Below are positions 1 to 64,000 of a stretch of DNA of 64,000 nucleotides, one piece after another; position 1 is the stretch's first letter; every line of letters begins with the position of its first letter. The position numbers and the translations under genes were made by a program. The stretch lies in the NCBI GenBank assembly GCA_900548115.1, contig URJL01000001.1, positions 17,818-81,817 on the forward strand, given 5' to 3'. Source of the DNA: an uncultured Eubacteriales bacterium. Its GTDB lineage: Bacteria > Bacillota > Clostridia > Oscillospirales > CAG-382. Under the pieces are notes generated by a model. The model did not search any database. It saw nothing but the letters and a program-made list of their open reading frames with translations, and was not told the origin of the DNA.

Positions 1-597
1 ACGAAAACCGAGCTTGAGATCGCCGAAAAGATAAACGCGCTGAAAGTGCCCGCGGTTTTGGTCATCAACAAAGCCGACGATTACAAAAAGACCAAAATTC
101 TGACCACCATCGAGAACTTCAAAGATCTTTGCGATTTCAAATCGATCATCCCCATCTCGGCGCTCGAAAACGACGGCGTGGACATCGTGCTGTCCGAGCT
201 TTCACCGTTTTTGAAGAACGAGCCGTGGTATTTTGCCCCCGATATGCTCACCGATCAGCCCGTGCGTCAAATCGCCGCCGAGGTCATCCGCGAAAAAGTC
301 CTTCGCCTTCTGGACGATGAGATCCCGCACGGCGTCGCCGTCGTGATCGAGGATTTCGACGAGCAGAAAAATCTGATTAAGATCCGCGCCGAGCTTTATT
401 GCGAAAAAGAAGCGCACAAAAAGATCATCATCGGCAAAAACGGCGAAACCCTGAAAAAGATCGGAACGTATGCCCGCGAGGATCTCGAAGCCTTCTTCGA
501 AAAGAAGATCTACCTCGATCTTTGGGTCAAGGTAAAGGAAAACTGGCGCGACAGCATAATGAATCTCAACCGTCTCGGCTTCCGCGAGGATCGGTAA
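1..597 (+). CDS. era: GTPase Era, C-terminal part (gene begins upstream of the window)
   Basis: Frame 1 is open from nt 1. G4 motif NKAD (VINKAD), then a KH-like C-terminus (IIIGKNGETLKKIG). recO follows, as in the conserved era-recO arrangement. Confidence 0.9.
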   Translation, partial: TKTELEIAEKINALKVPAVLVINKADDYKKTKILTTIENFKDLCDFKSIIPISALENDGVDIVLSELSPFLKNEPWYFAPDMLTDQPVRQIAAEVIREKVLRLLDDEIPHGVAVVIEDFDEQKNLIKIRAELYCEKEAHKKIIIGKNGETLKKIGTYAREDLEAFFEKKIYLDLWVKVKENWRDSIMNLNRLGFREDR

Positions 598-603
598 AGC
601 GCT

Positions 604-1410
604 ATGGAGCTTACCGTTTCGGGCATCGTTCTGCGCGACACGCTGTACGGAGAGAACGACAAGATTCTGACTTTTCTGACGGGCGAGCTCGGAAAGATCT
701 CGGTCTACGCGCGGGGCGTCAAGAGCATCAACAGCAAAAACTCCCCCGCCGTTCAGCTTTTGTGCTATTCCTCTTTCGAGCTTCACGAAAAAAACGGGCG
801 GTATCTTTTGACGGGCGCGGAGGCGCTGGACAGCCATTACGCCATCCGAAGCGACCTTGACCGCTTCGCCCTCGCCTGCTATTTTGCCGAGGTCGCCGAC
901 ACCGTCTGCACCGAAAACAGCGACGAGAGCGAAATGCTGCGCCTTTTGCTCAACTGTCTTTATGCCGCAGAGCATGGTATTTCGCCCCTTTTGAAGATCA
1001 AAGCGGCGTTTGAGATGCAATGCATGATTCTTTCGGGCTTTATGCCCGATCTTGAGGAATGCGCCGAATGCGGAAAGCCCGCCGTCGATTCGACCGACAA
1101 ATTCGGGCGGTATCTGTTTTCTTATTCCGACGGCGCGTTTTTGTGTCCCGCCTGCCTTGCGCAGCGTGCGCGGAAGGATGCGATCCCGCTTCGTCCCGAA
1201 ACGGTCGAGACCCTGCGCGGGATGCTGCGCTATCGGCAAAATCAATGTCTTCGTTTTTCGGTCTGTCCCGAAACCGCGCACGAGCTGTACGGCGTGTGCG
1301 AAGCGTATCTTTCCCGCCAGACGGGAAAGCATTACAAAACGGCGGACTTTTTCCACAGCACGTACGACCCCTCCGCCGAACAAAAGAAAGGCGTAAAGCA
1401 AAACCCATGA
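604..1410 (+). CDS. recO: DNA repair protein RecO
   Basis: 268 aa. N-terminal OB-fold-like sequence (VLRDTLYGENDKILTFLTGELGKISVYARG) and a C-terminal Zn motif CAECG...CPAC. Sits directly after era. Confidence 0.9.
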   Translation: MELTVSGIVLRDTLYGENDKILTFLTGELGKISVYARGVKSINSKNSPAVQLLCYSSFELHEKNGRYLLTGAEALDSHYAIRSDLDRFALACYFAEVADTVCTENSDESEMLRLLLNCLYAAEHGISPLLKIKAAFEMQCMILSGFMPDLEECAECGKPAVDSTDKFGRYLFSYSDGAFLCPACLAQRARKDAIPLRPETVETLRGMLRYRQNQCLRFSVCPETAHELYGVCEAYLSRQTGKHYKTADFFHSTYDPSAEQKKGVKQNP

Positions 1411-3863
1411 CAGAAGAAAAATACGGTGCCGCAAGCGGCACGAAAAAAGAGGACGGAAGCGGTATTTTTTATTCCGACGACACGGATATTTTCACCGCGC
1501 GCGGATTTCAAAAAGCCGCCGTCTCTTTGGAATTTGATAAAATACGCGAAATGCTGTGCGACTGCACGGGCGTCGAGGGCGCGCGGGAAATACTCGGCTC
1601 GCTTTCCCCGTCGGTGTCGCTTGCGCACATCCGCGAAATGCAAAAACAGACCACCGAAGCAAAGACCCTTGCGCAAACGAAAGGCGCACCCTCCTTCGGC
1701 GGCGTAAAAAACATTAAAAATGCGCTGGAGCGTTGCGAAAAAGGCGCGTGCTTAAACCGCGCGGAGCTTTTGATGATCGCGGGCGTTTTACAGTCGACCC
1801 GAAGCGTCAGCGACTATTTTTCCTCCTATCGCGGCGCGGAAATATCCCTTTCCGAGATCGCAAAAACGCTTTCTCCCAACAAATTTCTGGAGGAAAAAAT
1901 AACCGGCGCCGTCGTTTCGGAGGAAGTCATGGCGGACACCGCCTCGGACGAGCTTTATGCGATTCGGCGCAAAATGCGCTCCGCCTCCGACCGCATCCGC
2001 GAAACGCTTCAAAAATACGTTTCGGGCGGCGGCTCGAAATATTTGCAGGAAAACATCGTCACCACCCGCAACGGCCGCTTCGTCGTGCCGGTAAAATCCG
2101 AATACCGAAGCGAGATCAAGGGCTTGGTTCACGACACCTCCGCAAGCGGCGCGACGCTTTTCGTCGAGCCGATGAGCGTCGTCGAAGCGAACAACGAAAT
2201 CCGTGTTTTGAAGGCGAAAGAAGAAGCCGAGATCGAGCGGATTCTTTACGAGCTTTCGGCGGAATGCGCCCGCTTTTCGGGAGCGCTCAGACAAAATTAC
2301 GAAAACCTCTGCCTTTTGGCGTCGATCTTTGCCAAAGCCGAGCTTTCCTTCCGCATGGACGCGTGCGAGCCGATTCTTTCGTCCAAACAGCACGTCGATC
2401 TAAAATGTGCGCGCCATCCGCTTTTGGACAAGGACAAGGTCGTGCCCATCGATGTGCCGCTCGGCAAAAATTACACCCTGCTCGTCATCACGGGTCCCAA
2501 CACGGGCGGCAAGACCGTCACCTTAAAAACGCTCGGTCTTTTGTCGATGATGGCGCAGTGCGGACTGCATATTCCCGTCGGGGACGGCTCGGTCGTACCC
2601 GTATTTGACTCGATTCTCGCCGACATCGGCGACGAGCAGAGCATCGAACAGTCGCTCTCCACCTTCTCGGCGCACATGGTCAACATCGTCGGAATCTTAA
2701 AAAAGATCACGCCGCATTCGCTCGTTTTGTTCGACGAGCTGGGCGCGGGCACCGACCCCATCGAGGGCGCGGCGCTTGCCGAGGCGATCTTGGAGACCGT
2801 GCGGAAAAAGGGCTGTCTCTGCGCCGCAACGACGCATTATGCCGAACTGAAAGCCTATGCCCTTTCGACCGACGGCGTTTCGAATGCCTGCTGTGAATTC
2901 AACGTCGAGACCCTCCGTCCGACCTATCGTCTGATGATCGGACTCCCGGGAAAATCCAACGCGTTTGCCATCGCCGAACGACTCGGCATCCCGCAGGAGA
3001 TCATCGACTGCGCAAAGGGCGGCGTCGAGGGCGATACGCGGCGTTTCGAATCGCTCATCGAGCAGCTGGAAAACGAAAAATCGCATTACGAAATCGAAAA
3101 AGAAAAAGCCAAAAAGCTCCGCGAGGAGCTGAGCGCGATGCACCAAAAGACCCGCGAGGAGCGCGAGCGTTTTAACAAGCGGCTGGAAGCCGAAAACGAG
3201 CGGGCGGAGGAAAAAGCGCGCAGAATGGTCGAGCAGGCGCGCGCTTCGGCGGATTATATCTTCGCCGAGCTTGACCGCATCAAGAAGCAAAAGGACAGCG
3301 AGCACTTTGCCGAAAACCTCGAAAAAGCAAAGCTTGACGTAAAGCAAAAGCTGAATTCGTCCGAGAAAAAGCTCGGCTCGGTCGCAAGCAAGATCGAGGA
3401 GGACTATGTTCTCCCCCGCGAGCTTCGCCCCGGCGACACGGTGCTTTTGCGCGATATCAACAAACAAGGCGTCGTTCTCTCGGTCGACGGCAAAAACGTG
3501 ACGGTTCGGGCGGGCATTATTCAGACCAAGACCAAGCTCCAAAACCTCATGCTCGTCGAGCAGAAGGCAACCCCCGAGAAAAATCTCACCCGCACGAGCG
3601 CGCCGAAAACGGCGCTTGATGTCCGCACCGAACTCGATGTGCGCGGCATGATCGGCGACGACGCATGGTTCATGGTCGACAAATTTTTGGACGACGCCGT
3701 GCTTGCACGGCTCGAGCAGGTCACGATCATTCACGGCAAGGGTACGGGCGCGCTCCGCGCCTCGCTCACGAGCCGTCTGCGGCATGACAGCCGTGTCAAG
3801 AGTCTGCGCCCCGGCATGTTCGGCGAAGGCGACAGCGGCGTTACCGTCGTGACGCTGAAATAA
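1407..3863 (+). CDS. mutS2: Endonuclease MutS2 (MutS ATPase plus C-terminal Smr domain)
   Basis: Walker A GPNTGGKT, MutS-type ATPase core (LVLFDELGAGTDP), coiled-coil region and an Smr tail (LDVRG...IIHGKGTGALR). The ATG at 1407 overlaps the recO stop (ATGA). The tracked ORF start at 1059 lies inside recO in another frame. Confidence 0.9.
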   Translation: MTEEKYGAASGTKKEDGSGIFYSDDTDIFTARGFQKAAVSLEFDKIREMLCDCTGVEGAREILGSLSPSVSLAHIREMQKQTTEAKTLAQTKGAPSFGGVKNIKNALERCEKGACLNRAELLMIAGVLQSTRSVSDYFSSYRGAEISLSEIAKTLSPNKFLEEKITGAVVSEEVMADTASDELYAIRRKMRSASDRIRETLQKYVSGGGSKYLQENIVTTRNGRFVVPVKSEYRSEIKGLVHDTSASGATLFVEPMSVVEANNEIRVLKAKEEAEIERILYELSAECARFSGALRQNYENLCLLASIFAKAELSFRMDACEPILSSKQHVDLKCARHPLLDKDKVVPIDVPLGKNYTLLVITGPNTGGKTVTLKTLGLLSMMAQCGLHIPVGDGSVVPVFDSILADIGDEQSIEQSLSTFSAHMVNIVGILKKITPHSLVLFDELGAGTDPIEGAALAEAILETVRKKGCLCAATTHYAELKAYALSTDGVSNACCEFNVETLRPTYRLMIGLPGKSNAFAIAERLGIPQEIIDCAKGGVEGDTRRFESLIEQLENEKSHYEIEKEKAKKLREELSAMHQKTREERERFNKRLEAENERAEEKARRMVEQARASADYIFAELDRIKKQKDSEHFAENLEKAKLDVKQKLNSSEKKLGSVASKIEEDYVLPRELRPGDTVLLRDINKQGVVLSVDGKNVTVRAGIIQTKTKLQNLMLVEQKATPEKNLTRTSAPKTALDVRTELDVRGMIGDDAWFMVDKFLDDAVLARLEQVTIIHGKGTGALRASLTSRLRHDSRVKSLRPGMFGEGDSGVTVVTLK

Positions 3864-3955
3864 GCGCGAAAAAATCGGTTTTCGGCAAAAAAATGCCTTT
3901 TCGGGCGGCTTTTTTGCAACTTGCTTGCCGTTGCCGACTTCTTTTTAAAAGGTTC

Positions 3956-3984
3956 TTACCAAAACGCTTTCGGTTTGCTATAAT
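3956..3984 (+). promoter_or_regulatory. Sigma-70-type promoter for the isomerase/kinase pair (-35 TTACCA, 17 nt spacer, -10 TATAAT preceded by TGC)
   Basis: Hand-aligned hexamers at 3956-3961 and 3979-3984. A 6-bp GC hairpin (CCCCGC..GCGGGG, about 4003-4021) lies between it and the RBS. Confidence 0.5.
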
Positions 3985-4036
3985 GTCTCCATACTAAAAA
4001 AGTCCCCGCGGAAAATGCGGGGCGGGAGTGTGCTTT

Positions 4037-4816
4037 ATGGAACAGAAAATGAAACTCGGACTTCAGCTTTATACCCTGCGCAATTTCACCAAAACGCCGG
4101 AGGATTTTCTCTCGACAATGGAAAAGGTCGCCAAGATCGGCTACCGCTATGTTCAGGTATCGGGCGTAGGTCCCGACGTAAACGCCGCGGTCATTCGCAA
4201 GGCGAAGGAAAACACGGGTCTTGAGGTGGTCATTACCCATACCCCGTTTGACAAGATCCAAAACGAGACCGAAAAGGTGATCGAGGATCACGCCTCCTTC
4301 GGCTGTAAGATCATCGGTCTCGGCATGGCGCCGCACGAATATGTCGACTCTGCCGACGGCTACCGTCGTTTTGCCGATGTCATTGCCCCGGCGGTCGAAA
4401 AGATCAAAGCCGCCGGCATGGTCTTCAGCTATCATAACCATTACCATGAATTTGCCAAGAAAAACGGAAAGCATTTCGTGGAATACTTTATCGAAAACAC
4501 CGACCGCGAAGCGGTCAAGCTCACAGCGGACGTTTACTGGCTCCACTACGCCGGTCTTGACGAATGCGCGTGGCTTTCCGAGCACAAGGACCGCATTTCG
4601 TGTACCCATTTCAAAGACATGGGCGTACATGAGCAGAAGCAGTGCATGATCGAAGTCATGGAGGGAAATCTTCCGTACCCGAAGATCCTTGCCACCTGCC
4701 GCGACGCGGGACTGCTGTATCATTTCGTCGAGCTGGACGAAACACGGATCGACCCCTTTGAGGCGATCAAAATCAGTTATCGAAATCTCAAAAATACGGG
4801 ATTTTTTGAAAAATAA
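4037..4816 (+). CDS. Sugar phosphate isomerase/epimerase (xylose-isomerase-like TIM barrel family)
   Basis: About 259 aa. The N-terminus KLGLQLYTLR is typical of AP-endonuclease-2/xylose-isomerase-like TIM barrels. A GGGAG RBS lies 8 nt before the ATG at 4037. Confidence 0.75.
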   Translation: MEQKMKLGLQLYTLRNFTKTPEDFLSTMEKVAKIGYRYVQVSGVGPDVNAAVIRKAKENTGLEVVITHTPFDKIQNETEKVIEDHASFGCKIIGLGMAPHEYVDSADGYRRFADVIAPAVEKIKAAGMVFSYHNHYHEFAKKNGKHFVEYFIENTDREAVKLTADVYWLHYAGLDECAWLSEHKDRISCTHFKDMGVHEQKQCMIEVMEGNLPYPKILATCRDAGLLYHFVELDETRIDPFEAIKISYRNLKNTGFFEK

Positions 4817-4839
4817 TCATCATCACGGAGGAAAAAATC

Positions 4840-6321
4840 GTGGCAACTTTGAAAATGCTCGCCATCGACCTCGGCGCTTCCAGCGGCCGCGGCATGGTCG
4901 GTAAATTTGACGGACAGAAAATCACTCTTGAGGAAGTACACCGTTTCCCGAACGGACCGGTCAACTTAAACGGAAGTCTTTATTGGGACATTCTGCGCAC
5001 CTTCGGCGAGATCAAAAGCGCGCTTCACAACTGCGCTCTTTCCGACAACCGCGACATCGCGTCGATGGGTATCGACACGTGGGGCGTCGACTACGGGCTT
5101 TTGGACAAAAGCGGAAAGCTTTTGGAAAACCCTTACTGCTACCGCGACGAGCGCACAACAAAGGGAATCATGGAGGAACTTTTCCGCGTTATCCCCAAGG
5201 AGGAGCTTTACCGCATTACCGGAACGCAGTTCTTGAATTTCAACACGATTTATCAGCTCTATACCCTGGTGAAAGAGCGTCCCGAAGCGCTGTCGAACGC
5301 AAGCGATATGCTCTTTATCCCCGACCTTTTGAAATATTTCCTCACCGGTGTAAAGCAGACCGAGTACACCATCGCCTCGACCTCGCAGATGCTTTCCGCC
5401 GCCGAGCGCAGCTGGGCATATGACGTCACCGACAAGCTCGGAATCCCCCGCAGACTTCTCGGTGAGATCGTCGCGCCCGGAAGCATTTGCGGCAAGCTTC
5501 TCCCCGCCGTTCGCGAGGAGATCGGCGGAATCGACCCGAAGATCATCAACGTCGCCTCGCACGACACGGCGGCTGCGGTTGTCGCCGTTCCGTCGCAGAA
5601 GGACGACTTTATCTACATCTCGAGCGGAACATGGTCGCTGATGGGCAAGGAGCTTTCCGAACCCTGCACGACCGAAAAAGCCTTCGGCTACGACATTACC
5701 AACGAGGGCGGCGCAGAGCGCAAGATTCGTTTCTTAAAGAACATAATGGGACTTTGGATCGAGCAGGAATCCCGCCGTCAGTGGCAGCGTCAGGGCGAGG
5801 ACGTTTCCTTTAACGAGCTTTCGGACGCCGCCGTTGCCTCCGAGCCGCTCAAGTGCCTGATCAACCCCGACGATCTTTCTTTCCAGACCCCCGGCAATAT
5901 GCCCCTCCGTATTCAGGAATACTGCGAGAAGACTGGACAATATGTTCCCCGGACCAAGGGCGAGATCGTCCGCTGCATCTTCGACAGCCTTGCCATGTGC
6001 TATCGCCGCACGGTGGAAATGATGGACGACGTTACGGGCAAAAAGACCCCGTTTATCAACATCGTCGGCGGCGGAACCAAGGAAGAGCCGCTTTGCCGTC
6101 TCACCGCCGACGCCTGCGGACGTCCGGTCTATACCGGTCCCGTTGAGGCGACCGCGCTCGGCAACATCGCCGTTCAGGCGATCGCGCTCGGCGAGCTTCG
6201 CGACGTAAAGGAAGCGCGCAGCGTCATTGCCGATTCGTTTGAGATCAAGTGCTTCGAGCCGCACAACACCGAAATGTGGGATGCCGGCTACGAAAAATTC
6301 TTAAAGCTTTTGAATAAGTAA
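4840..6321 (+). CDS. rhaB: Rhamnulokinase-like FGGY carbohydrate kinase
   Basis: N-terminus LAIDLGASSGRGMVGKF...LEEVHRFPNG closely parallels E. coli RhaB (AVDLGASSGRVMLA...LREIHRFNNG). FGGY C-terminal block IVGGGTKEEPLCRLTADACGRPV. GTG start with a GGAGG RBS. Confidence 0.75.
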   Translation: MATLKMLAIDLGASSGRGMVGKFDGQKITLEEVHRFPNGPVNLNGSLYWDILRTFGEIKSALHNCALSDNRDIASMGIDTWGVDYGLLDKSGKLLENPYCYRDERTTKGIMEELFRVIPKEELYRITGTQFLNFNTIYQLYTLVKERPEALSNASDMLFIPDLLKYFLTGVKQTEYTIASTSQMLSAAERSWAYDVTDKLGIPRRLLGEIVAPGSICGKLLPAVREEIGGIDPKIINVASHDTAAAVVAVPSQKDDFIYISSGTWSLMGKELSEPCTTEKAFGYDITNEGGAERKIRFLKNIMGLWIEQESRRQWQRQGEDVSFNELSDAAVASEPLKCLINPDDLSFQTPGNMPLRIQEYCEKTGQYVPRTKGEIVRCIFDSLAMCYRRTVEMMDDVTGKKTPFINIVGGGTKEEPLCRLTADACGRPVYTGPVEATALGNIAVQAIALGELRDVKEARSVIADSFEIKCFEPHNTEMWDAGYEKFLKLLNK

Positions 6322-6341
6322 TCGAAAGGATCGGGATCTTT

Positions 6342-7805
6342 ATGACCGAACGCAATCTTTCTCTGTTGTGCGATTTTTATGAGCTTACCATGGCGAACGG
6401 CTATTTTGTCCGCGGCATGGGCGATAAAATCGCGTATTTCGACGTGTTTTTCCGCTCGATTCCCGACGGCGGCGGTTATGCGATCGCGGCGGGGCTGGAG
6501 CAGATCATCGAATATGTAAAAGATCTTCATTTTTCCGACGGGGACATTGCCTTTTTGCGGGAAAAGAAGCTGTTTTCGGAGGATTTTCTGCGCTATCTTC
6601 GGGGTTTTCGTTTCACGGGCGACATTTTTGCCGTTCCCGAGGGAACGCCCGTCTTTCCGAACGAGCCGCTTTTGACGGTGCGCGCTCCCTCCGCACAGGC
6701 ACAGCTTCTTGAGACCTATCTTCTTCTCGCGCTGAATCATCAGTCGCTCATCGCGACCAAAGCCAACCGCATCGTGCGGGCGGCGCAGGGACGGACGGTT
6801 TTGGAATTCGGCTCGCGCCGCGCTCAAGGAGCGGACGCCGCCGTGATCGGTGCGCGCGCCGCATACATCGGCGGCTGCGGCGGAACGGCATGCACGCTTA
6901 CCGACCGTCTTTACGGCGTCCCGGCGGGCGGAACCATCGCCCACTCGTGGGTGCAGATGTTTGACTCGGAATACGAAGCGTTTGCCGCCTACTGCGAGAT
7001 TTATCCGACCAACGTAACACTGCTTGTCGACACCTACAACACCCTGAAAAGCGGTGTTCCGAACGCGATTCGGGCATTTAAAGAAATTTTGATCCCAAAG
7101 GGAATCGATCACTTCGCCATCCGTCTCGATTCGGGCGATATTTCGTATCTTTCCAAAAAAGCGCGCGAAATGCTGGATGAGGCGGGCTTGCCGCAGTGTA
7201 AGATCGTCGCCTCCAACGCGCTCGACGAATATCTCATCCGCGACCTGATGATGCAGGGCGCAAAGGTCGATCTTTTCGGCGTGGGCGAACGGCTGATCAC
7301 CGCCAAGAGCGATCCCGTGTTCGGCTGTGTATACAAGCTTTGCGCCGTTGAGGACGAAAGCGGAAACATTATTCCGAAGATCAAAATCAGCGAAAACACG
7401 GCGAAGATCACCAACCCGCACTACAAAAAGCTGTATCGCTATTACGACAAAGAAAGCGGCAAGGCGCTTGCCGACGAGCTTTGCATTTGGAACGAGACGG
7501 TGGACGAAAACGCCCCGCGCACCATTTTTGACCCGAACGCGGTCTGGAAGACCAAAACGCTTGAAAACTTCACGGCGCGCGAGCTTCTCGTTCCGATCTT
7601 CAAAAACGGAGAATGCGTTTACGAAAGTCCGTCGCTCCCCGAGATACGCGCTTATTGCGCCGAGCAGATCGAGACGCTTTGGGATGAAGTCAAGCGGTTT
7701 GAAAATCCGCACACCTATTACGTCGACCTTTCCGAAGCGCTGTGGAACGAAAAAACCGGACTTTTGGCAAAGGCGCGCGGCTGGTGGTATGGAAAGAATC
7801 GATAA
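6342..7805 (+). CDS. pncB: Nicotinate phosphoribosyltransferase
   Basis: 487 aa. N-terminus LLCDFYELTMANGYF and the block GTIAHSWVQ are characteristic of the NAPRTase family. Confidence 0.9.
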   Translation: MTERNLSLLCDFYELTMANGYFVRGMGDKIAYFDVFFRSIPDGGGYAIAAGLEQIIEYVKDLHFSDGDIAFLREKKLFSEDFLRYLRGFRFTGDIFAVPEGTPVFPNEPLLTVRAPSAQAQLLETYLLLALNHQSLIATKANRIVRAAQGRTVLEFGSRRAQGADAAVIGARAAYIGGCGGTACTLTDRLYGVPAGGTIAHSWVQMFDSEYEAFAAYCEIYPTNVTLLVDTYNTLKSGVPNAIRAFKEILIPKGIDHFAIRLDSGDISYLSKKAREMLDEAGLPQCKIVASNALDEYLIRDLMMQGAKVDLFGVGERLITAKSDPVFGCVYKLCAVEDESGNIIPKIKISENTAKITNPHYKKLYRYYDKESGKALADELCIWNETVDENAPRTIFDPNAVWKTKTLENFTARELLVPIFKNGECVYESPSLPEIRAYCAEQIETLWDEVKRFENPHTYYVDLSEALWNEKTGLLAKARGWWYGKNR

Positions 7806-7821
7806 GAAAAGAGGAATTTTT

Positions 7822-8304
7822 ATGATAAAAGCAATTATTGAAATGGAAAACGGAAAAACCATGACCCTCGAGCTTTATCCCGACAAGGCTCCGATCACGG
7901 TGAAAAACTTTGTCGACCTTGCCGAAAAAGGCTTTTATGACGGGCTGATCTTTCATCGCGTTATCGAAGGCTTTATGATCCAGGGCGGCGACCCCGACGG
8001 CACGGGCTGCGGCGGTCCCGGTTACTCGATCAAGGGCGAATTTTCCTCGAACGGCGTGAAAAACGACTTAAAGCATACGCGCGGCGTCATCTCGATGGCG
8101 CGCTCCATGGCGCCCGATTCCGCCGGTTCGCAGTTCTTCATCATGCATGAGGACGCGCCGCATCTCGACGGTCAGTACGCCGCCTTCGGGAAGCTGATCG
8201 ACGGCTTCGAAACGCTGGACGAAATCGCCGAGACCCCCACGGGCCGTGCCGACCGTCCGAAAACCGAACAGAAAATGAAGTCCGTCACGATCGTAAAGGA
8301 ATGA
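7822..8304 (+). CDS. ppiB: Peptidyl-prolyl cis-trans isomerase, cyclophilin type
   Basis: Cyclophilin motifs FHRVIEGFMIQGGDP and SMARS...GSQFFI. The ATG at 7822 is preceded by AAGAGGA. The upstream part of the tracked ORF (7327-) overlaps pncB out of frame. Confidence 0.9.
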   Translation: MIKAIIEMENGKTMTLELYPDKAPITVKNFVDLAEKGFYDGLIFHRVIEGFMIQGGDPDGTGCGGPGYSIKGEFSSNGVKNDLKHTRGVISMARSMAPDSAGSQFFIMHEDAPHLDGQYAAFGKLIDGFETLDEIAETPTGRADRPKTEQKMKSVTIVKE

Positions 8305-8328
8305 TCGTGAAAGAATCACCGAAAAACA

Positions 8329-8370
8329 GTTCACCCCCGCGACCAGTGTGCCGCGGGGGTGAATCTTTCT
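8329..8370 (+). terminator. Rho-independent terminator after ppiB
   Basis: 12-bp stem TTCACCCCCGCG / CGCGGGGGTGAA with a 10-nt loop, followed by the T-rich run TCTTTCTTT. Confidence 0.7.
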
Positions 8371-8400
8371 TTGCCGTCTTTCGCAAACAGCGAAAGATCT

Positions 8401-11400
8401 TTATTTTTCAAGCGACAGAACGGGGGTACGCAGCAGTCCCATCGGCTTTGTCTCATACTCATAATACCACTCGTCGCCGGTCGAACGGTAAGCCGTCGGA
8501 CCGTACCAGCTGAAATTCATATGATGATGGAAGTGAAGCTCGCCGAAGCAGTTGAAGCGCGTGCCGTAGAGCGTGATATCCAAACGATGCTTGCCGGCGC
8601 TTACGTTCGGGATCTTCATGGTGTAGGGGGAGAAGACAAGATTGCCGATCTCTTTTCCGTCGAGCGCGACCGAAAGAAGCGCGCCGCGGTAAACGGGAGC
8701 GTGCAGCGAAAGCGTTCCGTCCTCCTTCGTTTCGATATCGCAATGATAGGTGACGTTCGCACCGTAGAAGGGCAGCCCCTGAATGCGAAGATCGTCGAAG
8801 CAGAGCGTCTCGGGAAGCGCGGTCACAGTCTTTTCGCGTCCGATAACGCGAACGCCGAAGTTTCCGAGAAGATAGGCACATTCGACCGCGGTGCGCGAGC
8901 CGAGCGGGCAGATCACCTCGAGAATGTTCTCGCCCTTATGCAGTGCGGGAAGCGGAATGCGTCCGATATAGCGATCGGCAAAATAGCCGTTCGGAGCGCT
9001 CTTCACCGCTTGTCCGTTCAGCGTGATCTTGACCATATCGGGCTTTTCGATGGCAAGGTCGGCGGTGAAATCGATCTCCGACGGAATAACATAGCGCAGT
9101 TTTACGAAATGCTCGATCTTTCCTTCGGGCGTTAACCACGGCTGAACCATGTGTCCGCTCATCTGCGGCCACGAAAGCTTTTTGCGGCAGATCGTGTCGA
9201 TGCGGAGGATCTCCTCCTCACGCTCGGAAAGAGGTTCCTCGTCCAAGGCGTAGCGCGCCATATCAAGAACATACACATTGTCCTCGCTCAGCGAATAGCG
9301 GTTCTTCCACGGGAAGAAAACTTCGGACGAAGCGAGCGCTTTTTGCTCCTCGGCGGCAAGTCCCTCCGCGTCCTTCTGCGGCTCAAGCTTCAAAAGAAGA
9401 CTGTCCTGATCGTAAATAGTGCGGGTGATGACCGTGTTTCCGTTTTCGATGCGATACGGGAGCTTTTCGATCTTGCCCGTGAGCGTATCGTAAAGAGTGG
9501 GGGTATATACGCCGCGAATGGTGATAAAGCAGCGCTTGCCCGTCGGAATGTCGATGTTCTTGTACGGCTGACCCTGCGCGATGAACAGCCATTTCGTGCC
9601 GTTTTCCTCAACGCGCATCTGATGCATCATGCCGTCAACGCTCACACCGTCGTCGCGGATCATCGAAAGATTGCGCACGCCGTCGAGAGCCTTTAAGATC
9701 TCGATCTTGCTGAACGGAACGACCTCGCTCTGTTCATACAGCGCCTTTCCGCGTTCGGAGGGGATCGCGTCGCAAAGAGTGGGAGCTTTGCCCATGAAAA
9801 TGAGCTTGCCGCCCGCCTTGCGGAAGGCTTCCAGCCGTTCGAGCGTCGAAGAACGAAGCGTCTCGCAGGCGGGAACGACGATAACGTCGTATTTCATTTC
9901 GCCGACCGAAAGAGGGCACGAGCCTTCCTTGCAAAGATCGGGCAGGATCGATTCGCAGACAAAGTCAAAATCGATCATGCCGAACAGAAGCCAGCGAATG
10001 ACATTTTGAAAATTGCTTTCCATCTGCACGCGAATCGCTTCGGTCTTGTCGTTCGGTCCGTAATGCAGCCAGTAGCTTTCGATCGGATGGATCACGCCGA
10101 TGCGCACGTCCGCCTTACCGCGGGTGAGCGCCGTGTTGACGCGGGCAAAATGATCCTCAATGTACTTGTATTTTTCATACCATGCCGACTGGTAGCCGAT
10201 CGAGGCGGGATAGTCGCGCTTTGCCTCGCCCTCCATCGAATACCACGCCAGATGATGAACGCGGGTGGTAACGCCGAGCGCGGCTTGCCAGTCGCCCTGG
10301 CTCTTGTGTCCGCGAAAATCGTAATCCCAGTTGGTAACGCCGTACAATTCCGACGTCATGCCGCAGCGGCCGTACTGATGAACCGCCGACTGGCACTGCT
10401 TTGCCGTCGAATATTCGCGCTGATCGCACAGAATGTCGATACCCGGAAGTCCGAAGCCGCGATAGGAACGCATGGTCTCGCCGATGGCGCTGGTCTGCTG
10501 TTGAAGCGTTTCCTCAAGCAACAGGTGACCCGTGAGCATAATGCCGTGCTCGTCGCACCATTTGCCGCACTGATCGCCGAAAGCGCACGCAAAAAGTTCG
10601 GTGATGAGATCGTGCAGACGGTAGCGGTGGGACGACACTTTGCCGTCGGGAAGCTCCCAGAACATTTCGGGAAGATAATCGAGAATGTCCTCACCATAGG
10701 CTTCCTTGTAGCGCTCGGGAAGTTTTTCGGTCCACGGAAGCACAAGATCGCGCGTGTCGGTCGAAAAGGCGGCGAGCGTCTTGAATTTAAACTGCGGCTC
10801 GTCGGTAAAGATCGACGGGACGGTCTTGCCGAATTCGTCGCCGACCTTCTTTTCGTACGCCTCGTAGGTCACGCGGATAAACTCCTGCATGGCTTCGTTG
10901 TCGAGCGTATCGATATAGGTCTGACCGTTGAACCAGCTGTCGGGACCGCGGTCGATGAAACGGTAAGCGTACCAGCGGCGCGCGCCCTCTTTGACGAGCG
11001 CATCCTTTTCGACGCGGGGCGCGCTCTTGATAAAGCCGTCGGCGTCGAGCGTCAGATCGTAGCAGGCGAGAAGCTTCGTAAATTCATCCTCCTCGCGGGG
11101 CGTGACGGTAAGGAGAAGTCCCTTCGCGCGGTATTTTACCGTCTTGGTGACAATGCCGCCCGCCGCGCCCGAGGGCCAGCGGTCTTCATCGTAAAGATAG
11201 GAAAGCATGTGCTTTTCTTTGAATTTGTCGGTGCAGAAGCGCACACGATCCATATGCTCTTCTCCGAGATACGGAAGCGAAAGACCGGTGCGGACATGGA
11301 GATGGGCACCGCCGAGACCCATTTTTTCGAAAACGTCGATCTGCTCGGCAAGATACTCCTTGCGAAGATCGCCGTTCCACGCCCAAAAGGGCGCTCCGCG

Positions 11401-11472
11401 GTATTCGGCGGGGGGATTTTGAAAAACCTCGTCCGTAAGAGAGGCGGTCTTTTTATAAAGTGTCTGACTCAT
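8401..11472 (-). CDS. Large (1023 aa) cytoplasmic multi-domain glycoside hydrolase; family unresolved
   Basis: No signal peptide. The N-terminal block YRGAPFWAWNGDL...FEKMGLGGAHLHVRTGL recurs in large uncharacterised or rhamnosidase-like GH proteins (from memory). A long beta-sandwich-like C-terminus follows. A strong promoter lies upstream. Confidence 0.65.
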   Translation of the reverse strand: MSQTLYKKTASLTDEVFQNPPAEYRGAPFWAWNGDLRKEYLAEQIDVFEKMGLGGAHLHVRTGLSLPYLGEEHMDRVRFCTDKFKEKHMLSYLYDEDRWPSGAAGGIVTKTVKYRAKGLLLTVTPREEDEFTKLLACYDLTLDADGFIKSAPRVEKDALVKEGARRWYAYRFIDRGPDSWFNGQTYIDTLDNEAMQEFIRVTYEAYEKKVGDEFGKTVPSIFTDEPQFKFKTLAAFSTDTRDLVLPWTEKLPERYKEAYGEDILDYLPEMFWELPDGKVSSHRYRLHDLITELFACAFGDQCGKWCDEHGIMLTGHLLLEETLQQQTSAIGETMRSYRGFGLPGIDILCDQREYSTAKQCQSAVHQYGRCGMTSELYGVTNWDYDFRGHKSQGDWQAALGVTTRVHHLAWYSMEGEAKRDYPASIGYQSAWYEKYKYIEDHFARVNTALTRGKADVRIGVIHPIESYWLHYGPNDKTEAIRVQMESNFQNVIRWLLFGMIDFDFVCESILPDLCKEGSCPLSVGEMKYDVIVVPACETLRSSTLERLEAFRKAGGKLIFMGKAPTLCDAIPSERGKALYEQSEVVPFSKIEILKALDGVRNLSMIRDDGVSVDGMMHQMRVEENGTKWLFIAQGQPYKNIDIPTGKRCFITIRGVYTPTLYDTLTGKIEKLPYRIENGNTVITRTIYDQDSLLLKLEPQKDAEGLAAEEQKALASSEVFFPWKNRYSLSEDNVYVLDMARYALDEEPLSEREEEILRIDTICRKKLSWPQMSGHMVQPWLTPEGKIEHFVKLRYVIPSEIDFTADLAIEKPDMVKITLNGQAVKSAPNGYFADRYIGRIPLPALHKGENILEVICPLGSRTAVECAYLLGNFGVRVIGREKTVTALPETLCFDDLRIQGLPFYGANVTYHCDIETKEDGTLSLHAPVYRGALLSVALDGKEIGNLVFSPYTMKIPNVSAGKHRLDITLYGTRFNCFGELHFHHHMNFSWYGPTAYRSTGDEWYYEYETKPMGLLRTPVLSLEK

Positions 11473-11510
11473 AAAGTTTCCTTTCCGCTTGTGGAAGTTA
11501 ATGTATCCTC

Positions 11511-11538
11511 ATTATAACAAAAACCGCGAAAAAGTCAA
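11511..11538 (-). promoter_or_regulatory. Sigma-70-type promoter for the 1023-aa GH gene (-35 TTGACT, 16 nt spacer, -10 TATAAT)
   Basis: The reverse complement reads CTTGACTTTTTCGCGGTTTTTGTTATAATGAGG, about 35 nt upstream of the ATG at 11472. Confidence 0.6.
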
Positions 11539-11608
11539 GAAGTAAAAAAGACTTTCGCGAAAATCGTCCCGGAGCAAAAAGAGTGCCGTCCGTGTGCGGT
11601 TTCGTTTT

Positions 11609-12577
11609 TTAAAGAAAGCGCGGCTCGGACTTTATCGTAAGGACTTTTCCGGTAAGGGGGTGCGTAAACGAAAGCCTTCCGCAATGAAGATACAGCGTCT
11701 CTCCCGCTACCTCCGTGCCGTACAGATAATCGTACAAAAGCGGACAGCCGATATACGCCATATGCACGCGGATCTGGTGCGTTCTTCCCGTGAGCGGTCT
11801 TACCTCGGCAACACACGTTCCGTCGTGGTTTTCGCGCAGGATCGAATAAGCGGTCACGGCTTCTTTTCCGTCGGGGCGAACCTCTCGTTTAATAATACTC
11901 TCCCCGCTCCGCCCGATCGGCGCGTCAATCACCCCTTCTTTCTGAGGCGGCGTTTTCGAAAGGAGGGCAAAATAGGTCTTTTGAATGCTTCCCTTCTGCA
12001 TTTGCTCCGACAAGATCTGCGCGGAAAGGCGGTTGCGGGCAATGAGAACGATGCCCGTCGTATCGATATCGAGCCTCGTGATGGGGCGAAAAACGAACGG
12101 CTCATCGCGATAGCGGTACAATACGGCGTTTCCGAGCGTTCCCGTGTAATGATACAGCGACGGGTGGACCGGCATGTTTTTCGGCTTTGAGACCGCTAAG
12201 ATGTCCTCGTCCTCATATAGGACCGCAAGCGGGATATTCTCGGGAACGATTTTTTCGGAGGGGGCGTCCTCAAAAAGTCGGATCGCCACAACGTCGCCCG
12301 CCGAAACAGCTTCCCGCACCGTGACGGGAACGCCGTTTTTTAAAATTCCGCCTTTTCGCTTCAGTTCCGCGAGAAGTCGGGAGGAAATCGAAAGCCGCCC
12401 TTCGATCGTTTGTCCGACGGTTTTTCCGTCCTCGCCCGGGAAAACGGATAGGGTTACGGTACGCAAAGAATACTCCTTTCCGAACTCTTTTAAATTGTAT
12501 CCCTCTTTTTTGCTTTTGTATCGCTTCAAAGCATGACTTCGGCTACAAAAGCCCTCACCTGCCGCGTATAAACGCAT
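11609..12577 (-). CDS. RluA-family 23S rRNA pseudouridine synthase (S4-like N-terminus plus catalytic domain)
   Basis: Catalytic motif RLDIDTTGIVLIA (RLD..TSG-type) and the block TGRTHQIRVHMAYIG. The proposed ATG at 12577 overlaps the stop of the upstream GH gene (TAATG). The tracked ORF start at 12802 is inside that gene. Confidence 0.85.
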   Translation of the reverse strand: MRLYAAGEGFCSRSHALKRYKSKKEGYNLKEFGKEYSLRTVTLSVFPGEDGKTVGQTIEGRLSISSRLLAELKRKGGILKNGVPVTVREAVSAGDVVAIRLFEDAPSEKIVPENIPLAVLYEDEDILAVSKPKNMPVHPSLYHYTGTLGNAVLYRYRDEPFVFRPITRLDIDTTGIVLIARNRLSAQILSEQMQKGSIQKTYFALLSKTPPQKEGVIDAPIGRSGESIIKREVRPDGKEAVTAYSILRENHDGTCVAEVRPLTGRTHQIRVHMAYIGCPLLYDYLYGTEVAGETLYLHCGRLSFTHPLTGKVLTIKSEPRFL

Positions 12578-13992
12578 TACTCGGCATAGAACTCTCCCAT
12601 GGTAAGCAGCAAGGGATAATCGGTGACCGGCAAGTTTTCGATTTGCCACATGCCGCCGCCGAGATCGGTTATATCGGCGGCAGGCAGCGCATAAATGCTT
12701 CCGTCCGTCATATCGATCAGCGAAAAACGGCGATACGGCGTATATACTCTTACGGTCGTAAAGCCCTCGAATGAGGTTGTCATCAAATCCGACGGCAGCC
12801 AATATACAAAAGCTTCTCCCGATTTTTTACGGAAAGAGGCGGTGATCAGCCGATTGCGTTCTACTTCTCTCGTATCGGTCAAGGGCGAAACCTCCTTCGG
12901 AAAAAACATAACGGGGATCGCAGCTTTTTCCCATTCGTCGGCGAAAACCGAACAAACCGTCTGCAAGGCAACATATGACTTTTTATATTGATATTCCCCG
13001 ACCGCTTCTCCGTTTTCATCAAAGCGCATGCCCAAAACGCCGAAATATCCGAAATCCCGATAGGTGGTCTTGTCTCCTCTTATGCCGCCCATTGCCTCCG
13101 CCATATCCACACAGGAAAAATACGAGGTGAAGAACACGTCCGAAATCAGATCCGCCATGGTATGCCGCGCCAGCTGCTTGGCTTGTTTTTCCTCGGTCCA
13201 TGCCAGGGTATGCAAGGCGCCGCGGCCGCCCATGCGCGATTGCGAACCCGATTCGCCCTGAATTATCTCCAGCTTCGGATTATATTGCCGTGCCAGCGCA
13301 CGATAATTTTCCACCGTTTCCAAAACCTTCGTTTCGTCCGGCGTGTACTCGTGATAAGAAATATAATCGATTTCTTTTCCCATACCCGTGCGCAGCGCAT
13401 CATTCAAATATTCCGGGTTCCGCAGACACACCGAGCCGCCGATCACTTTTGCGTCCGGGTACGCCGCATGAATATATCGAGCCGTATCGCGTGTGAAAAC
13501 GCCCAATTCTTCGGCATTCGGTCCATGCCTCCAGCACCACTGTCCGTCCGGTTCGTTCCACACCTCATAATAGACGACCCGCCCTTTGAAATGAAGCGCC
13601 GCCGCCGTTACATATTGCCTCCACGCCTCTTTTTCCTCCAAGGTAAAAATCGGCGGGCATCCGACGCTGCCGAATACTTTTTTTGCCGATTCGGTGTACA
13701 GAGGATTTCCGTAGCAAAGGCATATCCACGGCGTGATCTTATACGACAAAAAACGGTCAACCACGCGATCCAGCCACTCGAAATCATATACGCCGCGCAC
13801 TCTTTCGGTTTTTTCCCAGCCCGATTGAATACGCGCCCATTTCACACCCGTTTCGTTTACTTTTTCATATACCCGTTCGGGGTCAAATGCGTCTCGATCC
13901 AGCTTTTCAAAACCCAAACCGATACGGGACGACTTGATTTCGGAAGAACGTTTCGGTTTTACCCGACCGATTTTGCAAATTCCTTCCTTCAT
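12577..13992 (-). CDS. Clan GH-A glycoside hydrolase (GH39/GH5-like TIM barrel)
   Basis: The block YYEVWNEPD (acid/base Glu in NEP) and a later EIIQGESG (candidate nucleophile Glu) fit clan-A (beta/alpha)8 hydrolases. The start at 13992 (MKEG...) is preceded by AAGGAGAGGGAG. Confidence 0.7.
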   Translation of the reverse strand: MKEGICKIGRVKPKRSSEIKSSRIGLGFEKLDRDAFDPERVYEKVNETGVKWARIQSGWEKTERVRGVYDFEWLDRVVDRFLSYKITPWICLCYGNPLYTESAKKVFGSVGCPPIFTLEEKEAWRQYVTAAALHFKGRVVYYEVWNEPDGQWCWRHGPNAEELGVFTRDTARYIHAAYPDAKVIGGSVCLRNPEYLNDALRTGMGKEIDYISYHEYTPDETKVLETVENYRALARQYNPKLEIIQGESGSQSRMGGRGALHTLAWTEEKQAKQLARHTMADLISDVFFTSYFSCVDMAEAMGGIRGDKTTYRDFGYFGVLGMRFDENGEAVGEYQYKKSYVALQTVCSVFADEWEKAAIPVMFFPKEVSPLTDTREVERNRLITASFRKKSGEAFVYWLPSDLMTTSFEGFTTVRVYTPYRRFSLIDMTDGSIYALPAADITDLGGGMWQIENLPVTDYPLLLTMGEFYAE

Positions 13993-14024
13993 GGCTCCCT
14001 CTCCTTTGCGCCTCTTTTTTTGGA

Positions 14025-14053
14025 ATAATATCATATTGCTTTCGCTTTGTCAA
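14025..14053 (-). promoter_or_regulatory. Sigma-70-type promoter for the GH39/GH5-like gene (-35 TTGACA, 17 nt spacer, -10 TATTAT)
   Basis: The reverse complement reads TTCTTGACAAAGCGAAAGCAATATGATATTATTCC. Confidence 0.6.
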
Positions 14054-14186
14054 GAATTCCGACAAAAAACAAATCCGTTTGTGACGAAAATGCCGCTTTT
14101 CTGCACCGCTTTGCCGTTTGATTTTCTTTCTCTGCACGGAAAAAGCTGAAAGGCTTCGCATTTTTTCTCTCTTTTTGCGGTTTTTC

Positions 14187-14215
14187 TTGACTCTTTTTGA
14201 AAAATATGCTATTAT
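14187..14215 (+). promoter_or_regulatory. Sigma-70-type promoter for the acyltransferase gene (-35 TTGACT, 17 nt spacer, -10 TATTAT)
   Basis: CTTGACTCTTTTTGAAAAATATGCTATTATTTT. Confidence 0.55.
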
Positions 14216-14326
14216 TTTTCCGTAAGAAGGTTCGGAATCCTTGTGTCGGTCATTTTTGGATTTTTGTCAAACCGCGCCCGCTCCGCTCCTTCCTGTTCAA
14301 AAAAACGCCTCGAGAAAGGTTACGTT

Positions 14327-15388
14327 ATGATTGCAAAGTCTCGCAACAGTGCGATCGAGCTTTTGCGCATTCTTTCCATGCTGCTCATCGTCGGATGTCA
14401 TTTTGCCACTTTCGGCGGGTTTTCGTTTGACCCGCATGACCTTTCGCCCGCCCGCTTTCTCTACGGTTTTTGGGAGCTGGGCGGCAATCTCGGAACCGAT
14501 ATTTTTGTCTTGATATCGGGCTATTATCTGATCGAGAACGATTCGTTTTCGATACGGCGCGAAAAAGCCTTTCGCCTTTGGGCGCAGATCTTTTTCTGGT
14601 CACTCCTGTTGTTTGCCGTCTCGTTTCTTTGGGGCGCGGGCGACCTTTCGGGAAAGAACATTTTGCGGACGCTTTTCCCCGTAACCTTTTCGCGGTGGTG
14701 GTTCGCAAGCACCTATTTTGTTCTGTATCTTCTGCACCCGTTTCTCAACCGTTTTCTGCGTGCGCTCTCCGAAAAGGATTACCGCCGCTTTCTTTCGGTC
14801 GTTTTGGTCATGTTCTGCGTCATTCCCACTCTTACGGGGTCTTCCTTCGGTGGAAACGAGCTTACCGAGTTTATCGTTCTGTACGCGCTTGCGGGCTATA
14901 TTAAGCTTCATTATCCCGTTCGGAAACGCAAAAGCGGAACCTATTTTGCTGTCTTCGGGCTGTTTGCGGCACTGACTTATCTTTCCTACATCATTCTGAT
15001 CCTTTTCGGAACAAAGCTCCCGACGCTTTCGCGCCTTTCTTTGTGGTTTTACGAGCGCGATTCGCTTTTGACTCTCGGAAGTGCGCTTTCTTTGTTTTTT
15101 GCCTTTACGTCGCAAAGACCTTTCGAAAACCGCGCCGTCAATACGGTCGCCTCGGCGTGCTTCGGCGTTTATCTTTTGCATGAGCATCCCGCCGTGCGGA
15201 CGCTTTTGTGGGGAAAGCTCTTCTGCGGCGCAAAATTTGCCGATTCGCCGCTTCTTCCCCTTGTTTGGCTCGGTGCGGTTGCGGCGGTATATGCCGTCTT
15301 CACGGGGCTTGACCTTTTGCGCAAAGAATGCTTGGAAAAACCGATTTTCAAAGCTTTGGAAAAGACGCAAATTTGGAATAAAAAGTGA
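14327..15388 (+). CDS. Acyltransferase family 3 integral membrane O-acyltransferase
   Basis: N-terminus RNSAIELLRILSMLLIVGCHF (the AT3 R...ELLR...H signature) and about 10 predicted TM segments. ATG at 14327. Confidence 0.8.
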   Translation: MIAKSRNSAIELLRILSMLLIVGCHFATFGGFSFDPHDLSPARFLYGFWELGGNLGTDIFVLISGYYLIENDSFSIRREKAFRLWAQIFFWSLLLFAVSFLWGAGDLSGKNILRTLFPVTFSRWWFASTYFVLYLLHPFLNRFLRALSEKDYRRFLSVVLVMFCVIPTLTGSSFGGNELTEFIVLYALAGYIKLHYPVRKRKSGTYFAVFGLFAALTYLSYIILILFGTKLPTLSRLSLWFYERDSLLTLGSALSLFFAFTSQRPFENRAVNTVASACFGVYLLHEHPAVRTLLWGKLFCGAKFADSPLLPLVWLGAVAAVYAVFTGLDLLRKECLEKPIFKALEKTQIWNKK

Positions 15389-15494
15389 AAAAATACGCAA
15401 AAAAACGTAAAAAATCAAAAACAGGGCGCAAAGACGCAAAAAAAGCGTTATAATTGAATAAGAACAAAACGGCAATATCAAGGAGGTTTTCATT

Positions 15495-16487
15495 ATGTAC
15501 ACAGCCGACTCTTCCCGTTATGCATCCATGAAATACAACCGCTGCGGAAACAGCGGACTTCTTCTTCCCGCCGTATCGCTGGGGCTTTGGCACAATTTCG
15601 GCACGAACGGAAATTTTGACGTTATGCAGGATATGTGCCGCACCGCGTTCGATCACGGCATTACGCATTTTGACCTTGCCAACAACTACGGACCCGTTCC
15701 GGGCGCCGCCGAAGAAAACTTCGGAAGAATTTTGAAAAAAGGCTTGGGCGCTTACCGCGACGAGCTGGTCATCTCCACCAAAGCGGGCTTTGATATGTGG
15801 GAGGGTCCTTACGGCAACTGGGGCAGCAAGAAATATCTTGTGGCAAGTCTCGACCAAAGTCTTTCGCGCATGGGTCTTGAATACGTCGACATTTTTTATC
15901 ATCACCGTCCCGACCCCGAAACGCCGCTCGAAGAGACCGTTCGCGCGCTCGACGGCATTGTGAAAGCGGGAAAAGCGCTTTATGTCGGCATTTCGAATTA
16001 CAACAAAGAGCAGACGATCGCAGCCGCCAAAATGTTCTCCGAATTGGGAACGCCCTTTATCATCAACCAGCGCCGCTATTCGATGCTGTCCCGCGATATC
16101 GAGCACGAGGGGCTGAAAGACTACGCCGCGAAAAACGGCATCGGTATCATCACCTATTGCCCGCTCGCACAGGGACTTTTGACCGATCGCTATCTTAAGG
16201 GAATCCCCGAGGACAGCCGCATCCGCACCGACGGACGCTTCTTAAAAGAAAACATGGTCGACGAAGAGACCCTTTCGAAGGTTCGCGCTCTGAATGAGAT
16301 CGCAAAGGACAGGGGACAGACCCTTGCGCAGATGGCGCTTTCGTGGATTTTACGCGACGGCGACATTACGAGCGTTCTGATCGGCGCTTCGAAGGTCTCG
16401 CAGATTCTCGACAACCTCGGAACGGTAAACGCTCCCGCCTTTTCCGCCGAGGAACGTGAAAAGATCGACGCGATCGTGGGAAAGTAA
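15495..16487 (+). CDS. Aldo/keto reductase, YghZ/Gpr-like (L-glyceraldehyde-3-phosphate reductase type)
   Basis: 330 aa. GLLLPAVSLGLWHNFG, THFDLANNYG and the IVGK C-terminus match the AKR14/YghZ-like pattern. Strong AAGGAGG RBS. Confidence 0.85.
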   Translation: MYTADSSRYASMKYNRCGNSGLLLPAVSLGLWHNFGTNGNFDVMQDMCRTAFDHGITHFDLANNYGPVPGAAEENFGRILKKGLGAYRDELVISTKAGFDMWEGPYGNWGSKKYLVASLDQSLSRMGLEYVDIFYHHRPDPETPLEETVRALDGIVKAGKALYVGISNYNKEQTIAAAKMFSELGTPFIINQRRYSMLSRDIEHEGLKDYAAKNGIGIITYCPLAQGLLTDRYLKGIPEDSRIRTDGRFLKENMVDEETLSKVRALNEIAKDRGQTLAQMALSWILRDGDITSVLIGASKVSQILDNLGTVNAPAFSAEEREKIDAIVGK

Positions 16488-16514
16488 ATTTTTCGTTTCG
16501 CTTTGTTTTTAAAA

Positions 16515-16560
16515 AAAGTGCAGAACCGGGAAGGACTTCTCGGCTTTGCACTTTTTCTTT
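16515..16560 (+). terminator. Rho-independent terminator after the AKR gene
   Basis: Imperfect long stem AAGTGCAGA...CTTTGCACTT followed by TTTTTCTTT. Confidence 0.55.
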
Positions 16561-16662
16561 CCCGCCGCGGATGTCCTGTTGACAAAGCGGGAAAATAACG
16601 ATATAATATTATCGGATATTTGTCGAAGAACAACTTCTGAAACCGAAACGGAGGCGAAAAAG

Positions 16663-17949
16663 GTGAAACACAAAAGAATGATCGAAAAAGCAGCCGCCTG
16701 TCTTTTATCCCTCTGCCTTGCCGCGGCGCTTTTTCTGCCGACCTTTTCCGCCGAAAACTACAACGACGAGTGGGTCGCCGATTACGAAAACATGAAAAAG
16801 CACGTAACGCCGATCTATACCGTCCCCACACTTTTCAAAAACGACACCGCCTACTCGAACAACCGCCGCTTTCCGTTGGTGGTGCAGGGCGGGATCGATT
16901 ATATCCCGATCGAAATGTTTTCGGGGATGGCAAACATATCGGTCAACGCGGGGTATTCGGTAACAAACTTTTACATCACCAATTCCAAAGCCAAGACCTA
17001 TATTTCCTTTGACGCGGAAAACGATCTTGTGACGACGCAGGAGCTTACGCCGTATAAGCTGGTCACCAAGCTTTTTTACGACACGCGCTATGTTCCGGCA
17101 AAAGAAGTCGCCGACGTTTTAAAACTCACGGTCGAGGTATATAACGACCCCGAAAACGGCGTGTATGCGCTCCGTCTTTCCGACGGAAAGCAAAAGCTGT
17201 CCTTCGCCGAGGTCATCAAGAATTACAGCCCGATCAAAAAAAGCGACACAGCGGAAACACCGCCCGAAAAAACGCCCGATACGGACAACACCCCCGCGGT
17301 GACGCCCGATAAAACGCCCGACGCCGAAAAAACACCCGATAAAACCAATGAGCCGCCCGATATCGGGCGGCGCACGGTTTATCTTTCGTTTGATGTGACA
17401 AGCTATCCTTACATCGGAACGATCCTGCAAACGCTTGAAAAAGAAAACCTTACGGCAGCCTTTTTTGTGTCCCCCGCCGACATTCCGGAGCAATCCGATG
17501 CGATCCGTATGATTCTTTCGTACGATCAGCCGCTCGGGATTCTGCTCGGAAGGACCGACCCTGCGGGCGATTATGCCGCAGGCGTCGAAAATCTTTCGCT
17601 CGTCGCAAAATGCACGACGCATCTCGTGCGCTTTACGGGCGGAAGCCGAAGCACGACTCTCTCCGACGAACAGTATAAAGCGCTGATCGAAGAAAACGGG
17701 CTTCGCGTCTGGGATTACAATGTCTCGGCGACCGATTCGGCGGTCATGTACGACACCGTTTATTCTTCTCTCTATTCGCTCGCGGGCACCTACGGCACCG
17801 AGCTTGCTATCCTCCGTCTTTATCCCGGGCGCTATACGCCGCAGACTCTTTCCCGCCTTTCGACGCTGTTCGGACAGAAAAAGCAGCTCACCCCCGCCGC
17901 CCTCACGGAGTCGGCAGCCCCTGTTTATTATCGGAAAATAAAAGATTGA
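16663..17949 (+). CDS. Secreted protein: signal peptide, copper-amine-oxidase-N-like stalk domain, T/P-rich linker, degenerate NodB (polysaccharide deacetylase-like) domain
   Basis: A GTG at 16663 lies 8 nt after GGAGG (alternative ATG at 16678). Signal-like AACLLSLCLAAALFLPTFSA. The NodB-like block RRTVYLSFDVTS...AAFFV has FDV in place of the canonical TFDD. Confidence 0.6.
   Translation: MKHKRMIEKAAACLLSLCLAAALFLPTFSAENYNDEWVADYENMKKHVTPIYTVPTLFKNDTAYSNNRRFPLVVQGGIDYIPIEMFSGMANISVNAGYSVTNFYITNSKAKTYISFDAENDLVTTQELTPYKLVTKLFYDTRYVPAKEVADVLKLTVEVYNDPENGVYALRLSDGKQKLSFAEVIKNYSPIKKSDTAETPPEKTPDTDNTPAVTPDKTPDAEKTPDKTNEPPDIGRRTVYLSFDVTSYPYIGTILQTLEKENLTAAFFVSPADIPEQSDAIRMILSYDQPLGILLGRTDPAGDYAAGVENLSLVAKCTTHLVRFTGGSRSTTLSDEQYKALIEENGLRVWDYNVSATDSAVMYDTVYSSLYSLAGTYGTELAILRLYPGRYTPQTLSRLSTLFGQKKQLTPAALTESAAPVYYRKIKD
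17245..17362 (+). repeat. Imperfect tandem K/E-T-P-D coding repeats (T/P-rich linker)
   Basis: The protein reads TAETPPEKTPDTDNTPAVTPDKTPDAEKTPDKTNEPPD. The DNA shows a reiterated AAAACGCCCGA(T/C)-like unit. Confidence 0.7.
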
Positions 17950-18014
17950 TATCCCGCTTTGCGCAAACACCGCAAGACAATGCACAGCCGCAAAGCCGCA
18001 AAGGAGAAGAACCT

Positions 18015-18734
18015 ATGGATTCGGAAGCGAAAAAGCGGATTTTGATCGTCGAGGACGAAAAATCCATTTCGGAAATACTGGAATATACCATCACCCGCCA
18101 GGGCTATGAGGCGGTTTGCGCTTTTGACGGCGCGACGGCGCTCGAGCTTGCGCTCGAAGGAAATTTCGATCTGATTCTGCTCGACGTCATGCTCCCGCAG
18201 ATGGACGGCTTCGAAGTCTGCCGCCGCGTGCGCGAGGTGCTGGACACGCCGATCATCATGCTGACCGCGCGCGAGGAAGAAAACGATAAGGTTACGGGTC
18301 TGGAGCTCGGCGCGGACGATTACATGACCAAGCCCTTTAGCCACGCGGAGCTTATTTCGCGCATCAAGGCGAATATCCGCCGCTATCACGGCGAGACGCG
18401 CGCCCACGTTTCCTCGGACGAAAAAAGCGATCCGAACGTTCTTCGCATCGGCGCGCTGTCGATCGACACACAGCGCTACAGCGTAAAGAAAAACGGCGCG
18501 GAAATCGCGCTTTCGAAAAAGGAATACGACCTTTTGGAGTTTTTTGCGAAAAACCGCGGAAAGGTCTTTCAGCGTGAGGAAATCATGGAAAAGGTTTGGG
18601 GCTACGACGGCTTTTACGGCGATCTGCGCACCGTCGACGTGACGCTGAGCCGCATCCGCAAAAAGATCGAGGACAACCCCGCAGAGCCGGCTTATATTCA
18701 GAACAAGCGCGGCGTCGGCTATTTTATGCCGTAA
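18015..18734 (+). CDS. OmpR-family response regulator (WalR/PhoP-like)
   Basis: Receiver domain (ILIVEDE...LILLDVMLPQMDG...TAR...DDYMTKPF) plus a winged-helix C-terminus (TVDVTLSRIRKKIE...RGVGY). ATG at 18015 after AAGGAG. Confidence 0.9.
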   Translation: MDSEAKKRILIVEDEKSISEILEYTITRQGYEAVCAFDGATALELALEGNFDLILLDVMLPQMDGFEVCRRVREVLDTPIIMLTAREEENDKVTGLELGADDYMTKPFSHAELISRIKANIRRYHGETRAHVSSDEKSDPNVLRIGALSIDTQRYSVKKNGAEIALSKKEYDLLEFFAKNRGKVFQREEIMEKVWGYDGFYGDLRTVDVTLSRIRKKIEDNPAEPAYIQNKRGVGYFMP

Positions 18735-18752
18735 AGCGGGAAGGAAAAGGAT

Positions 18753-20558
18753 ATGTTCAGAAGTCTTAACGTAAAGCTGGTCCTTACCTTCATCGTGATC
18801 ATCGTCTCGGTCATGTCGGTGGTGGGCGTTTTTCTTCTCAACAACGTCAACACCTTTTATGCCGACGACTTTTTAAAGCAGATGAACGAGGGCTTTTCCG
18901 ACCGCGTGGTGAGCCGCCTTGCCGACTGCTTCGGGCAGGAGGACAGCGCCTCGGCACAGCGGGATATCCTGATCGCCTATTCGGGCAATTTCAGCTTTGA
19001 CAACTACCGTAATTTTTACATCTTGGACATGGACGGCAACATTCTCGAAAGCTCCGCCGCCGATACGGTCAAGCTTCCGAAGACCCACAATCTTCTTTGC
19101 GCCATGAACCGCAAAAACGGCGAAAACAACGTGTCGGGCACGGGCTTTTTCGACTATGCTTACTACATTTCATCGGAAAACGGCGAGGGGATCGTTTACA
19201 TATACGACGATCTCACCCGCATGAAATCGCTTATGTGGGTGCTGTTTGCCATCATTTTGCAGGCGCTGTTCATCGGGCTTGCCATCGCGCTGTTTTTGTG
19301 CTTTTTCTTAACGCGCGCCATCACCTCACCGATTCAGAAGCTGACGGCGGGCGCCAAGACCATCGCCTCGGGCGAATACGATTACCGCATCGACAACCCG
19401 TCGCACGACGAGATCGGCGAGCTTACGCAAAACTTCAACAAAATGGCGGGCAAGATCGAGAGCACCGTCGCGCAGGTCTCGGGCGAGCGCGAAAAGCTGA
19501 CGCTGATTTTCGGGCGGCTTAAAGACGGCGTTGCGGCGTTTGACGAAAACGGCGTCATGCTGCACATCAATCCGTCGGCGTACCGTCTGCTCGGGCTTTC
19601 CGACGAACCGGATCTTTCCTTCGACCGCTTTACCGAAAAGCTGGGCATGCCCGAGATCACCGCGTCGATACTCGGTTCGAGCGCCGTTATCAACATCGCG
19701 CAGTATACCCTTCGCCGTCCGAACGCCGAAAACCGCATTCTGGACGTGAGTTTTAACGTTTTCCCCTACGACAAGGACAAAAACGGCTATCTGGTCGTGC
19801 TTCAGGACATTACCGAACGGGCGCTTCTCGAAAAGAGCCGTCAGGAATTCATCGCCAACGTATCGCATGAGCTGCGCACGCCGCTGACCAGTATCAAGGG
19901 CGCGACCGAGATCGTCTTGGAGGACGAGGAAATGCCCGAGGAAATGCGCAAGCGTTTTCTCTCGATCGTTATGAACGAAAGCGACCGTATGACCCGCATC
20001 GTAAAAGACCTTTTGGTGCTTTCGCGTCTTGAAAACCGCCGTATGTCGTGGAAGCTTTCGCGTTTTCGCATTTACGATATGCTCGAAACGGTCTGCGAGG
20101 CACTGCAAAGCGAGGCGGCGGAGCACAGCCATACACTCGCTTTTCATGCCGATCCCGAAAAGACCGATATCATCGCCGCCGACAAGGAGCGCCTTGAACA
20201 GGTCGCTACGAACTTGATCGGAAATTCCATCAAATATACGCCGAACGGCGGCAAAATCGATGTTTTTCTCTCCCCGACCGACGAGACCGACGGAACGCGG
20301 AAATATGCCTATAAGATCGAGGTGCGCGACAACGGCATCGGCATTCCCGAGGAGAACATCCCGCATCTGTTCGAGCGTTTTTACCGCGTGGACAAAGCGC
20401 GCAACTCGGACGTCGGCGGAACGGGACTGGGGCTTTCGATCGCCAAGGAGATCGTCGACGCGCATCACGGCAAGATCTGTGTGACCAGCGGCAAGGGCAA
20501 GGGAACGACCGTAACGGTTCTTTTGCCGCGCGAGACCGCCGTCTGCGAAGAGGATTAA
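18753..20558 (+). CDS. Membrane sensor histidine kinase (2 TM, HAMP, PAS-like, HisKA, HATPase_c)
   Basis: H-box SHELRTPLTSI, N-box GNSIKYTPNGG, G-boxes RDNGIGIP and GGTGLGLSIAKEIV. Lies 18 nt after the regulator gene. Confidence 0.9.
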   Translation: MFRSLNVKLVLTFIVIIVSVMSVVGVFLLNNVNTFYADDFLKQMNEGFSDRVVSRLADCFGQEDSASAQRDILIAYSGNFSFDNYRNFYILDMDGNILESSAADTVKLPKTHNLLCAMNRKNGENNVSGTGFFDYAYYISSENGEGIVYIYDDLTRMKSLMWVLFAIILQALFIGLAIALFLCFFLTRAITSPIQKLTAGAKTIASGEYDYRIDNPSHDEIGELTQNFNKMAGKIESTVAQVSGEREKLTLIFGRLKDGVAAFDENGVMLHINPSAYRLLGLSDEPDLSFDRFTEKLGMPEITASILGSSAVINIAQYTLRRPNAENRILDVSFNVFPYDKDKNGYLVVLQDITERALLEKSRQEFIANVSHELRTPLTSIKGATEIVLEDEEMPEEMRKRFLSIVMNESDRMTRIVKDLLVLSRLENRRMSWKLSRFRIYDMLETVCEALQSEAAEHSHTLAFHADPEKTDIIAADKERLEQVATNLIGNSIKYTPNGGKIDVFLSPTDETDGTRKYAYKIEVRDNGIGIPEENIPHLFERFYRVDKARNSDVGGTGLGLSIAKEIVDAHHGKICVTSGKGKGTTVTVLLPRETAVCEED

Positions 20559-20608
20559 GGTGCGGCGGACGGTTTACACTTTCGAAATAAAACTTGCGCC
20601 ATCCGTGC

Positions 20609-20634
20609 GCTTTTGCCCGCATACGGGCAAAAGC
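20609..20634. other. 11-bp perfect stem-loop between the kinase gene and the next promoter (terminator-like, no clear U-tract)
   Basis: GCTTTTGCCCG-CATA-CGGGCAAAAGC. Confidence 0.5.
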
Positions 20635-20635
20635 A

Positions 20636-20664
20636 TTGACACGGGCTTTGCGCTGTAGTACAAT
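20636..20664 (+). promoter_or_regulatory. Sigma-70-type promoter (-35 TTGACA, 17 nt spacer, -10 TACAAT) for the DnaI-like gene
   Basis: TTGACACGGGCTTTGCGCTGTAGTACAAT. It leaves only about 10-15 nt of leader before the GTG at 20679. Confidence 0.55.
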
Positions 20665-20678
20665 GTGGAAAGGGTAAG

Positions 20679-21662
20679 GTGAGAAATATTTCTTACTCGA
20701 TTGAAGTTCAAAAAAGGGTAAAAGAAGCCTTTGACGAAAAGCGCAAACGCGCCTTTGACGAAGCGGAGACCCGCAAAGCGGAGGTTTATATCTCGGTGCC
20801 GGGAATCCGAAAGATTGACGAGGCGCTGTCGCAAACGGGGCTGAAGGTCTATTCCGAAGCGCTCAGGAAAAACGCGCAGACGCCGCTGGAGGCGCGCATC
20901 GCGCGGCTTCGCGAGGAAAACCGCGAGCTGCAGAGTGCGCGCGCCGAAATCTTGCGCGAGGCGGGCTTTCCGCCCGATTACACGAAGCCGCGCTTTGAAT
21001 GTGAAAAATGCAAGGACACGGGCTATGTAGGTCTTGCGCCCTGCTCCTGCCGTCTTGCGGCGCTGCGGCGCGAATCCTACAAAAGCTCGGGACTGGGCGC
21101 GATTCTGACCGACCAGTCGTTTGACAATTTTTCGCTTGCGCTGTACCCCGAAAAGGACCGCGCCATGATGCGCTTTATCCTGTCGGAGGCAAAGAGCTTT
21201 GCCGAGCATTTCGGAGACGAAAACCGTGTGCGGAATATGCTGTTCTTCGGCGGAACGGGACTGGGAAAGACCCATCTTTCGACCGCAATTGCCAAAACCG
21301 TCATCGACCGCGGTTACGACGTCGTGTACGATTCCGCGCTGAATCTTATGCACGCCTTCGAAAAAGAGCGCTTTTCCAAAGTCGAAGCGCCCTCCACCGA
21401 CCGCTATTTCGAATGCGATCTTCTGATCATCGACGATCTGGGCGCGGAATTTATGAGCTCCTTTACGCACTCCACCCTTTACAATCTTCTCAACACCCGC
21501 GTTTACGGAGGCAAGGGCATGCTGATCAGCACCAATCTTTCGAGCGCGGCAGAGCTTCAAAAGACCTATGACGAGCGGATCGTTTCGCGTCTTGTGGGCG
21601 AATTCAAGTCCTACTGCTTTGTCGGAGAGGACATTCGGTTAAAGACGCGGCGCGGATCGTAA
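20679..21662 (+). CDS. DnaI/DnaC-like helicase-loader AAA+ ATPase with an internal Zn-ribbon
   Basis: Walker A GGTGLGKTHL, Walker B LLIIDDLGAE, and the cysteine cluster CEKCKDTGYV...CSC upstream of the ATPase core. Confidence 0.8.
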   Translation: MRNISYSIEVQKRVKEAFDEKRKRAFDEAETRKAEVYISVPGIRKIDEALSQTGLKVYSEALRKNAQTPLEARIARLREENRELQSARAEILREAGFPPDYTKPRFECEKCKDTGYVGLAPCSCRLAALRRESYKSSGLGAILTDQSFDNFSLALYPEKDRAMMRFILSEAKSFAEHFGDENRVRNMLFFGGTGLGKTHLSTAIAKTVIDRGYDVVYDSALNLMHAFEKERFSKVEAPSTDRYFECDLLIIDDLGAEFMSSFTHSTLYNLLNTRVYGGKGMLISTNLSSAAELQKTYDERIVSRLVGEFKSYCFVGEDIRLKTRRGS

Positions 21663-21711
21663 ATTTCTCACCGAATTTACACTTTCATTTTTACGCTAAG
21701 GAGAAAACAAC

Positions 21712-22758
21712 ATGAAAATGTCCTTTCGCTGGTACGGGGAAAACGACCCCGTGACCCTCCGCGACATTTCCCAGATTCCCGCCATGCGAAGCGTGGTTTC
21801 GGCGGTCTATTCGGTGCCGGTCGGCGAGGTTTGGGAACCGTCCGAGATCGAAAAGATCAAGAGCGCCTGCGAAGCGCACGGTCTTATTTTCGACATCGTC
21901 GAAAGCGTTCCCGTCCATGAGGATATCAAGCTCGGAAAACCGTCGCGCGATCATTACATCGACGTATACAAGCAAAACATCCGCAATCTTGCCGCCGCGG
22001 GCGTCAAGGTGATCTGCTACAACTTCATGCCGGTGTTCGACTGGCTCCGCTCGGATCTTTCGCACGTCAACGCCGACGGCTCGACCTCGCTCGTTTACCG
22101 CGATAAAACGGTCCTCGGAATGGATCCCCGCAAGGGCGACCTTTCGCTCCCCGGCTGGGATTCGAGTTATACCAAAGAAGGACTCGGCGCACTGCTTACC
22201 GAATATAAGGCAGTCGACGAAGAAAAGTTGTGGGAAAATCTTTCGTATTTTCTTCACGGTATCCTTCCCACCTGCGAGGAATGCGACGTCAAAATGGCGA
22301 TCCACCCCGACGATCCGCCGTGGGGCATCTTCGGGCTTCCCCGCATTATTACCGACGAGAAGAACCTCGACCGTTTTCTTTCGCTGTACGATTCGCCGTA
22401 CAACGGACTTACCTTCTGCACGGGTTCGCTCGGCGTAAATCCGAAAAACGATATCCCCGCCATGGTGCGCAAATATTCCGCCATGGATCGCATCCCCTTT
22501 ATGCACATCCGCAACATAAGGCGCGTCGGCGAGCGCGATTTCGACGAGACGGCGCACAAGACCGAATACGGCTCGCTCGATATTTACGCCATTGTCAAAG
22601 CGCTGGTCGAGACCGGCTTTGACGGCTATATCCGTCCCGACCACGGACGCATGATCTGGGGCGAAACGGGAAGACCCGGTTACGGTCTTTATGACCGTGC
22701 GCTCGGCGCGGTCTATATCAACGGTCTTTGGGAAGCCATCGAAAAGGACAGAGCATAA
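21712..22758 (+). CDS. uxuA: Mannonate dehydratase
   Basis: The N-terminus [23 protein letters not shown] is the UxuA signature start. 348 aa. Confidence 0.9.
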
Positions 22759-22761
22759 AGC

Positions 22762-23118
22762 ATGACCGAAACAAAACGCTTTTCCAAAAACGACAGCGGA
22801 TTTGTCTGTCAAAACTGCGGTTTTGCGGTTTTGCCGCTCGGCAAGACCAGCCGCAACCATTGCCCCCGCTGTCTTTGCTCGCTTCATGTCGACATAAATC
22901 CCGGCGACCGCGCGTCGGACTGCGGCGGACTGTTGATCCCCGTTTCCGCACGTCCCGACCCGAAAAAAGGCTATGTTATCACGTGCCGCTGTCAAAAATG
23001 CGGCGCGCTGCGCAACAATCGCGCCGCACTGAAAAACGGCGCACACGACACACTGCCCGACGATCAGTATGACGATGAGAATTTTCTCATTCGGCTGACG
23101 GTGGCACGCGACGGATAA
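22762..23118 (+). CDS. RNHCP-domain zinc-ribbon protein
   Basis: The literal RNHCP motif is present (TSRNHCPRCLCSLH) together with CQNCG and CRCQKCG pairs. The start is 3 nt after the uxuA stop. Confidence 0.7.
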   Translation: MTETKRFSKNDSGFVCQNCGFAVLPLGKTSRNHCPRCLCSLHVDINPGDRASDCGGLLIPVSARPDPKKGYVITCRCQKCGALRNNRAALKNGAHDTLPDDQYDDENFLIRLTVARDG

Positions 23119-23125
23119 TAAAAAA

Positions 23126-23166
23126 ACTCGGCAAGTCCTCCCGTTTCGGCTTGCCGAGTTTTTTTG
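23126..23166 (+). terminator. Rho-independent terminator after the RNHCP gene
   Basis: Stem ACTCGGCAAG / CTTGCCGAGT followed by TTTTTTT. Confidence 0.75.
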
Positions 23167-23226
23167 CCGTTTTTCGATTTCCGAAAATACTTTTTCCCCG
23201 CCGCCGCGAAAAAACGCTTCGCACGA

Positions 23227-23255
23227 TTGACAAAATCCGACTTTTTTTGTATAAT
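23227..23255 (+). promoter_or_regulatory. Consensus sigma-70 promoter (-35 TTGACA, 17 nt spacer, -10 TATAAT)
   Basis: TTGACAAAATCCGACTTTTTTTGTATAAT upstream of the exonuclease gene. Confidence 0.65.
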
Positions 23256-23279
23256 AGAAAAGATAGGGGGCGATCGGGC

Positions 23280-23858
23280 TTGATAAAGCGCTATGTGGCG
23301 TTCGATGTCGAAACGCCGAACCACGAAAACAACCGCATGTGCGCTTTGGGCGTTACGGTCGTCGACAACGGGGAAATCGTGCGGCGTTTTTCGACGCTCA
23401 TCGACCCCGGTACGTATTTTGATCCCTTCAACATGCAGCTTTGCGGGATACGCCCGCAGGATACGGCACGTGCGCCGGGCTTTTCCGAGCTTTGGGAAAA
23501 GATCGGTCCGCTGTTCTGCGGCGGTGCGACCCTGGCGGCGCACAACGCGCCCTTTGACATGGCGGTGCTTGCCAAATGCCTTTCCGCTTACCGTATCCCC
23601 TGCCCCCGTGTGCTTCCGTATGTCTGCACCTGCCGCCTTGCGCGAAAGGCATTTCCGGATTTTCCGAATCATAAGCTGGATACGGTCTGCCGCATGCTTT
23701 CGATCGATCTTGATCATCACAAGGCGGGAAGCGACAGTTACGCCTGTGCGGAGATTTTGTGCGCCCTTTTAAGGCGCGGAATGCCGATCGAAGAGCACAT
23801 TCGCGAATACGATCTTTTGGACATGCGAACACGCACGGCGCGCAATTCAAAATTCTGA
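23280..23858 (+). CDS. DEDDh 3'-5' exonuclease (DnaQ/epsilon-like)
   Basis: ExoI FDVET, ExoII AHNAPFDMAVL, ExoIII HHKAGSDSYA. There is no in-frame ATG near the domain start, so I propose TTG at 23280 after a GGGGG RBS. The start is uncertain. Confidence 0.75.
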   Translation: MIKRYVAFDVETPNHENNRMCALGVTVVDNGEIVRRFSTLIDPGTYFDPFNMQLCGIRPQDTARAPGFSELWEKIGPLFCGGATLAAHNAPFDMAVLAKCLSAYRIPCPRVLPYVCTCRLARKAFPDFPNHKLDTVCRMLSIDLDHHKAGSDSYACAEILCALLRRGMPIEEHIREYDLLDMRTRTARNSKF

Positions 23859-23872
23859 AAGGAATTCGAAAA

Positions 23873-24769
23873 ATGGAACAGTATGTTGTTTTATTCAATC
23901 CGTATGCCGGAAACGGAAACGGCGAAGCCGAAGCAAAGCATCTTTCGACGCTCTTTCCCGACGCCGCGCTCCGCTTTGTCCGCATGACCGACATTGACGA
24001 TTACAAAGACGTGTTTTCCTCCCTTGCCGACGGAGAAAAGATCATTCTCTGCGGCGGCGACGGAACCCTGAACCGCTTTATCAACGACACCGAATCTCTC
24101 ATACTTCCGTCGGATATTCTGTATTACGGCGTGGGCAGCGGAAACGATTTTCTGCACGACCTCGGAAAGAAAAAAGGCGCCGCGCCTTTTTGCATTGACG
24201 ATTACATAAAGGATCTTCCGATCGTCACGGTCAAGGGCAAAAATTACCGTTTCTTAAACGGGATCGGCTACGGCATCGACGGCTATTGCTGCGAAGAGGG
24301 CGACCGTCTGCGCGCCGTGACCGAAAAGCCGATCAATTATACCAAAATCGCCATCAAAGGACTTTTGTGGAAATATCATCCGACCGGCGCGCGCGTCACG
24401 GTGGACGGTGTGACCAAGGAATATAAAAAGGTCTGGCTTGCCCCCTGCATGAACGGTCAGTTCTACGGCGGCGGCATGATGCCGACTCCCGGTCAGAATC
24501 GTCTGAGCACCGACCGCTCCCTTTCGGTTCTTGTCATGTACGGCACGGGAAAGCTGCGCAGCCTTATGATCTTCCCGTCGATCTTCAAAGGCGAGCATAT
24601 TAAATATACCCGTTTTGTCGAGGTTCGCTCGGGACACGCGGTTGAGGTGGAATTTGACCGTCCCGTGGCGCTTCAGGTCGACGGTGAAACGATCCTCGGT
24701 GTAAGCGGTTATCGCGCCGCCCCCGCCGGAAGCGTTCTTTCCGAAAAAAAGAGCGCCGTCGTTTCGTAA
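23873..24769 (+). CDS. Diacylglycerol/lipid kinase family protein (YegS/DagK-like)
   Basis: N-terminus VVLFNPYAGNG and the catalytic-domain motif ILCGGDGTLN. Confidence 0.85.
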   Translation: MEQYVVLFNPYAGNGNGEAEAKHLSTLFPDAALRFVRMTDIDDYKDVFSSLADGEKIILCGGDGTLNRFINDTESLILPSDILYYGVGSGNDFLHDLGKKKGAAPFCIDDYIKDLPIVTVKGKNYRFLNGIGYGIDGYCCEEGDRLRAVTEKPINYTKIAIKGLLWKYHPTGARVTVDGVTKEYKKVWLAPCMNGQFYGGGMMPTPGQNRLSTDRSLSVLVMYGTGKLRSLMIFPSIFKGEHIKYTRFVEVRSGHAVEVEFDRPVALQVDGETILGVSGYRAAPAGSVLSEKKSAVVS

Positions 24770-24813
24770 ATCGACCCGTGTGCAAAAATTTCTTCCGAAC
24801 AAATAAACATCCC

Positions 24814-24845
24814 GTGCCGAGAGAAAGCTCTCGGCACTTTTTTCT
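24814..24845 (+). terminator. Rho-independent terminator after the lipid kinase gene
   Basis: Stem GTGCCGAGAG / CTCTCGGCAC with an AAAG loop, then TTTTTTC. Confidence 0.8.
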
Positions 24846-24991
24846 TAACCGTTTCGGAAAAATGACCGTTATATTCCTTTTTTCGGACGAAAAATTCATA
24901 TTTTTTTGCTATACTGGTAAATGGAAAAGTTTTCCGATTTTTCAGAAAAAACACGAACCGTAATAAAAAGCTTTGAACGAAAGGAGTCACC

Positions 24992-25660
24992 ATGGCTACC
25001 ATACCGCATTATAACGGAACCCTGCGCAGTCACCTGATCAACGTTCCCGAATGCATTCATTCCTGCTCCGGGATCCGCATTTTCGGACGGAGAATCCGTT
25101 CGATCGTGTTTTCGACCGACGTCGCCATCATTAAAAACATCAATTCCGACGCCATCATCGCCGTCTATCCCTTCACACCGCAGCCCTCCATATCGCAGGC
25201 GATCATCAGCGTTTCCGACGCGCCCGTGTTCGTCGGCGTGGGCGGCGGTCTTACGGCGGGCGACCGTTCGGTGCGCCTTGCCGTCGAAGCCGAAAACCAG
25301 GGGGCGTTCGGCGTTGTGGTCAACGCGCCGATCGACCCGAAGGTCATTTCGAACATCAAAGAATGCGTCGACATTCCCGTCATTGCGACGATCGTGTCGG
25401 AAAAGCAGGATATCGAAGAGCGGCTGCGTGCGGGTGCGGACATTCTGAATGTCTCGGCGGCGTCCCGCACGCCCGAAATCGTCGCGCACATTCGCGCGCT
25501 GTATCCGAAAATTCCGATTATCGCGACCGGCGGACCGACCGACGAATCGATCCTAAAGACCATTCACGCGGGCGCCAATTCCATCACCTACACCCCGCCC
25601 ACCAACGGCGAGCTGTTTGCCATCTCCATGAATAAGTATCGCGGTACCTACGTTGAATAA
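24992..25660 (+). CDS. Conserved hypothetical protein, probable (beta/alpha)8 barrel with phosphate-binding-like glycine motifs
   Basis: 222 aa, good AAAGGAG RBS. Alternating beta-strand/helix pattern with VGVGGG and IIATGGP motifs, reminiscent of NanE/ThiE-type phosphate-binding barrels. Function not recognised. Confidence 0.55.
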   Translation: MATIPHYNGTLRSHLINVPECIHSCSGIRIFGRRIRSIVFSTDVAIIKNINSDAIIAVYPFTPQPSISQAIISVSDAPVFVGVGGGLTAGDRSVRLAVEAENQGAFGVVVNAPIDPKVISNIKECVDIPVIATIVSEKQDIEERLRAGADILNVSAASRTPEIVAHIRALYPKIPIIATGGPTDESILKTIHAGANSITYTPPTNGELFAISMNKYRGTYVE

Positions 25661-25717
25661 GCATTTCCGCTTTTTCCCGATTCCTTTTTTCCGTTTTTGT
25701 TATTTTGGGAGGTATGT

Positions 25718-27250
25718 ATGATTCCGATTCTCACGGTCGAAGATATGCGAAAGAGCGACGCGCAGACCATCGCGCGCGGCACCGACTCAAAAGAGCTTAT
25801 GCGCCGCGCGGGCGAAGGTATCTTCCGCGCTTACGATAACTGGGGAAAGACCGCGATCGTCTGCGGCACGGGCAACAACGCGGGCGACGGCTATGTTTTG
25901 GCGCTGTGTCTCGAAAAAGCGGGGCTTTCTCCCGAGCTTTTCCTGCCCGAGGAGCGCTTTTCGCCCGACGGAGCGCATTATTTCGCGCTGTGCCGCAAAA
26001 AAAGAATTCCCGTTCACATCGGGTATCCCTTTGATTTTGCCCGTTTTTCGACGATTGCCGACTGCCTTTTCGGCACGGGATTCCGCGGCGAGCCGAAAGG
26101 AATCTTCGCCGACTGCATCGACGCGGTCAACGCTTCGGGGAAGCCCGTCGTTTCGGCGGACATTAACAGCGGTCTTGCGGGGGATTCGGGAACGGGTGAA
26201 AAAAGCGTCATCTCGGCGCTTACCGTTTCGATCGGATTCTATCAGCCCGGGCATTTTCTCGGGCGCGCGAAGGATGTGATCGGGAAAAAGGTCTGCGTCG
26301 ACATCGGAATTTTGCCGTGTGACGGCGCGCAAAAATGCTTTATCGCCGAAAGAAGCGACTTTTCGGCACTTTTCCCGAAACGGGAAAACAATTCGCACAA
26401 GGGAACGTACGGTTATGTCGCGGTCTCGGGCGGCTGTCTTGAATATGCCGGGGCGGTAAAGCTTTCGAATCTTTCGTGCTCGGCGCTTCGGTGCGGCTGC
26501 GGCGTCGTAAAGCTTTGCGCGGCAAGAAGCCTTTATCCCGCCGTGTCGCCGTATCTTTTGGAAAGCACCTACTTCCCGATGCCCGACGACGGCGACGGAC
26601 ACATGCTTTTTTGTCCCGAAAAGCTCGACGCGCTCTTTCACGGAACGCGCGCCCTTGCCTGCGGCATGGGCTGGGGAAACGGCGAGCAAAACGGTGATAT
26701 TCTGCGCTATATTCTGACGCATTACACGGGGCGGCTGATTCTCGACGCCGACGGGCTGAATGTCTTGTCAAGGCTCGGCGCGGAGCTTCTTTCGGAGAAC
26801 GCGTGCGAAAGCGTGACGATAACGCCGCACCCGATGGAGTTTGCCCGCCTTACGGGAAAGAGCATCGCGGAAATTCTTTCCGATCCGATCGCCTGCGCGC
26901 GCGCATTTGCCGCACGGTTTTCGAACGTTACGGTCCTGCTTAAAGGAACGGCGACGGTCGTCACCGACGGGAGCGACGTTATGCTCTCGGACAGCGGCTC
27001 GCCCGGGATGGCGACGGCGGGAAGCGGCGACGTTTTGTCGGGCGTTCTTGCAGGGCTTTTGGGGTATCACAAAGCAAGCGTTTTTTCGATTTGCGGCGGA
27101 GCGTATCTTGCGGGACGTGCGGGCGAGCTTGCCGCAGAAAAGGTCGGCGAGACGTCGCTTATGGCGCACGATACGGCAGACGCCCTTGTCGAAGCGATAA
27201 AAGAAATAACCGACGGCGAAGAGGCGCACGAAGAAAAGAATCATGAATGA
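25718..27250 (+). CDS. nnr: Bifunctional NAD(P)H-hydrate repair enzyme Nnr (epimerase plus ADP-dependent dehydratase)
   Basis: N-terminal YjeF_N motif (GTGNNAGDGYV) and C-terminal carbohydrate-kinase motif (GSPGMATAGSGDVLSG). ATG at 25718 after GGGAGG. Confidence 0.9.
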   Translation: MIPILTVEDMRKSDAQTIARGTDSKELMRRAGEGIFRAYDNWGKTAIVCGTGNNAGDGYVLALCLEKAGLSPELFLPEERFSPDGAHYFALCRKKRIPVHIGYPFDFARFSTIADCLFGTGFRGEPKGIFADCIDAVNASGKPVVSADINSGLAGDSGTGEKSVISALTVSIGFYQPGHFLGRAKDVIGKKVCVDIGILPCDGAQKCFIAERSDFSALFPKRENNSHKGTYGYVAVSGGCLEYAGAVKLSNLSCSALRCGCGVVKLCAARSLYPAVSPYLLESTYFPMPDDGDGHMLFCPEKLDALFHGTRALACGMGWGNGEQNGDILRYILTHYTGRLILDADGLNVLSRLGAELLSENACESVTITPHPMEFARLTGKSIAEILSDPIACARAFAARFSNVTVLLKGTATVVTDGSDVMLSDSGSPGMATAGSGDVLSGVLAGLLGYHKASVFSICGGAYLAGRAGELAAEKVGETSLMAHDTADALVEAIKEITDGEEAHEEKNHE

Positions 27251-27980
27251 AGAAAAATTTGACGGGAAGGCAGCGCTTTATTCTTCCGCGCGCCCCGGTT
27301 ATCCGGTCGCACTTTTTGAAGCGCTGCGGGAAAAAGAGATCCTGACAAGCGACACAACGGCAGCCGACATCGGCTCGGGAACGGGCATTTTCACCCTTTT
27401 GCTTTTGCCGTACGTAAAGAAAATCTTTGCCGTCGAGCCGAACGAGGATATGCGAAAGGCGGCGGAAAAAGCCTTTTGCTGCCAAGATAACGTCGTGTCG
27501 GTCTGCGGCGGCGCGGAAAGCACGGGGCTTTCCGAAGGAAGCGTTTCGCTTGTCACGGCGGCGCAGGCGTTTCATTGGTTCGACCGCGCCGCCTTTCAAA
27601 AGGAATGCCGCCGTATTCTGAAAGCGCACGGAAAGGTCGTGCTGCTTTGGAACGAACGCGACGAAAGCTGCCCGCTCGTCTCCAAAAATCTTGCGCTGAA
27701 CGAGCGCTTTTTCGGGAAACGGTGCGGCGCGGAGGGAATGTCCCGCGATTTTTCGGATTTCTTCAAAGGGGAATATACGCATCTCTCTTTTGAAAATCCG
27801 CTTTCTTATACCGAAGAAATGTTTTTGCGGCGCTGTCTTTCCTCTTCCTATGCGCCGAAAAAGGGCAAGGTGGGATACGCTTCTTACGCGTCGGCACTGA
27901 AGGAGCTTTTCAAGCGTCACGAAAAAGACGGCACGGCGGACTATTCTTATACGACAAACGTCTATTTCGGAAGCGTCTGA
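27243..27980 (+). CDS. Class I SAM-dependent methyltransferase
   Basis: Motif I ADIGSGTGIFT and post-I AVEPNEDM. The start overlaps the nnr stop by 8 nt. Confidence 0.85.
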   Translation: MNEEKFDGKAALYSSARPGYPVALFEALREKEILTSDTTAADIGSGTGIFTLLLLPYVKKIFAVEPNEDMRKAAEKAFCCQDNVVSVCGGAESTGLSEGSVSLVTAAQAFHWFDRAAFQKECRRILKAHGKVVLLWNERDESCPLVSKNLALNERFFGKRCGAEGMSRDFSDFFKGEYTHLSFENPLSYTEEMFLRRCLSSSYAPKKGKVGYASYASALKELFKRHEKDGTADYSYTTNVYFGSV

Positions 27981-28020
27981 ACATACGGCGCAATTTTTCT
28001 TGCAAAATTTCAAAAAACGC

Positions 28021-28049
28021 TTGACAAACGGGAAAAGACATGCTATAAT
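28021..28049 (+). promoter_or_regulatory. Perfect-consensus sigma-70 promoter of rplJL (-35 TTGACA, 17 nt spacer, -10 TATAAT)
   Basis: TTGACAAACGGGAAAAGACATGCTATAAT. Confidence 0.75.
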
Positions 28050-28233
28050 TATGTCCTGACCTAAGAAAGCAGGTCGCACGCTTTTTGTGCGCTAACGGCT
28101 CGCCCGCCTGCCGAGGAAAGACATATTTCACTGAAAACCCACCTTCGGGCTTGATATTGTGTTTCTTGTTCTTTTCCGGTTACGCTTTTTGCGGTCCCAA
28201 AAGAACTTTTTTTATTGGAGGTGAAACAGTACC
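28050..28233 (+). ncRNA. Putative ribosomal protein L10 leader (autoregulatory 5' UTR)
   Basis: About 180 nt of structured leader lies between the consensus promoter and the rplJ RBS, with several short hairpins (for example GACCT..AGGTC and CGCAC..GTGCG). L10(L12)4 leaders are established in Firmicutes. Not validated against a covariance model. Confidence 0.45.
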
Positions 28234-28752
28234 ATGCCGAGCGCAAAGATTCTTGAACAAAAAGAAAAAATGGTCGGTGAACTTGCCGAAAAGATGAAAT
28301 CCGCTCAGAGCGGCGTTCTGGTAAACTACTGCGGTATTACCGTGGAAAAAGATACCGCGCTTCGTAACGAGCTTCGCAAGAACGGTGTTCATTACAAAGT
28401 AATCAAGAATACCTACATCAAGAAGGCTGCCGACATCGCCGGACTTTCCGGATTTGATTCGGTTCTTGAAGGTATGACCGCCATCGCTCTTTCCGATGAC
28501 CCCATCGCTCCCGCCAAGGTTCTCAACAAGTTTGCTGAGGACAACGACAGCTTCGAGCTGAAGGCAGGCTTCATCGACGGAAGAGTAATCGACGTAAACG
28601 AGATCAAGTCCCTCGCGGCTATCCCCTCGAGAGAAGGTCTTATCGTCAAGCTTCTCGGAAGCATCCAGTCCCCGCTTTACAACTTTGCTTACGCCATCCA
28701 GGCGATCATCGACAAAGAAGGCGGCGTTCCCGCGGAAGCAGCAGCGGAATAA
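28234..28752 (+). CDS. rplJ: 50S ribosomal protein L10
   Basis: 172 aa. KEKMVGELAEKMKSAQSGVLVNYCGITV is a typical L10 N-terminus. It precedes rplL. Confidence 0.95.
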   Translation: MPSAKILEQKEKMVGELAEKMKSAQSGVLVNYCGITVEKDTALRNELRKNGVHYKVIKNTYIKKAADIAGLSGFDSVLEGMTAIALSDDPIAPAKVLNKFAEDNDSFELKAGFIDGRVIDVNEIKSLAAIPSREGLIVKLLGSIQSPLYNFAYAIQAIIDKEGGVPAEAAAE

Positions 28753-28870
28753 TTTTCGAATCGTTTTCGAACCTCGAATTTTGTCCCAATTTTGCGCGCA
28801 CCGATGAAAAATGCGGGCGCTTCGTCGGCACAGCCGACACACATATTTTATTATTTGGAGGTATATCACA

Positions 28871-29245
28871 ATGGCATCCGAAAAGTCTATGAAGATTATC
28901 GAAGATATCAAAGCATTAACCATTCTCGAACTCGCTGACCTCGTTAAGGCAGTTGAGGAAGAATTCGGTGTATCCGCAGCTCCCGTAGCTGTTGCAGGCG
29001 TTGCTGCTCCCGCAGCCGCAGCCGCTGAAGAAAAGACCGAATTTGACGTTGAACTCACCTCTGCCGGCGACAGCAAGCTCGGCGTTATCAAGGCAGTTCG
29101 CGAGATCACCGGTCTCGGCCTGAAGGAAGCAAAGGACCTTGTAGAAGGCGCTCCGAAGATCCTCAAGGAAGGCATCTCCAAGGAAGACGCAGAGGCTATG
29201 AAGGCTACTCTTACCGCCGCCGGCGCAACCGTTACCATCAAGTAA
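28871..29245 (+). CDS. rplL: 50S ribosomal protein L7/L12
   Basis: [26 protein letters not shown], an Ala-rich hinge, and the C-terminal domain [25 protein letters not shown]. Confidence 0.95.
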
Positions 29246-29278
29246 TTTTTTACGCGGTAACATTCGATTTTTCGAATC

Positions 29279-29314
29279 AAAAGGCAGATCCGTTTTTCGG
29301 ATCTGCCTTTTTGT
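29279..29314. terminator. Bidirectional rho-independent terminator shared by rplL (+) and the GRE activase gene (-)
   Basis: 12-bp stem AAGGCAGATCCG / CGGATCTGCCTT with a TTTTT loop and T-runs on both strands. Confidence 0.8.
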
Positions 29315-29344
29315 CGTTTTCTTGCTTTAAGCCTTTAGGAAAAT

Positions 29345-30193
29345 TCAGGAAAACACGGCGCGAAGCGCCTTCATTTTTTCCTCGGGTATCTCGGGAAATT
29401 GCGGTATAGGAAGCCCGAGCGCCGCATATTTGGGTTCTCCCAGCCGATGATACGGCAAAAGCTCGATCTTTTCGGGGCGATATGGCGACAAAAACTCGCG
29501 GATCGCGCGCATATCCTCTTCGGTGTCGTTCACCCCGCCGATAACGGGTATCCGAATCCAAACCGAAGCGCCGCACGAAAAAAGCGATTCGAGATTTTTC
29601 AGGATCCTCTCATTGGAAACGCCCGTATACGCGATATGCTTTTCCCGATCAAGTGTTTTGATATCATAGAGAAACAAGTCGGTATACGGCAAAACAAGTT
29701 TAAACGCTTCCCACGGTACATTTCCCGCCGTATCGATTGCCGTGTGAATTCCGTTCTTCGCAAGACTCGCCGAAAACGGCGCTATCTCTTTTGCCCAAAG
29801 CATACACTCGCCGCCCGAAAAAGTCACGCCGCCGCCCGATGCGGCATAATAGTCCGCGTCCCGTAAAAGAAGCGAAAGCAGTTCCGATTCCGTATAATCT
29901 TTCCCGCAAACCGAAAGAGCACCCGACGGACAAACCGTTTCGCATTGTCCGCAAAAATCGCACTTCTCGGGCTGCAGCTTTCCGCACCGTACCGCACCGT
30001 TCGGGCAAACCGACGTGCATTTTCCGCAATGCATACAGCGGTCTTTATAATAGAAAATATGCCTTTTTCCGTCGCGGCTTTCGGGATTGTGACACCACGC
30101 GCAAGAGAGATTACAACCGCGAAAAAACACGGTCGTGCGAATTCCCGGACCGTCCTCAAAGGAATTTCGCGCAATATCGAAAATAGGAAACAT
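29345..30193 (-). CDS. Glycyl-radical enzyme activating protein (radical SAM, with two auxiliary ferredoxin-like clusters)
   Basis: N-terminal GPGIRTTVFFRGCNLSCAWCHNPES (CX3CX2C), then CMHCGKCTSVCP and CDFCGQCETVCP. The start lies 15 nt downstream of the GRE stop. Confidence 0.9.
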   Translation of the reverse strand: MFPIFDIARNSFEDGPGIRTTVFFRGCNLSCAWCHNPESRDGKRHIFYYKDRCMHCGKCTSVCPNGAVRCGKLQPEKCDFCGQCETVCPSGALSVCGKDYTESELLSLLLRDADYYAASGGGVTFSGGECMLWAKEIAPFSASLAKNGIHTAIDTAGNVPWEAFKLVLPYTDLFLYDIKTLDREKHIAYTGVSNERILKNLESLFSCGASVWIRIPVIGGVNDTEEDMRAIREFLSPYRPEKIELLPYHRLGEPKYAALGLPIPQFPEIPEEKMKALRAVFS

Positions 30194-30208
30194 AACACTT
30201 CCCCCGCT

Positions 30209-32254
30209 TCAGACTCGCTCGACCGTGCGCCGAATAATATCGTTTTGCAAATCGGTATCAAAACGGGTAAAATATCCCGAATATCCCGTCACACGCACGA
30301 CCAGATTCCGATATTCGTCCGGATTCTTTTGGGCACGCAAAAGCTCCTCTTGCGAAAGATAATTGATCTGCAGCTGCATGCCGCCCTTTTTCAGGAAAGT
30401 ATGGTACATTGCGGCAAGCTTTTCGAGCTTTTCCTCCGATCGTGTAAAGCTTTTGTCGATCTTGACGTTTGCGACCACGCAGCCGCAGAGTTTTCGATAA
30501 TCAAGCTTTGCAATCGAATTGAGCAGCGCCGACAGCCCGCTTTTATCCTTGCCGTCGCTTTGCGCGATCCCCATCGTAAAGGGGTCGCCGTCCCTTCGCC
30601 CGTCGGGAGTCGCTTTGGTCATTCTTCCGAAAATCAGATTCGGATGCGTCGCGCCGACAAACGAGCCGATAATGTAAATATCATCCTTGTTCCGCGGAAG
30701 CTCGGAACGAATCGCATACAGTTCGTCCACGGCCCTTTCGACGATCGAATCAACATAATCGTCATCGTTTCCGAAGAAATGTCCCGTGCGCAGAATTTGT
30801 GTGCGGATGTCCTCATACCCTTTGTAATTTTTTCGAAGCATGTCGCAAAGGGATGCCATCGTAAGCTTTTTTTCGTCGAATACAAACTGCTTTATGACCG
30901 AAAGAGAATCGGCAACGTTGGAAAGGCTGTTGAAGGAGAATGTAATACCGTGATATTTCGCGCCTCCGTCGGAAAACGGCTTTGCCCTTTCGATGCAAGT
31001 GCGACAAAGCGCCGAGGTCAAAACATTGATATCCCCCGCCGTGGCAGCGACATAACGCGGATATTCCGACGCAATCGTTTCCATATCCCGTTTCATATAT
31101 CCGTAAAGCCGCGTCATGACCTCATCAAAGCTCTGCGTTTTTTCGATCTGCGGGTCCTCATACAAAAGCGATTCCAACGAGTGCAGAAGATTGACGTGGG
31201 CAAGCGAAAGATCCGCTCCGCAGGGAAGATTCCATTCGTTGCACCCGACGACCGTATAATCGACGGCATCTTTGGGGTCGATTCCGACATCGGCCATACC
31301 CGGAAGGCGCGGCTCGTCGTTAACAAAAACGATCCATTGACACTTAGCATTCAGTTCGGTGATAAACCGCATGGTCTCGGGAGAGGTGTATTTCGTATAA
31401 CGAAACGAAGCTTGCGGGCGGAAAGTGGGAAGCTCGGCGATACATTCAAGAACCAAACGCGAAAGCTCGTTAAAGCCGTCAGTCCCGTCGGGCAAATATC
31501 CGCCGACGACCAGATGATTGTGTCCGCTTATCGGAAGTGCTTTGTTGTCGGTCTGTGTTTCGTATACGCGGACGAACAGCTCCTGAAGCAAATCCTTTGC
31601 TTCATCACGGTCGATCTTTCCGCTTTCGATATCGTTTTTGTAATACGGATATAAATACCGATCGATTCGTCCGAGGCTGTCGGCGCAAAACTGGAACAAA
31701 AACCAAACCGCCTGAACCGCCTCATAAAAATCCCCGGCGGGCCGCATCGGCACTTTTTGAAGAATCGAACGAAGGCGCGGGGATGAGCAGCACTCCGCGC
31801 AGCGAAGAGAAAACTCCTCAAGAGAATCCAAAACTATAACCATGGCTTCGCAGAATTCGTCTTTTTGGGGTCTCGAGCAGATTCTTTCCCTATATCCGTA
31901 AAGCCCTTCTCTCAAAAGCGAATCAAAATCCAAAACAACGTGCGTCCAACCCCAATAAAACACGGGGTCGGGTCTGTTCCAGCAATGCTTCGACCAGTAT
32001 TTTCCGAAGCTTTCGCAGCCAGCGCGACGATAAAAATCGGAAGGATAATCGCATCCGGAAAAGCGAATGCGCCCGAAAAGCTTCTCACCGGGATACTCTT
32101 TTATCGGAACTTTGCGAAAATAACGCCGCAGTCCCTCCGCGATCGCCTTCGGTGAGCTCAGTTCGCTTTCATTTTCCACAGAGATCGAACAGCGCGGAAA
32201 TTTGTCCTCGCCGTACATCGCTTCCTTTGCCATATTCCGTATACGTTCCGTCAT
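30209..32254 (-). CDS. Glycyl radical enzyme of the PFL2/dehydratase-like clade, 681 aa, unknown substrate
   Basis: C-terminal glycyl-radical fingerprint VVRVTGYSGYF. Cys loop VVGCNEW (C-x-E as in eliminase/dehydratase-type GREs, not the PFL CC pair). ATG at 32254 after GAGGAAAG. The tracked ORF start at 32332 has no RBS. Confidence 0.85.
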   Translation of the reverse strand: MTERIRNMAKEAMYGEDKFPRCSISVENESELSSPKAIAEGLRRYFRKVPIKEYPGEKLFGRIRFSGCDYPSDFYRRAGCESFGKYWSKHCWNRPDPVFYWGWTHVVLDFDSLLREGLYGYRERICSRPQKDEFCEAMVIVLDSLEEFSLRCAECCSSPRLRSILQKVPMRPAGDFYEAVQAVWFLFQFCADSLGRIDRYLYPYYKNDIESGKIDRDEAKDLLQELFVRVYETQTDNKALPISGHNHLVVGGYLPDGTDGFNELSRLVLECIAELPTFRPQASFRYTKYTSPETMRFITELNAKCQWIVFVNDEPRLPGMADVGIDPKDAVDYTVVGCNEWNLPCGADLSLAHVNLLHSLESLLYEDPQIEKTQSFDEVMTRLYGYMKRDMETIASEYPRYVAATAGDINVLTSALCRTCIERAKPFSDGGAKYHGITFSFNSLSNVADSLSVIKQFVFDEKKLTMASLCDMLRKNYKGYEDIRTQILRTGHFFGNDDDYVDSIVERAVDELYAIRSELPRNKDDIYIIGSFVGATHPNLIFGRMTKATPDGRRDGDPFTMGIAQSDGKDKSGLSALLNSIAKLDYRKLCGCVVANVKIDKSFTRSEEKLEKLAAMYHTFLKKGGMQLQINYLSQEELLRAQKNPDEYRNLVVRVTGYSGYFTRFDTDLQNDIIRRTVERV

Positions 32255-32388
32255 AATCTTTCCTCTTTTCGAAGGGTGTTTTTTCCTGCCGAAACCCGTT
32301 CGGCAAGGACTCTTGTACACAGTATACCGCACGTTTTTGAAAAGGAAAATACAGAAAACGGTTATTTATATTTTTTAGTACAAAAATC

Positions 32389-32417
32389 TTGACAAACTTT
32401 TTCGCGTTTGTTATACT
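32389..32417 (+). promoter_or_regulatory. Sigma-70-type promoter of the AraC-family gene (-35 TTGACA, 17 nt spacer, -10 TATACT)
   Basis: TTGACAAACTTTTTCGCGTTTGTTATACT, in the GRE/araC divergent intergenic region. Confidence 0.65.
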
Positions 32418-32448
32418 GTCAAAAAACAGGAAAAGCGAGAACGGCAAA

Positions 32449-33225
32449 ATGAATCCAAAGATACTTGTTACCGACATTGTTTCGGTTTTTACCGTGCAAA
32501 GTAAATTTACTCCGAAAGTGCGCGATTACAGCGGAAAAGTGTATCACAACGAGCTGATTATAAAGCTTGAAGGGCAAACCGAGACCCGTTTTGACAAAAA
32601 GGTATTTCTCGATAAAAAAGGGTCGGTGCGTTTTCTCCCCGCAAAAAACACCCCCGTGGAATACACCTGCCGTACTTTGGAGGAAGGATATTGTATAGAT
32701 ATACAATTTGATACAACCCTTCCGTTTGAAAACACGGCATTTCTCGTTTTCCCACGCCGATACGACGATCTTTCCCGTCTTTTTCGCAAAGCGGAAAAAA
32801 CATGGAAAGAGAAGCGAAACGGTTATTTTCACACAACGCTTGCCTGTCTTTACGAAATTCTCGGCATTTTACAAAGCGAAGAAGAGTACGTTCCGAACGA
32901 CCTGTTCGAAAAGATCCGCCCCGGGGTCGATTATCTTTCCGAGCATTTCTACGAAGATGTGGATATCGACCGTCTCGGCACTCTTTGCGGCATCAGTCAC
33001 GCTTATTTCAAGCGCATCTTCAAACGCCGTTTCGGAATGCCGCCCAAGGCATACCTTTTGTCGCTCCGAATGAAATACGCCTGCGAGCTTTTGAAAACCG
33101 AACGCTGCACGGTGCGGGAAATTGCCGAAAAGGTCGGATATCCGAATGTTTATTATTTCAGCACGAGTTTTCGAAAGATCGTCGGGCTTTCCCCGAGCGA
33201 TTATCGAAAAAGCACCAATAAATAG
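32449..33225 (+). CDS. AraC-family transcriptional regulator (cupin-like sensor plus HTH_18)
   Basis: C-terminal double HTH (GISHAYFKRIFKRRFGMPPKAYL...VREIAEKVGYPNVYYFSTSFRKIVGLSPSDYR). Divergent from the GRE operon. Confidence 0.85.
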   Translation: MNPKILVTDIVSVFTVQSKFTPKVRDYSGKVYHNELIIKLEGQTETRFDKKVFLDKKGSVRFLPAKNTPVEYTCRTLEEGYCIDIQFDTTLPFENTAFLVFPRRYDDLSRLFRKAEKTWKEKRNGYFHTTLACLYEILGILQSEEEYVPNDLFEKIRPGVDYLSEHFYEDVDIDRLGTLCGISHAYFKRIFKRRFGMPPKAYLLSLRMKYACELLKTERCTVREIAEKVGYPNVYYFSTSFRKIVGLSPSDYRKSTNK

Positions 33226-33307
33226 CGTATTTTGCGCATCTGCCGCATAACGCACGGCGAAAATCCATATACTGCTTATGTGATTTTCCAAAAAAGAGGC
33301 GGCGGAC

Positions 33308-34603
33308 ATGAGTTATAAGCGTTTTTCGACGGCAAGACCCGAACCTTTGCCGCATTTTTCGGAGCCGACCGTTCCGTCGATCGCCGAGAGCGTTTCGACC
33401 GTCGAGATCGGGAAAACGGACGGCAACGAAATCGAAAAAATCGAAAAAGCCGCCGCAACGATCGAATTTGCCTCGCGCAAAATTCGGCGCGCGAAAAGCT
33501 ACGGACGAGTATTCCGAGCTTTTTTGCTTTTGTCGGTTTTGGGGCTTTTGTGCGCGCCGTTCACGCCGGGCGGAAAGCGGGCGCAGGACATTACCTGCGG
33601 ACTTCTGACCGCCGACGAAGCGGTATTACGCGAACGTCTCGTCGGATTTATTCGTGCTTTGTCCGCACAGGAGCAGCCAGAAAATACCGTTTCCGACGCG
33701 ACCCTTTTCCCTACTTCGGATGCGGAGCTTTCGGAAGCTTCCGGAGTTTCGGAAACGTTTTTTCTGCCGAATACCGAGAAAAAGCCCTCCGAAAATGCCG
33801 ATAACGCGGTTTTATCTGATAACAACCCAAGTGCCGAACCCGTAAAGACGACACGCACTTCGGAAAGCGCGCTTATCAACGAGACCGCATACAGTATCGA
33901 TCTCGGCGCGCTTTCGGAAACGCCGTATCCGATCCCGCTTCTTTCGGACGCAGAGAGCGCCGACGCGGTGGATGTGTTCGGCGAGAACAGCCCGTCGGTT
34001 CTCATTCTGCACACCCACGGCACCGAATGCTATGCCGACGCGCCGAATGCGTCGAATTACCGTACCGACGACACGGCGCAAAACGTCGTGTCGGTTGGCG
34101 ACGCGCTTGCCGAAGCGCTGAGCGAGGAGGGCATTTCGGTGCTGCACTGTCGGGAAATGTTCGACAAGGATTCGTTCATCAAGGCTTATCAAAACTCCGC
34201 CCGTGCTGCGCGGGATTATCTTTCCCGCTATCCGTCGATACGCTATATCATCGACCTTCACCGCGACGCCGTTCCCGACGGAGACGGATATGCCGACCTT
34301 TCGACCGAGCTTTTCGGCGAAAAATGCGCGCGCTTGATGCTGGTTGTCGGAACCGACGAGGCAGGAGCAAATCACCCCAACTGGCAAAGCAATCTGCGCG
34401 TTGCACAGGCGATCCAAAACAGCGCCGAGAAAAAATATCCGTCGCTGATGCGCGGAATCAATCTGCGCCGCGCAAGCTTTAATCAGCAGATCGCGAGCGG
34501 TTATTTTCTTTTAGAGGCAGGCTCGTGCGGCGGGGAACTTTCCGAAGCGCAAAAAAGCGTGCGTCTTTTCGCTAAGTCCTTCGCCGACGTGATAAAGGAA
34601 TGA
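33308..34603 (+). CDS. spoIIP: Stage II sporulation protein P (SpoIIP)
   Basis: Blocks SVLILHTHGTECY and YIIDLHRDAV plus the C-terminus RFNQ-like ASFNQQIASGYFLLEAGS match SpoIIP amidase/peptidase. N-terminal TM anchor. Confidence 0.85.
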   Translation: MSYKRFSTARPEPLPHFSEPTVPSIAESVSTVEIGKTDGNEIEKIEKAAATIEFASRKIRRAKSYGRVFRAFLLLSVLGLLCAPFTPGGKRAQDITCGLLTADEAVLRERLVGFIRALSAQEQPENTVSDATLFPTSDAELSEASGVSETFFLPNTEKKPSENADNAVLSDNNPSAEPVKTTRTSESALINETAYSIDLGALSETPYPIPLLSDAESADAVDVFGENSPSVLILHTHGTECYADAPNASNYRTDDTAQNVVSVGDALAEALSEEGISVLHCREMFDKDSFIKAYQNSARAARDYLSRYPSIRYIIDLHRDAVPDGDGYADLSTELFGEKCARLMLVVGTDEAGANHPNWQSNLRVAQAIQNSAEKKYPSLMRGINLRRASFNQQIASGYFLLEAGSCGGELSEAQKSVRLFAKSFADVIKE

Positions 34604-34643
34604 CCGTCGAAAGCACAAAACCAAAAACGGAGGAACGTAAAAA

Positions 34644-35000
34644 ATGGGGAAACACAGCGACCGATTTTCTTTTTTTCTGACTCTTTTTCTGACCCTTGTC
34701 TTTTTGTTGTACGCCGTCACGGCATTGAAAAAGAACGAGCTTGCTCTCTTTGATCTTTTTTCATTTGACTTTGACAGCGCGACTCTTCGGTTGGGCGACG
34801 ACGAATACACGATGGATCCCGCCGTAAAGGAAACGCTTCTCGCGGGCGCAAGCGGGGCGCGGGAGGCAGAAAAACTCTTATTTCCGACTCCTGTGCGGGA
34901 GGCGGCAGACGACCTTTTCGAAGGCATTTTTTCCTCCGCCGCGCTCGTTTTCTCGGGCATTAATTCCGCAATTGACACGCTGGTGCGAGGGAATATGTAA
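34644..35000 (+). CDS. Hypothetical small membrane-anchored protein
   Basis: GGAGG RBS and one N-terminal TM helix (FSFFLTLFLTLVFLLYAVTAL). No recognisable family. A terminator follows. Confidence 0.45.
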   Translation: MGKHSDRFSFFLTLFLTLVFLLYAVTALKKNELALFDLFSFDFDSATLRLGDDEYTMDPAVKETLLAGASGAREAEKLLFPTPVREAADDLFEGIFSSAALVFSGINSAIDTLVRGNM

Positions 35001-35028
35001 CGGGAAATGTTCATAACGCAAAAAGCAG

Positions 35029-35058
35029 CCCCGCTCGAAAATACATTTTCGAGCGGGG
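35029..35058. terminator. Bidirectional terminator between the small membrane protein gene (+) and the giant surface protein gene (-)
   Basis: 14-bp stem CCCCGCTCGAAAAT / ATTTTCGAGCGGGG. A second 12-bp hairpin TCCGCCGTCCGA/TCGGACGGCGGA lies at about 35071-35107. Confidence 0.75.
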
Positions 35059-35157
35059 TTTGCTGTCTTCTCCGCCGTCCGAAAAAAGGGGGAAATCGGA
35101 CGGCGGAAAAGGTTATGGGTCTATCAAAGGAGCTTTGCCCTTGATGTATAAAGCTGT

Positions 35158-38100
35158 TTACGCGTCTTTTGCAAGAGCGTTCAGGCGTTCGATCTGGGCG
35201 TCGGTAAAGGTCGCACTTTCATCTGCGAGAGCCGCCTTTGCCACTGCGGCGATCGAAGTTGCATACCGGTCACCGTAGAAGGTGTACGAAACGCCGTTTG
35301 CGGTATTGTACGTGATATACGGAACGACTGCATAGCGGCGCGTGTAATTCGCTTCCTCGATACCCGTTACGCAAACCGTATAGCGGAACGCATTTTCATC
35401 CGCAGCAAAAATGTTCTTTGCGGGAACGGTATATGCGTTTTCGGTCTCCTTGGTGAGCGCTTCGTTCTCGGCAAGATAGGACTCGGGTAGGATAACAAAT
35501 CCCGTTCCCTCGTTCGTATCGTCGCTTTCGGTCTTCTGCGTAAACGCAGCGCCCGAAGCACCGAGAGCCTTAAACAGATCCATGGTGAATTCGTTTACAA
35601 AGCGGAGTCCCTCTTCGCCCGTAAGACGAACCTGTGCGCCGAGCACGTTAAACTGACTTTCGGTACGGATCGGGAGGAAGTGTGCGGTGAGAACATCTCC
35701 CTTGCGGAGTGCGTCGCCGTTCTTAACAGCCTTCTCACCCTTAAACCAACCGATAAAGAGCGCACCGTCTCTCGAAAGAATCGAAGATTCGGTAAAGGCT
35801 GCGATCGAGTCTTTTCCGACCGTAATGCTGCCTGCCGCTTCGTCGATATACGAGCCGTTTCCGTCCTCCGTTATAACAACCGTGCTTCCGTAGGTTACGG
35901 TATGTGTTCCGGGCGTAAGCGTATAAAGGTCGTTATCGGTAATTGCAATCCTATCTCCGTCTATAAACAAAGCGCCGCTTTGTGAAACGATCTTGAAGGT
36001 TCCGACCGTGTCGGTATCGGTTACCGTACCTCCGACGGCGCTGTTGACGATATAACGCTTGCCGTTGTCGGTTTCCGAAGGAAGTGCCGGGAAGGTAAGA
36101 CCGTTGTTGGCAATAAATTGCGTATCGGCATACGAAACCGCGCGGGGACCCGTGGTGATCGAATTGATTTTGCCGCCGCTGTACAGCACGGTTACGGTTC
36201 CGGTGAATCTTACTCCGCCGGTCACAGATCCATACGAGTCAGGACCGAGAATGAGCGAGTCAAGCGTACCGCCGTTTATCGTAACCTTGGCGCCGTCGCA
36301 GGTGCGGGTAGTGCCCTGTGAGTTATAGAACGGACCGATATAGGCAATATTAACGCTGCCGCTGTCCATACGGAAATTTTGGAACGACGTATTCCCGTTT
36401 TGACGACCCATATGGAGCTTCGGTCTGTGGGTCGTTCCGCTATACGGAAGGTTCTTGACGTTCTTGCCGAAGGTTACGGGGTTCTGGTCATTTACAATGA
36501 AGTTGTTGTTTGCCCGAATCTTAAAATTGATATTCTCGAAAATTGCGGGGCCCTTGGTGCAGAACTGCGCCACCCAACCGAGCGAACCGTTTTCGGTCGA
36601 CGAGAAGGTGATGGTTCCCGTGTGGTTGGCGCCCGTCACGGCATAATCCGAGGCTTGGCTTTCGTTGTAATCGTCGAGGAACATAATCGTAAAGTCTCGA
36701 TCCGCTCCCGCAATGTTGATGGCCTCCTTGATGGTTTTAACGGGGGCGTCCGCCGTAAGACCGAGTCCCGAACGTTCCGCCGACTGCTTTACGTAAAGGA
36801 CGGGAACCTCGCTGTTTTCCAGCCATCGCGCCGTAAAGGTGACGGCGGTCTCGCCGAGAAGATAGGTATCGCCGGGAGCATAAACCGTATCGTCTCCCTC
36901 CGTCCTCCAGCCCGCAAAGGTGTAGCCGCTCTTAGCAAAGGGGTTGACGGGAAGCGTGATCGAATTGTTCGCACTTCCGATCGTTTCGACCGTATTGCCG
37001 CTGCCGTCGGCGTAAATCACATCGATCGAATCGTCTGCCCGGAAGACAATCTCCGTCGTTCCGGCATTGAGCGTATAGAATCCTCCTTCGTCGGGAAGAA
37101 GCTTTACGCCGTTTGCATACGGGGCATCGCCCTCCTTATCGGGAGTGAGCGTATAGCTCGTGCAAATACCGTTCTCTCCGCGGACAAGCTCGGCTTTACC
37201 GCCCGAAACGGTCAGAACGACATCCGCAAGGTTGCCGGAAAGATCAAGACCGGTGTCGGAAGCAAGCTCGTGGTTGTTGCTGATGATGATCTTTTTGCCC
37301 GACGTGATCAGCGGCTGATTCTGCGTTATGCCGATCGATCTTCCCGCAAGGCTGCCGCCCGCCGCTTTGATCTCGGCATTATTAAAGAGGAGAACGTAGT
37401 CGCCGTTTACGCGCATTCTGCGCGTGTCGGAGGTAACAAAATTCTGAGACGAGCCGTAAGAGAAGTCGCCCTTAAATTTACCGCCGCTTACGTTGATAAA
37501 CGCGCTGCCGTTCAAAATAGCCGTCGTTGAGGCAGGGAAAACGGAGACGAAGCTTCCGCCGTAGATGTTCAGATAAATGTCGCCGTTTACGGTCTGGATA
37601 CCGCCGTCTGCCGTGCCCTTTCCGTTACGGGAGATGACGCGGATATGATTGAACGAACCTCCGTAGTAGTTATAAATCGTGTCTCCCGTGACGGTGTGCG
37701 TTCTGCCGTATTCGGCAGCCGCACCGCCTTCACCGAACGAGCCGTTATGGAAATCGATCTTGTTCGCTTTTCCGTTATTGCTCTGACCGTAATAGATGGT
37801 CTTTTCGCTCTTGAAGTTTTTACCGAAGGTGAGAACGTTTCCGTTTGTGCGCGTCCAGCTTTCCCATCCGGCGCCCGCCATGGTAAGGCTGTCAAACTCG
37901 GTGTCTCCGCCGTAGATCTCAAGCTTTTGGTTGGTAAGATATGCCGTCGAGTCAAGACCGATGAGCATGATCTTGCCGCGCGCCTCCGACGTATCGGAGA
38001 AGACCTGCGTGCCGGTGAAATAAATCGTACCGCCGACGGGAAAAAGAGCCGTTATGGCATCGGCAATTGCTTCGTACGCTTCATACGTCTTTCCGCCGAC

Positions 38101-40071
38101 CGTTACCGAACCCGTTTCGGAAACGTAAGCGATCGCGCTTCCGTCGTTCTGAAGGGTTCTTTCACCCGAGGTGTTATACAGAATCGGCATTTCCTGATGG
38201 AAGCTTATGTTGTTCAGGTAGGCAACCTGTCCTGCGGGAACGGTATTTCCCTTGGCATCTGTGCCGTAAGGGTAGAAATACACCTGCTTCAGGATCATGC
38301 CGGGATAGGTCTCGGCAAGCCATGCCGCCGTCTCGGTATAGTCAAAATACTGTGTGACCCACTTGTTTGTGACAACGGGAGCGGAGCGTTGTGTATAAAG
38401 GTAGCCCGCATCCTCGCCGCTGCCCGTTATCCAGTTGAGCGCGTCGTTGCCTACGTTGTTTACCTGACAAATACGGAACGCCGCTTGATTTTCGGCGCTT
38501 CCCGCCGTATCCTCATAATAGTAGGTGACGGCAATATACTTTGTACCGGGGAAGGAAATGTTGTAGGCCATACATTCCCACCAGTTAAGACCGATCGTGG
38601 CGGTCGAAGACGTTTTCGGCGTCAAGGCTCTTGCCGAAAGACCGTGAAAGTCTGCCGCCGCGTCAAAGGTTCCCGCGCCGTCCAAGCTGCATCCCGAGGA
38701 AAGATCCGAAGCCTTTACGACCGTCGGGAGATAAATAACCTTTGTGTCGGGAGCCGTCGCGGGATGTACCGTCGAGGGATCGCCGTCCACATAGATGTAG
38801 CGCAGATCGGCGCGAACACCGTCCGCATTCTGATCGAGGACGTATTCGGCACGCCACTCGCGATCTGCAAGACCGTTGATAATGGCGGCGGGAATCGGCA
38901 GACCTGTGGAATAGTTCTTGATAAGCGAGGTTTTGCCGCTGTAGGTGACGCTTTCATCGTCCACGGCGGTGATCGTCCATTTCAGGCTTCCGCTTGCGGG
39001 ATAGCCGAAGTTGTAAAAGCCCGTGCCGCGCCCCTTGAAGGTGTAGGCAAAGGAGGCGTTACGGTTGTTCGAGGTAATCGTGCCGTTGCTCGAAGCCTTA
39101 ACGCTTTCGCCGCTCCTTGCGTTGAGCGTAAAGCCGTTCAGGTCTTTCTGCGTAAAGCCCGCATCCTTAAAGCTGATATAACGTCCGTTTAAGATCAGCT
39201 TTGAAGCGTCGGAATAGGTCGTTTCGGGAAGCACGATGTCGGTGTACGTGCCCGTGCGGACTACTTCGTTACTGAAAAGCTGTTTTTCGAGATAATCGGT
39301 GATGGTCTTGGCATAGATCACATAGCCCGCATCGTTGGGATGGCAGGAGTCGGTGATATATTTCTTCCAGATTGCGTCGTTCGCTGTGAAAGAGGTCTGT
39401 CCCGATTCCTCTGCCATGACATCGACAAGAGCGCGTCCGACGTTGAGCTGCGGAAGGTTGTAATGCTCCGCCAGTCTGCGGTGCGCCTCAAAGCAAGCGC
39501 CGCCCTCGGTGCCGTTCTTCAGATAAGCGTTGGCAAACGAAACGTCGGTCGTGAAGACGGGAATGATCTGGATCTTCGGGTTTACGGCATAAGCCTGACG
39601 GAGGATCGATTCATAATAAATCGCCGCGTCGGTGCCGTTTATGGAGTCGTAACCGTCGTTGATCGAATACTCGATGAAGAGTACGTCGGGAGCGCCTTCG
39701 TCGCAATGACCGTCCCGGTAAAAACGGTAAGCGCCGAAAAAGCTGCCCGTCGCACCGATTCCCGCGTCAATGTTGGTGACGGTCTTGCCGTAGGCGGAAT
39801 CCTCGCCCACCGTTTCGGTGAACCATTTTCCGACCAAAGCGCGCCAGCTGCCTTCATTGGCTTGACTCGCACCGGCGCCCGCCGTGACCGATCCGCCGAG
39901 ATACACGACGCGAAGATCGGTATCGCTCTCGTTGTTCAAGATATACGCAAGATTGGAAAGATCGCTTGCGGGGAGTGCGAACTCCTCGGCACTTGCGGCA
40001 AACGGCACACAGCCGATCGCAAGAAGAACCGAAAGCACAAGCGCAAGCGCGCGCATACTGTGGTGTTTCAT
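35158..40071 (-). CDS. Giant (1637 aa) secreted protein: signal peptide, SGNH/GDSL hydrolase domain, two beta-helix-like modules, Listeria-Bacteroides (Flg_new) repeat
   Basis: Signal peptide MKHHSMRALALVLSVLLAIGCVPFAASA. SGNH blocks YLGGSVTAG, IEYSINDG and DSCHPNDAGY. Duplicated module boundaries LTFGKNFK and VTFGKNVK with GG-rich turns. Flg_new-like SGYTFAGWRTEGDDTVYAPGDTY. ATG at 40071 after GGAAGGGG. Confidence 0.85.
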   Translation of the reverse strand: MKHHSMRALALVLSVLLAIGCVPFAASAEEFALPASDLSNLAYILNNESDTDLRVVYLGGSVTAGAGASQANEGSWRALVGKWFTETVGEDSAYGKTVTNIDAGIGATGSFFGAYRFYRDGHCDEGAPDVLFIEYSINDGYDSINGTDAAIYYESILRQAYAVNPKIQIIPVFTTDVSFANAYLKNGTEGGACFEAHRRLAEHYNLPQLNVGRALVDVMAEESGQTSFTANDAIWKKYITDSCHPNDAGYVIYAKTITDYLEKQLFSNEVVRTGTYTDIVLPETTYSDASKLILNGRYISFKDAGFTQKDLNGFTLNARSGESVKASSNGTITSNNRNASFAYTFKGRGTGFYNFGYPASGSLKWTITAVDDESVTYSGKTSLIKNYSTGLPIPAAIINGLADREWRAEYVLDQNADGVRADLRYIYVDGDPSTVHPATAPDTKVIYLPTVVKASDLSSGCSLDGAGTFDAAADFHGLSARALTPKTSSTATIGLNWWECMAYNISFPGTKYIAVTYYYEDTAGSAENQAAFRICQVNNVGNDALNWITGSGEDAGYLYTQRSAPVVTNKWVTQYFDYTETAAWLAETYPGMILKQVYFYPYGTDAKGNTVPAGQVAYLNNISFHQEMPILYNTSGERTLQNDGSAIAYVSETGSVTVGGKTYEAYEAIADAITALFPVGGTIYFTGTQVFSDTSEARGKIMLIGLDSTAYLTNQKLEIYGGDTEFDSLTMAGAGWESWTRTNGNVLTFGKNFKSEKTIYYGQSNNGKANKIDFHNGSFGEGGAAAEYGRTHTVTGDTIYNYYGGSFNHIRVISRNGKGTADGGIQTVNGDIYLNIYGGSFVSVFPASTTAILNGSAFINVSGGKFKGDFSYGSSQNFVTSDTRRMRVNGDYVLLFNNAEIKAAGGSLAGRSIGITQNQPLITSGKKIIISNNHELASDTGLDLSGNLADVVLTVSGGKAELVRGENGICTSYTLTPDKEGDAPYANGVKLLPDEGGFYTLNAGTTEIVFRADDSIDVIYADGSGNTVETIGSANNSITLPVNPFAKSGYTFAGWRTEGDDTVYAPGDTYLLGETAVTFTARWLENSEVPVLYVKQSAERSGLGLTADAPVKTIKEAINIAGADRDFTIMFLDDYNESQASDYAVTGANHTGTITFSSTENGSLGWVAQFCTKGPAIFENINFKIRANNNFIVNDQNPVTFGKNVKNLPYSGTTHRPKLHMGRQNGNTSFQNFRMDSGSVNIAYIGPFYNSQGTTRTCDGAKVTINGGTLDSLILGPDSYGSVTGGVRFTGTVTVLYSGGKINSITTGPRAVSYADTQFIANNGLTFPALPSETDNGKRYIVNSAVGGTVTDTDTVGTFKIVSQSGALFIDGDRIAITDNDLYTLTPGTHTVTYGSTVVITEDGNGSYIDEAAGSITVGKDSIAAFTESSILSRDGALFIGWFKGEKAVKNGDALRKGDVLTAHFLPIRTESQFNVLGAQVRLTGEEGLRFVNEFTMDLFKALGASGAAFTQKTESDDTNEGTGFVILPESYLAENEALTKETENAYTVPAKNIFAADENAFRYTVCVTGIEEANYTRRYAVVPYITYNTANGVSYTFYGDRYATSIAAVAKAALADESATFTDAQIERLNALAKDA

Positions 40072-40913
40072 GTCTTTTCCCCTTCCAAAAAATAATGTAT
40101 TTATGATAAAACCCCTCAGGGTCTTCATACGGGCAGCCTATAACGGGCGTTTGTTTAAAACATAGCCGCTTGGGCACGGACCTGTCTTTGTCTTTGTTCT
40201 CTTCCGTTTCACCGACTCGCGCAGCCACATGCATTGCTGAAGCTCGGCAAAGATGAGCTTTTTTCGGAACAGCAAGCAAAATGAACAAAAATACGGATGT
40301 TTTCCACCCTATATGTACCATAATACACAAAACCGAACCGAAAGTCAAGAGAAAAAGCCGCACACATCGCCGCGAAGCAACATTTTTCCGATTCGGCGGG
40401 TTTTCATGACAAATCGCGCACCGACGCGGCAAAAATTCGCTCTCTTTTTCGTGCGGTTTTATGTTTTTCAATCGCATTTATTTTTTATTGTATCGCCAAA
40501 GCGAAAAAATGTCCATACAAAATCCTGCGGCATGTGGGCGATTCGAAAGAAAAATGCATATAATCGTCCGGCATTTTGTTAAAAATGCCGACTTTATATC
40601 AGTGTACCCCTTTTCGTGCAAAAAGTCGTTTCGTTTTGTGACAGACGCTTTTCGAATTGTGACCGTTTGGAAGCTCCCGCGCGCACAAAACGAAGACGTT
40701 CGGAATAGTATACATTTATAAATCCGTCCAATTCAGGCAAAATATCGCAAAAATTAAAAAAATTACAAAACCGTTTGAAATATTTTGAAAAATGCGATAT
40801 ACTTATACACGGAATCTTAAAAAAATTAAGGGCTTGCAAAGGTGTATACCTTTACAAACTCTGTTTCTTTTTCTTCGTTCATGCGGTTTGTTCTTCTTTT
40901 CCGCCTTTTTCCG

Positions 40914-40956
40914 ACAAAAAAATCCCGCACATAAAAAACTGTGCGGGATTTTTTTC
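40914..40956 (-). terminator. Rho-independent terminator of pnp
   Basis: 11-bp stem AATCCCGCACA / TGTGCGGGATT, with a T-run on the minus strand (TTTTTGTCGG) and also on the plus strand. Confidence 0.8.
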
Positions 40957-40968
40957 AATTAAATTAAA

Positions 40969-43053
40969 TCAAAGGCAGTCTTTGCGGGAGAGGTTGATAC
41001 GACCTTTGTCGTCGATCTCCACAACCTTGACCCTGATCTCGTCGCCAACCGAAACAACGTCTTCTACCTTTTCGACGCGCTTCTTGTCGAGCTTCGAAAT
41101 GTGAACCAATCCTTCCTTGCCGGGGGCATACTCAACGAAGCAGCCGAAGGAAAGGATGCGGGTTACCTTGCCGACAAATTCCATGCCGACTTCGGGATCG
41201 TGAACGATCGCGTTGATGATGGCAAGCGCCTTTTCGCCGCCCTCGCGGTCAACGGCGGCAATAAATACCGAACCGTCGTCCTCGATATCGATCTTGGCAC
41301 CGGTATCGGCGCAGATCTTCTGAATGACCTTTCCGCCCGAACCGATTACTTCACGGATCTTGTCGGGATCGATCTTGATCGAGATCATTTTGGGCGCATA
41401 CTTGGAAACGTCGGCGCGCGGCTCGGGAATTGCCTTTAACATGACCTCATCGAGGATGTAAAGACGTCCTTCGCGGGTCTGCTTAAATGCCGCCTTGATG
41501 ATTTCGGGCGTAAGACCGTCGATCTTCAGGTCCATCTGAATGGCGGTGATACCCTTCTTCGTACCGGCAACCTTGAAGTCCATATCGCCGAAGAAGTCCT
41601 CAAGTCCCTGAATATCCAGCATGGTCATCCAGCGTTCACCCTCGGTAACGAGACCGCAGGAGATACCGGCGACCGGTGCGGAGATCGGCACGCCCGCGTC
41701 CATAAGAGCAAGCGTGGAGGCGCAGATCGAGCCCTGCGAGGTCGAACCGTTGGAGGAAACGACTTCGGAAACAAGGCGGAGCGCATACGGGAACTTTTCG
41801 ACATCCGGAATGACCGGGACCAAAGCACGCTCGGCAAGCGCACCGTGACCGATCTCGCGGCGTCCGGGGCTGCGGGTCGGCTTTGCTTCGCCGACCGAAT
41901 AAGCGGGCATGTTATAGTGGTGCATATAGCGCTTGAATTCTTCGCTGTCGATACCGTCGAGCATCTGCTGATCGCTGACGGGTCCGAGCGTTACGGTCGT
42001 CAGAACCTGCGTCTGACCGCGGGTAAAGAGCGCCGAGCCGTGGGTTCTGGGAAGAAGTCCGACCTCGGAGGCAAGAGGACGAATCTGATCGAGACGTCTG
42101 CCGTCAACGCGCTTGCCGTCGTCGAGAAGCCATCTTCTTACGACCTTTTTCTGTAATTTGTAAAGGCATTCGGTCATAGCCGCCTGCGAATCGGGATAAG
42201 TCTCGGCAAAGTGCGTGAACACATCGTCGTAAACGACCTTCAGACGCTCGTCGCGAACCGTCTTGTCGTCGGTGTCGAGCGCGGCGCGAACCTTTTCGAT
42301 CGCATACTCTTCGATGGCGTCGAACATGTCGTGGTCGACCTCGCACGAGGGGTACGAGAACTTCGGCTTGCCGATCTCGGCAACGATGGTGTTGATGAAA
42401 GCAACGACCTTCTTGATCTCTTCATGCGCCTTCATGATGGCGTCGAACATGGTATCCTCGGGCACTTCCTTGGCGCCCGCTTCGATCATGACGACCTTCT
42501 TTTCACTGCCGGCAACGGTAAGCTCAAGATCGCTCTTGGCGCGCTGTGCGGCGGTGGGGTTTACGACAAGCTCGCCGTCCACAAGACCCATGAATACGCC
42601 GGCGATCGGTCCGTTCCACGGAATATCCGAAATGGAAAGGGCGATCGACGCGCCGATCATAGCGGTGATCTCGGGCGAATTGTCGGGGTCAACCGACAGA
42701 ACGAGCAGATTCAGGCAAACATCGTTGCGCAGATCCTTCGGGAAAAGGGGACGGATCGGGCGGTCGATGACGCGCGAGGTGAGGATCGCCTTTTCGCTGG
42801 GCTTTCCTTCACGCTTCAGAAAACTTCCGGGGATCTTGCCGACCGAGTAAAGACGCTCTTCAAAATCGACCGAGAGGGGCAGAAAATCGATGCCGTCGCG
42901 GGGAGCGGCGGAAGCGGTTGCCGTTGCGAGAACAACGGTGTCGCCGTAGCGGACAAGTGCCGAACCGTTCGCAAGCTGTGCGATCTTACCGGTTTCGACG
43001 ATGAGGGGACGGCCCTCGAAATCAAAGGAAAATTTCTTGTAATTTTCGAACAT
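40969..43053 (-). CDS. pnp: Polyribonucleotide nucleotidyltransferase (PNPase)
   Basis: Two RNase PH domains, a KH domain (IREVIGSGGKVIQKI) and an S1 domain (VGKVTRILSFGCFVEY). ATG at 43053 lies 8 nt after GGAGG. The tracked start at 43119 is probably too far upstream. Confidence 0.95.
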   Translation of the reverse strand: MFENYKKFSFDFEGRPLIVETGKIAQLANGSALVRYGDTVVLATATASAAPRDGIDFLPLSVDFEERLYSVGKIPGSFLKREGKPSEKAILTSRVIDRPIRPLFPKDLRNDVCLNLLVLSVDPDNSPEITAMIGASIALSISDIPWNGPIAGVFMGLVDGELVVNPTAAQRAKSDLELTVAGSEKKVVMIEAGAKEVPEDTMFDAIMKAHEEIKKVVAFINTIVAEIGKPKFSYPSCEVDHDMFDAIEEYAIEKVRAALDTDDKTVRDERLKVVYDDVFTHFAETYPDSQAAMTECLYKLQKKVVRRWLLDDGKRVDGRRLDQIRPLASEVGLLPRTHGSALFTRGQTQVLTTVTLGPVSDQQMLDGIDSEEFKRYMHHYNMPAYSVGEAKPTRSPGRREIGHGALAERALVPVIPDVEKFPYALRLVSEVVSSNGSTSQGSICASTLALMDAGVPISAPVAGISCGLVTEGERWMTMLDIQGLEDFFGDMDFKVAGTKKGITAIQMDLKIDGLTPEIIKAAFKQTREGRLYILDEVMLKAIPEPRADVSKYAPKMISIKIDPDKIREVIGSGGKVIQKICADTGAKIDIEDDGSVFIAAVDREGGEKALAIINAIVHDPEVGMEFVGKVTRILSFGCFVEYAPGKEGLVHISKLDKKRVEKVEDVVSVGDEIRVKVVEIDDKGRINLSRKDCL

Positions 43054-43251
43054 GCTTTTAACCTCCGTTTCGTCGTGTTCGCGGAGGCTCGAAAAAAGAT
43101 TTTTGATACTTTCGAACATGGTGTTTCCTCCGTAAAGTGTATTTTTTTATTCGACGGCGGAAACACAGCTTAGCACTTACAAAAAGGGAAACAAAAAAAA
43201 TCTTTCCGCTTTTGTAAATGCTAAAGAGACCATGAATCCGCCGTAAAAAAC

Positions 43252-43283
43252 GGTTTAAAGCGGAAGGGCGAAAACCCTTCCGC
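43252..43283 (-). terminator. rpsO terminator / pnp leader hairpin
   Basis: 9-bp stem GCGGAAGGG / CCCTTCCGC with a 6-nt loop and a U-rich tail on the minus strand. The rpsO-pnp intergenic hairpin is a conserved processing/attenuation site. Confidence 0.65.
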
Positions 43284-43297
43284 TTTGAAAAATGCGA

Positions 43298-43564
43298 TTA
43301 CTTTCTCAGACCGAGCTTTTCGATGATGGCACGGTAACGGGTGATGTCCTTCTTCTGGAGATAGTTGAGAAGGTTTCTTCTGTGACCGATCATCTTCAGA
43401 AGACCGCGTCTCGAGTGATGGTCGTTGTTGTTTGCGCGCAGATGCTCGGTGAGCGTGTTGATACGGGAGGTCAGAATGGCGATCTGAACCTCGGGCGAAC
43501 CGGTGTCGCCTTCGTGCGTATGGTACTGTTCGATGATCTGCTGCTTAACTTCTTTCTGCATCAT
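43298..43564 (-). CDS. rpsO: 30S ribosomal protein S15
   Basis: 88 aa. [24 protein letters not shown]...[15 protein letters not shown] is canonical S15. Confidence 0.95.
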
Positions 43565-43721
43565 GGTTTTGTTCCACCTTTACATAAAAATAATTTTTTC
43601 GTCGCGCCGAATCCGACAACCGATGCACCGGGCAGGTGAAAGACCTCTTGAACCGAAAAGCGTGCTTTGCGGTAAGGCATATTTCCGCGGCACAGCGATA
43701 GGGACAGACGTCGACAAGGGA

Positions 43722-43750
43722 GAGTATACCACAAAAATAAGCGCTTGTAA
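43722..43750 (-). promoter_or_regulatory. Sigma-70-type promoter of rpsO (-35 TTTACA, 17 nt spacer, extended -10 TGGTATACT)
   Basis: The reverse complement reads TTTACAAGCGCTTATTTTTGTGGTATACT. It leaves a roughly 150-nt leader. Confidence 0.6.
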
Positions 43751-43805
43751 AGTGTTTTTCGAAAAAACTTGTAAAAATTTAATGTCATCGAACTATCCTT
43801 GGCTT

Positions 43806-44048
43806 TTACTTTATTTCCTGCTCCAAGTTTCGAAACAGATCGGTATCGAAAAATTCGGTGATGGTAATATTCAAGCCGTCGCATATCTTTTTCAGCACCA
43901 AAATACCGATATCCTTACGTTTTTCGTCCAAAACGCTGTAGACGGTCGAGGGCGTAAGCCCCGATTCGTTCGCGAGGGTGTTGAATTTGATCTTGTTTTG
44001 CTCGCACAGTTCGCGAATGCGCAGAACGACCGCTTCTTTTATGCCCAT
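43806..44048 (-). CDS. XRE-family helix-turn-helix transcriptional regulator (80 aa)
   Basis: IRELCEQNKIKFNTLANESGLTPSTVYSVL is an HTH_3-type motif. ATG at 44048 after AAGGAG. Confidence 0.8.
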   Translation of the reverse strand: MGIKEAVVLRIRELCEQNKIKFNTLANESGLTPSTVYSVLDEKRKDIGILVLKKICDGLNITITEFFDTDLFRNLEQEIK

Positions 44049-44176
44049 AAGATCACTCCTTACGGATAGAATTTTACGGGAAGTTCCGTTTATGCGTGTA
44101 CGCACTTGCGTAATTTCAAATAATTTGGTATACTGTTTTCGTGTAAATTCCGAAAAAGCCGTTTGAGGAGTAAAGC

Positions 44177-44713
44177 ATGAAAATTCATTCTCTTTCCCAA
44201 TCCGTTTGTTTCACCGGGCACCGCTCGAAAAAACTTGTCCAAAGTGAAGAGGAAGTAAAGCATCTGCTGACAACTGCAATCGACGATGCGACAGCAGTTG
44301 GTTATACCGACTTTTTTACAGGTATGGCAGAAGGAGCAGACATTTGGGCAGCAGAAATCGTGTTGCACCGCAAAGAGCAAAATAACCTTCTGCACCTCTT
44401 TTGCGCGCTTCCTTATCCTGACTTTGAAAAAGGACGAAGTGATGTCGAACAGCTACGCTATCCGAAAATAATTGCCCATGCCGACGAAGTTTATACGCTG
44501 TCCTTTCAATATACACGCAATTGCTACGATGTGCGCAACCGATTTATGGCGGACAATGCAAGTCTCGTTATTGCCGCGTGGAACGGTACGGCTTCGGGAA
44601 CAAAAAACACAATTGCTTATGCATTGAAAAAGGGACGACGGGTGATCCATGTTTTGTCGGGGAATTTCAAAAAGGAGCCGCCCTCCCTTTCGAAAACCCC
44701 TTTCCGTGATTGA
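44177..44713 (+). CDS. SLOG-superfamily DUF1273 (YpsA-like) protein
   Basis: N-terminal CFTGHRSKKL and the block FFTGMAEGADIWAAEIVL match the DUF1273/YpsA pattern (Rossmann-like SLOG fold). GAGGAG RBS. Confidence 0.7.
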   Translation: MKIHSLSQSVCFTGHRSKKLVQSEEEVKHLLTTAIDDATAVGYTDFFTGMAEGADIWAAEIVLHRKEQNNLLHLFCALPYPDFEKGRSDVEQLRYPKIIAHADEVYTLSFQYTRNCYDVRNRFMADNASLVIAAWNGTASGTKNTIAYALKKGRRVIHVLSGNFKKEPPSLSKTPFRD

Positions 44714-44800
44714 CAAGCGCACGCTTTTGTGCTACAATAAAACTCGTATATATTTGTGTGCTGTTTACATTATTATAGTTGCGGAAAGGACGGAGAGAAA

Positions 44801-46306
44801 ATGAAAAACGTTCTCGAATATCTCGAAGCGTCCGCTTTGCGCGTTCCCGAAAAGATCGCTTATTCCGACGAGAACGAGAGCATTACGTTTGCCGCGCTTT
44901 ATGACCGCGCGCGGGCGATCGGAAGTGCGCTTGCGCACCGATTCGGGCAAAACCGTCCCATAGGCGTTGCGGTCGGTCGGCACATCGGAACGCTCTGCGC
45001 CTTTTTCGGTGTTTTGTACAGCGGGAATTACTACGTTCCCCTCGACCCTGAAATGCCGTCCGCGCGGCTCTGCGGCATTCTTTCGCGTCTCGACCCGTGC
45101 GCGGTCTTATACAAAAACGGCGACAAAACCGATTCTTTTCCCGAAAGCGTTCCGCTTATCGCCTGCGATGAAATCGAAAACGCCGTCGACGAGCCTCTTC
45201 TTTCGGAGCGGCGGGCGCAAACCTTGGACGTCGACCCCGTTTATGTGATCTTCACATCCGGGTCGACGGGCACGCCGAAAGGAATCGTCATTTCGCACCG
45301 CGCGGTGATCGATTTTATCGACGAGCTTTGCGCGGCGCTCGATTTCCGTGAGAGCGACGTATTCGCCAATCAGGCGCCCTTTTATTTCGACTGTTCGGTA
45401 AAGGACATTTACCTCACGCTGAAGCTCGGCGCGCACGATCGCATTCTTTCCAAAAAGCTCTTTTTGTTCCCGACACTTCTCATCGACGAATTGAACCGCG
45501 TAGGGGCGACCTGCATCACGTGGGCGACGTCTGCGTTCCATCTGGTCGCGTCCTCGAAAATTCTCGAAAAGAAAGCGCCGCACACGCTTCGTCTTGCCGC
45601 GCTCGGCGGCGAAGCGCTGCTTGCAAGGCACGTAAACGCGTGGAAGGCGGCGTTGCCCTCTCTTTGCGTCGTCAACCTGTACGGTCCGACCGAGGTGACG
45701 GTCGACTGCACCTATCACGTTCTGAACAGAGCCTATGCCGACGACGAGCCGATCCCGATCGGGCGCGCTTTTCGCAACAAGGAGGTATTGCTTCTTAACG
45801 AAAATCTTCTTCCCGTAAAGGACGGCGAGGCAGGCGAGATTTGCGTTCGCGGCGCGGGCGTCGCAAAAGGGTACTTCAACGAACCCGAAAAGACCGCCGC
45901 CGCCTTTGTGCAAAACCCCGCCGTCCGTTATCCCGACATACTGTACCGCACGGGCGACATCGGCGTGAAAAACGCCGACGGCGACATTGTTTTTCAATCG
46001 CGCCGCGACGGGCAGATCAAGCACATGGGCTATCGCATCGAGCTCGGCGAGATCGAGCGGGCGCTGGGCGGCGTTCCCGAGATCGTCGAAGCGATCTGCT
46101 TTTACGACGCGCCGCACGACCGCATCGTCTGCGCTTTCTCGGGCGAAATTTCGCAAAAAGAGCTGGTCTTTGCCCTTTCGAAGCGCCTTCCGAAATATAT
46201 GATTCCCAATCTTTATCTTTCTTATGAGGCGCTCCCGTACAACGCCAACGGAAAGATCGATCGGGTGAAGATCCGGGATTCTTTTAACACATCTTATGGA
46301 AAATAA
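44801..46306 (+). CDS. DltA-like amino acid-carrier protein ligase (stand-alone adenylation domain)
   Basis: FTSGSTGTPKG, NQAPFYFDCSVKD (compare B. subtilis DltA NQAPFSFDLSVMD), YGPTE, YRTGD and GKIDR. Length is DltA-like. Position 269 is Gly (LGGE), not the DltA Cys (FCGE). Confidence 0.85.
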   Translation: MKNVLEYLEASALRVPEKIAYSDENESITFAALYDRARAIGSALAHRFGQNRPIGVAVGRHIGTLCAFFGVLYSGNYYVPLDPEMPSARLCGILSRLDPCAVLYKNGDKTDSFPESVPLIACDEIENAVDEPLLSERRAQTLDVDPVYVIFTSGSTGTPKGIVISHRAVIDFIDELCAALDFRESDVFANQAPFYFDCSVKDIYLTLKLGAHDRILSKKLFLFPTLLIDELNRVGATCITWATSAFHLVASSKILEKKAPHTLRLAALGGEALLARHVNAWKAALPSLCVVNLYGPTEVTVDCTYHVLNRAYADDEPIPIGRAFRNKEVLLLNENLLPVKDGEAGEICVRGAGVAKGYFNEPEKTAAAFVQNPAVRYPDILYRTGDIGVKNADGDIVFQSRRDGQIKHMGYRIELGEIERALGGVPEIVEAICFYDAPHDRIVCAFSGEISQKELVFALSKRLPKYMIPNLYLSYEALPYNANGKIDRVKIRDSFNTSYGK

Positions 46307-47075
46307 CGTTTATCTTTGTCCCGTTTCGAGCGTAAAAGAGCTTTCGGCGCGTGTCTTTCCGTTTCTGCGCCGCGGCGTTTTTACCAACGCCTTTCTCTCG
46401 CCCGATACCTACGCTTCGGAAATTGCCGAAGGGCGGCTTTTTACGCACGCCGAAGACGGATTTTTGGGTATTTTTCTTTCGCGCGACGGTTTTTATTCTT
46501 TGTACGTTTATGTTCTCGGCGAAAAAATGCCGCTTTTTCCGTCTTCTCTTTCCCTCCTCTGCGAGGTCGCGGGGGACGCGCCCGCGTTTCTTGCCGAAAG
46601 TTTTACGCCGTTTTTTTCGCGCGTTCACCTGTCGCGCGCCCCGTCGGAAGGCGCGTCGGGTTCTCCGTCGGGCATTTGTCCGCTTCTCCCTTCGCAGGTG
46701 CGGGAGGGCTTTTCGCTTCTTTCAAAATGCTTTGACCCCCGCACGGCGGCGCTGCCGACCTTTACGGAGTTTTGCCGTGACTGCGAAAAGGGAAACGTTT
46801 TGGGAAAGACCGAAGACGGGACGCTTGCGGGGCTTCTGCGTTTTTCGTGTTCCGCAAAGCGCGCCGAAATAAAGCATCTTTGCGTACATCCCGACCGCCG
46901 AAAAAAAGGCGTCGCCGCTCTGTTGTGCGAAAGCTTTCTTGCCGCGCACGGTAAAAAGACCGTATCGGTCTTTACGGGGAGCGAAAACCGCGCGGCGCGC
47001 GCATTATACGAATCGTTCGGCTTTGTCCGCGACGAGATCACCTCGACCGTTTATCAAAAAGGAGTATCCGTATGA
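46296..47075 (+). CDS. GNAT-family N-acetyltransferase with an approximately 150-aa uncharacterised N-terminal region
   Basis: The C-terminal acetyl-CoA motif [17 protein letters not shown] and [10 protein letters not shown]. The start overlaps the ligase stop by 11 nt. Confidence 0.75.
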
Positions 47076-47296
47076 ACACCAAAGAAAAAGTAATTTCGAT
47101 TCTGACCGAGCTTTGCCCCGCCGCCGACCTTTCCTCCGACACGCTCATCGACGACGGCATTCTCGATTCGTTTGACATCGTTTCGCTCGTGAGCGAGCTG
47201 ATCGACGCCTTTGACGTCGAGATCGGCGTGGAGGATCTCGTTCCCGAAAACTTCAATTCGGTCGACGCCATCGCCGCCCTTGTGGAGGCAAAATAA
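47072..47296 (+). CDS. DltC-like aminoacyl/acyl carrier protein
   Basis: 74 aa. Phosphopantetheine attachment motif [16 protein letters not shown] overlap with the GNAT stop. Confidence 0.85.
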
Positions 47297-48850
47297 ATGG
47301 CGTTCACAACGGGAGCGTTCGGACTTTTTGTCGCGGCGGGACTGCTTCTTTATTCGCTGATCCCGAAAAAAGCCCGTCCGTATCTTCTGCTCGCGCTCAG
47401 CTATGCATTTTATCTTTCCTACGGCGTTTCCTTTTTGCCGTATCTTCTCTTCACGACTCTTTCGACCTATTTCTTTGCGCGGCTTTTAAACAAGGAAATC
47501 CCGAAAGCCGACGGAGAAGCGGAAAAAGAATACAAAAAGCGCGCCGCAAAGCAAAAGAAGTTTCTTTGCGCGGCGTGTCTTTTGCTCAATTTTTCCCTTT
47601 TGTATTTCGTCAAATATTGGAATCTTACCCTCGACGAGTTGTCGGTTCCGAAGGAGCTTCTGCGGGTCGATCTTGTCCTGCCGCTCGGCATTTCCTTTTA
47701 TATTTTCCAGTCGATGGGGTATCTGATCGACGTGAAGCGGGGAAAATATCCGGCGGAGAAAAACATTTTCCGCTTTGCGCTTTTCGTCTCGTTTTTTCCC
47801 CAGTTGGTTCAGGGCCCGATCGCGCGGTACGACGAGCTTGCGCCGCAGCTTTACCGCGGGGACGATTTTTCGTTTGACAATCTCAAAAGCGGCGTAAAAA
47901 CCGCCTTTTGGGGACTTTTGAAAAAGCTTGTCATCGCCGACCGCGCCGCCGTTTGCGCGGGCGCTCTTCTCGACGCGGAAAAAGGCTCGTTCGGCGGCGG
48001 CATGCTGCTGTGCGGCATTCTGTTTTACTGTTTGCAGCTCTATTGCGATTTTTCGGGCGGGATCGACATCGCACGCGGCGTCGGAAAGCTGTTCGGGATC
48101 GACATGGCGCAAAATTTTCGACGTCCGATCTTTTCCGAGAGCCTTGCGGAGTTTTGGCGGCGCTGGCACATCACGCTCGGCGCGTGGCTGAAGGATTATC
48201 TTTTCTATCCGCTCACCCTTTCCAAGCCTTTTATCCGTTTCGGAAAATTCACCCGCCGGCACATCAAAGGCAGCGCGGGCAAAATTCTCTCCACGTCGCT
48301 TGCCACCTTTATCGTTTATTTCGTCATCGGAATTTGGCACGGCGCAAATTTCAAATACATTCTTTTCGGCGTGTATAACGGCGTGATCATCACCTCGTCG
48401 CTCCTGCTTGAGCCGCGCCTTGCGCCGCAAAGACTGCGCGAGGTTTCCTACCCGCCCGCAAAAGCGCGCACGGTGCGCGTTCTTCGCGTGCTTCGCACAT
48501 CGGTTTTGGTGGTGATCGGGCGCTATATTACCCGCGCGGCGGATATTCCCGACGCACTTTATAAGTTCGGTGCGCTCTTTACCGATTTCCGCCCCCGCGA
48601 GCTTTGCGGCGGGACCTTTCTCGCACTCGGGCTTTCGGGAATCGATTATCTCGTTTTGCTTTTGGGAGCGCTTCTTCTTTTCGCCGTCGAATTTGCGGCG
48701 GAAAAGGAACGTCCCATCGACGCGGCGATCGAGAAAAAAGGAACCGCCGCCGTCTTTATCGCAAGCCTTCTTTTGTTCGCGGCGTTTTTGGCGTTCGGCG
48801 TTTTCCGCGGAAGCTATATCGCCTCGGAGTTTATTTACAAGCAGTTCTGA
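47297..48850 (+). CDS. MBOAT-family membrane O-acyltransferase (DltB/AlgI-like)
   Basis: FFPQLVQGPI, WRRWHITLGAWLKDY and the conserved His in GIWHGANF. Polytopic. The start abuts the carrier-protein stop. Confidence 0.9.
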   Translation: MAFTTGAFGLFVAAGLLLYSLIPKKARPYLLLALSYAFYLSYGVSFLPYLLFTTLSTYFFARLLNKEIPKADGEAEKEYKKRAAKQKKFLCAACLLLNFSLLYFVKYWNLTLDELSVPKELLRVDLVLPLGISFYIFQSMGYLIDVKRGKYPAEKNIFRFALFVSFFPQLVQGPIARYDELAPQLYRGDDFSFDNLKSGVKTAFWGLLKKLVIADRAAVCAGALLDAEKGSFGGGMLLCGILFYCLQLYCDFSGGIDIARGVGKLFGIDMAQNFRRPIFSESLAEFWRRWHITLGAWLKDYLFYPLTLSKPFIRFGKFTRRHIKGSAGKILSTSLATFIVYFVIGIWHGANFKYILFGVYNGVIITSSLLLEPRLAPQRLREVSYPPAKARTVRVLRVLRTSVLVVIGRYITRAADIPDALYKFGALFTDFRPRELCGGTFLALGLSGIDYLVLLLGALLLFAVEFAAEKERPIDAAIEKKGTAAVFIASLLLFAAFLAFGVFRGSYIASEFIYKQF

Positions 48851-48892
48851 TTCCGGATCTCGGATCCCAAATTCCAAAGGAGAAAAAGCCTC

Positions 48893-50707
48893 TTGAATTC
48901 GAAAAAGTGGTGTATTACCGTCTTTTGCGCGGCGCTTTTGTGTCTTTTGTCTCTTGCCGCCTTTAATGTCTTCACCGATCCGTTTTGCGCCTTCGGCGTT
49001 TCGGGGCGCTATTCCTTCGGCGAGACCCTGAATCCGCGCGTCGCGAAGATCGAATATCTGAAAAAATACGGCGATCGGTACGACGCTTATATCGTCGGCT
49101 GTTCCTCGACCAGCTCCTATCCCGTCGAAACGCTGAACCGCTATACGGGAAACAAGTTTTACAACATGATCGTGTACGGCTCGGATATGCGCGACACGAA
49201 AGAGACCGTCGAGTATCTCTTAAAAGAAAAGACGGTAAAGCACATCGTCGTCAACCTGTATCTTTCCAACGGTCAAAAATACGATTACGAGGACGACCCC
49301 CTGACCGGCAGTATGCATCCCGACGTCGACGGCTCGAGCAAGCTTGCGTATCTTATGAAATACGCCTTCTGCGACCCGCGTTACGGAATCGATCGGCTTG
49401 AAAACGAAAAAAAGGACACCTATCTTGCCCAAAGCTTTGACGTTTTCGACGAAGAGACGGGCGCATACGACAAGCGCAAGCGCGACGCCGAGCCGATCTC
49501 GAATCTTTCCACGTATCTCGACGCGTATCCCGAATTTACGAATTACACGGCGGCGATCTATTCTCTTTCGGTTTTCCGCGAGAACACCGAGTGTTTAAAG
49601 GCGATCAAAAAAGCCTGCGACGAAAAGAACGTCGAGCTCACCGTTCTTTTGTCGCCGATGTATTATAAATATTACGAATATCTTCCCGAAGAGGATCTGC
49701 GCGCCTTTTTCGAAGCGATCGCGGAGGCGGTGGATTTTTGGGACTTTTCGATCAGCTCGGTCAGCTGTGACGCGCGGTATTTTTACGACGCGACTCATTT
49801 GCGAAACGACGTCGGCGATATGGCGCTCGCCCGCATTTTCGGCGACAAATCGGTTTATGTCCCCGACGATTTCGGAACGCTTGTGACGAAAGAAAACTGC
49901 AAAGAATATCTCGACGATCTTCTTTCAAAAGAGCATCGCCGCGATTTTTCGGAGTATACGGCGCAGATTCCCGTTTTGATGTATCACAACGTCGAACCGA
50001 AAACCAAAAACGATATGACCGTTTCGCCCGAAACCTTCCGCGAGCATATGCAGTATCTTTGCGAGGCGGGATATACGTCGGTGACGCTGCGGCAGATCGA
50101 GAATTATATCGAAAAGGGAAAAGAATTGCCCGCAAACCCCGTTCTCATCACCTTTGACGACGGGTACGAGAGCAATTATACCTATGCATATCCCATCCTG
50201 AAGGAGCTTGGCATGAACGGCGTGATCTTCGCCGTCGGATCGACCTTCGGTTCGGACACGTACAAGGGAACGGGCAAAAAAATACACCCGCACTTCGGGA
50301 AAAAAGAGCTTTACGAAATGGAGAGCTCGGGCGTTATCGAGGTGCAGTCGCACACCTACGACATGCACCAGGAAAAAGAGTACGAGCCGAAAGGGAAAGA
50401 AATATACAGCACGGTTCTCCCGGGCAAAAACGAGACCGAAGCGGAATACATCGAGCGTTTTTCCGACGATATTCTGAAATGGCAAAACACGCTTCAAAAG
50501 AAGATGACCGCCTTTTCCTATCCCAACGGCGTCGTGAATACGCTCTCGCAGGTACTGCTGAACCAAAACGGCGTAAAGCTGACCTTCTGCTCCGAGCCGC
50601 ACCGCAACACACTGGTAAAGGGACTTTCACAGTCGGGCTACAGTCTCGGACGGTTTACCATCACCGACGACGTGAGCGGCGAGCAGCTGCTTTATCGGAT
50701 CGGATAA
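48893..50707 (+). CDS. Membrane-anchored fusion protein: DltD-position domain (about 330 aa) plus C-terminal NodB polysaccharide deacetylase domain
   Basis: N-terminal TM anchor, then a domain with AYIVGCSSTSSY (a possible DltD/SGNH-like Ser motif, weak). C-terminal VLMYHNV...ITFDDGYESNY...QSHTYDMH is a canonical NodB motif set. TTG start 10 nt after AAGGAG. Confidence 0.7.
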   Translation: MNSKKWCITVFCAALLCLLSLAAFNVFTDPFCAFGVSGRYSFGETLNPRVAKIEYLKKYGDRYDAYIVGCSSTSSYPVETLNRYTGNKFYNMIVYGSDMRDTKETVEYLLKEKTVKHIVVNLYLSNGQKYDYEDDPLTGSMHPDVDGSSKLAYLMKYAFCDPRYGIDRLENEKKDTYLAQSFDVFDEETGAYDKRKRDAEPISNLSTYLDAYPEFTNYTAAIYSLSVFRENTECLKAIKKACDEKNVELTVLLSPMYYKYYEYLPEEDLRAFFEAIAEAVDFWDFSISSVSCDARYFYDATHLRNDVGDMALARIFGDKSVYVPDDFGTLVTKENCKEYLDDLLSKEHRRDFSEYTAQIPVLMYHNVEPKTKNDMTVSPETFREHMQYLCEAGYTSVTLRQIENYIEKGKELPANPVLITFDDGYESNYTYAYPILKELGMNGVIFAVGSTFGSDTYKGTGKKIHPHFGKKELYEMESSGVIEVQSHTYDMHQEKEYEPKGKEIYSTVLPGKNETEAEYIERFSDDILKWQNTLQKKMTAFSYPNGVVNTLSQVLLNQNGVKLTFCSEPHRNTLVKGLSQSGYSLGRFTITDDVSGEQLLYRIG

Positions 50708-50731
50708 AACGGGAAAACAAAGAAACAATGC

Positions 50732-50762
50732 AAACGGGAAGCGGTTCGCTTCCCGTTTTTGC
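50732..50762 (+). terminator. Rho-independent terminator ending the dlt-like operon
   Basis: 12-bp stem AAACGGGAAGCG / CGCTTCCCGTTT with a 3-nt loop and a T-run. Confidence 0.8.
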
Positions 50763-50856
50763 GTACCGAAAAAGAGCGCAAAAGGCGAAAAAGCAAAAGA
50801 GCAGAGCGAGAAATACAAAACGGGTGTTTTTTTCGTCTGCAAAAAGCCCTTCGCGG

Positions 50857-50885
50857 TTGACAAGACTTTGAAAATCGGGTATACT
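50857..50885 (+). promoter_or_regulatory. Sigma-70-type promoter (-35 TTGACA, 17 nt spacer, -10 TATACT) of the LysR gene
   Basis: TTGACAAGACTTTGAAAATCGGGTATACT. Confidence 0.65.
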
Positions 50886-50950
50886 GAATATAAGTATACT
50901 GAAAAATGCAAATGAGGGCAAAAAACGAAAAAGCCGACGGGGAACAAACC

Positions 50951-51889
50951 ATGAATTTTTTACAGTTGAAATATGCCGTTGAGGTCGCCCGCTGCGGTTC
51001 GATCAACAAAGCGGCGGACAAGCTGTTTGTCGAAGCGCCGAATCTGAGCCGCACGATCAAGGGGCTGGAAAGCTCGCTCGGTGCGACGCTTTTTGACCGT
51101 TCGCCGAAGGGAATGACGCCGACTGCCGACGGAGAAGCGTTTTTGCGCTATGCCGAAAGCATTTTAAAGCAGGCAGAGGAATTGGAGGGGCTGTTCGGCA
51201 GCGCTCTGCCGCGAAAGAAAAGCTTTTCGATCTCGGTTCCGCGCGTGAGCTACGCCGCCGAGGCGTTTGCCGCCTTCACCAAAACCCTTTCCGACGAGAG
51301 CGACTTTGAGATTTTCTACAAGGAGACCAATTCGCTCCGCGCCATCAAAAACATTCTCGAGGAAAACTATCGGCTCGGAATCATTCGATATGCCGAGAAT
51401 TACACGGGGTATTACAAGGCGATGCTGGCGGAAAAAGGGCTTTCGGGCGAGCTGATCACCGAATTCCGCTACGTTCCCGTCGTGAGCGTCCGCTCCCCCC
51501 TTGCCGCGAAAAAGACCGTCACCTTCCGCGACCTTGCGGGACATATCGAAATTGCCCACGCCGACCCGTACGTTCCGTCGCTTTCGATGGCGGAGGTGCG
51601 CAAGGAGGAATTGCCCGAAAATGTGCGCAAACGCATTTTCGTTTTCGAGCGGGCAAGCCAGTTCGAGCTTTTGTCCGAAAATCCCGACACCTATATGTGG
51701 GTCTCGCCACCGCCGCACGAAATCCTGGAGCGTTACCGTCTTACGCGGCTTTGCTGTCACGAAAACAGTCGTGTTTACAAGGATGTGCTCATCCGTCGGG
51801 AAAATTACAAGCTTTCGCCGCTGGACGAGCGTTATATCGAGGAGCTGATCAAGGCAAAACAGAGGATTTTTTCGGAAAAATCGGAATAA
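50951..51889 (+). CDS. LysR-family transcriptional regulator
   Basis: N-terminal HTH LQLKYAVEVARCGSINKAADKLFVEAPNLSRTIKGLE. ATG at 50951. Confidence 0.85.
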   Translation: MNFLQLKYAVEVARCGSINKAADKLFVEAPNLSRTIKGLESSLGATLFDRSPKGMTPTADGEAFLRYAESILKQAEELEGLFGSALPRKKSFSISVPRVSYAAEAFAAFTKTLSDESDFEIFYKETNSLRAIKNILEENYRLGIIRYAENYTGYYKAMLAEKGLSGELITEFRYVPVVSVRSPLAAKKTVTFRDLAGHIEIAHADPYVPSLSMAEVRKEELPENVRKRIFVFERASQFELLSENPDTYMWVSPPPHEILERYRLTRLCCHENSRVYKDVLIRRENYKLSPLDERYIEELIKAKQRIFSEKSE

Positions 51890-52029
51890 AATTGAGTATT
51901 TTGCCGAAATTCACTGTTTTTTTGTGAAAAAGCCCCGCAAAAACGGGCAAAATACCTTTGTTCGAGGGGGTGTTATCCCAAACTACAATACAGAGTTTAC
52001 AAATTCGACATTGCAAAGAGAAAACACGT

Positions 52030-52047
52030 GTGTTAAAATATTAACAA
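52030..52047. promoter_or_regulatory. Candidate Rex (redox-sensing repressor) operator upstream of adhE
   Basis: GTGTTAAAATATTAACAA matches 17 of 18 positions of the clostridial Rex consensus TTGTTAANNNNTTAACAA. It is a perfect inverted repeat TGTTAA-N4-TTAACA, about 100 nt upstream of the adhE ATG. Confidence 0.6.
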
Positions 52048-52148
52048 AGAAAAAGAACGGCGGCAATGCGGTCGCCGCCATCCGCGGGACGGGAGCTTTT
52101 TCCGCCGTCGGTTCGTACAATCATCATGTGCATATAAGGAGGACTATC

Positions 52149-54767
52149 ATGTCAGACAAGGAAAGAAAAATCGTAGACAGCGTGGAAACGCTGGAGGCAG
52201 CCCTTGCAGACGTTCGCGCCGCTCAGAAGAAATATGCGACGTACACACAGGAGCAGGTAGACGCCATCTTTTTGGCTGCCGCTTCCGCCGCAAACAAGGC
52301 GCGTATCCCGCTTGCCAAGCTCGCCGTCGAAGAGACCGGCATGGGCGTTGTCGAGGATAAGGTCATCAAGAACAACTATGCGTCCGAGTATATCTACAAC
52401 GCTTACCGTCACACCAAGACCTGCGGTGTTATCGAAGAAGACAAGGCTTTCGGTATCCAAAAGATCGCCGAGCCGATCGGCGTCGTAGCCGCGGTCATCC
52501 CGACCACCAACCCCACCTCGACCGCGATCTTCAAGTGCCTGCTTGCACTGAAGACCCGCAACGCCATCATCATCTCCCCCCACCCGCGTGCAAAGAAGTC
52601 GACCATCGCCGCCGCAGCACTCGTGCTGGAGGCTGCCGTTAAGGCGGGCGCTCCCGAGGGGATCATCAACTGGATCGACATTCCGAGCCTCGATATGACC
52701 AACCTTCTGATGAAGGAAGCCGACATCATCCTTGCAACGGGCGGTCCCGGCATGGTCAAGGCAGCATATTCCAGCGGAAAACCTGCCGTCGGCGTCGGCG
52801 CGGGCAACACGCCTGCCATTATCGACGAAACCGCCGATATCATTCTTGCCGTAAACTCCATTATCCATTCCAAAACCTTCGACAACGGCATGATCTGCGC
52901 TTCCGAGCAGTCGTGCATCGTTCACAAGAACGTTTACGACAAGGTTAAGAAGGAATTTGCCGCACGCGGCTGTTACTTCCTCAAGAAGGACGAAATCGAA
53001 AAGGTTCGCAAGACCATCCTCATCAACGGCGCGCTCAACGCCAAGATCGTCGGTCAGTCGGCACACAGAATCGCCGAGCTTGCGGGCGTCGTCGTTCCCG
53101 AAGCGACCAAGATCCTCATCGGTGAAGTCGAATCGGTCGATCTTTCCGAAGAGTTCGCTCACGAAAAGCTCTCCCCCGTTCTTGCCATGTACAAGGCGAA
53201 GGATATCGAGGACGCCTTTGACAAGGCAGAGCACCTCATCGCCGACGGCGGTTACGGTCACACCTCCTCGATCTACCTCAACCCCGTTACCGAAAAAGAA
53301 AAGCTTGCCGAATTCACCGAGCGCATGAAGACCTGCCGTATCCTCGTCAACACTCCCTCGTCTCAGGGCGGTATCGGCGACCTTTACAACTTCAAGCTCA
53401 CACCTTCGCTCACCCTCGGCTGCGGTTCGTGGGGCGGCAACTCGGTATCCGAGAATGTCGGCGTTAAGCATCTTTTGAATATCAAGACGGTTGCGGAAAG
53501 AAGGGAAAACATGCTGTGGTTCAGAGCGCCCGAAAAGGTATATATCAAGAAAGGCTGTTTGCCGGTTGCATTGGATGAGCTGAAAAACGTTATGGGCAAG
53601 AAGCGCTGCTTCATCGTAACCGACAGCTTCCTCTATCACAACGGCTATACCAAGCCCATCACCGACAAGCTCGACGAAATGGGAATCGTCCATCAAACCT
53701 TCTTTGACGTTGCGCCCGACCCGACCCTCGGCTGTGCCAAGGAGGGTGCAAAGCAGATGACCGCCTTTGAACCCGACTGCATTATCGCACTCGGCGGCGG
53801 AAGCGCTATGGACGCCGGCAAGATCATGTGGGTTATGTACGAGCATCCCGAAGCCGACTTTATGGACATGGCAATGCGCTTCATCGATATCCGCAAGCGT
53901 GTCTACACCTTCCCGAAGATGGGCGAAAAGGCCTATTTCATCGCCGTTCCGACCTCTGCCGGTACCGGTTCGGAGGTTACGCCCTTTGCCGTTATCACCG
54001 ATGAACACTCGGGAATCAAATATCCTCTTGCCGATTATCAGCTTCTGCCGAATATGGCGATCATCGATACCGACTTCCACATGTCCGCTCCCCGCGGTCT
54101 TACCGCCGCATCGGGTATCGACGCGGTAACGCATGCGCTCGAAGCGTACGCTTCCATGATGGCGACCGATTATACCGACGGTCTTGCCGTTCAGGCGCTC
54201 AAGACGATCTTCACGTATCTGCCCCGCGCTTACGACAACGGTCAGACCGATATCGAAGCCCGCGAAAAGATGGCGAACGCCGCTACCATGGCGGGTATGG
54301 CATTTGCCAACGCCTTCCTCGGCGTATGCCACTCGATGGCGCACAAGCTCGGCGCTTTCCATCATCTGCCGCACGGCGTTGCAAACGCTTTGATGATCGA
54401 AGAGGTTCTCCGCTTCAACGCCGCCGAGGTTCCCGCCAAGATGGGTACCTTCCCGCAGTATGACCACCCGCACACCCTTGCCCGCTACGCACAGGTCGCC
54501 GACGCTTTGGGACTCAAGGGCAAGAACGACGAAGAAAAACTCGAAAGCCTTATCGCCGCCGTCAACGAGCTGAAGGAAAGAGTCGGCATCAAGAAGACGA
54601 TCAAGGATTACGGAATCGACGAAAAGGACTTCCTCGACCGTCTCGACGCCATGACCGAGCAGGCATTTGACGACCAGTGCACCGGTGCAAACCCGCGTTA
54701 TCCTTTGATGAGCGAAATCAAGAAGATGTATCTCAATGCTTACTACGGAAAGCATGAAACTGTGTGA
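52149..54767 (+). CDS. adhE: Bifunctional acetaldehyde-CoA/alcohol dehydrogenase
   Basis: 872 aa. ALDH domain (IPTTNPTST...MICASEQS) fused to an Fe-ADH domain (GGGSAMDAGK, HSMAHKLGAFHHLPHG). ATG at 52149 after AAGGAGG. The tracked start at 51924 is an upstream extension. Confidence 0.95.
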   Translation: MSDKERKIVDSVETLEAALADVRAAQKKYATYTQEQVDAIFLAAASAANKARIPLAKLAVEETGMGVVEDKVIKNNYASEYIYNAYRHTKTCGVIEEDKAFGIQKIAEPIGVVAAVIPTTNPTSTAIFKCLLALKTRNAIIISPHPRAKKSTIAAAALVLEAAVKAGAPEGIINWIDIPSLDMTNLLMKEADIILATGGPGMVKAAYSSGKPAVGVGAGNTPAIIDETADIILAVNSIIHSKTFDNGMICASEQSCIVHKNVYDKVKKEFAARGCYFLKKDEIEKVRKTILINGALNAKIVGQSAHRIAELAGVVVPEATKILIGEVESVDLSEEFAHEKLSPVLAMYKAKDIEDAFDKAEHLIADGGYGHTSSIYLNPVTEKEKLAEFTERMKTCRILVNTPSSQGGIGDLYNFKLTPSLTLGCGSWGGNSVSENVGVKHLLNIKTVAERRENMLWFRAPEKVYIKKGCLPVALDELKNVMGKKRCFIVTDSFLYHNGYTKPITDKLDEMGIVHQTFFDVAPDPTLGCAKEGAKQMTAFEPDCIIALGGGSAMDAGKIMWVMYEHPEADFMDMAMRFIDIRKRVYTFPKMGEKAYFIAVPTSAGTGSEVTPFAVITDEHSGIKYPLADYQLLPNMAIIDTDFHMSAPRGLTAASGIDAVTHALEAYASMMATDYTDGLAVQALKTIFTYLPRAYDNGQTDIEAREKMANAATMAGMAFANAFLGVCHSMAHKLGAFHHLPHGVANALMIEEVLRFNAAEVPAKMGTFPQYDHPHTLARYAQVADALGLKGKNDEEKLESLIAAVNELKERVGIKKTIKDYGIDEKDFLDRLDAMTEQAFDDQCTGANPRYPLMSEIKKMYLNAYYGKHETV

Positions 54768-54780
54768 GGGGGACTGAATC

Positions 54781-55530
54781 ATGAAGCTTGACAGAATTAT
54801 TGCGGTACGCAACAACAAGACCGTTTACCGCGACGGAGACCTTTGCTATAAGGTGTTCAACGAAGACTTTTCCAAATCCGATATCCTGAACGAAGCGCTC
54901 AATCAGGCGCGTGTTGAAGAGACGGGACTGAATATCCCGAAGATCGAAGCGGTCACGAAGGTCGACGGAAAATGGACCATCGTTTCGGAATATATCGCGG
55001 GACAGACCCTTGCAAAGCTCATGCAGGACAATCCCGAACGCTACGACGAATATCTCGAAAAATTTGTCGACCTCCAGATCCTTATGCACTCCAAAACTTG
55101 CCCTATGCTGGGCAAGCTGAAGGATAAGATGAACCGCAAGATAAGTGAAACCGATCTTTCCGCAACGGTTCGTTACGACCTTCACACCCGTCTTGAGAGT
55201 ATGCCCAAGCACAACAAGCTCTGCCACGGCGACTTTAACCCCTCGAATATCATCGTGACCGACGACGGAACCATGTATATCCTCGACTGGTCGCATGCGA
55301 CGCAGGGCAACGCTTCCGCCGACGTTGCCAGAACCTATCTTCTCTTCTGGCTTGCGGGCGACATTTCGGGCGCCAAGAAATATCTCAATCTCTTCTGCGA
55401 AAAGAGCGACACCGCCATTCAGTATGTACAGAAATGGATGCCGATCGTTGCGGCTTCTCAGTCGGTCAAGGGCAACGAAGCCGAGCGCGAATTTCTGCAT
55501 TCGTGGATCGACGTTGTGGATTACGAATAA
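54781..55530 (+). CDS. APH/choline-kinase-fold phosphotransferase (putative protein kinase of the H2-sensing module)
   Basis: Catalytic loop HGDFNPSNIIV and Mg-binding ILDW (Brenner/APH motifs). Lies 14 nt after adhE. Confidence 0.7.
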   Translation: MKLDRIIAVRNNKTVYRDGDLCYKVFNEDFSKSDILNEALNQARVEETGLNIPKIEAVTKVDGKWTIVSEYIAGQTLAKLMQDNPERYDEYLEKFVDLQILMHSKTCPMLGKLKDKMNRKISETDLSATVRYDLHTRLESMPKHNKLCHGDFNPSNIIVTDDGTMYILDWSHATQGNASADVARTYLLFWLAGDISGAKKYLNLFCEKSDTAIQYVQKWMPIVAASQSVKGNEAEREFLHSWIDVVDYE

Positions 55531-55566
55531 GCCCGCCATAAAACAACAAAAACGGAGGACGACAGC

Positions 55567-55809
55567 ATGGTTATTACGGTTTGTATCGGTTCTTCCTGCC
55601 ACATCAAGGGCTCGCGGCAGGTGGTGGAACGGCTGCAATATCGCATAAGCGAAAGCGGGATCGGCGACAAGGTTGAGCTCGCCGGCACCTTCTGCATGGG
55701 AAAATGTCAGGAGGGTGTCTGTCTTACGCTGGACGACAAATTCTATTCGGTATCGCCCGAAACGGTCGATGAATTCTTTGACAAAAATGTACTCGGAGCG
55801 CTCTCATGA
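55567..55809 (+). CDS. Thioredoxin-like [2Fe-2S] ferredoxin-type small protein, copy 1
   Basis: 80 aa. Cys pattern C-x4-C...C-x3-C (CIGSSC...CMGKC) as in NuoE/HydC-type [2Fe-2S] domains. GGAGG RBS. Confidence 0.65.
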   Translation: MVITVCIGSSCHIKGSRQVVERLQYRISESGIGDKVELAGTFCMGKCQEGVCLTLDDKFYSVSPETVDEFFDKNVLGALS

Positions 55810-56066
55810 TTATACAGATCTGCGTGGGAAGCTCCTGCTATTTAAAAGGCTCGAAAGAGCTTGCGGAGCTGTTTCAAAAGGAAATCGAAGAGCGCTCCTT
55901 AAACGCGGATATCACACTTGCCGGCTGCTTTTGCACCGGCAAGTGCAATCGTGAGGGCGTTACGGTCATCGTGGACGATACGACCTATATCGGCGTGACC
56001 CCCGCAACTTTCCGCGAATTTTTTGAAGAGCATGTACGAAAACCCCTCTCGGCTGAAACCAATTGA
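55806..56066 (+). CDS. Thioredoxin-like [2Fe-2S] ferredoxin-type small protein, copy 2 (paralog of copy 1)
   Basis: 86 aa. CVGSSC...CTGKC. ATGA overlap with copy 1. Clearly paralogous (M.I..C.GSSC..KGS). Confidence 0.65.
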   Translation: MIIQICVGSSCYLKGSKELAELFQKEIEERSLNADITLAGCFCTGKCNREGVTVIVDDTTYIGVTPATFREFFEEHVRKPLSAETN

Positions 56067-56079
56067 AGGAGTGCGGAAC

Positions 56080-57756
56080 ATGACCAATTGTTTGACACTG
56101 AAAAAGTCCAATTGTAAAAACTGTTATAAATGTATACGTCATTGCCCGGTGAAATCGATTCGATTCTCGGGCAATCAGGCGTACATAATCAATAATGAAT
56201 GTATCCTCTGCGGTCACTGCTTTGTTGTCTGTCCCCAGAACGCAAAGCAAATCGTGGATGAGACCGAAAAAGTGAAGGTGCTGCTCAATACCGGGGATCC
56301 TGTATATGTGAGTCTTGCGCCTTCTTTCATTGCAAACTACGAAAACGTCGGCATCGAATCGATGCGAAAAGCCCTGAAAGAACTGGGCTTTTGCGACGTG
56401 GAGGAAACGGCGATCGGCGCCACCATCGTCAAGAACGAATACGAACGGATGTTAAACGAAGAAGAACGCGATGTGCTCATTTCCTCGTGCTGTCATTCGG
56501 TCAATCTCTTGGTGCAGAAGTATTTTCCGAGTGTTCTTCCGAGTCTTGCCGACACCGTGTCGCCCATGCAGGCGCACTGTCTGGACATCAAGCGCCGCCA
56601 TCCCGACGCCAAGACCGTCTTTATCGGTCCGTGCGTCGCCAAAAAAGACGAAGCCGAGCATTACGAGGGCATTGTCGATGCCGTTCTGACTTTTGACGAG
56701 CTGACAAGCTGGCTGAAAGAAAAAAAGATCGAGCTTGAGCCGAATGTCGACCGCAACGACGCCTCACGCGCACGCTTTTTTCCGACGACGGGCGGCATTT
56801 TAAAGACCATGAAGCAGGACAACCCGAAGTACACCTACATGGCGATCGACGGGATCGACAACTGCATCGAAGCTCTGCGCGACATCGAAAGCGGAAAGAT
56901 CCATCACTGCTTTATCGAAATGTCCGCCTGTGCGGGCAGCTGCGTGGGCGGTCCCGTTATGGAAAAATTTCACAGTTCGCCCGTGCGGGATTATATGGCG
57001 GTCGCCCATTATGCGGGTGAGCACGATTTTGCGGTCGAAACGCCCGAGAGCTATACACTGAAAAAGGGCTTCACCGTCATCGAGCGCGACGCAAAAGCGC
57101 CGACCGAGGCGGAGATCACCGAGGTTCTGCACCAAATGGGCAAATTCAAACTCGGCGACGAGTTGAACTGCGGTTCGTGCGGCTACAACACCTGCCGCGA
57201 AAAGGCGGCGGCGATCTTGCAGGGTAAGGCGGAGATCTCCATGTGCCTGCCCTATTTAAAGGACAAAGCCGAGAGCTTTTCGGACAATATCGTCAACAAC
57301 ACACCCAACGGGCTTATGGTCTTGAACGAAAAGCTGGAGGTTCAGCAGATCAACGCGGCGGCGCTGCACATCGTCAATCTGCGCGACGCGCGCGATATTT
57401 TGGGCGATCAGGTCATCCGCATTCTCGACCCCTCTCTTTTCGTGAGCGTACTCAATACGGGACGCCCCGTGCGCAACAAGCGCGTCTACCTTGCCGAATA
57501 TGAGCGCTATGTCGAGCAGACGGTCGTTTTCGATAAGGAATACCGCCTTCTCATCTGCATTATGCGCGATATCACCGAGGAAGAAAATGCACGGGAACAT
57601 AAAGAGGCAATCAGCCGTCAAACGGTTGAGATCGCCGATAAGGTCGTCGACAAACAGATGCGCATCGTTCAGGAGATCGCGTCGCTTCTCGGCGAAACGG
57701 CGGCGGAAACCAAAATTGCGCTCACCAAATTGAAGGAGACCATCACCGATGAATAA
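56080..57756 (+). CDS. Sensory-type [FeFe]-hydrogenase-like protein with C-terminal PAS domain (HydS/HfsB-like)
   Basis: Two N-terminal [4Fe-4S] motifs (CKNCYKCIRHCP, CILCGHCFVVCP). Variant H-cluster motifs SSCCHS, GPCVAKKDE and EMSACAGSCVGGP. PAS-like C-terminus (NTPNGLMVLNEKLEVQQINAAA...). ATG at 56080 after GAAGGAG. Confidence 0.85.
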   Translation: MTNCLTLKKSNCKNCYKCIRHCPVKSIRFSGNQAYIINNECILCGHCFVVCPQNAKQIVDETEKVKVLLNTGDPVYVSLAPSFIANYENVGIESMRKALKELGFCDVEETAIGATIVKNEYERMLNEEERDVLISSCCHSVNLLVQKYFPSVLPSLADTVSPMQAHCLDIKRRHPDAKTVFIGPCVAKKDEAEHYEGIVDAVLTFDELTSWLKEKKIELEPNVDRNDASRARFFPTTGGILKTMKQDNPKYTYMAIDGIDNCIEALRDIESGKIHHCFIEMSACAGSCVGGPVMEKFHSSPVRDYMAVAHYAGEHDFAVETPESYTLKKGFTVIERDAKAPTEAEITEVLHQMGKFKLGDELNCGSCGYNTCREKAAAILQGKAEISMCLPYLKDKAESFSDNIVNNTPNGLMVLNEKLEVQQINAAALHIVNLRDARDILGDQVIRILDPSLFVSVLNTGRPVRNKRVYLAEYERYVEQTVVFDKEYRLLICIMRDITEEENAREHKEAISRQTVEIADKVVDKQMRIVQEIASLLGETAAETKIALTKLKETITDE

Positions 57757-58921
57757 TTTATGCGCGGAGATCGGCTATAAAAGCATAAATCATGAAGGCG
57801 AACAGCTCTGCGGCGACCATGTGGATGTTGTGGAGCAGGGCGAGGACTCTACGGTGATCGTGCTGGCGGACGGTCTCGGAAGCGGTGTGAAGGCAAGTAT
57901 TTTATCGACCCTTACGTCGAAAATCATCTCCACCATGATGGCGGCGGGACTGTCACTCGAGGAATGCGTTTCCACCATCGCGGCGACGCTTCCCATCTGC
58001 AGTGTGCGGGGTGTTGCATACTCGACCTTCACCATCATTCATCTTTTGCATAACACGCAGGCGGAGCTGATCCAGTACGACAATCCGCACGTGATCCTTT
58101 TGCGCGATAACCAAAACTTCGATTATCCCAAGACCGAGCTGAACATCGGCGGGAAAAAGGTGTACAAATCGGTGATTTTTCTCAAAGAAAACGACACCTT
58201 TATCGCTATGAGCGACGGCTGTCCGCACGCGGGCATCGGACTTGCGTATAATTTCGGCTGGAAGCGGGAGGAGATCATCGAATTTCTCGAACCGCTGACT
58301 TACAGCGATTTTACCGCCAAGACCCTTGCCACCATTCTGATCGACGAGGTGAACAAGCTGTACGGCGAAAAGCCGGGCGACGACGCGACGGCGTGCGTTG
58401 TGCGGATACGCAAACGCGCCCCCGTCAATATTCTGTTCGGACCGCCCTCCAATCGGGACGATGTGAACCGCATGATGTCGCTCTTTTTCTCGAAAGAGGG
58501 AAAGCACATTATCTGCGGCGGCACGACCTCTTCGATCGCGGCAAAATATCTCGGAAAGCCCCTGAAGCCGAGCCTTTCCTTTGAAAGCTCGGACATTCCG
58601 CCGACAGCGGAGCTGGAGGGCGTCGATCTTGTGACCGAGGGCGTTATCACCGTCAACAAGGTCGTGGAATATGCAAAGGATTATTTAAAGGACAACGAAA
58701 GCTACACTCACTGGGGATATAAGCGCGACGGAGCATCGCTCATCTGCCGCCTTTTGTTTGAGGAGGCAACCGATATCAATTTTTATGTCGGACGCGCCGT
58801 CAATCCCGCCCATCAAAACCCCGATCTTCCGATCAATTTCAACATCAAGATGAATCTGGTCGAGGAGCTTTCCGGGTGTCTGCGTCAAATGGGCAAACGA
58901 ATCAAGGTCAGCTATTTTTAA
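57749..58921 (+). CDS. SpoIIE/PP2C-family serine phosphatase
   Basis: CGDHVDVVE...VIVLADGLGSGVKAS and a later MSDGCPHAG fit PPM-type phosphatases. The start overlaps the HydS stop by 8 nt. Confidence 0.8.
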   Translation: MNNLCAEIGYKSINHEGEQLCGDHVDVVEQGEDSTVIVLADGLGSGVKASILSTLTSKIISTMMAAGLSLEECVSTIAATLPICSVRGVAYSTFTIIHLLHNTQAELIQYDNPHVILLRDNQNFDYPKTELNIGGKKVYKSVIFLKENDTFIAMSDGCPHAGIGLAYNFGWKREEIIEFLEPLTYSDFTAKTLATILIDEVNKLYGEKPGDDATACVVRIRKRAPVNILFGPPSNRDDVNRMMSLFFSKEGKHIICGGTTSSIAAKYLGKPLKPSLSFESSDIPPTAELEGVDLVTEGVITVNKVVEYAKDYLKDNESYTHWGYKRDGASLICRLLFEEATDINFYVGRAVNPAHQNPDLPINFNIKMNLVEELSGCLRQMGKRIKVSYF

Positions 58922-58943
58922 CGCGAAAGGGTAAAAGGGCAGA

Positions 58944-60368
58944 ATGAGAAAGTTTGATACAAAGGTACAATACCTGAAATATAAGGTACTGCGCGAGGTG
59001 GCGCGAGAGGAATGGAACGGCACGCTGAAAGAAAACATGCTTGCCATTCCGAAGCGCATCGTTCCCGGCAACACGCCGACCATGCGCTGCTGCGTCTATA
59101 AGGAACGCGCGATCCTTGCCGACCGTGTACAGCTTGCCATGGGCGGCGACCGCGAAAATCCCAATGTGATCGAAGTTATTGAAACCGCGTGCGACGAATG
59201 CCCGATGGGCGGCTATGAGGTGACCAACTCCTGCCGCGGATGTCTTGCCAACCGTTGCGAGGACGTCTGTAAGCGCGGCGCGATCTCGTTCGATGTGAAT
59301 CATGTGGCGCATATCGACAAATCGAAGTGCGTCGACTGCGGTGCCTGCGCGAGTGTCTGTCCCTTTTCCGCTATCGTCAACCGCAAGCGTCCGTGTCAGA
59401 ACGCCTGCAAGATCAAGGCGATCTCCATGAACGAAAACAAGGCGGCAAAGATCGACAACGAAAAATGCATCGCCTGCGGCGCGTGCGTTTATCAGTGCCC
59501 CTTCGGAGCGCTGATGGACAAGTCGTATATCCTCGACTGCATCCGCCTGATCAAGGAAAGCGAAAACAACACGAAATATCGCGTCTATGCCGTCGTCGCG
59601 CCGTCGATCTCCAGTCAATTTACCTATGCAAAGCTGGGACAGGTCATCAGCGGAATGAAAGAAATGGGCTTTTATACCGTCATTGAAGCGGCTCTCGGAG
59701 CCGATATGGTGGCAAACGCCGAATCGCGCGAGCTTTACGAAAAAGGCTTTCTTACCAGCTCCTGCTGTCCCGCTTTCGTGGCGTATGTGCACAAGAATTT
59801 TCCGAATCTTGTCGAATATATTTCGCACAACCTCTCGCCGATGGCGACCATCTCCAAGTACATAAAGGAGCGCCACGAGGGTTCAAAGGTCGTCTTTATC
59901 GGTCCGTGTACCGCCAAGAAGATGGAGGTGCAGAAAGAGGAAATAAAGCCGTATGTCGACGCCTGTCTTACGTTTGAGGAGCTTCAGGCGCTGTTTGACA
60001 GCCGCGATATCGACATTACGACCCTTCCCGAGGACGTTCTCGACAACGCTTCGTATTTCGGGCGCATCTTTGCCCGCAGCGGCGGACTTTCTGACGCGGT
60101 GAAGCAGGGACTTGCCGAGCAGAACCTCACGGATTTCGAACTCAAAGCGATTCCGTGCGACGGTATCGAAGCGTGCCGCGTCGCCCTTTTGAAGAAGAAC
60201 AAAAACGTTTTGGACGCCAATTTCATCGAGGGCATGGCGTGCGTCGGCGGCTGTATCGGCGGCGCGGGCTGTCTCACCCACGGCGAAAAGAACCGGGCGG
60301 AGGTCGACAAGTACGGACGCGAAGCGTTTGAAAAGACCATCACCGACGCGATCGCGGTACTGAAATAA
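58944..60368 (+). CDS. [FeFe]-hydrogenase catalytic subunit (monomeric, ferredoxin-like N-terminal clusters)
   Basis: H-cluster motifs TSSCCPAF (L1), GPCTAKKME (L2) and EGMACVGGCIGGAGC (L3). N-terminal CVDCGACASVCP and CIACGACVYQCP. Confidence 0.9.
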   Translation: MRKFDTKVQYLKYKVLREVAREEWNGTLKENMLAIPKRIVPGNTPTMRCCVYKERAILADRVQLAMGGDRENPNVIEVIETACDECPMGGYEVTNSCRGCLANRCEDVCKRGAISFDVNHVAHIDKSKCVDCGACASVCPFSAIVNRKRPCQNACKIKAISMNENKAAKIDNEKCIACGACVYQCPFGALMDKSYILDCIRLIKESENNTKYRVYAVVAPSISSQFTYAKLGQVISGMKEMGFYTVIEAALGADMVANAESRELYEKGFLTSSCCPAFVAYVHKNFPNLVEYISHNLSPMATISKYIKERHEGSKVVFIGPCTAKKMEVQKEEIKPYVDACLTFEELQALFDSRDIDITTLPEDVLDNASYFGRIFARSGGLSDAVKQGLAEQNLTDFELKAIPCDGIEACRVALLKKNKNVLDANFIEGMACVGGCIGGAGCLTHGEKNRAEVDKYGREAFEKTITDAIAVLK

Positions 60369-60384
60369 TCGGTTTGATCGTGCA

Positions 60385-60420
60385 AAAGAGCCGCCGACTT
60401 TTTGTCGGCGGCTCTTTTTG
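60385..60420 (+). terminator. Rho-independent terminator after the hydrogenase gene
   Basis: 14-bp stem AAAGAGCCGCCGAC / GTCGGCGGCTCTTT with a TTTTT loop and a T-run. Confidence 0.85.
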
Positions 60421-60463
60421 TCCGCTTGCCTTTTTCCGCGAACCTGTATTTGAGTGCGCATTC

Positions 60464-60495
60464 GGAACGGGCGGCAAAATTTTGCCGCCCGTTCC
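60464..60495. other. 32-nt perfect palindrome (probable terminator hairpin for the minus-strand mgtC operon)
   Basis: GGAACGGGCGGCAAAATTTTGCCGCCCGTTCC, about 37 nt downstream of the mgtC-like stop. No clean U-tract. Confidence 0.5.
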
Positions 60496-60531
60496 CCGTG
60501 TCGGAAACGCGTTTCCCTTTTTCCGTTTACC

Positions 60532-61245
60532 TTACCCGCGCATTTCCTCGATATGATATACATAAGAAAGCGTTTTGAGCGCTTCGATTATCTCGCTGTG
60601 CGTCTTATATTTTTTCAATTCGGCGCTGCTGATCGAAATGGCGATGGTATACACGCTCAGCCCCGAATTGATATAAGCGGGATTGGATTCGATATCGTCG
60701 ATCGTCAGTCCGAGCCGACGGATGGTCGTGACAAAATCCTGTAAATTGCTGCTGCTTTTCAGCTCCAGATGCACCTCGAAATGATTCGAGCGGTTTTTGA
60801 GATAAACCTCGAAGCGCGGGAAGACCGAAAGGCAGAAAAGAAGCGCCACGAACGAGAAGAGCGTTACGGTATAATATCCCGCTCCGCAGCAAAGTCCGAT
60901 GATTCCGTTTGCCCAAAGTCCGACCGAGGTGGTCAGTCCCTTGATCTGATTGCGCGAGCTGAACAGCATGGAATTGACGCTGATGATCGCCGTCGCGATA
61001 ACCGTCGCCGCCGAGATCATGTAAAGCTGAGCACCCAATCCCGAGAGGTAAATATCGAGCATCATGGCACAGGTCGAGGCGAGCGACACCAAAATAAAGG
61101 TACGCAACCCCGCCGAATGCCGCTTGCTCGAGCGTTCGCATCCGATGACGGCGGAAAGGGTCACCGAGAGACAAATGCGAAGCAGAATGCTTCCGAATCC
61201 GATCTCCTCCGTCCATGTGCCGAGATAGCTTGCTATGGGATCCAT
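60532..61245 (-). CDS. MgtC/SapB-family membrane protein with C-terminal ACT-like domain
   Basis: N-terminal block LRICLSVTLSAVIGCERSSKRHSAGLRTF is the MgtC signature (GxER...AGxRT). Confidence 0.85.
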   Translation of the reverse strand: MDPIASYLGTWTEEIGFGSILLRICLSVTLSAVIGCERSSKRHSAGLRTFILVSLASTCAMMLDIYLSGLGAQLYMISAATVIATAIISVNSMLFSSRNQIKGLTTSVGLWANGIIGLCCGAGYYTVTLFSFVALLFCLSVFPRFEVYLKNRSNHFEVHLELKSSSNLQDFVTTIRRLGLTIDDIESNPAYINSGLSVYTIAISISSAELKKYKTHSEIIEALKTLSYVYHIEEMRG

Positions 61246-61271
61246 ATCGATTCCTCCTTTGTTTTCCCGTT

Positions 61272-62714
61272 TTAACGATTGCCGAAATGTCTCTGCCGCG
61301 GACGATAGGTAAGATCGTATTGCTCCTCCGCCGCGCGAGTGAATTCTTTTTCCTCCTCCGATTCGATATGAGGCGGAAGCTCCTCCTGAATTTTTTGAAT
61401 CCGTTCGATCAAAAGCTCGAGCGAGCTCTTCTTTTCGCCCGTTTCGGTCACCTCCTCCACCTCCGTAAGATCTTCAAGCTTTGTGGAATACGATTTGGAA
61501 AGATACAGCGACAGCTTTGCGCACGGCGGACCGATGAGTTCATACAGAACGCTGGACGCGAGAATAATCGTTTCCAGTGCCGCGCCCGTTTCTCCGCCGA
61601 GCGTCCGCGCGCCGAGCGCCGCAAGACCGATGGCGACCCCCGCCTGCGGGATAAGCGCAAGACCGAGATAATTGCGCACCTCTTTCGGCTTTTTGACCGC
61701 CATGCATCCGAGAAAAGCGCCGCCGTATTTGCCGACGATGCGGGCAATAAAATAGCAAACGCCGATTAACAGCAGCGGGAAATCGCCCACCGCGTCGGAC
61801 GGGTCAAAAAGCGAACCCAAATCGAAGCTGAGACCCGAGCGGACGAAAAATAAAAGCAGAAGCGGCGGGCTGAAATAATTCAGCTGCTTGAACAGCTTGT
61901 CGTCGTCGGTGATGTTGATATACACCGTTCCCATCGACATACAGCCGAGAAGAGGCGAAACGTCCATAAGCGCGCAGATGCCGCAGAAGGCAAAAAGCAG
62001 CGCGATCGAAACGATAAGACGGTTGTCGGTGCCGTGCTTGTAAAGCATACCCTTCATGATAAATCCGAAAAGACAGCCGAGCAAAAGAACACCGAGGTTG
62101 ATGCCGATCGGCTTTGCCACCGAAAGAAGGCTGAACGCCTCGCCCGAAATTGACGCCGATGCAAGCGAAATGCACAATCCGTACGCCACCAGCGCTACAA
62201 TATCGTCGAGCGCCACCACCTGCAAAAGCGTATTGACAAAATCGCCCTTCGCCCCCGTCTGCCGAATGGTCATAACGGTCGAGGCGGGCGCGGTCGCCGA
62301 CGCAAGCGCCGCGAGAACCAGCGAAAAGGCAAGGTTTACCCGCAAAATAAAATACGTTACGATAAAGACGACCAGCGACGCCAAAAGCGCCTCGGCGATC
62401 GTGATGACGATGACCTTCGCGCCGTTTTTCTTCAAGGTGTCGAAACGGAAAAACTCACCTGTCCCGAACGCGATAAAGGCAAGCGCGATGTCGGCGAGAA
62501 AAGACATGCCGTCGATAACGTGCTTCGGAACAAGATTCAGACAATACGGACCGATTAAGATTCCCGCCAATATGTACGCCGTTACGTTCGGAAGTTTCAG
62601 CCGTTTGGTGACGCGCGTTAAAAGAAAGCCGAAAAACAGCATAAAAGCAACGGAAATAATAACCGTCGCCACCGACGACGTCGACTGTATTTTTTGTGAC
62701 AGTTCATGAAACAT
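61272..62714 (-). CDS. Cation:proton antiporter (CPA2/Kef-type Na+/H+ exchanger family) with acidic C-terminal tail
   Basis: N-terminus LPNVTAYILAGILIGPYCLNLV and about 12 TM segments. No KTN domain is visible; the tail is a Glu-rich region of about 70 aa. GGGGGAG RBS. Confidence 0.85.
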   Translation of the reverse strand: MFHELSQKIQSTSSVATVIISVAFMLFFGFLLTRVTKRLKLPNVTAYILAGILIGPYCLNLVPKHVIDGMSFLADIALAFIAFGTGEFFRFDTLKKNGAKVIVITIAEALLASLVVFIVTYFILRVNLAFSLVLAALASATAPASTVMTIRQTGAKGDFVNTLLQVVALDDIVALVAYGLCISLASASISGEAFSLLSVAKPIGINLGVLLLGCLFGFIMKGMLYKHGTDNRLIVSIALLFAFCGICALMDVSPLLGCMSMGTVYINITDDDKLFKQLNYFSPPLLLLFFVRSGLSFDLGSLFDPSDAVGDFPLLLIGVCYFIARIVGKYGGAFLGCMAVKKPKEVRNYLGLALIPQAGVAIGLAALGARTLGGETGAALETIILASSVLYELIGPPCAKLSLYLSKSYSTKLEDLTEVEEVTETGEKKSSLELLIERIQKIQEELPPHIESEEEKEFTRAAEEQYDLTYRPRQRHFGNR

Positions 62715-62853
62715 ACGGTATGCTCTCCCCCTTTTTTCAAATTTTTAAAAATCAGAGCTTGCCAAAATGTATATTCTATGATACACTGTTTATGCATAAA
62801 GTCAAGTTATATTTATTTTGTATAGGATAAATTTTTGTTATGGAGGTGCTTTT

Positions 62854-63753
62854 ATGCTGGATGTTAAACTCACAACGCTTCTGACAGTCGCGGAGGAAAA
62901 AAATTTCACCCGCGCCGCCGCGAAGCTCTCCCTCACCCAGCCGGCGGTAAGCGGGCATATCCGCATGCTCGAAAAAGAGCTGAACGTCCGGATCTTTAAC
63001 CGCGGAGCGGGCGAACTGGTGCTGACGGCAGAGGGAGAGATCGTCGTACGGTACGCCGCGCGTCTGCGGGCGGTCTATGCCAAAATGCTCCAGACGCTCG
63101 CCGACAGCGAACGTCACGTAACCCGTCTTCGCATCGGCATAACCCACACGGCGGAGAGCAATCTGATCACCGAGGTTTTGGCAAAATACGGCAGTCAAAA
63201 CAAGAACGTTACCATAACGATTATAACGGATACCATAAATAATCTTTATAGCATGATGGAGACCTATCAGCTGGATCTTGCCATTATGGAGGGCAAACCG
63301 CAGAATCCTTCGCTGAATTATCTCATGCTCGATACCGATTATCTTGTGTGTGTGCTCCCCGTTCACCACAAGCTTGCCTCCCGTACAATGGTTACGCTGA
63401 ACGAACTGAAAAACGAGCAGATGATTCTGCGTCTTCCCTCCTCCGGCACGCGAAAGCTTTTCGAGGCGGCACTGACGGGAATCAACGAGAGCATCGATTC
63501 CTTCAATATCGCCCTTGAGGTCGACAACATCGCAACCATAAAGGATCTGATCCGAAAGGAACTGGGCGTTTCCATCCTGCCGAAGAGCGCCTGTATGGAT
63601 GAACTGAAGAAAGGCAAGATCGCCGCGCTTCCCATCGAGAACCTGAGCATGCTGCGCGAAATGAATCTGGTCTACAGCCGCGATTTTTCCCACGTGGAAA
63701 TCCTGACCGACATCATCCGACTGTATCACGATTCCGCCAAGATCTACAACTGA
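62854..63753 (+). CDS. LysR-family transcriptional regulator
   Basis: HTH LTTLLTVAEEKNFTRAAAKLSLTQPAVSGHIRMLE. Divergent from the antiporter-mgtC operon. ATG at 62854 after GGAGG. Confidence 0.85.
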   Translation: MLDVKLTTLLTVAEEKNFTRAAAKLSLTQPAVSGHIRMLEKELNVRIFNRGAGELVLTAEGEIVVRYAARLRAVYAKMLQTLADSERHVTRLRIGITHTAESNLITEVLAKYGSQNKNVTITIITDTINNLYSMMETYQLDLAIMEGKPQNPSLNYLMLDTDYLVCVLPVHHKLASRTMVTLNELKNEQMILRLPSSGTRKLFEAALTGINESIDSFNIALEVDNIATIKDLIRKELGVSILPKSACMDELKKGKIAALPIENLSMLREMNLVYSRDFSHVEILTDIIRLYHDSAKIYN

Positions 63754-63831
63754 CCTACGTTCTGCTCTCGGCGCTCCGAAGAGCTTGTGCGAACAGAGCG
63801 TTAATAATCTGTTATCGTTTCGGTATGGCTC

Positions 63832-63860
63832 TTGACAGCGAGCGTTTTTGGGATTAAAAT
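63832..63860 (+). promoter_or_regulatory. Sigma-70-type promoter (-35 TTGACA, 17 nt spacer, -10 TAAAAT) upstream of the partial glmM-like gene
   Basis: TTGACAGCGAGCGTTTTTGGGATTAAAAT. Confidence 0.5.
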
Positions 63861-63976
63861 AATCATGATATGTCATTTTTCTTGCACAATTATAACAAAA
63901 AAGCAAAGAATCGCAAATTTCCGCGCTATCCTCATAATTCTAAAACAGAAACGGACTTATTCCGAAAGGAGTCACT

Positions 63977-64000
63977 ATGGGAAAATATTTCGGCACCGAC
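63977..64000 (+). CDS. glmM: Start of a phosphoglucosamine mutase-like gene (only 8 codons in the window)
   Basis: AAAGGAG RBS, then MGKYFGTD, which matches the highly conserved GlmM N-terminus (M.KYFGTDG.RG). Too short to be certain. Confidence 0.45.

Follow-up and report, generated by a model that had tools for sequence, protein, structure and literature searches.

A compact glycyl-radical enzyme, assigned to an uncharacterised clade of gut Clostridia enzymes, with an adjacent activase and a divergent AraC-type regulator

Among glycyl-radical enzymes (GREs), the closest structural relatives of the protein described here are the B12-independent glycerol dehydratase of C. butyricum (GD; PDB 1R8W) and the 1,2-propanediol dehydratase of R. 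inulinivorans (PD; 5I2G). Asp447 of GD is said, in the paper on its structure, to bind the substrate hydroxyl. In other GREs the pre-barrel helical region forms the dimer interface. Characterised eliminases and isomerases all keep a CXE motif, whose Glu is hydrogen-bonded to the substrate hydroxyl, and in GD the departing OH receives its proton from His164, which acts as acid (PMC13450708). The function of the hydroxyproline dehydratase HypD was predicted from a dehydratase-like GRE site together with an adjacent reductase (PMC6219649). Whole GRE clades are, according to a recent review, still unvalidated.

The 64-kb stretch of DNA analysed here (the window) contains an intact three-gene unit made up of an AraC-type regulator, a 681-residue GRE and an activating enzyme. 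Its features are as follows.

29279..29311, no strand: G+C-rich, terminator-like hairpin where rplL and the activase gene converge (14-bp stem)
29345..30193, minus strand: GRE-activating radical-SAM enzyme, 282 aa (TIGR02494, motifs)
30209..32254, minus strand: GRE, 681 aa, of the 'G-C-N-E' clade of PFL2-type GREs (ORF, RBS, Pfam, AlphaFold, Foldseek)
30278..30295, minus strand: glycyl-radical motif R-V-T-G657-Y-S (translation check, Pfam Gly_radical)
31235..31246, minus strand: Cys loop G337-C338-N339-E340, GCNE (translation check, family alignment)
31940..31942, minus strand: His105 codon (HMM alignments)
32255..32448, no strand: divergent intergenic control region (promoter scan)
32389-32417, plus strand: sigma-70-like promoter of the regulator gene (promoter scan, 11/12 match, TG extension)
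32449..33225, plus strand: divergent AraC/XylS-family regulator, 258 aa (HTH_18, HTH_AraC; start revised)

Pfam analysis of a 98%-identical locus (L001) places rplJ and rplL on one side of the unit and spoIIP on the other, as the first-pass annotation had it. The hairpin stem includes 7 GC pairs, and a T-run lies on the plus strand. Neither Rfam elements nor convincing operator repeats were found in the intergenic control region. The locus had also been described as free of transporter, shell and pathway-enzyme genes, and this description held: no transporter gene was detected within 10 kb (Pfam, neighbourhood), no BMC shell-protein Pfam family within 10 kb in L001, and no homologue of the PTE, M20 and SDR partners seen at other loci upon tblastn of the 64-kb window. 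Shell proteins are likewise missing from the recurrent neighbour clusters of 85 loci. The species to which the window belongs retains the regulator, the enzyme and the activase only.

The activase gene begins 15 nt after the GRE stop codon and its product carries, as initially read, a CNLSCAWC sequence plus two extra clusters. The former, at residues 27-34, is the CX3CX2C radical-SAM motif expected of a cognate activase in the GRE superfamily; the latter are ferredoxin-type CX2CX2CX3CP motifs, CMHCGKCTSVCP at residue 53 and CDFCGQCETVCP at residue 78. The protein scores 322.7 bits against TIGR02494, above the cut-off of 174. The regulator has the C-terminal dual helix-turn-helix of its family (HTH_18, 3e-21; HTH_AraC, 3e-20) and matches solved AraC-family DNA-binding domains over profile positions 147-260 only. 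Its N-terminal 150-170 residues match nothing in Pfam or among solved structures (PDB), and a single-sequence AlphaFold model is unusable in this region (pLDDT below 50); of the original label, a divergent 'AraC-type sensor/regulator', the regulator part stands while the sensor part is conjectural. A TTG codon at 32389 was rejected as the start of the gene because it lies in the -35 hexamer of the sequence TTGACA-17-TATACT (11/12 match in the promoter scan) and because the gene in L001 is called from an ATG. Most likely, the regulator gene begins at ATG 32449 and encodes 258 amino acids.

The GRE is placed by its sequence in an uncharacterised clade marked by a G-C-N-E Cys loop, a large group of gut Clostridia enzymes. 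Clustering at 40% identity sets this clade apart as a group of 122 sequences, with C-N-E in 116. A search for high identity to a characterised subfamily gave none, the protein being 21-26% identical to every solved GRE. Its scores against the NCBIfam equivalogs fall 4-10 fold below every cut-off, upholding the initial view that it lies outside the characterised subfamilies. The best score is for the HpsG type (260 vs 1000 bits); HypD (250 vs 1100), CutC (233 vs 1050) and the PFL model TIGR01255 (91 vs 994) are also below cut-off, and those of HpfG, IAD and HPAD are not reached either. Against the PFL2/glycerol dehydratase subfamily model (TIGR01774) the protein obtains 313.3 bits, short of the 678-bit cut-off, in a match that spans profile positions 154-785 only. 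The AlphaFold model (pLDDT 92.9, pTM 0.92) is a confident, complete 10-stranded beta/alpha barrel with the predicted catalytic Cys at its center. The best Foldseek matches are GD, PD and HypD, with TM scores of 0.85-0.86 (0.86 to 1r8w).

Pfam recognises a PFL-like domain (1.3e-76) and a Gly_radical domain (2.2e-25), in agreement with the glycyl-radical fingerprint first read in the translation. The latter contains RVTGYSGYF, in which Gly657 occupies the RVxG[FWY] glycyl-radical motif of the superfamily (PFL-like, IPR004184). Gly657 is invariant in 88 family sequences, and the Ala, Ser or Thr of aminoacyl radical enzymes is found neither here nor in any of these relatives. Neighbouring longer GREs also carry Gly at the radical position. 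The Cys loop, VVGCNEW, proved on translation check to be the eliminase-type C-x-E loop that had been proposed; the adjacent Cys-Cys pair of the PFL class is absent. Among the 88 family members, the G, C and N of this loop are invariant and the E nearly so (90% or more). Cys338, Glu340 and Gly657 align with GD Cys433, Glu435 and Gly763, making Cys338 the predicted thiyl-radical Cys and Glu340 the predicted general-base Glu of the CXE motif. His105, invariant in the family, is HMM-aligned with GD His164, the 'GVGH' of PD and the 'DAH' of YbiW; all of these equivalences to solved GREs rest on alignments at 21-26% identity. Relatives at at least 47% identity read GxxxDL-AH, with an Asp in the GD Asp447 column. 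After the Cys loop the closest relatives read GARIDLAH, the window protein and its 98%-identical counterpart GADLSLAH; therefore, the Asp matching GD Asp447 is displaced by two residues towards the N-terminus, and a Ser stands in that column. In more distant members of the clade, an Asp is lacking.

The first-pass annotation saw no recognisable substrate context, which is correct for the window but not for the clade. Among 82 family genes, a divergent AraC gene accompanies 85% and an activase gene 55%; genes for a short-chain dehydrogenase (SDR) are found with 43%, M20 with 16% and PTE with 9%. In the part of the clade at at least 47% identity, an M20 gene of the Sapep/PepV dipeptidase-like type lies in the operon at about 11 of 18 loci, its product passing the Sapep dipeptidase model (229 vs 208 bits). 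An M20 or PTE-like hydrolase gene is a frequent neighbour in this closest part of the clade. Besides M20, the hydrolases of relatives are of the PTE-family, beta-lactamase-fold, BD-FAE, GDSL and PGA_cap types, and one abundant lineage has an ABC importer in its context. Genes at the relatives' loci are tightly packed or overlapping, in operon-like fashion. The 85 clustered loci contain neither sulfite reductase genes nor genes for TMA handling or microcompartments.

Since the Cys/Glu pair is kept and a His aligns with GD His164, the reaction is most likely a C-O-cleaving 1,2-elimination or isomerisation; small molecules that lose a hydroxyl-type group are the probable substrates of the clade's enzymes. 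With moderate confidence, the locus can be regarded as a working, self-regulated radical-enzyme module whose GRE is a C-O-cleaving 1,2-eliminase (dehydratase). Weighing against this reading are the low identity behind the residue equivalences, the displaced Asp, the TIGR01774 score below cut-off, the residues lost before the barrel relative to GD, the unassigned N-terminal domain of the regulator and the lack of SDR and hydrolase partners in the window. For the radical chemistry, leaving group, substrate sensing and pathway logic of such a module we infer the following scheme. The AraC-family protein would bind a small molecule and activate the divergent promoter of the two-gene operon. The activase, with S-adenosylmethionine and a [4Fe-4S] cluster, would take a hydrogen from Gly657, and the glycyl radical would generate a thiyl radical on Cys338. 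From a hydroxylated substrate Cys338 would then take the carbinol hydrogen, and Glu340 would deprotonate the hydroxyl at that carbon, giving a ketyl radical. This radical would lose the substituent of the adjacent carbon, most probably a hydroxyl or ether oxygen to which His105 donates a proton. The resulting alpha-carbonyl radical would regain hydrogen from Cys338, yielding a ketone or aldehyde. In the relatives, the operon SDR would reduce this carbonyl product, and the hydrolases (M20 dipeptidase-like, PTE-like, esterase/beta-lactamase folds) would set the substrate free from a conjugate (amide, ester or lactone).

A close alternative to the 1,2-eliminase, though one we hold to be rather unlikely, is a ring-opening isomerase like YbiW, PflD and HplG, which would turn a cyclic ether or amine with a neighbouring hydroxyl into an isomeric ketone. 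Isomerases keep the CXE motif too, YbiW has a His in the His105 column, YbiW and PflD are as near as the dehydratases (TM 0.83-0.85, 22-24% identity) and an SDR could process the resulting ketone equally well. However, the top structural matches are GD and PD, and the sugar kinase, aldolase and phosphotransferase genes expected of an anhydroglycolysis-type route do not accompany the family. Cleavage of a C-N or C-S bond, as in the lyases CutC, IslA and HpsG, is improbable; the enzyme would here split amine or sulfite off an alcohol substituted at the beta position, possibly an amino alcohol that the M20 amidohydrolase had released. The CXE motif is common to these lyases, CutC tops the PDB matches of the family profile (1e-123, only marginally above PD and GD), and partners of the M20 and PGA_cap types point to conjugates that contain nitrogen. 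Against this, His105 matches the C-O-cleaving GD, PD and YbiW, the CutC and IslA equivalog scores are 4-5 fold below cut-offs, and the clustered loci lack the sulfite, TMA and microcompartment genes named above. A shade less probable still is a reaction class new to GREs, for which the Asn of C-N-E, the following Trp or other residue and the shortened N-terminus would be signs of another mechanism or partner. Such a reading could draw on the invariance of Asn339 in the clade where the aligned loops of solved GREs read GCVE, GCTE and GCIE, on the clade's separation at 40% identity and on the review's mention of unvalidated clades; the eliminases' complete catalytic set is nevertheless conserved, in a fold without additional domain, and known chemistry is therefore more parsimonious.

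As had been pointed out at the start, the protein is shorter than every characterised GRE, since solved chains have 759-897 aa. It is 'unusually short' only in relation to these, because many uncharacterised sequences are compact GREs of 700-760 aa: lengths of the 135 nearest representatives at 50% identity that look complete are bimodal, with 60 at 700-760 aa, the larger mode, and 38 at 780-820 aa. The start ATG has AGAGGAAAG, a good RBS, 5' to it; an upstream GTG at 32332 (707 aa) was discarded because the homologues all begin with the MxERI that corresponds to the ATG. The 90% cluster of the GRE has 68 members; among those listed, on contigs up to 456 kb, 14 of 15 have 681 aa and one 703 aa. 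More than 120 clusters have lengths of 680-710 aa. Alignments of the GRE with homologues run over the full length from residue 1, neither truncation nor frameshift was found, and the predicted structure is a complete barrel. Hence, although the G+C content of the unit (48.9%, against 53-55% in the flanks) and the lack in the window of the partner genes of other loci might suggest a truncated or decaying gene, a mis-assembly or a mis-called start, we give practically no credence to the shortness being an artefact, a reading refuted by the cluster lengths, residue-1 alignments and complete model and opposed by the good RBS and by the GRE having its own activase and regulator at the locus.

To return to the eliminase reading, it seems conceivable, if doubtful, that the G-C-N-E clade represents a new gut-microbial pathway in which variable hydrolases liberate a hydroxylated compound, possibly amino-acid- or peptide-derived, for dehydration or cleavage by the compact GRE and reduction by a dedicated SDR. 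If true, the substrate class, and perhaps the reaction, would be one previously assigned to no GRE, and the enzyme, with its trimmed N-terminus, would be the most compact functional scaffold among PFL-like GREs, perhaps in a changed oligomeric state. The locus is a good function-discovery target rather than a new kind of system.

With pyruvate formate-lyase (PflB), the window GRE shares the superfamily, the Gly loop and presumably the activation mechanism, but it lacks the adjacent Cys-Cys pair and aligns over its C-terminal 190 residues only (E 7e-22). Choline TMA-lyase CutC and the sulfonate lyases IslA, IseG and HpsG resemble it in the CXE motif, in putative eliminase chemistry and in profile scores similar to those of GD and PD; they differ in their 21-26% identity, in equivalog scores far below cut-offs and in the microcompartment, TMA and sulfite-handling genes that are absent here. 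YbiW and PflD (1,5-anhydrohexitol-6-phosphate) and HplG share the CXE motif, the His in the His105 column (YbiW) and the fold (TM 0.83-0.85), unlike it in identity (22-24%) and in the sugar-phosphate pathway genes missing nearby, the window GRE being 85-130 residues shorter. Like HypD with its P5C reductase, and HpyG/HpzG, the relatives pair a putative GRE eliminase with a reductase (SDR, 43% of loci) to which the unsaturated or carbonyl product would pass, and the M20 dipeptidase-like genes beside them may point to a substrate that resembles an amino acid or derives from peptides. Nonetheless, identity is 21-23%, the HypD equivalog score is 250 vs 1100 bits, the reductase is an SDR and not a P5CR, and HpyG has Glu where the family has His105. 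From GD and PD, the best structural matches (TM 0.85-0.86), the window GRE differs in having only 25% identity, 105-160 fewer residues and Asn instead of Val inside CXE, and its locus in lacking microcompartment and aldehyde/alcohol dehydrogenase genes and in its predicted control by AraC. From the helical region that precedes the first barrel strand in GD, about 59 residues are absent, as are, in the window GRE's subclade, about 22 more in the helix that precedes the VPxxPA motif. In common with GD and PD are the ten-stranded barrel with its Cys and Gly loops, the Cys and Glu of CXE, the His aligned with GD His164 and an activase with two extra ferredoxin-type clusters, to which close relatives of the window GRE add an Asp aligned with GD Asp447.

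The locus consists of a glycyl-radical enzyme (GRE) gene, the gene for its activase and a divergent regulator gene, the trio being flanked by rplJ-rplL and spoIIP:

29345 to 30193, minus strand: activase, next gene after the GRE (15 nt past its stop); radical-SAM protein of 282 aa with CNLSCAWC and two CX2CX2CX3CP motifs
30209 to 32254, minus strand: GRE ORF, 681 residues; ATG start with AGAGGAAAG just before it
32389 to 32417, plus strand: near-consensus sigma-70 promoter (TTGACA-17-TATACT, TG extension), within the mechanically listed 278-aa AraC ORF
32449 to 33225, plus strand: AraC/XylS-family regulator gene, upstream of the GRE in opposite orientation

The sequence observations of the first-pass annotation (length of the GRE, places of both its motifs, activase spacing, divergent AraC gene and flanking genes) were all reproduced. 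The GRE matches the Pfam families PFL-like (1.3e-76) and Gly_radical (2.2e-25), with Gly657 in a RVTGYS glycyl motif and Cys338 and Glu340 in a GCNE Cys loop; its activase scores 322.7 bits against the GRE-activase model TIGR02494 (cut-off 174). A GTG codon 78 nt upstream of the GRE's ATG would give a 707-aa protein, but the ATG was retained because homologues all begin at its MxERI equivalent. Similarly, the TTG start listed for the AraC gene (32389) is the promoter's -35 hexamer, which puts the most likely start at the ATG at 32449 and shortens the protein to 258 aa, as also called in a metagenomic locus 98% identical to this one. The N-terminal 150-170 residues of the regulator have no Pfam or PDB match, and their single-sequence AlphaFold model (pLDDT < 50) is too poor for structure search. 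A search of the divergent AraC-GRE region for operator repeats yielded only weak, chance-quality matches, and a hairpin in the GRE's 5' UTR is not significant against shuffled sequences (z = -1.3). Rfam, run in E-value mode over 27.5-35.5 kb, showed neither a riboswitch nor a leader RNA ahead of the GRE, its single hit being an L10 leader (RF00557) upstream of rplJ (28042-28221, plus strand; E = 0.00029, 41.8 bits against a gathering score of 44).

The G+C content of the three-gene unit (29345-33225) is 48.9%, lower than that of the flanks at 20-28 kb (54.8%) and 33.3-43 kb (53.4%), and a phage-integrase fragment follows the homologous GRE-peptidase-activase operon in two relatives' loci (L088 and L089). 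Both features hint that the module is horizontally mobile. Beyond spoIIP, 2 kb from the unit, lies a 1656-aa protein (35158-40128, minus strand) with a signal-peptide-like N-terminus, annotated in the 98%-identical locus with a GDSL-type lipase/esterase domain and Flg_new repeats; given its position it is probably unrelated to the unit. An ORF of 222 aa without a Pfam family (24992-25660, plus strand) is also kept in that locus.

Cys338 and Gly657 are invariant in the family and Glu340 nearly so; they align with Cys433, Gly763 and Glu435 of the Clostridium butyricum glycerol dehydratase. His105 lies within an invariant W-x-H and occupies the same column as His164 of that enzyme and the corresponding His of propanediol dehydratase and YbiW. 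In characterised GREs, the CXE motif is kept in all 1,2-eliminases and isomerases, its Glu being hydrogen-bonded to the substrate hydroxyl, while His164 of glycerol dehydratase protonates the leaving hydroxyl (PMC13450708). From these residues and established GRE chemistry, we think it reasonably likely that the enzyme is an eliminase-type GRE cleaving a C-O bond. An isomerase resembling YbiW or HplG is an appreciably weaker candidate, although present evidence does not separate isomerization from elimination. Lyase chemistry at a C-N or C-S bond appears improbable. After the Cys loop, relatives at least 47% identical to the window's GRE read GxxxDL-AH, with the Asp in the column of glycerol dehydratase Asp447; the other close relatives all show G[AKS][RK][ILM]DLAH. 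The window's enzyme (residues 342-349; 31208-31231, minus strand) and its 98% twin read GADLSLAH, in which the Asp is displaced by two residues. Asp447 presumably serves in binding the substrate hydroxyl, and the displacement may reflect a shifted specificity in this lineage. The indel-like shift of this predicted active-site residue coincides with the absence of hydrolase and short-chain dehydrogenase (SDR) partner genes.

The GRE falls within no characterised subfamily, as the first-pass annotation had supposed. It scores 313 bits against the PFL2/glycerol-dehydratase subfamily model (cut-off 678) and 4-10 fold under the respective cut-offs of the equivalog models HpsG, HypD, CutC, HpfG, IAD, HPAD and PFL; identity to each solved GRE is 21-26%, and the family profile scores CutC, propanediol and glycerol dehydratases, HypD, HpyG, YbiW and HpsG about equally. 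A new reaction class is rated slightly below C-N or C-S cleavage. The family is marked by its Cys loop, in which, across an 88-sequence alignment, Gly-Cys-Asn is invariant and the following Glu nearly so; the Asn is absent from all solved-GRE Cys loops visible in alignments. When sequences are joined by single linkage (40% identity, 80% coverage), the enzyme lands in a cluster of 122, of which 116 carry C-N-E; the clade splits off at this level only, since at 30-35% all GREs merge and the clustering is uninformative. Up to 389 relatives turned up when one genome for each GTDB species was scanned by pattern. The best 80 of these 389 all come from metagenome-assembled genomes, nearly all of gut Clostridia from humans (Hadza, Nepal), ruminants and birds, plus one Victivallis, and are at most 68% identical to the window's GRE. 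Databases name clade members only "formate C-acetyltransferase" or "hypothetical protein". A literature search found the clade and its gene association undescribed, and no paper linking a GRE to AraC plus SDR or to a phosphotriesterase-family partner; the one hit that looked promising, a study of metal-dependent bile salt hydrolases (PMC13081902), contains both terms in unrelated contexts only.

Shortness of the GRE is unusual against characterised enzymes only. HMMER, run exhaustively over 1.84 billion representatives at 50% identity (E <= 1e-30), gave 1591 that are GRE-like, and the 135 complete-looking nearest ones have bimodal lengths, 60 of them lying within 700-760 aa and 38 within 780-820 aa. 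Compact GREs thus make up a large uncharacterised share of sequence space, with 681 aa at the low end of their mode, so that the description "unusually short" holds for the characterised set and lapses for the wider one. Truncation or frameshift, the artefact allowed for at first pass, is ruled out by conserved length (the enzyme's 90%-identity cluster has 68 sequences, and among 15 listed, on contigs of up to 456 kb, 14 have 681 aa and one 703), by a word-indexed search returning more than 120 clusters at 680-710 aa, from 98% to 35% identity and each spanning the full query, and by a complete and confident AlphaFold2 model from the 88-sequence alignment (mean pLDDT 92.9, pTM 0.92), so that an artefactual origin of the shortness hardly merits consideration. 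The closest structures are glycerol dehydratase, propanediol dehydratase and HypD (query-normalised TM 0.85-0.86). The lost N-terminal elements, which structure prediction was meant to reveal at first pass, were located by HMM alignment to glycerol dehydratase: with His105 matched to His164, the helical stretch leading up to the first barrel strand lacks about 59 residues. A number of loops are also shorter than in glycerol dehydratase, and the window's subclade further lacks about 22 residues in the helix ahead of the VPxxPA motif. In GREs, the conserved dimer interface is built from helices ahead of the barrel (Imrich et al. 2026, PMC13450708).

Gene context was surveyed by calling ORFs in 85 loci, clustering their products and annotating recurrent clusters, with counts over 82 short family genes. 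A divergent AraC gene lies at most two genes upstream in 85% (70 of 82), and an activase gene within three genes in 55%. Other neighbours are a classical SDR (43%), an M20 peptidase (16%), a phosphotriesterase-family hydrolase (PTE; 9%), a beta-lactamase-fold hydrolase (9%) and, occasionally, BD-FAE, GDSL and PGA_cap proteins. In the window's clade (at least 47% identity), by our own count, about 11 of 18 distinct loci have an M20 gene within the operon; its Sapep/PepV-type, dipeptidase-like product scores 229 bits against the Sapep dipeptidase model (cut-off 208). Gene orders include GRE-PTE-M20 with overlapping genes, M20-GRE-SDR-PTE and GRE-M20-activase; in an abundant lineage, genes for an ABC solute-binding protein, two permeases, PGA_cap and M20 diverge from GRE-activase-SDR, with AraC in between. 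Searching the window by tblastn with the relatives' PTE, M20 and SDR gave no matches. The claim of "no recognisable substrate context" therefore stands for the window and fails for its relatives; the window locus is a minimal form of the module, and no evidence for a family without a pathway. Conservation of the SDR does not support a shared product family-wide (for GREs sharing 30-60% identity, the SDRs share a median of 38-41%); three SDRs from the closest clade are 64-68% identical to one another. In L088 (1-5760; GRE 58% identical) the module adjoins fucose-utilisation genes (GH95, FucU, fucose isomerase, FGGY kinase), a link that is probably incidental, as the kinase alone is constant over three contigs.

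Many relatives' genomes carry tandem paralogues, each with its own AraC gene. Further GRE clades of 740-770 aa adjoin the short GREs (L002, 2643-8074; L006-L008, L011, L012, L045, L047, L057 and L059). Their glycyl motif is RVCGW or RVCGF, the GCxE loop is missing in some, and they often have their own AraC gene; sometimes two GREs surround one activase, and SGL lactonase, GDSL esterase or EamA transporter genes lie nearby. Threonyl or other aminoacyl radical enzymes were rejected as the identity of the paired neighbours, since all have the Gly. Gut Clostridia with short GREs hold islands of several uncharacterised GRE systems.

GREs of gut anaerobes underlie some of the best-known health-relevant routes, including those to trimethylamine, p-cresol, skatole and H2S precursors and the use of hydroxyproline. 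Whole GRE clades are still without function according to the latest review (PMC13450708). The window's module is a real, intact and conserved regulator-GRE-activase set, whose GRE belongs to a compact, uncharacterised clade of the eliminase type. Being widespread in gut Clostridia of ruminants and of people on high-fibre diets, the clade is a useful target; its conserved partners (regulator, SDR, hydrolases) offer concrete handles for substrate discovery, and the window's version, the minimal module with the most compact enzyme of its kind, lends itself to expression and structural work and to asking if the N-terminal dimer region is dispensable. The understanding of GREs is unchanged unless the chemistry proves new.

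Expression would depend, through AraC, on whether the substrate is available. If the enzyme is a C-O-cleaving eliminase, the activase would form the Gly657 radical. Cys338, converted to a thiyl radical, would take the carbinol hydrogen from the substrate, and Glu340 would remove the hydroxyl proton to give a ketyl radical. The vicinal oxygen leaving group would then depart, protonated by His105, and the resulting alpha-carbonyl radical would regain hydrogen from Cys338. Quinate/chlorogenate, hydroxylysine, Pro-Hyp peptides, homoserine lactones and carnitine were considered as substrates, with no supporting result for any. In relatives, the diverse hydrolases would free the substrate where it is conjugated as an amide, ester or lactone, and the SDR would reduce the carbonyl product. 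This pairing of GRE and SDR parallels that of the hydroxyproline dehydratase HypD with P5C reductase.
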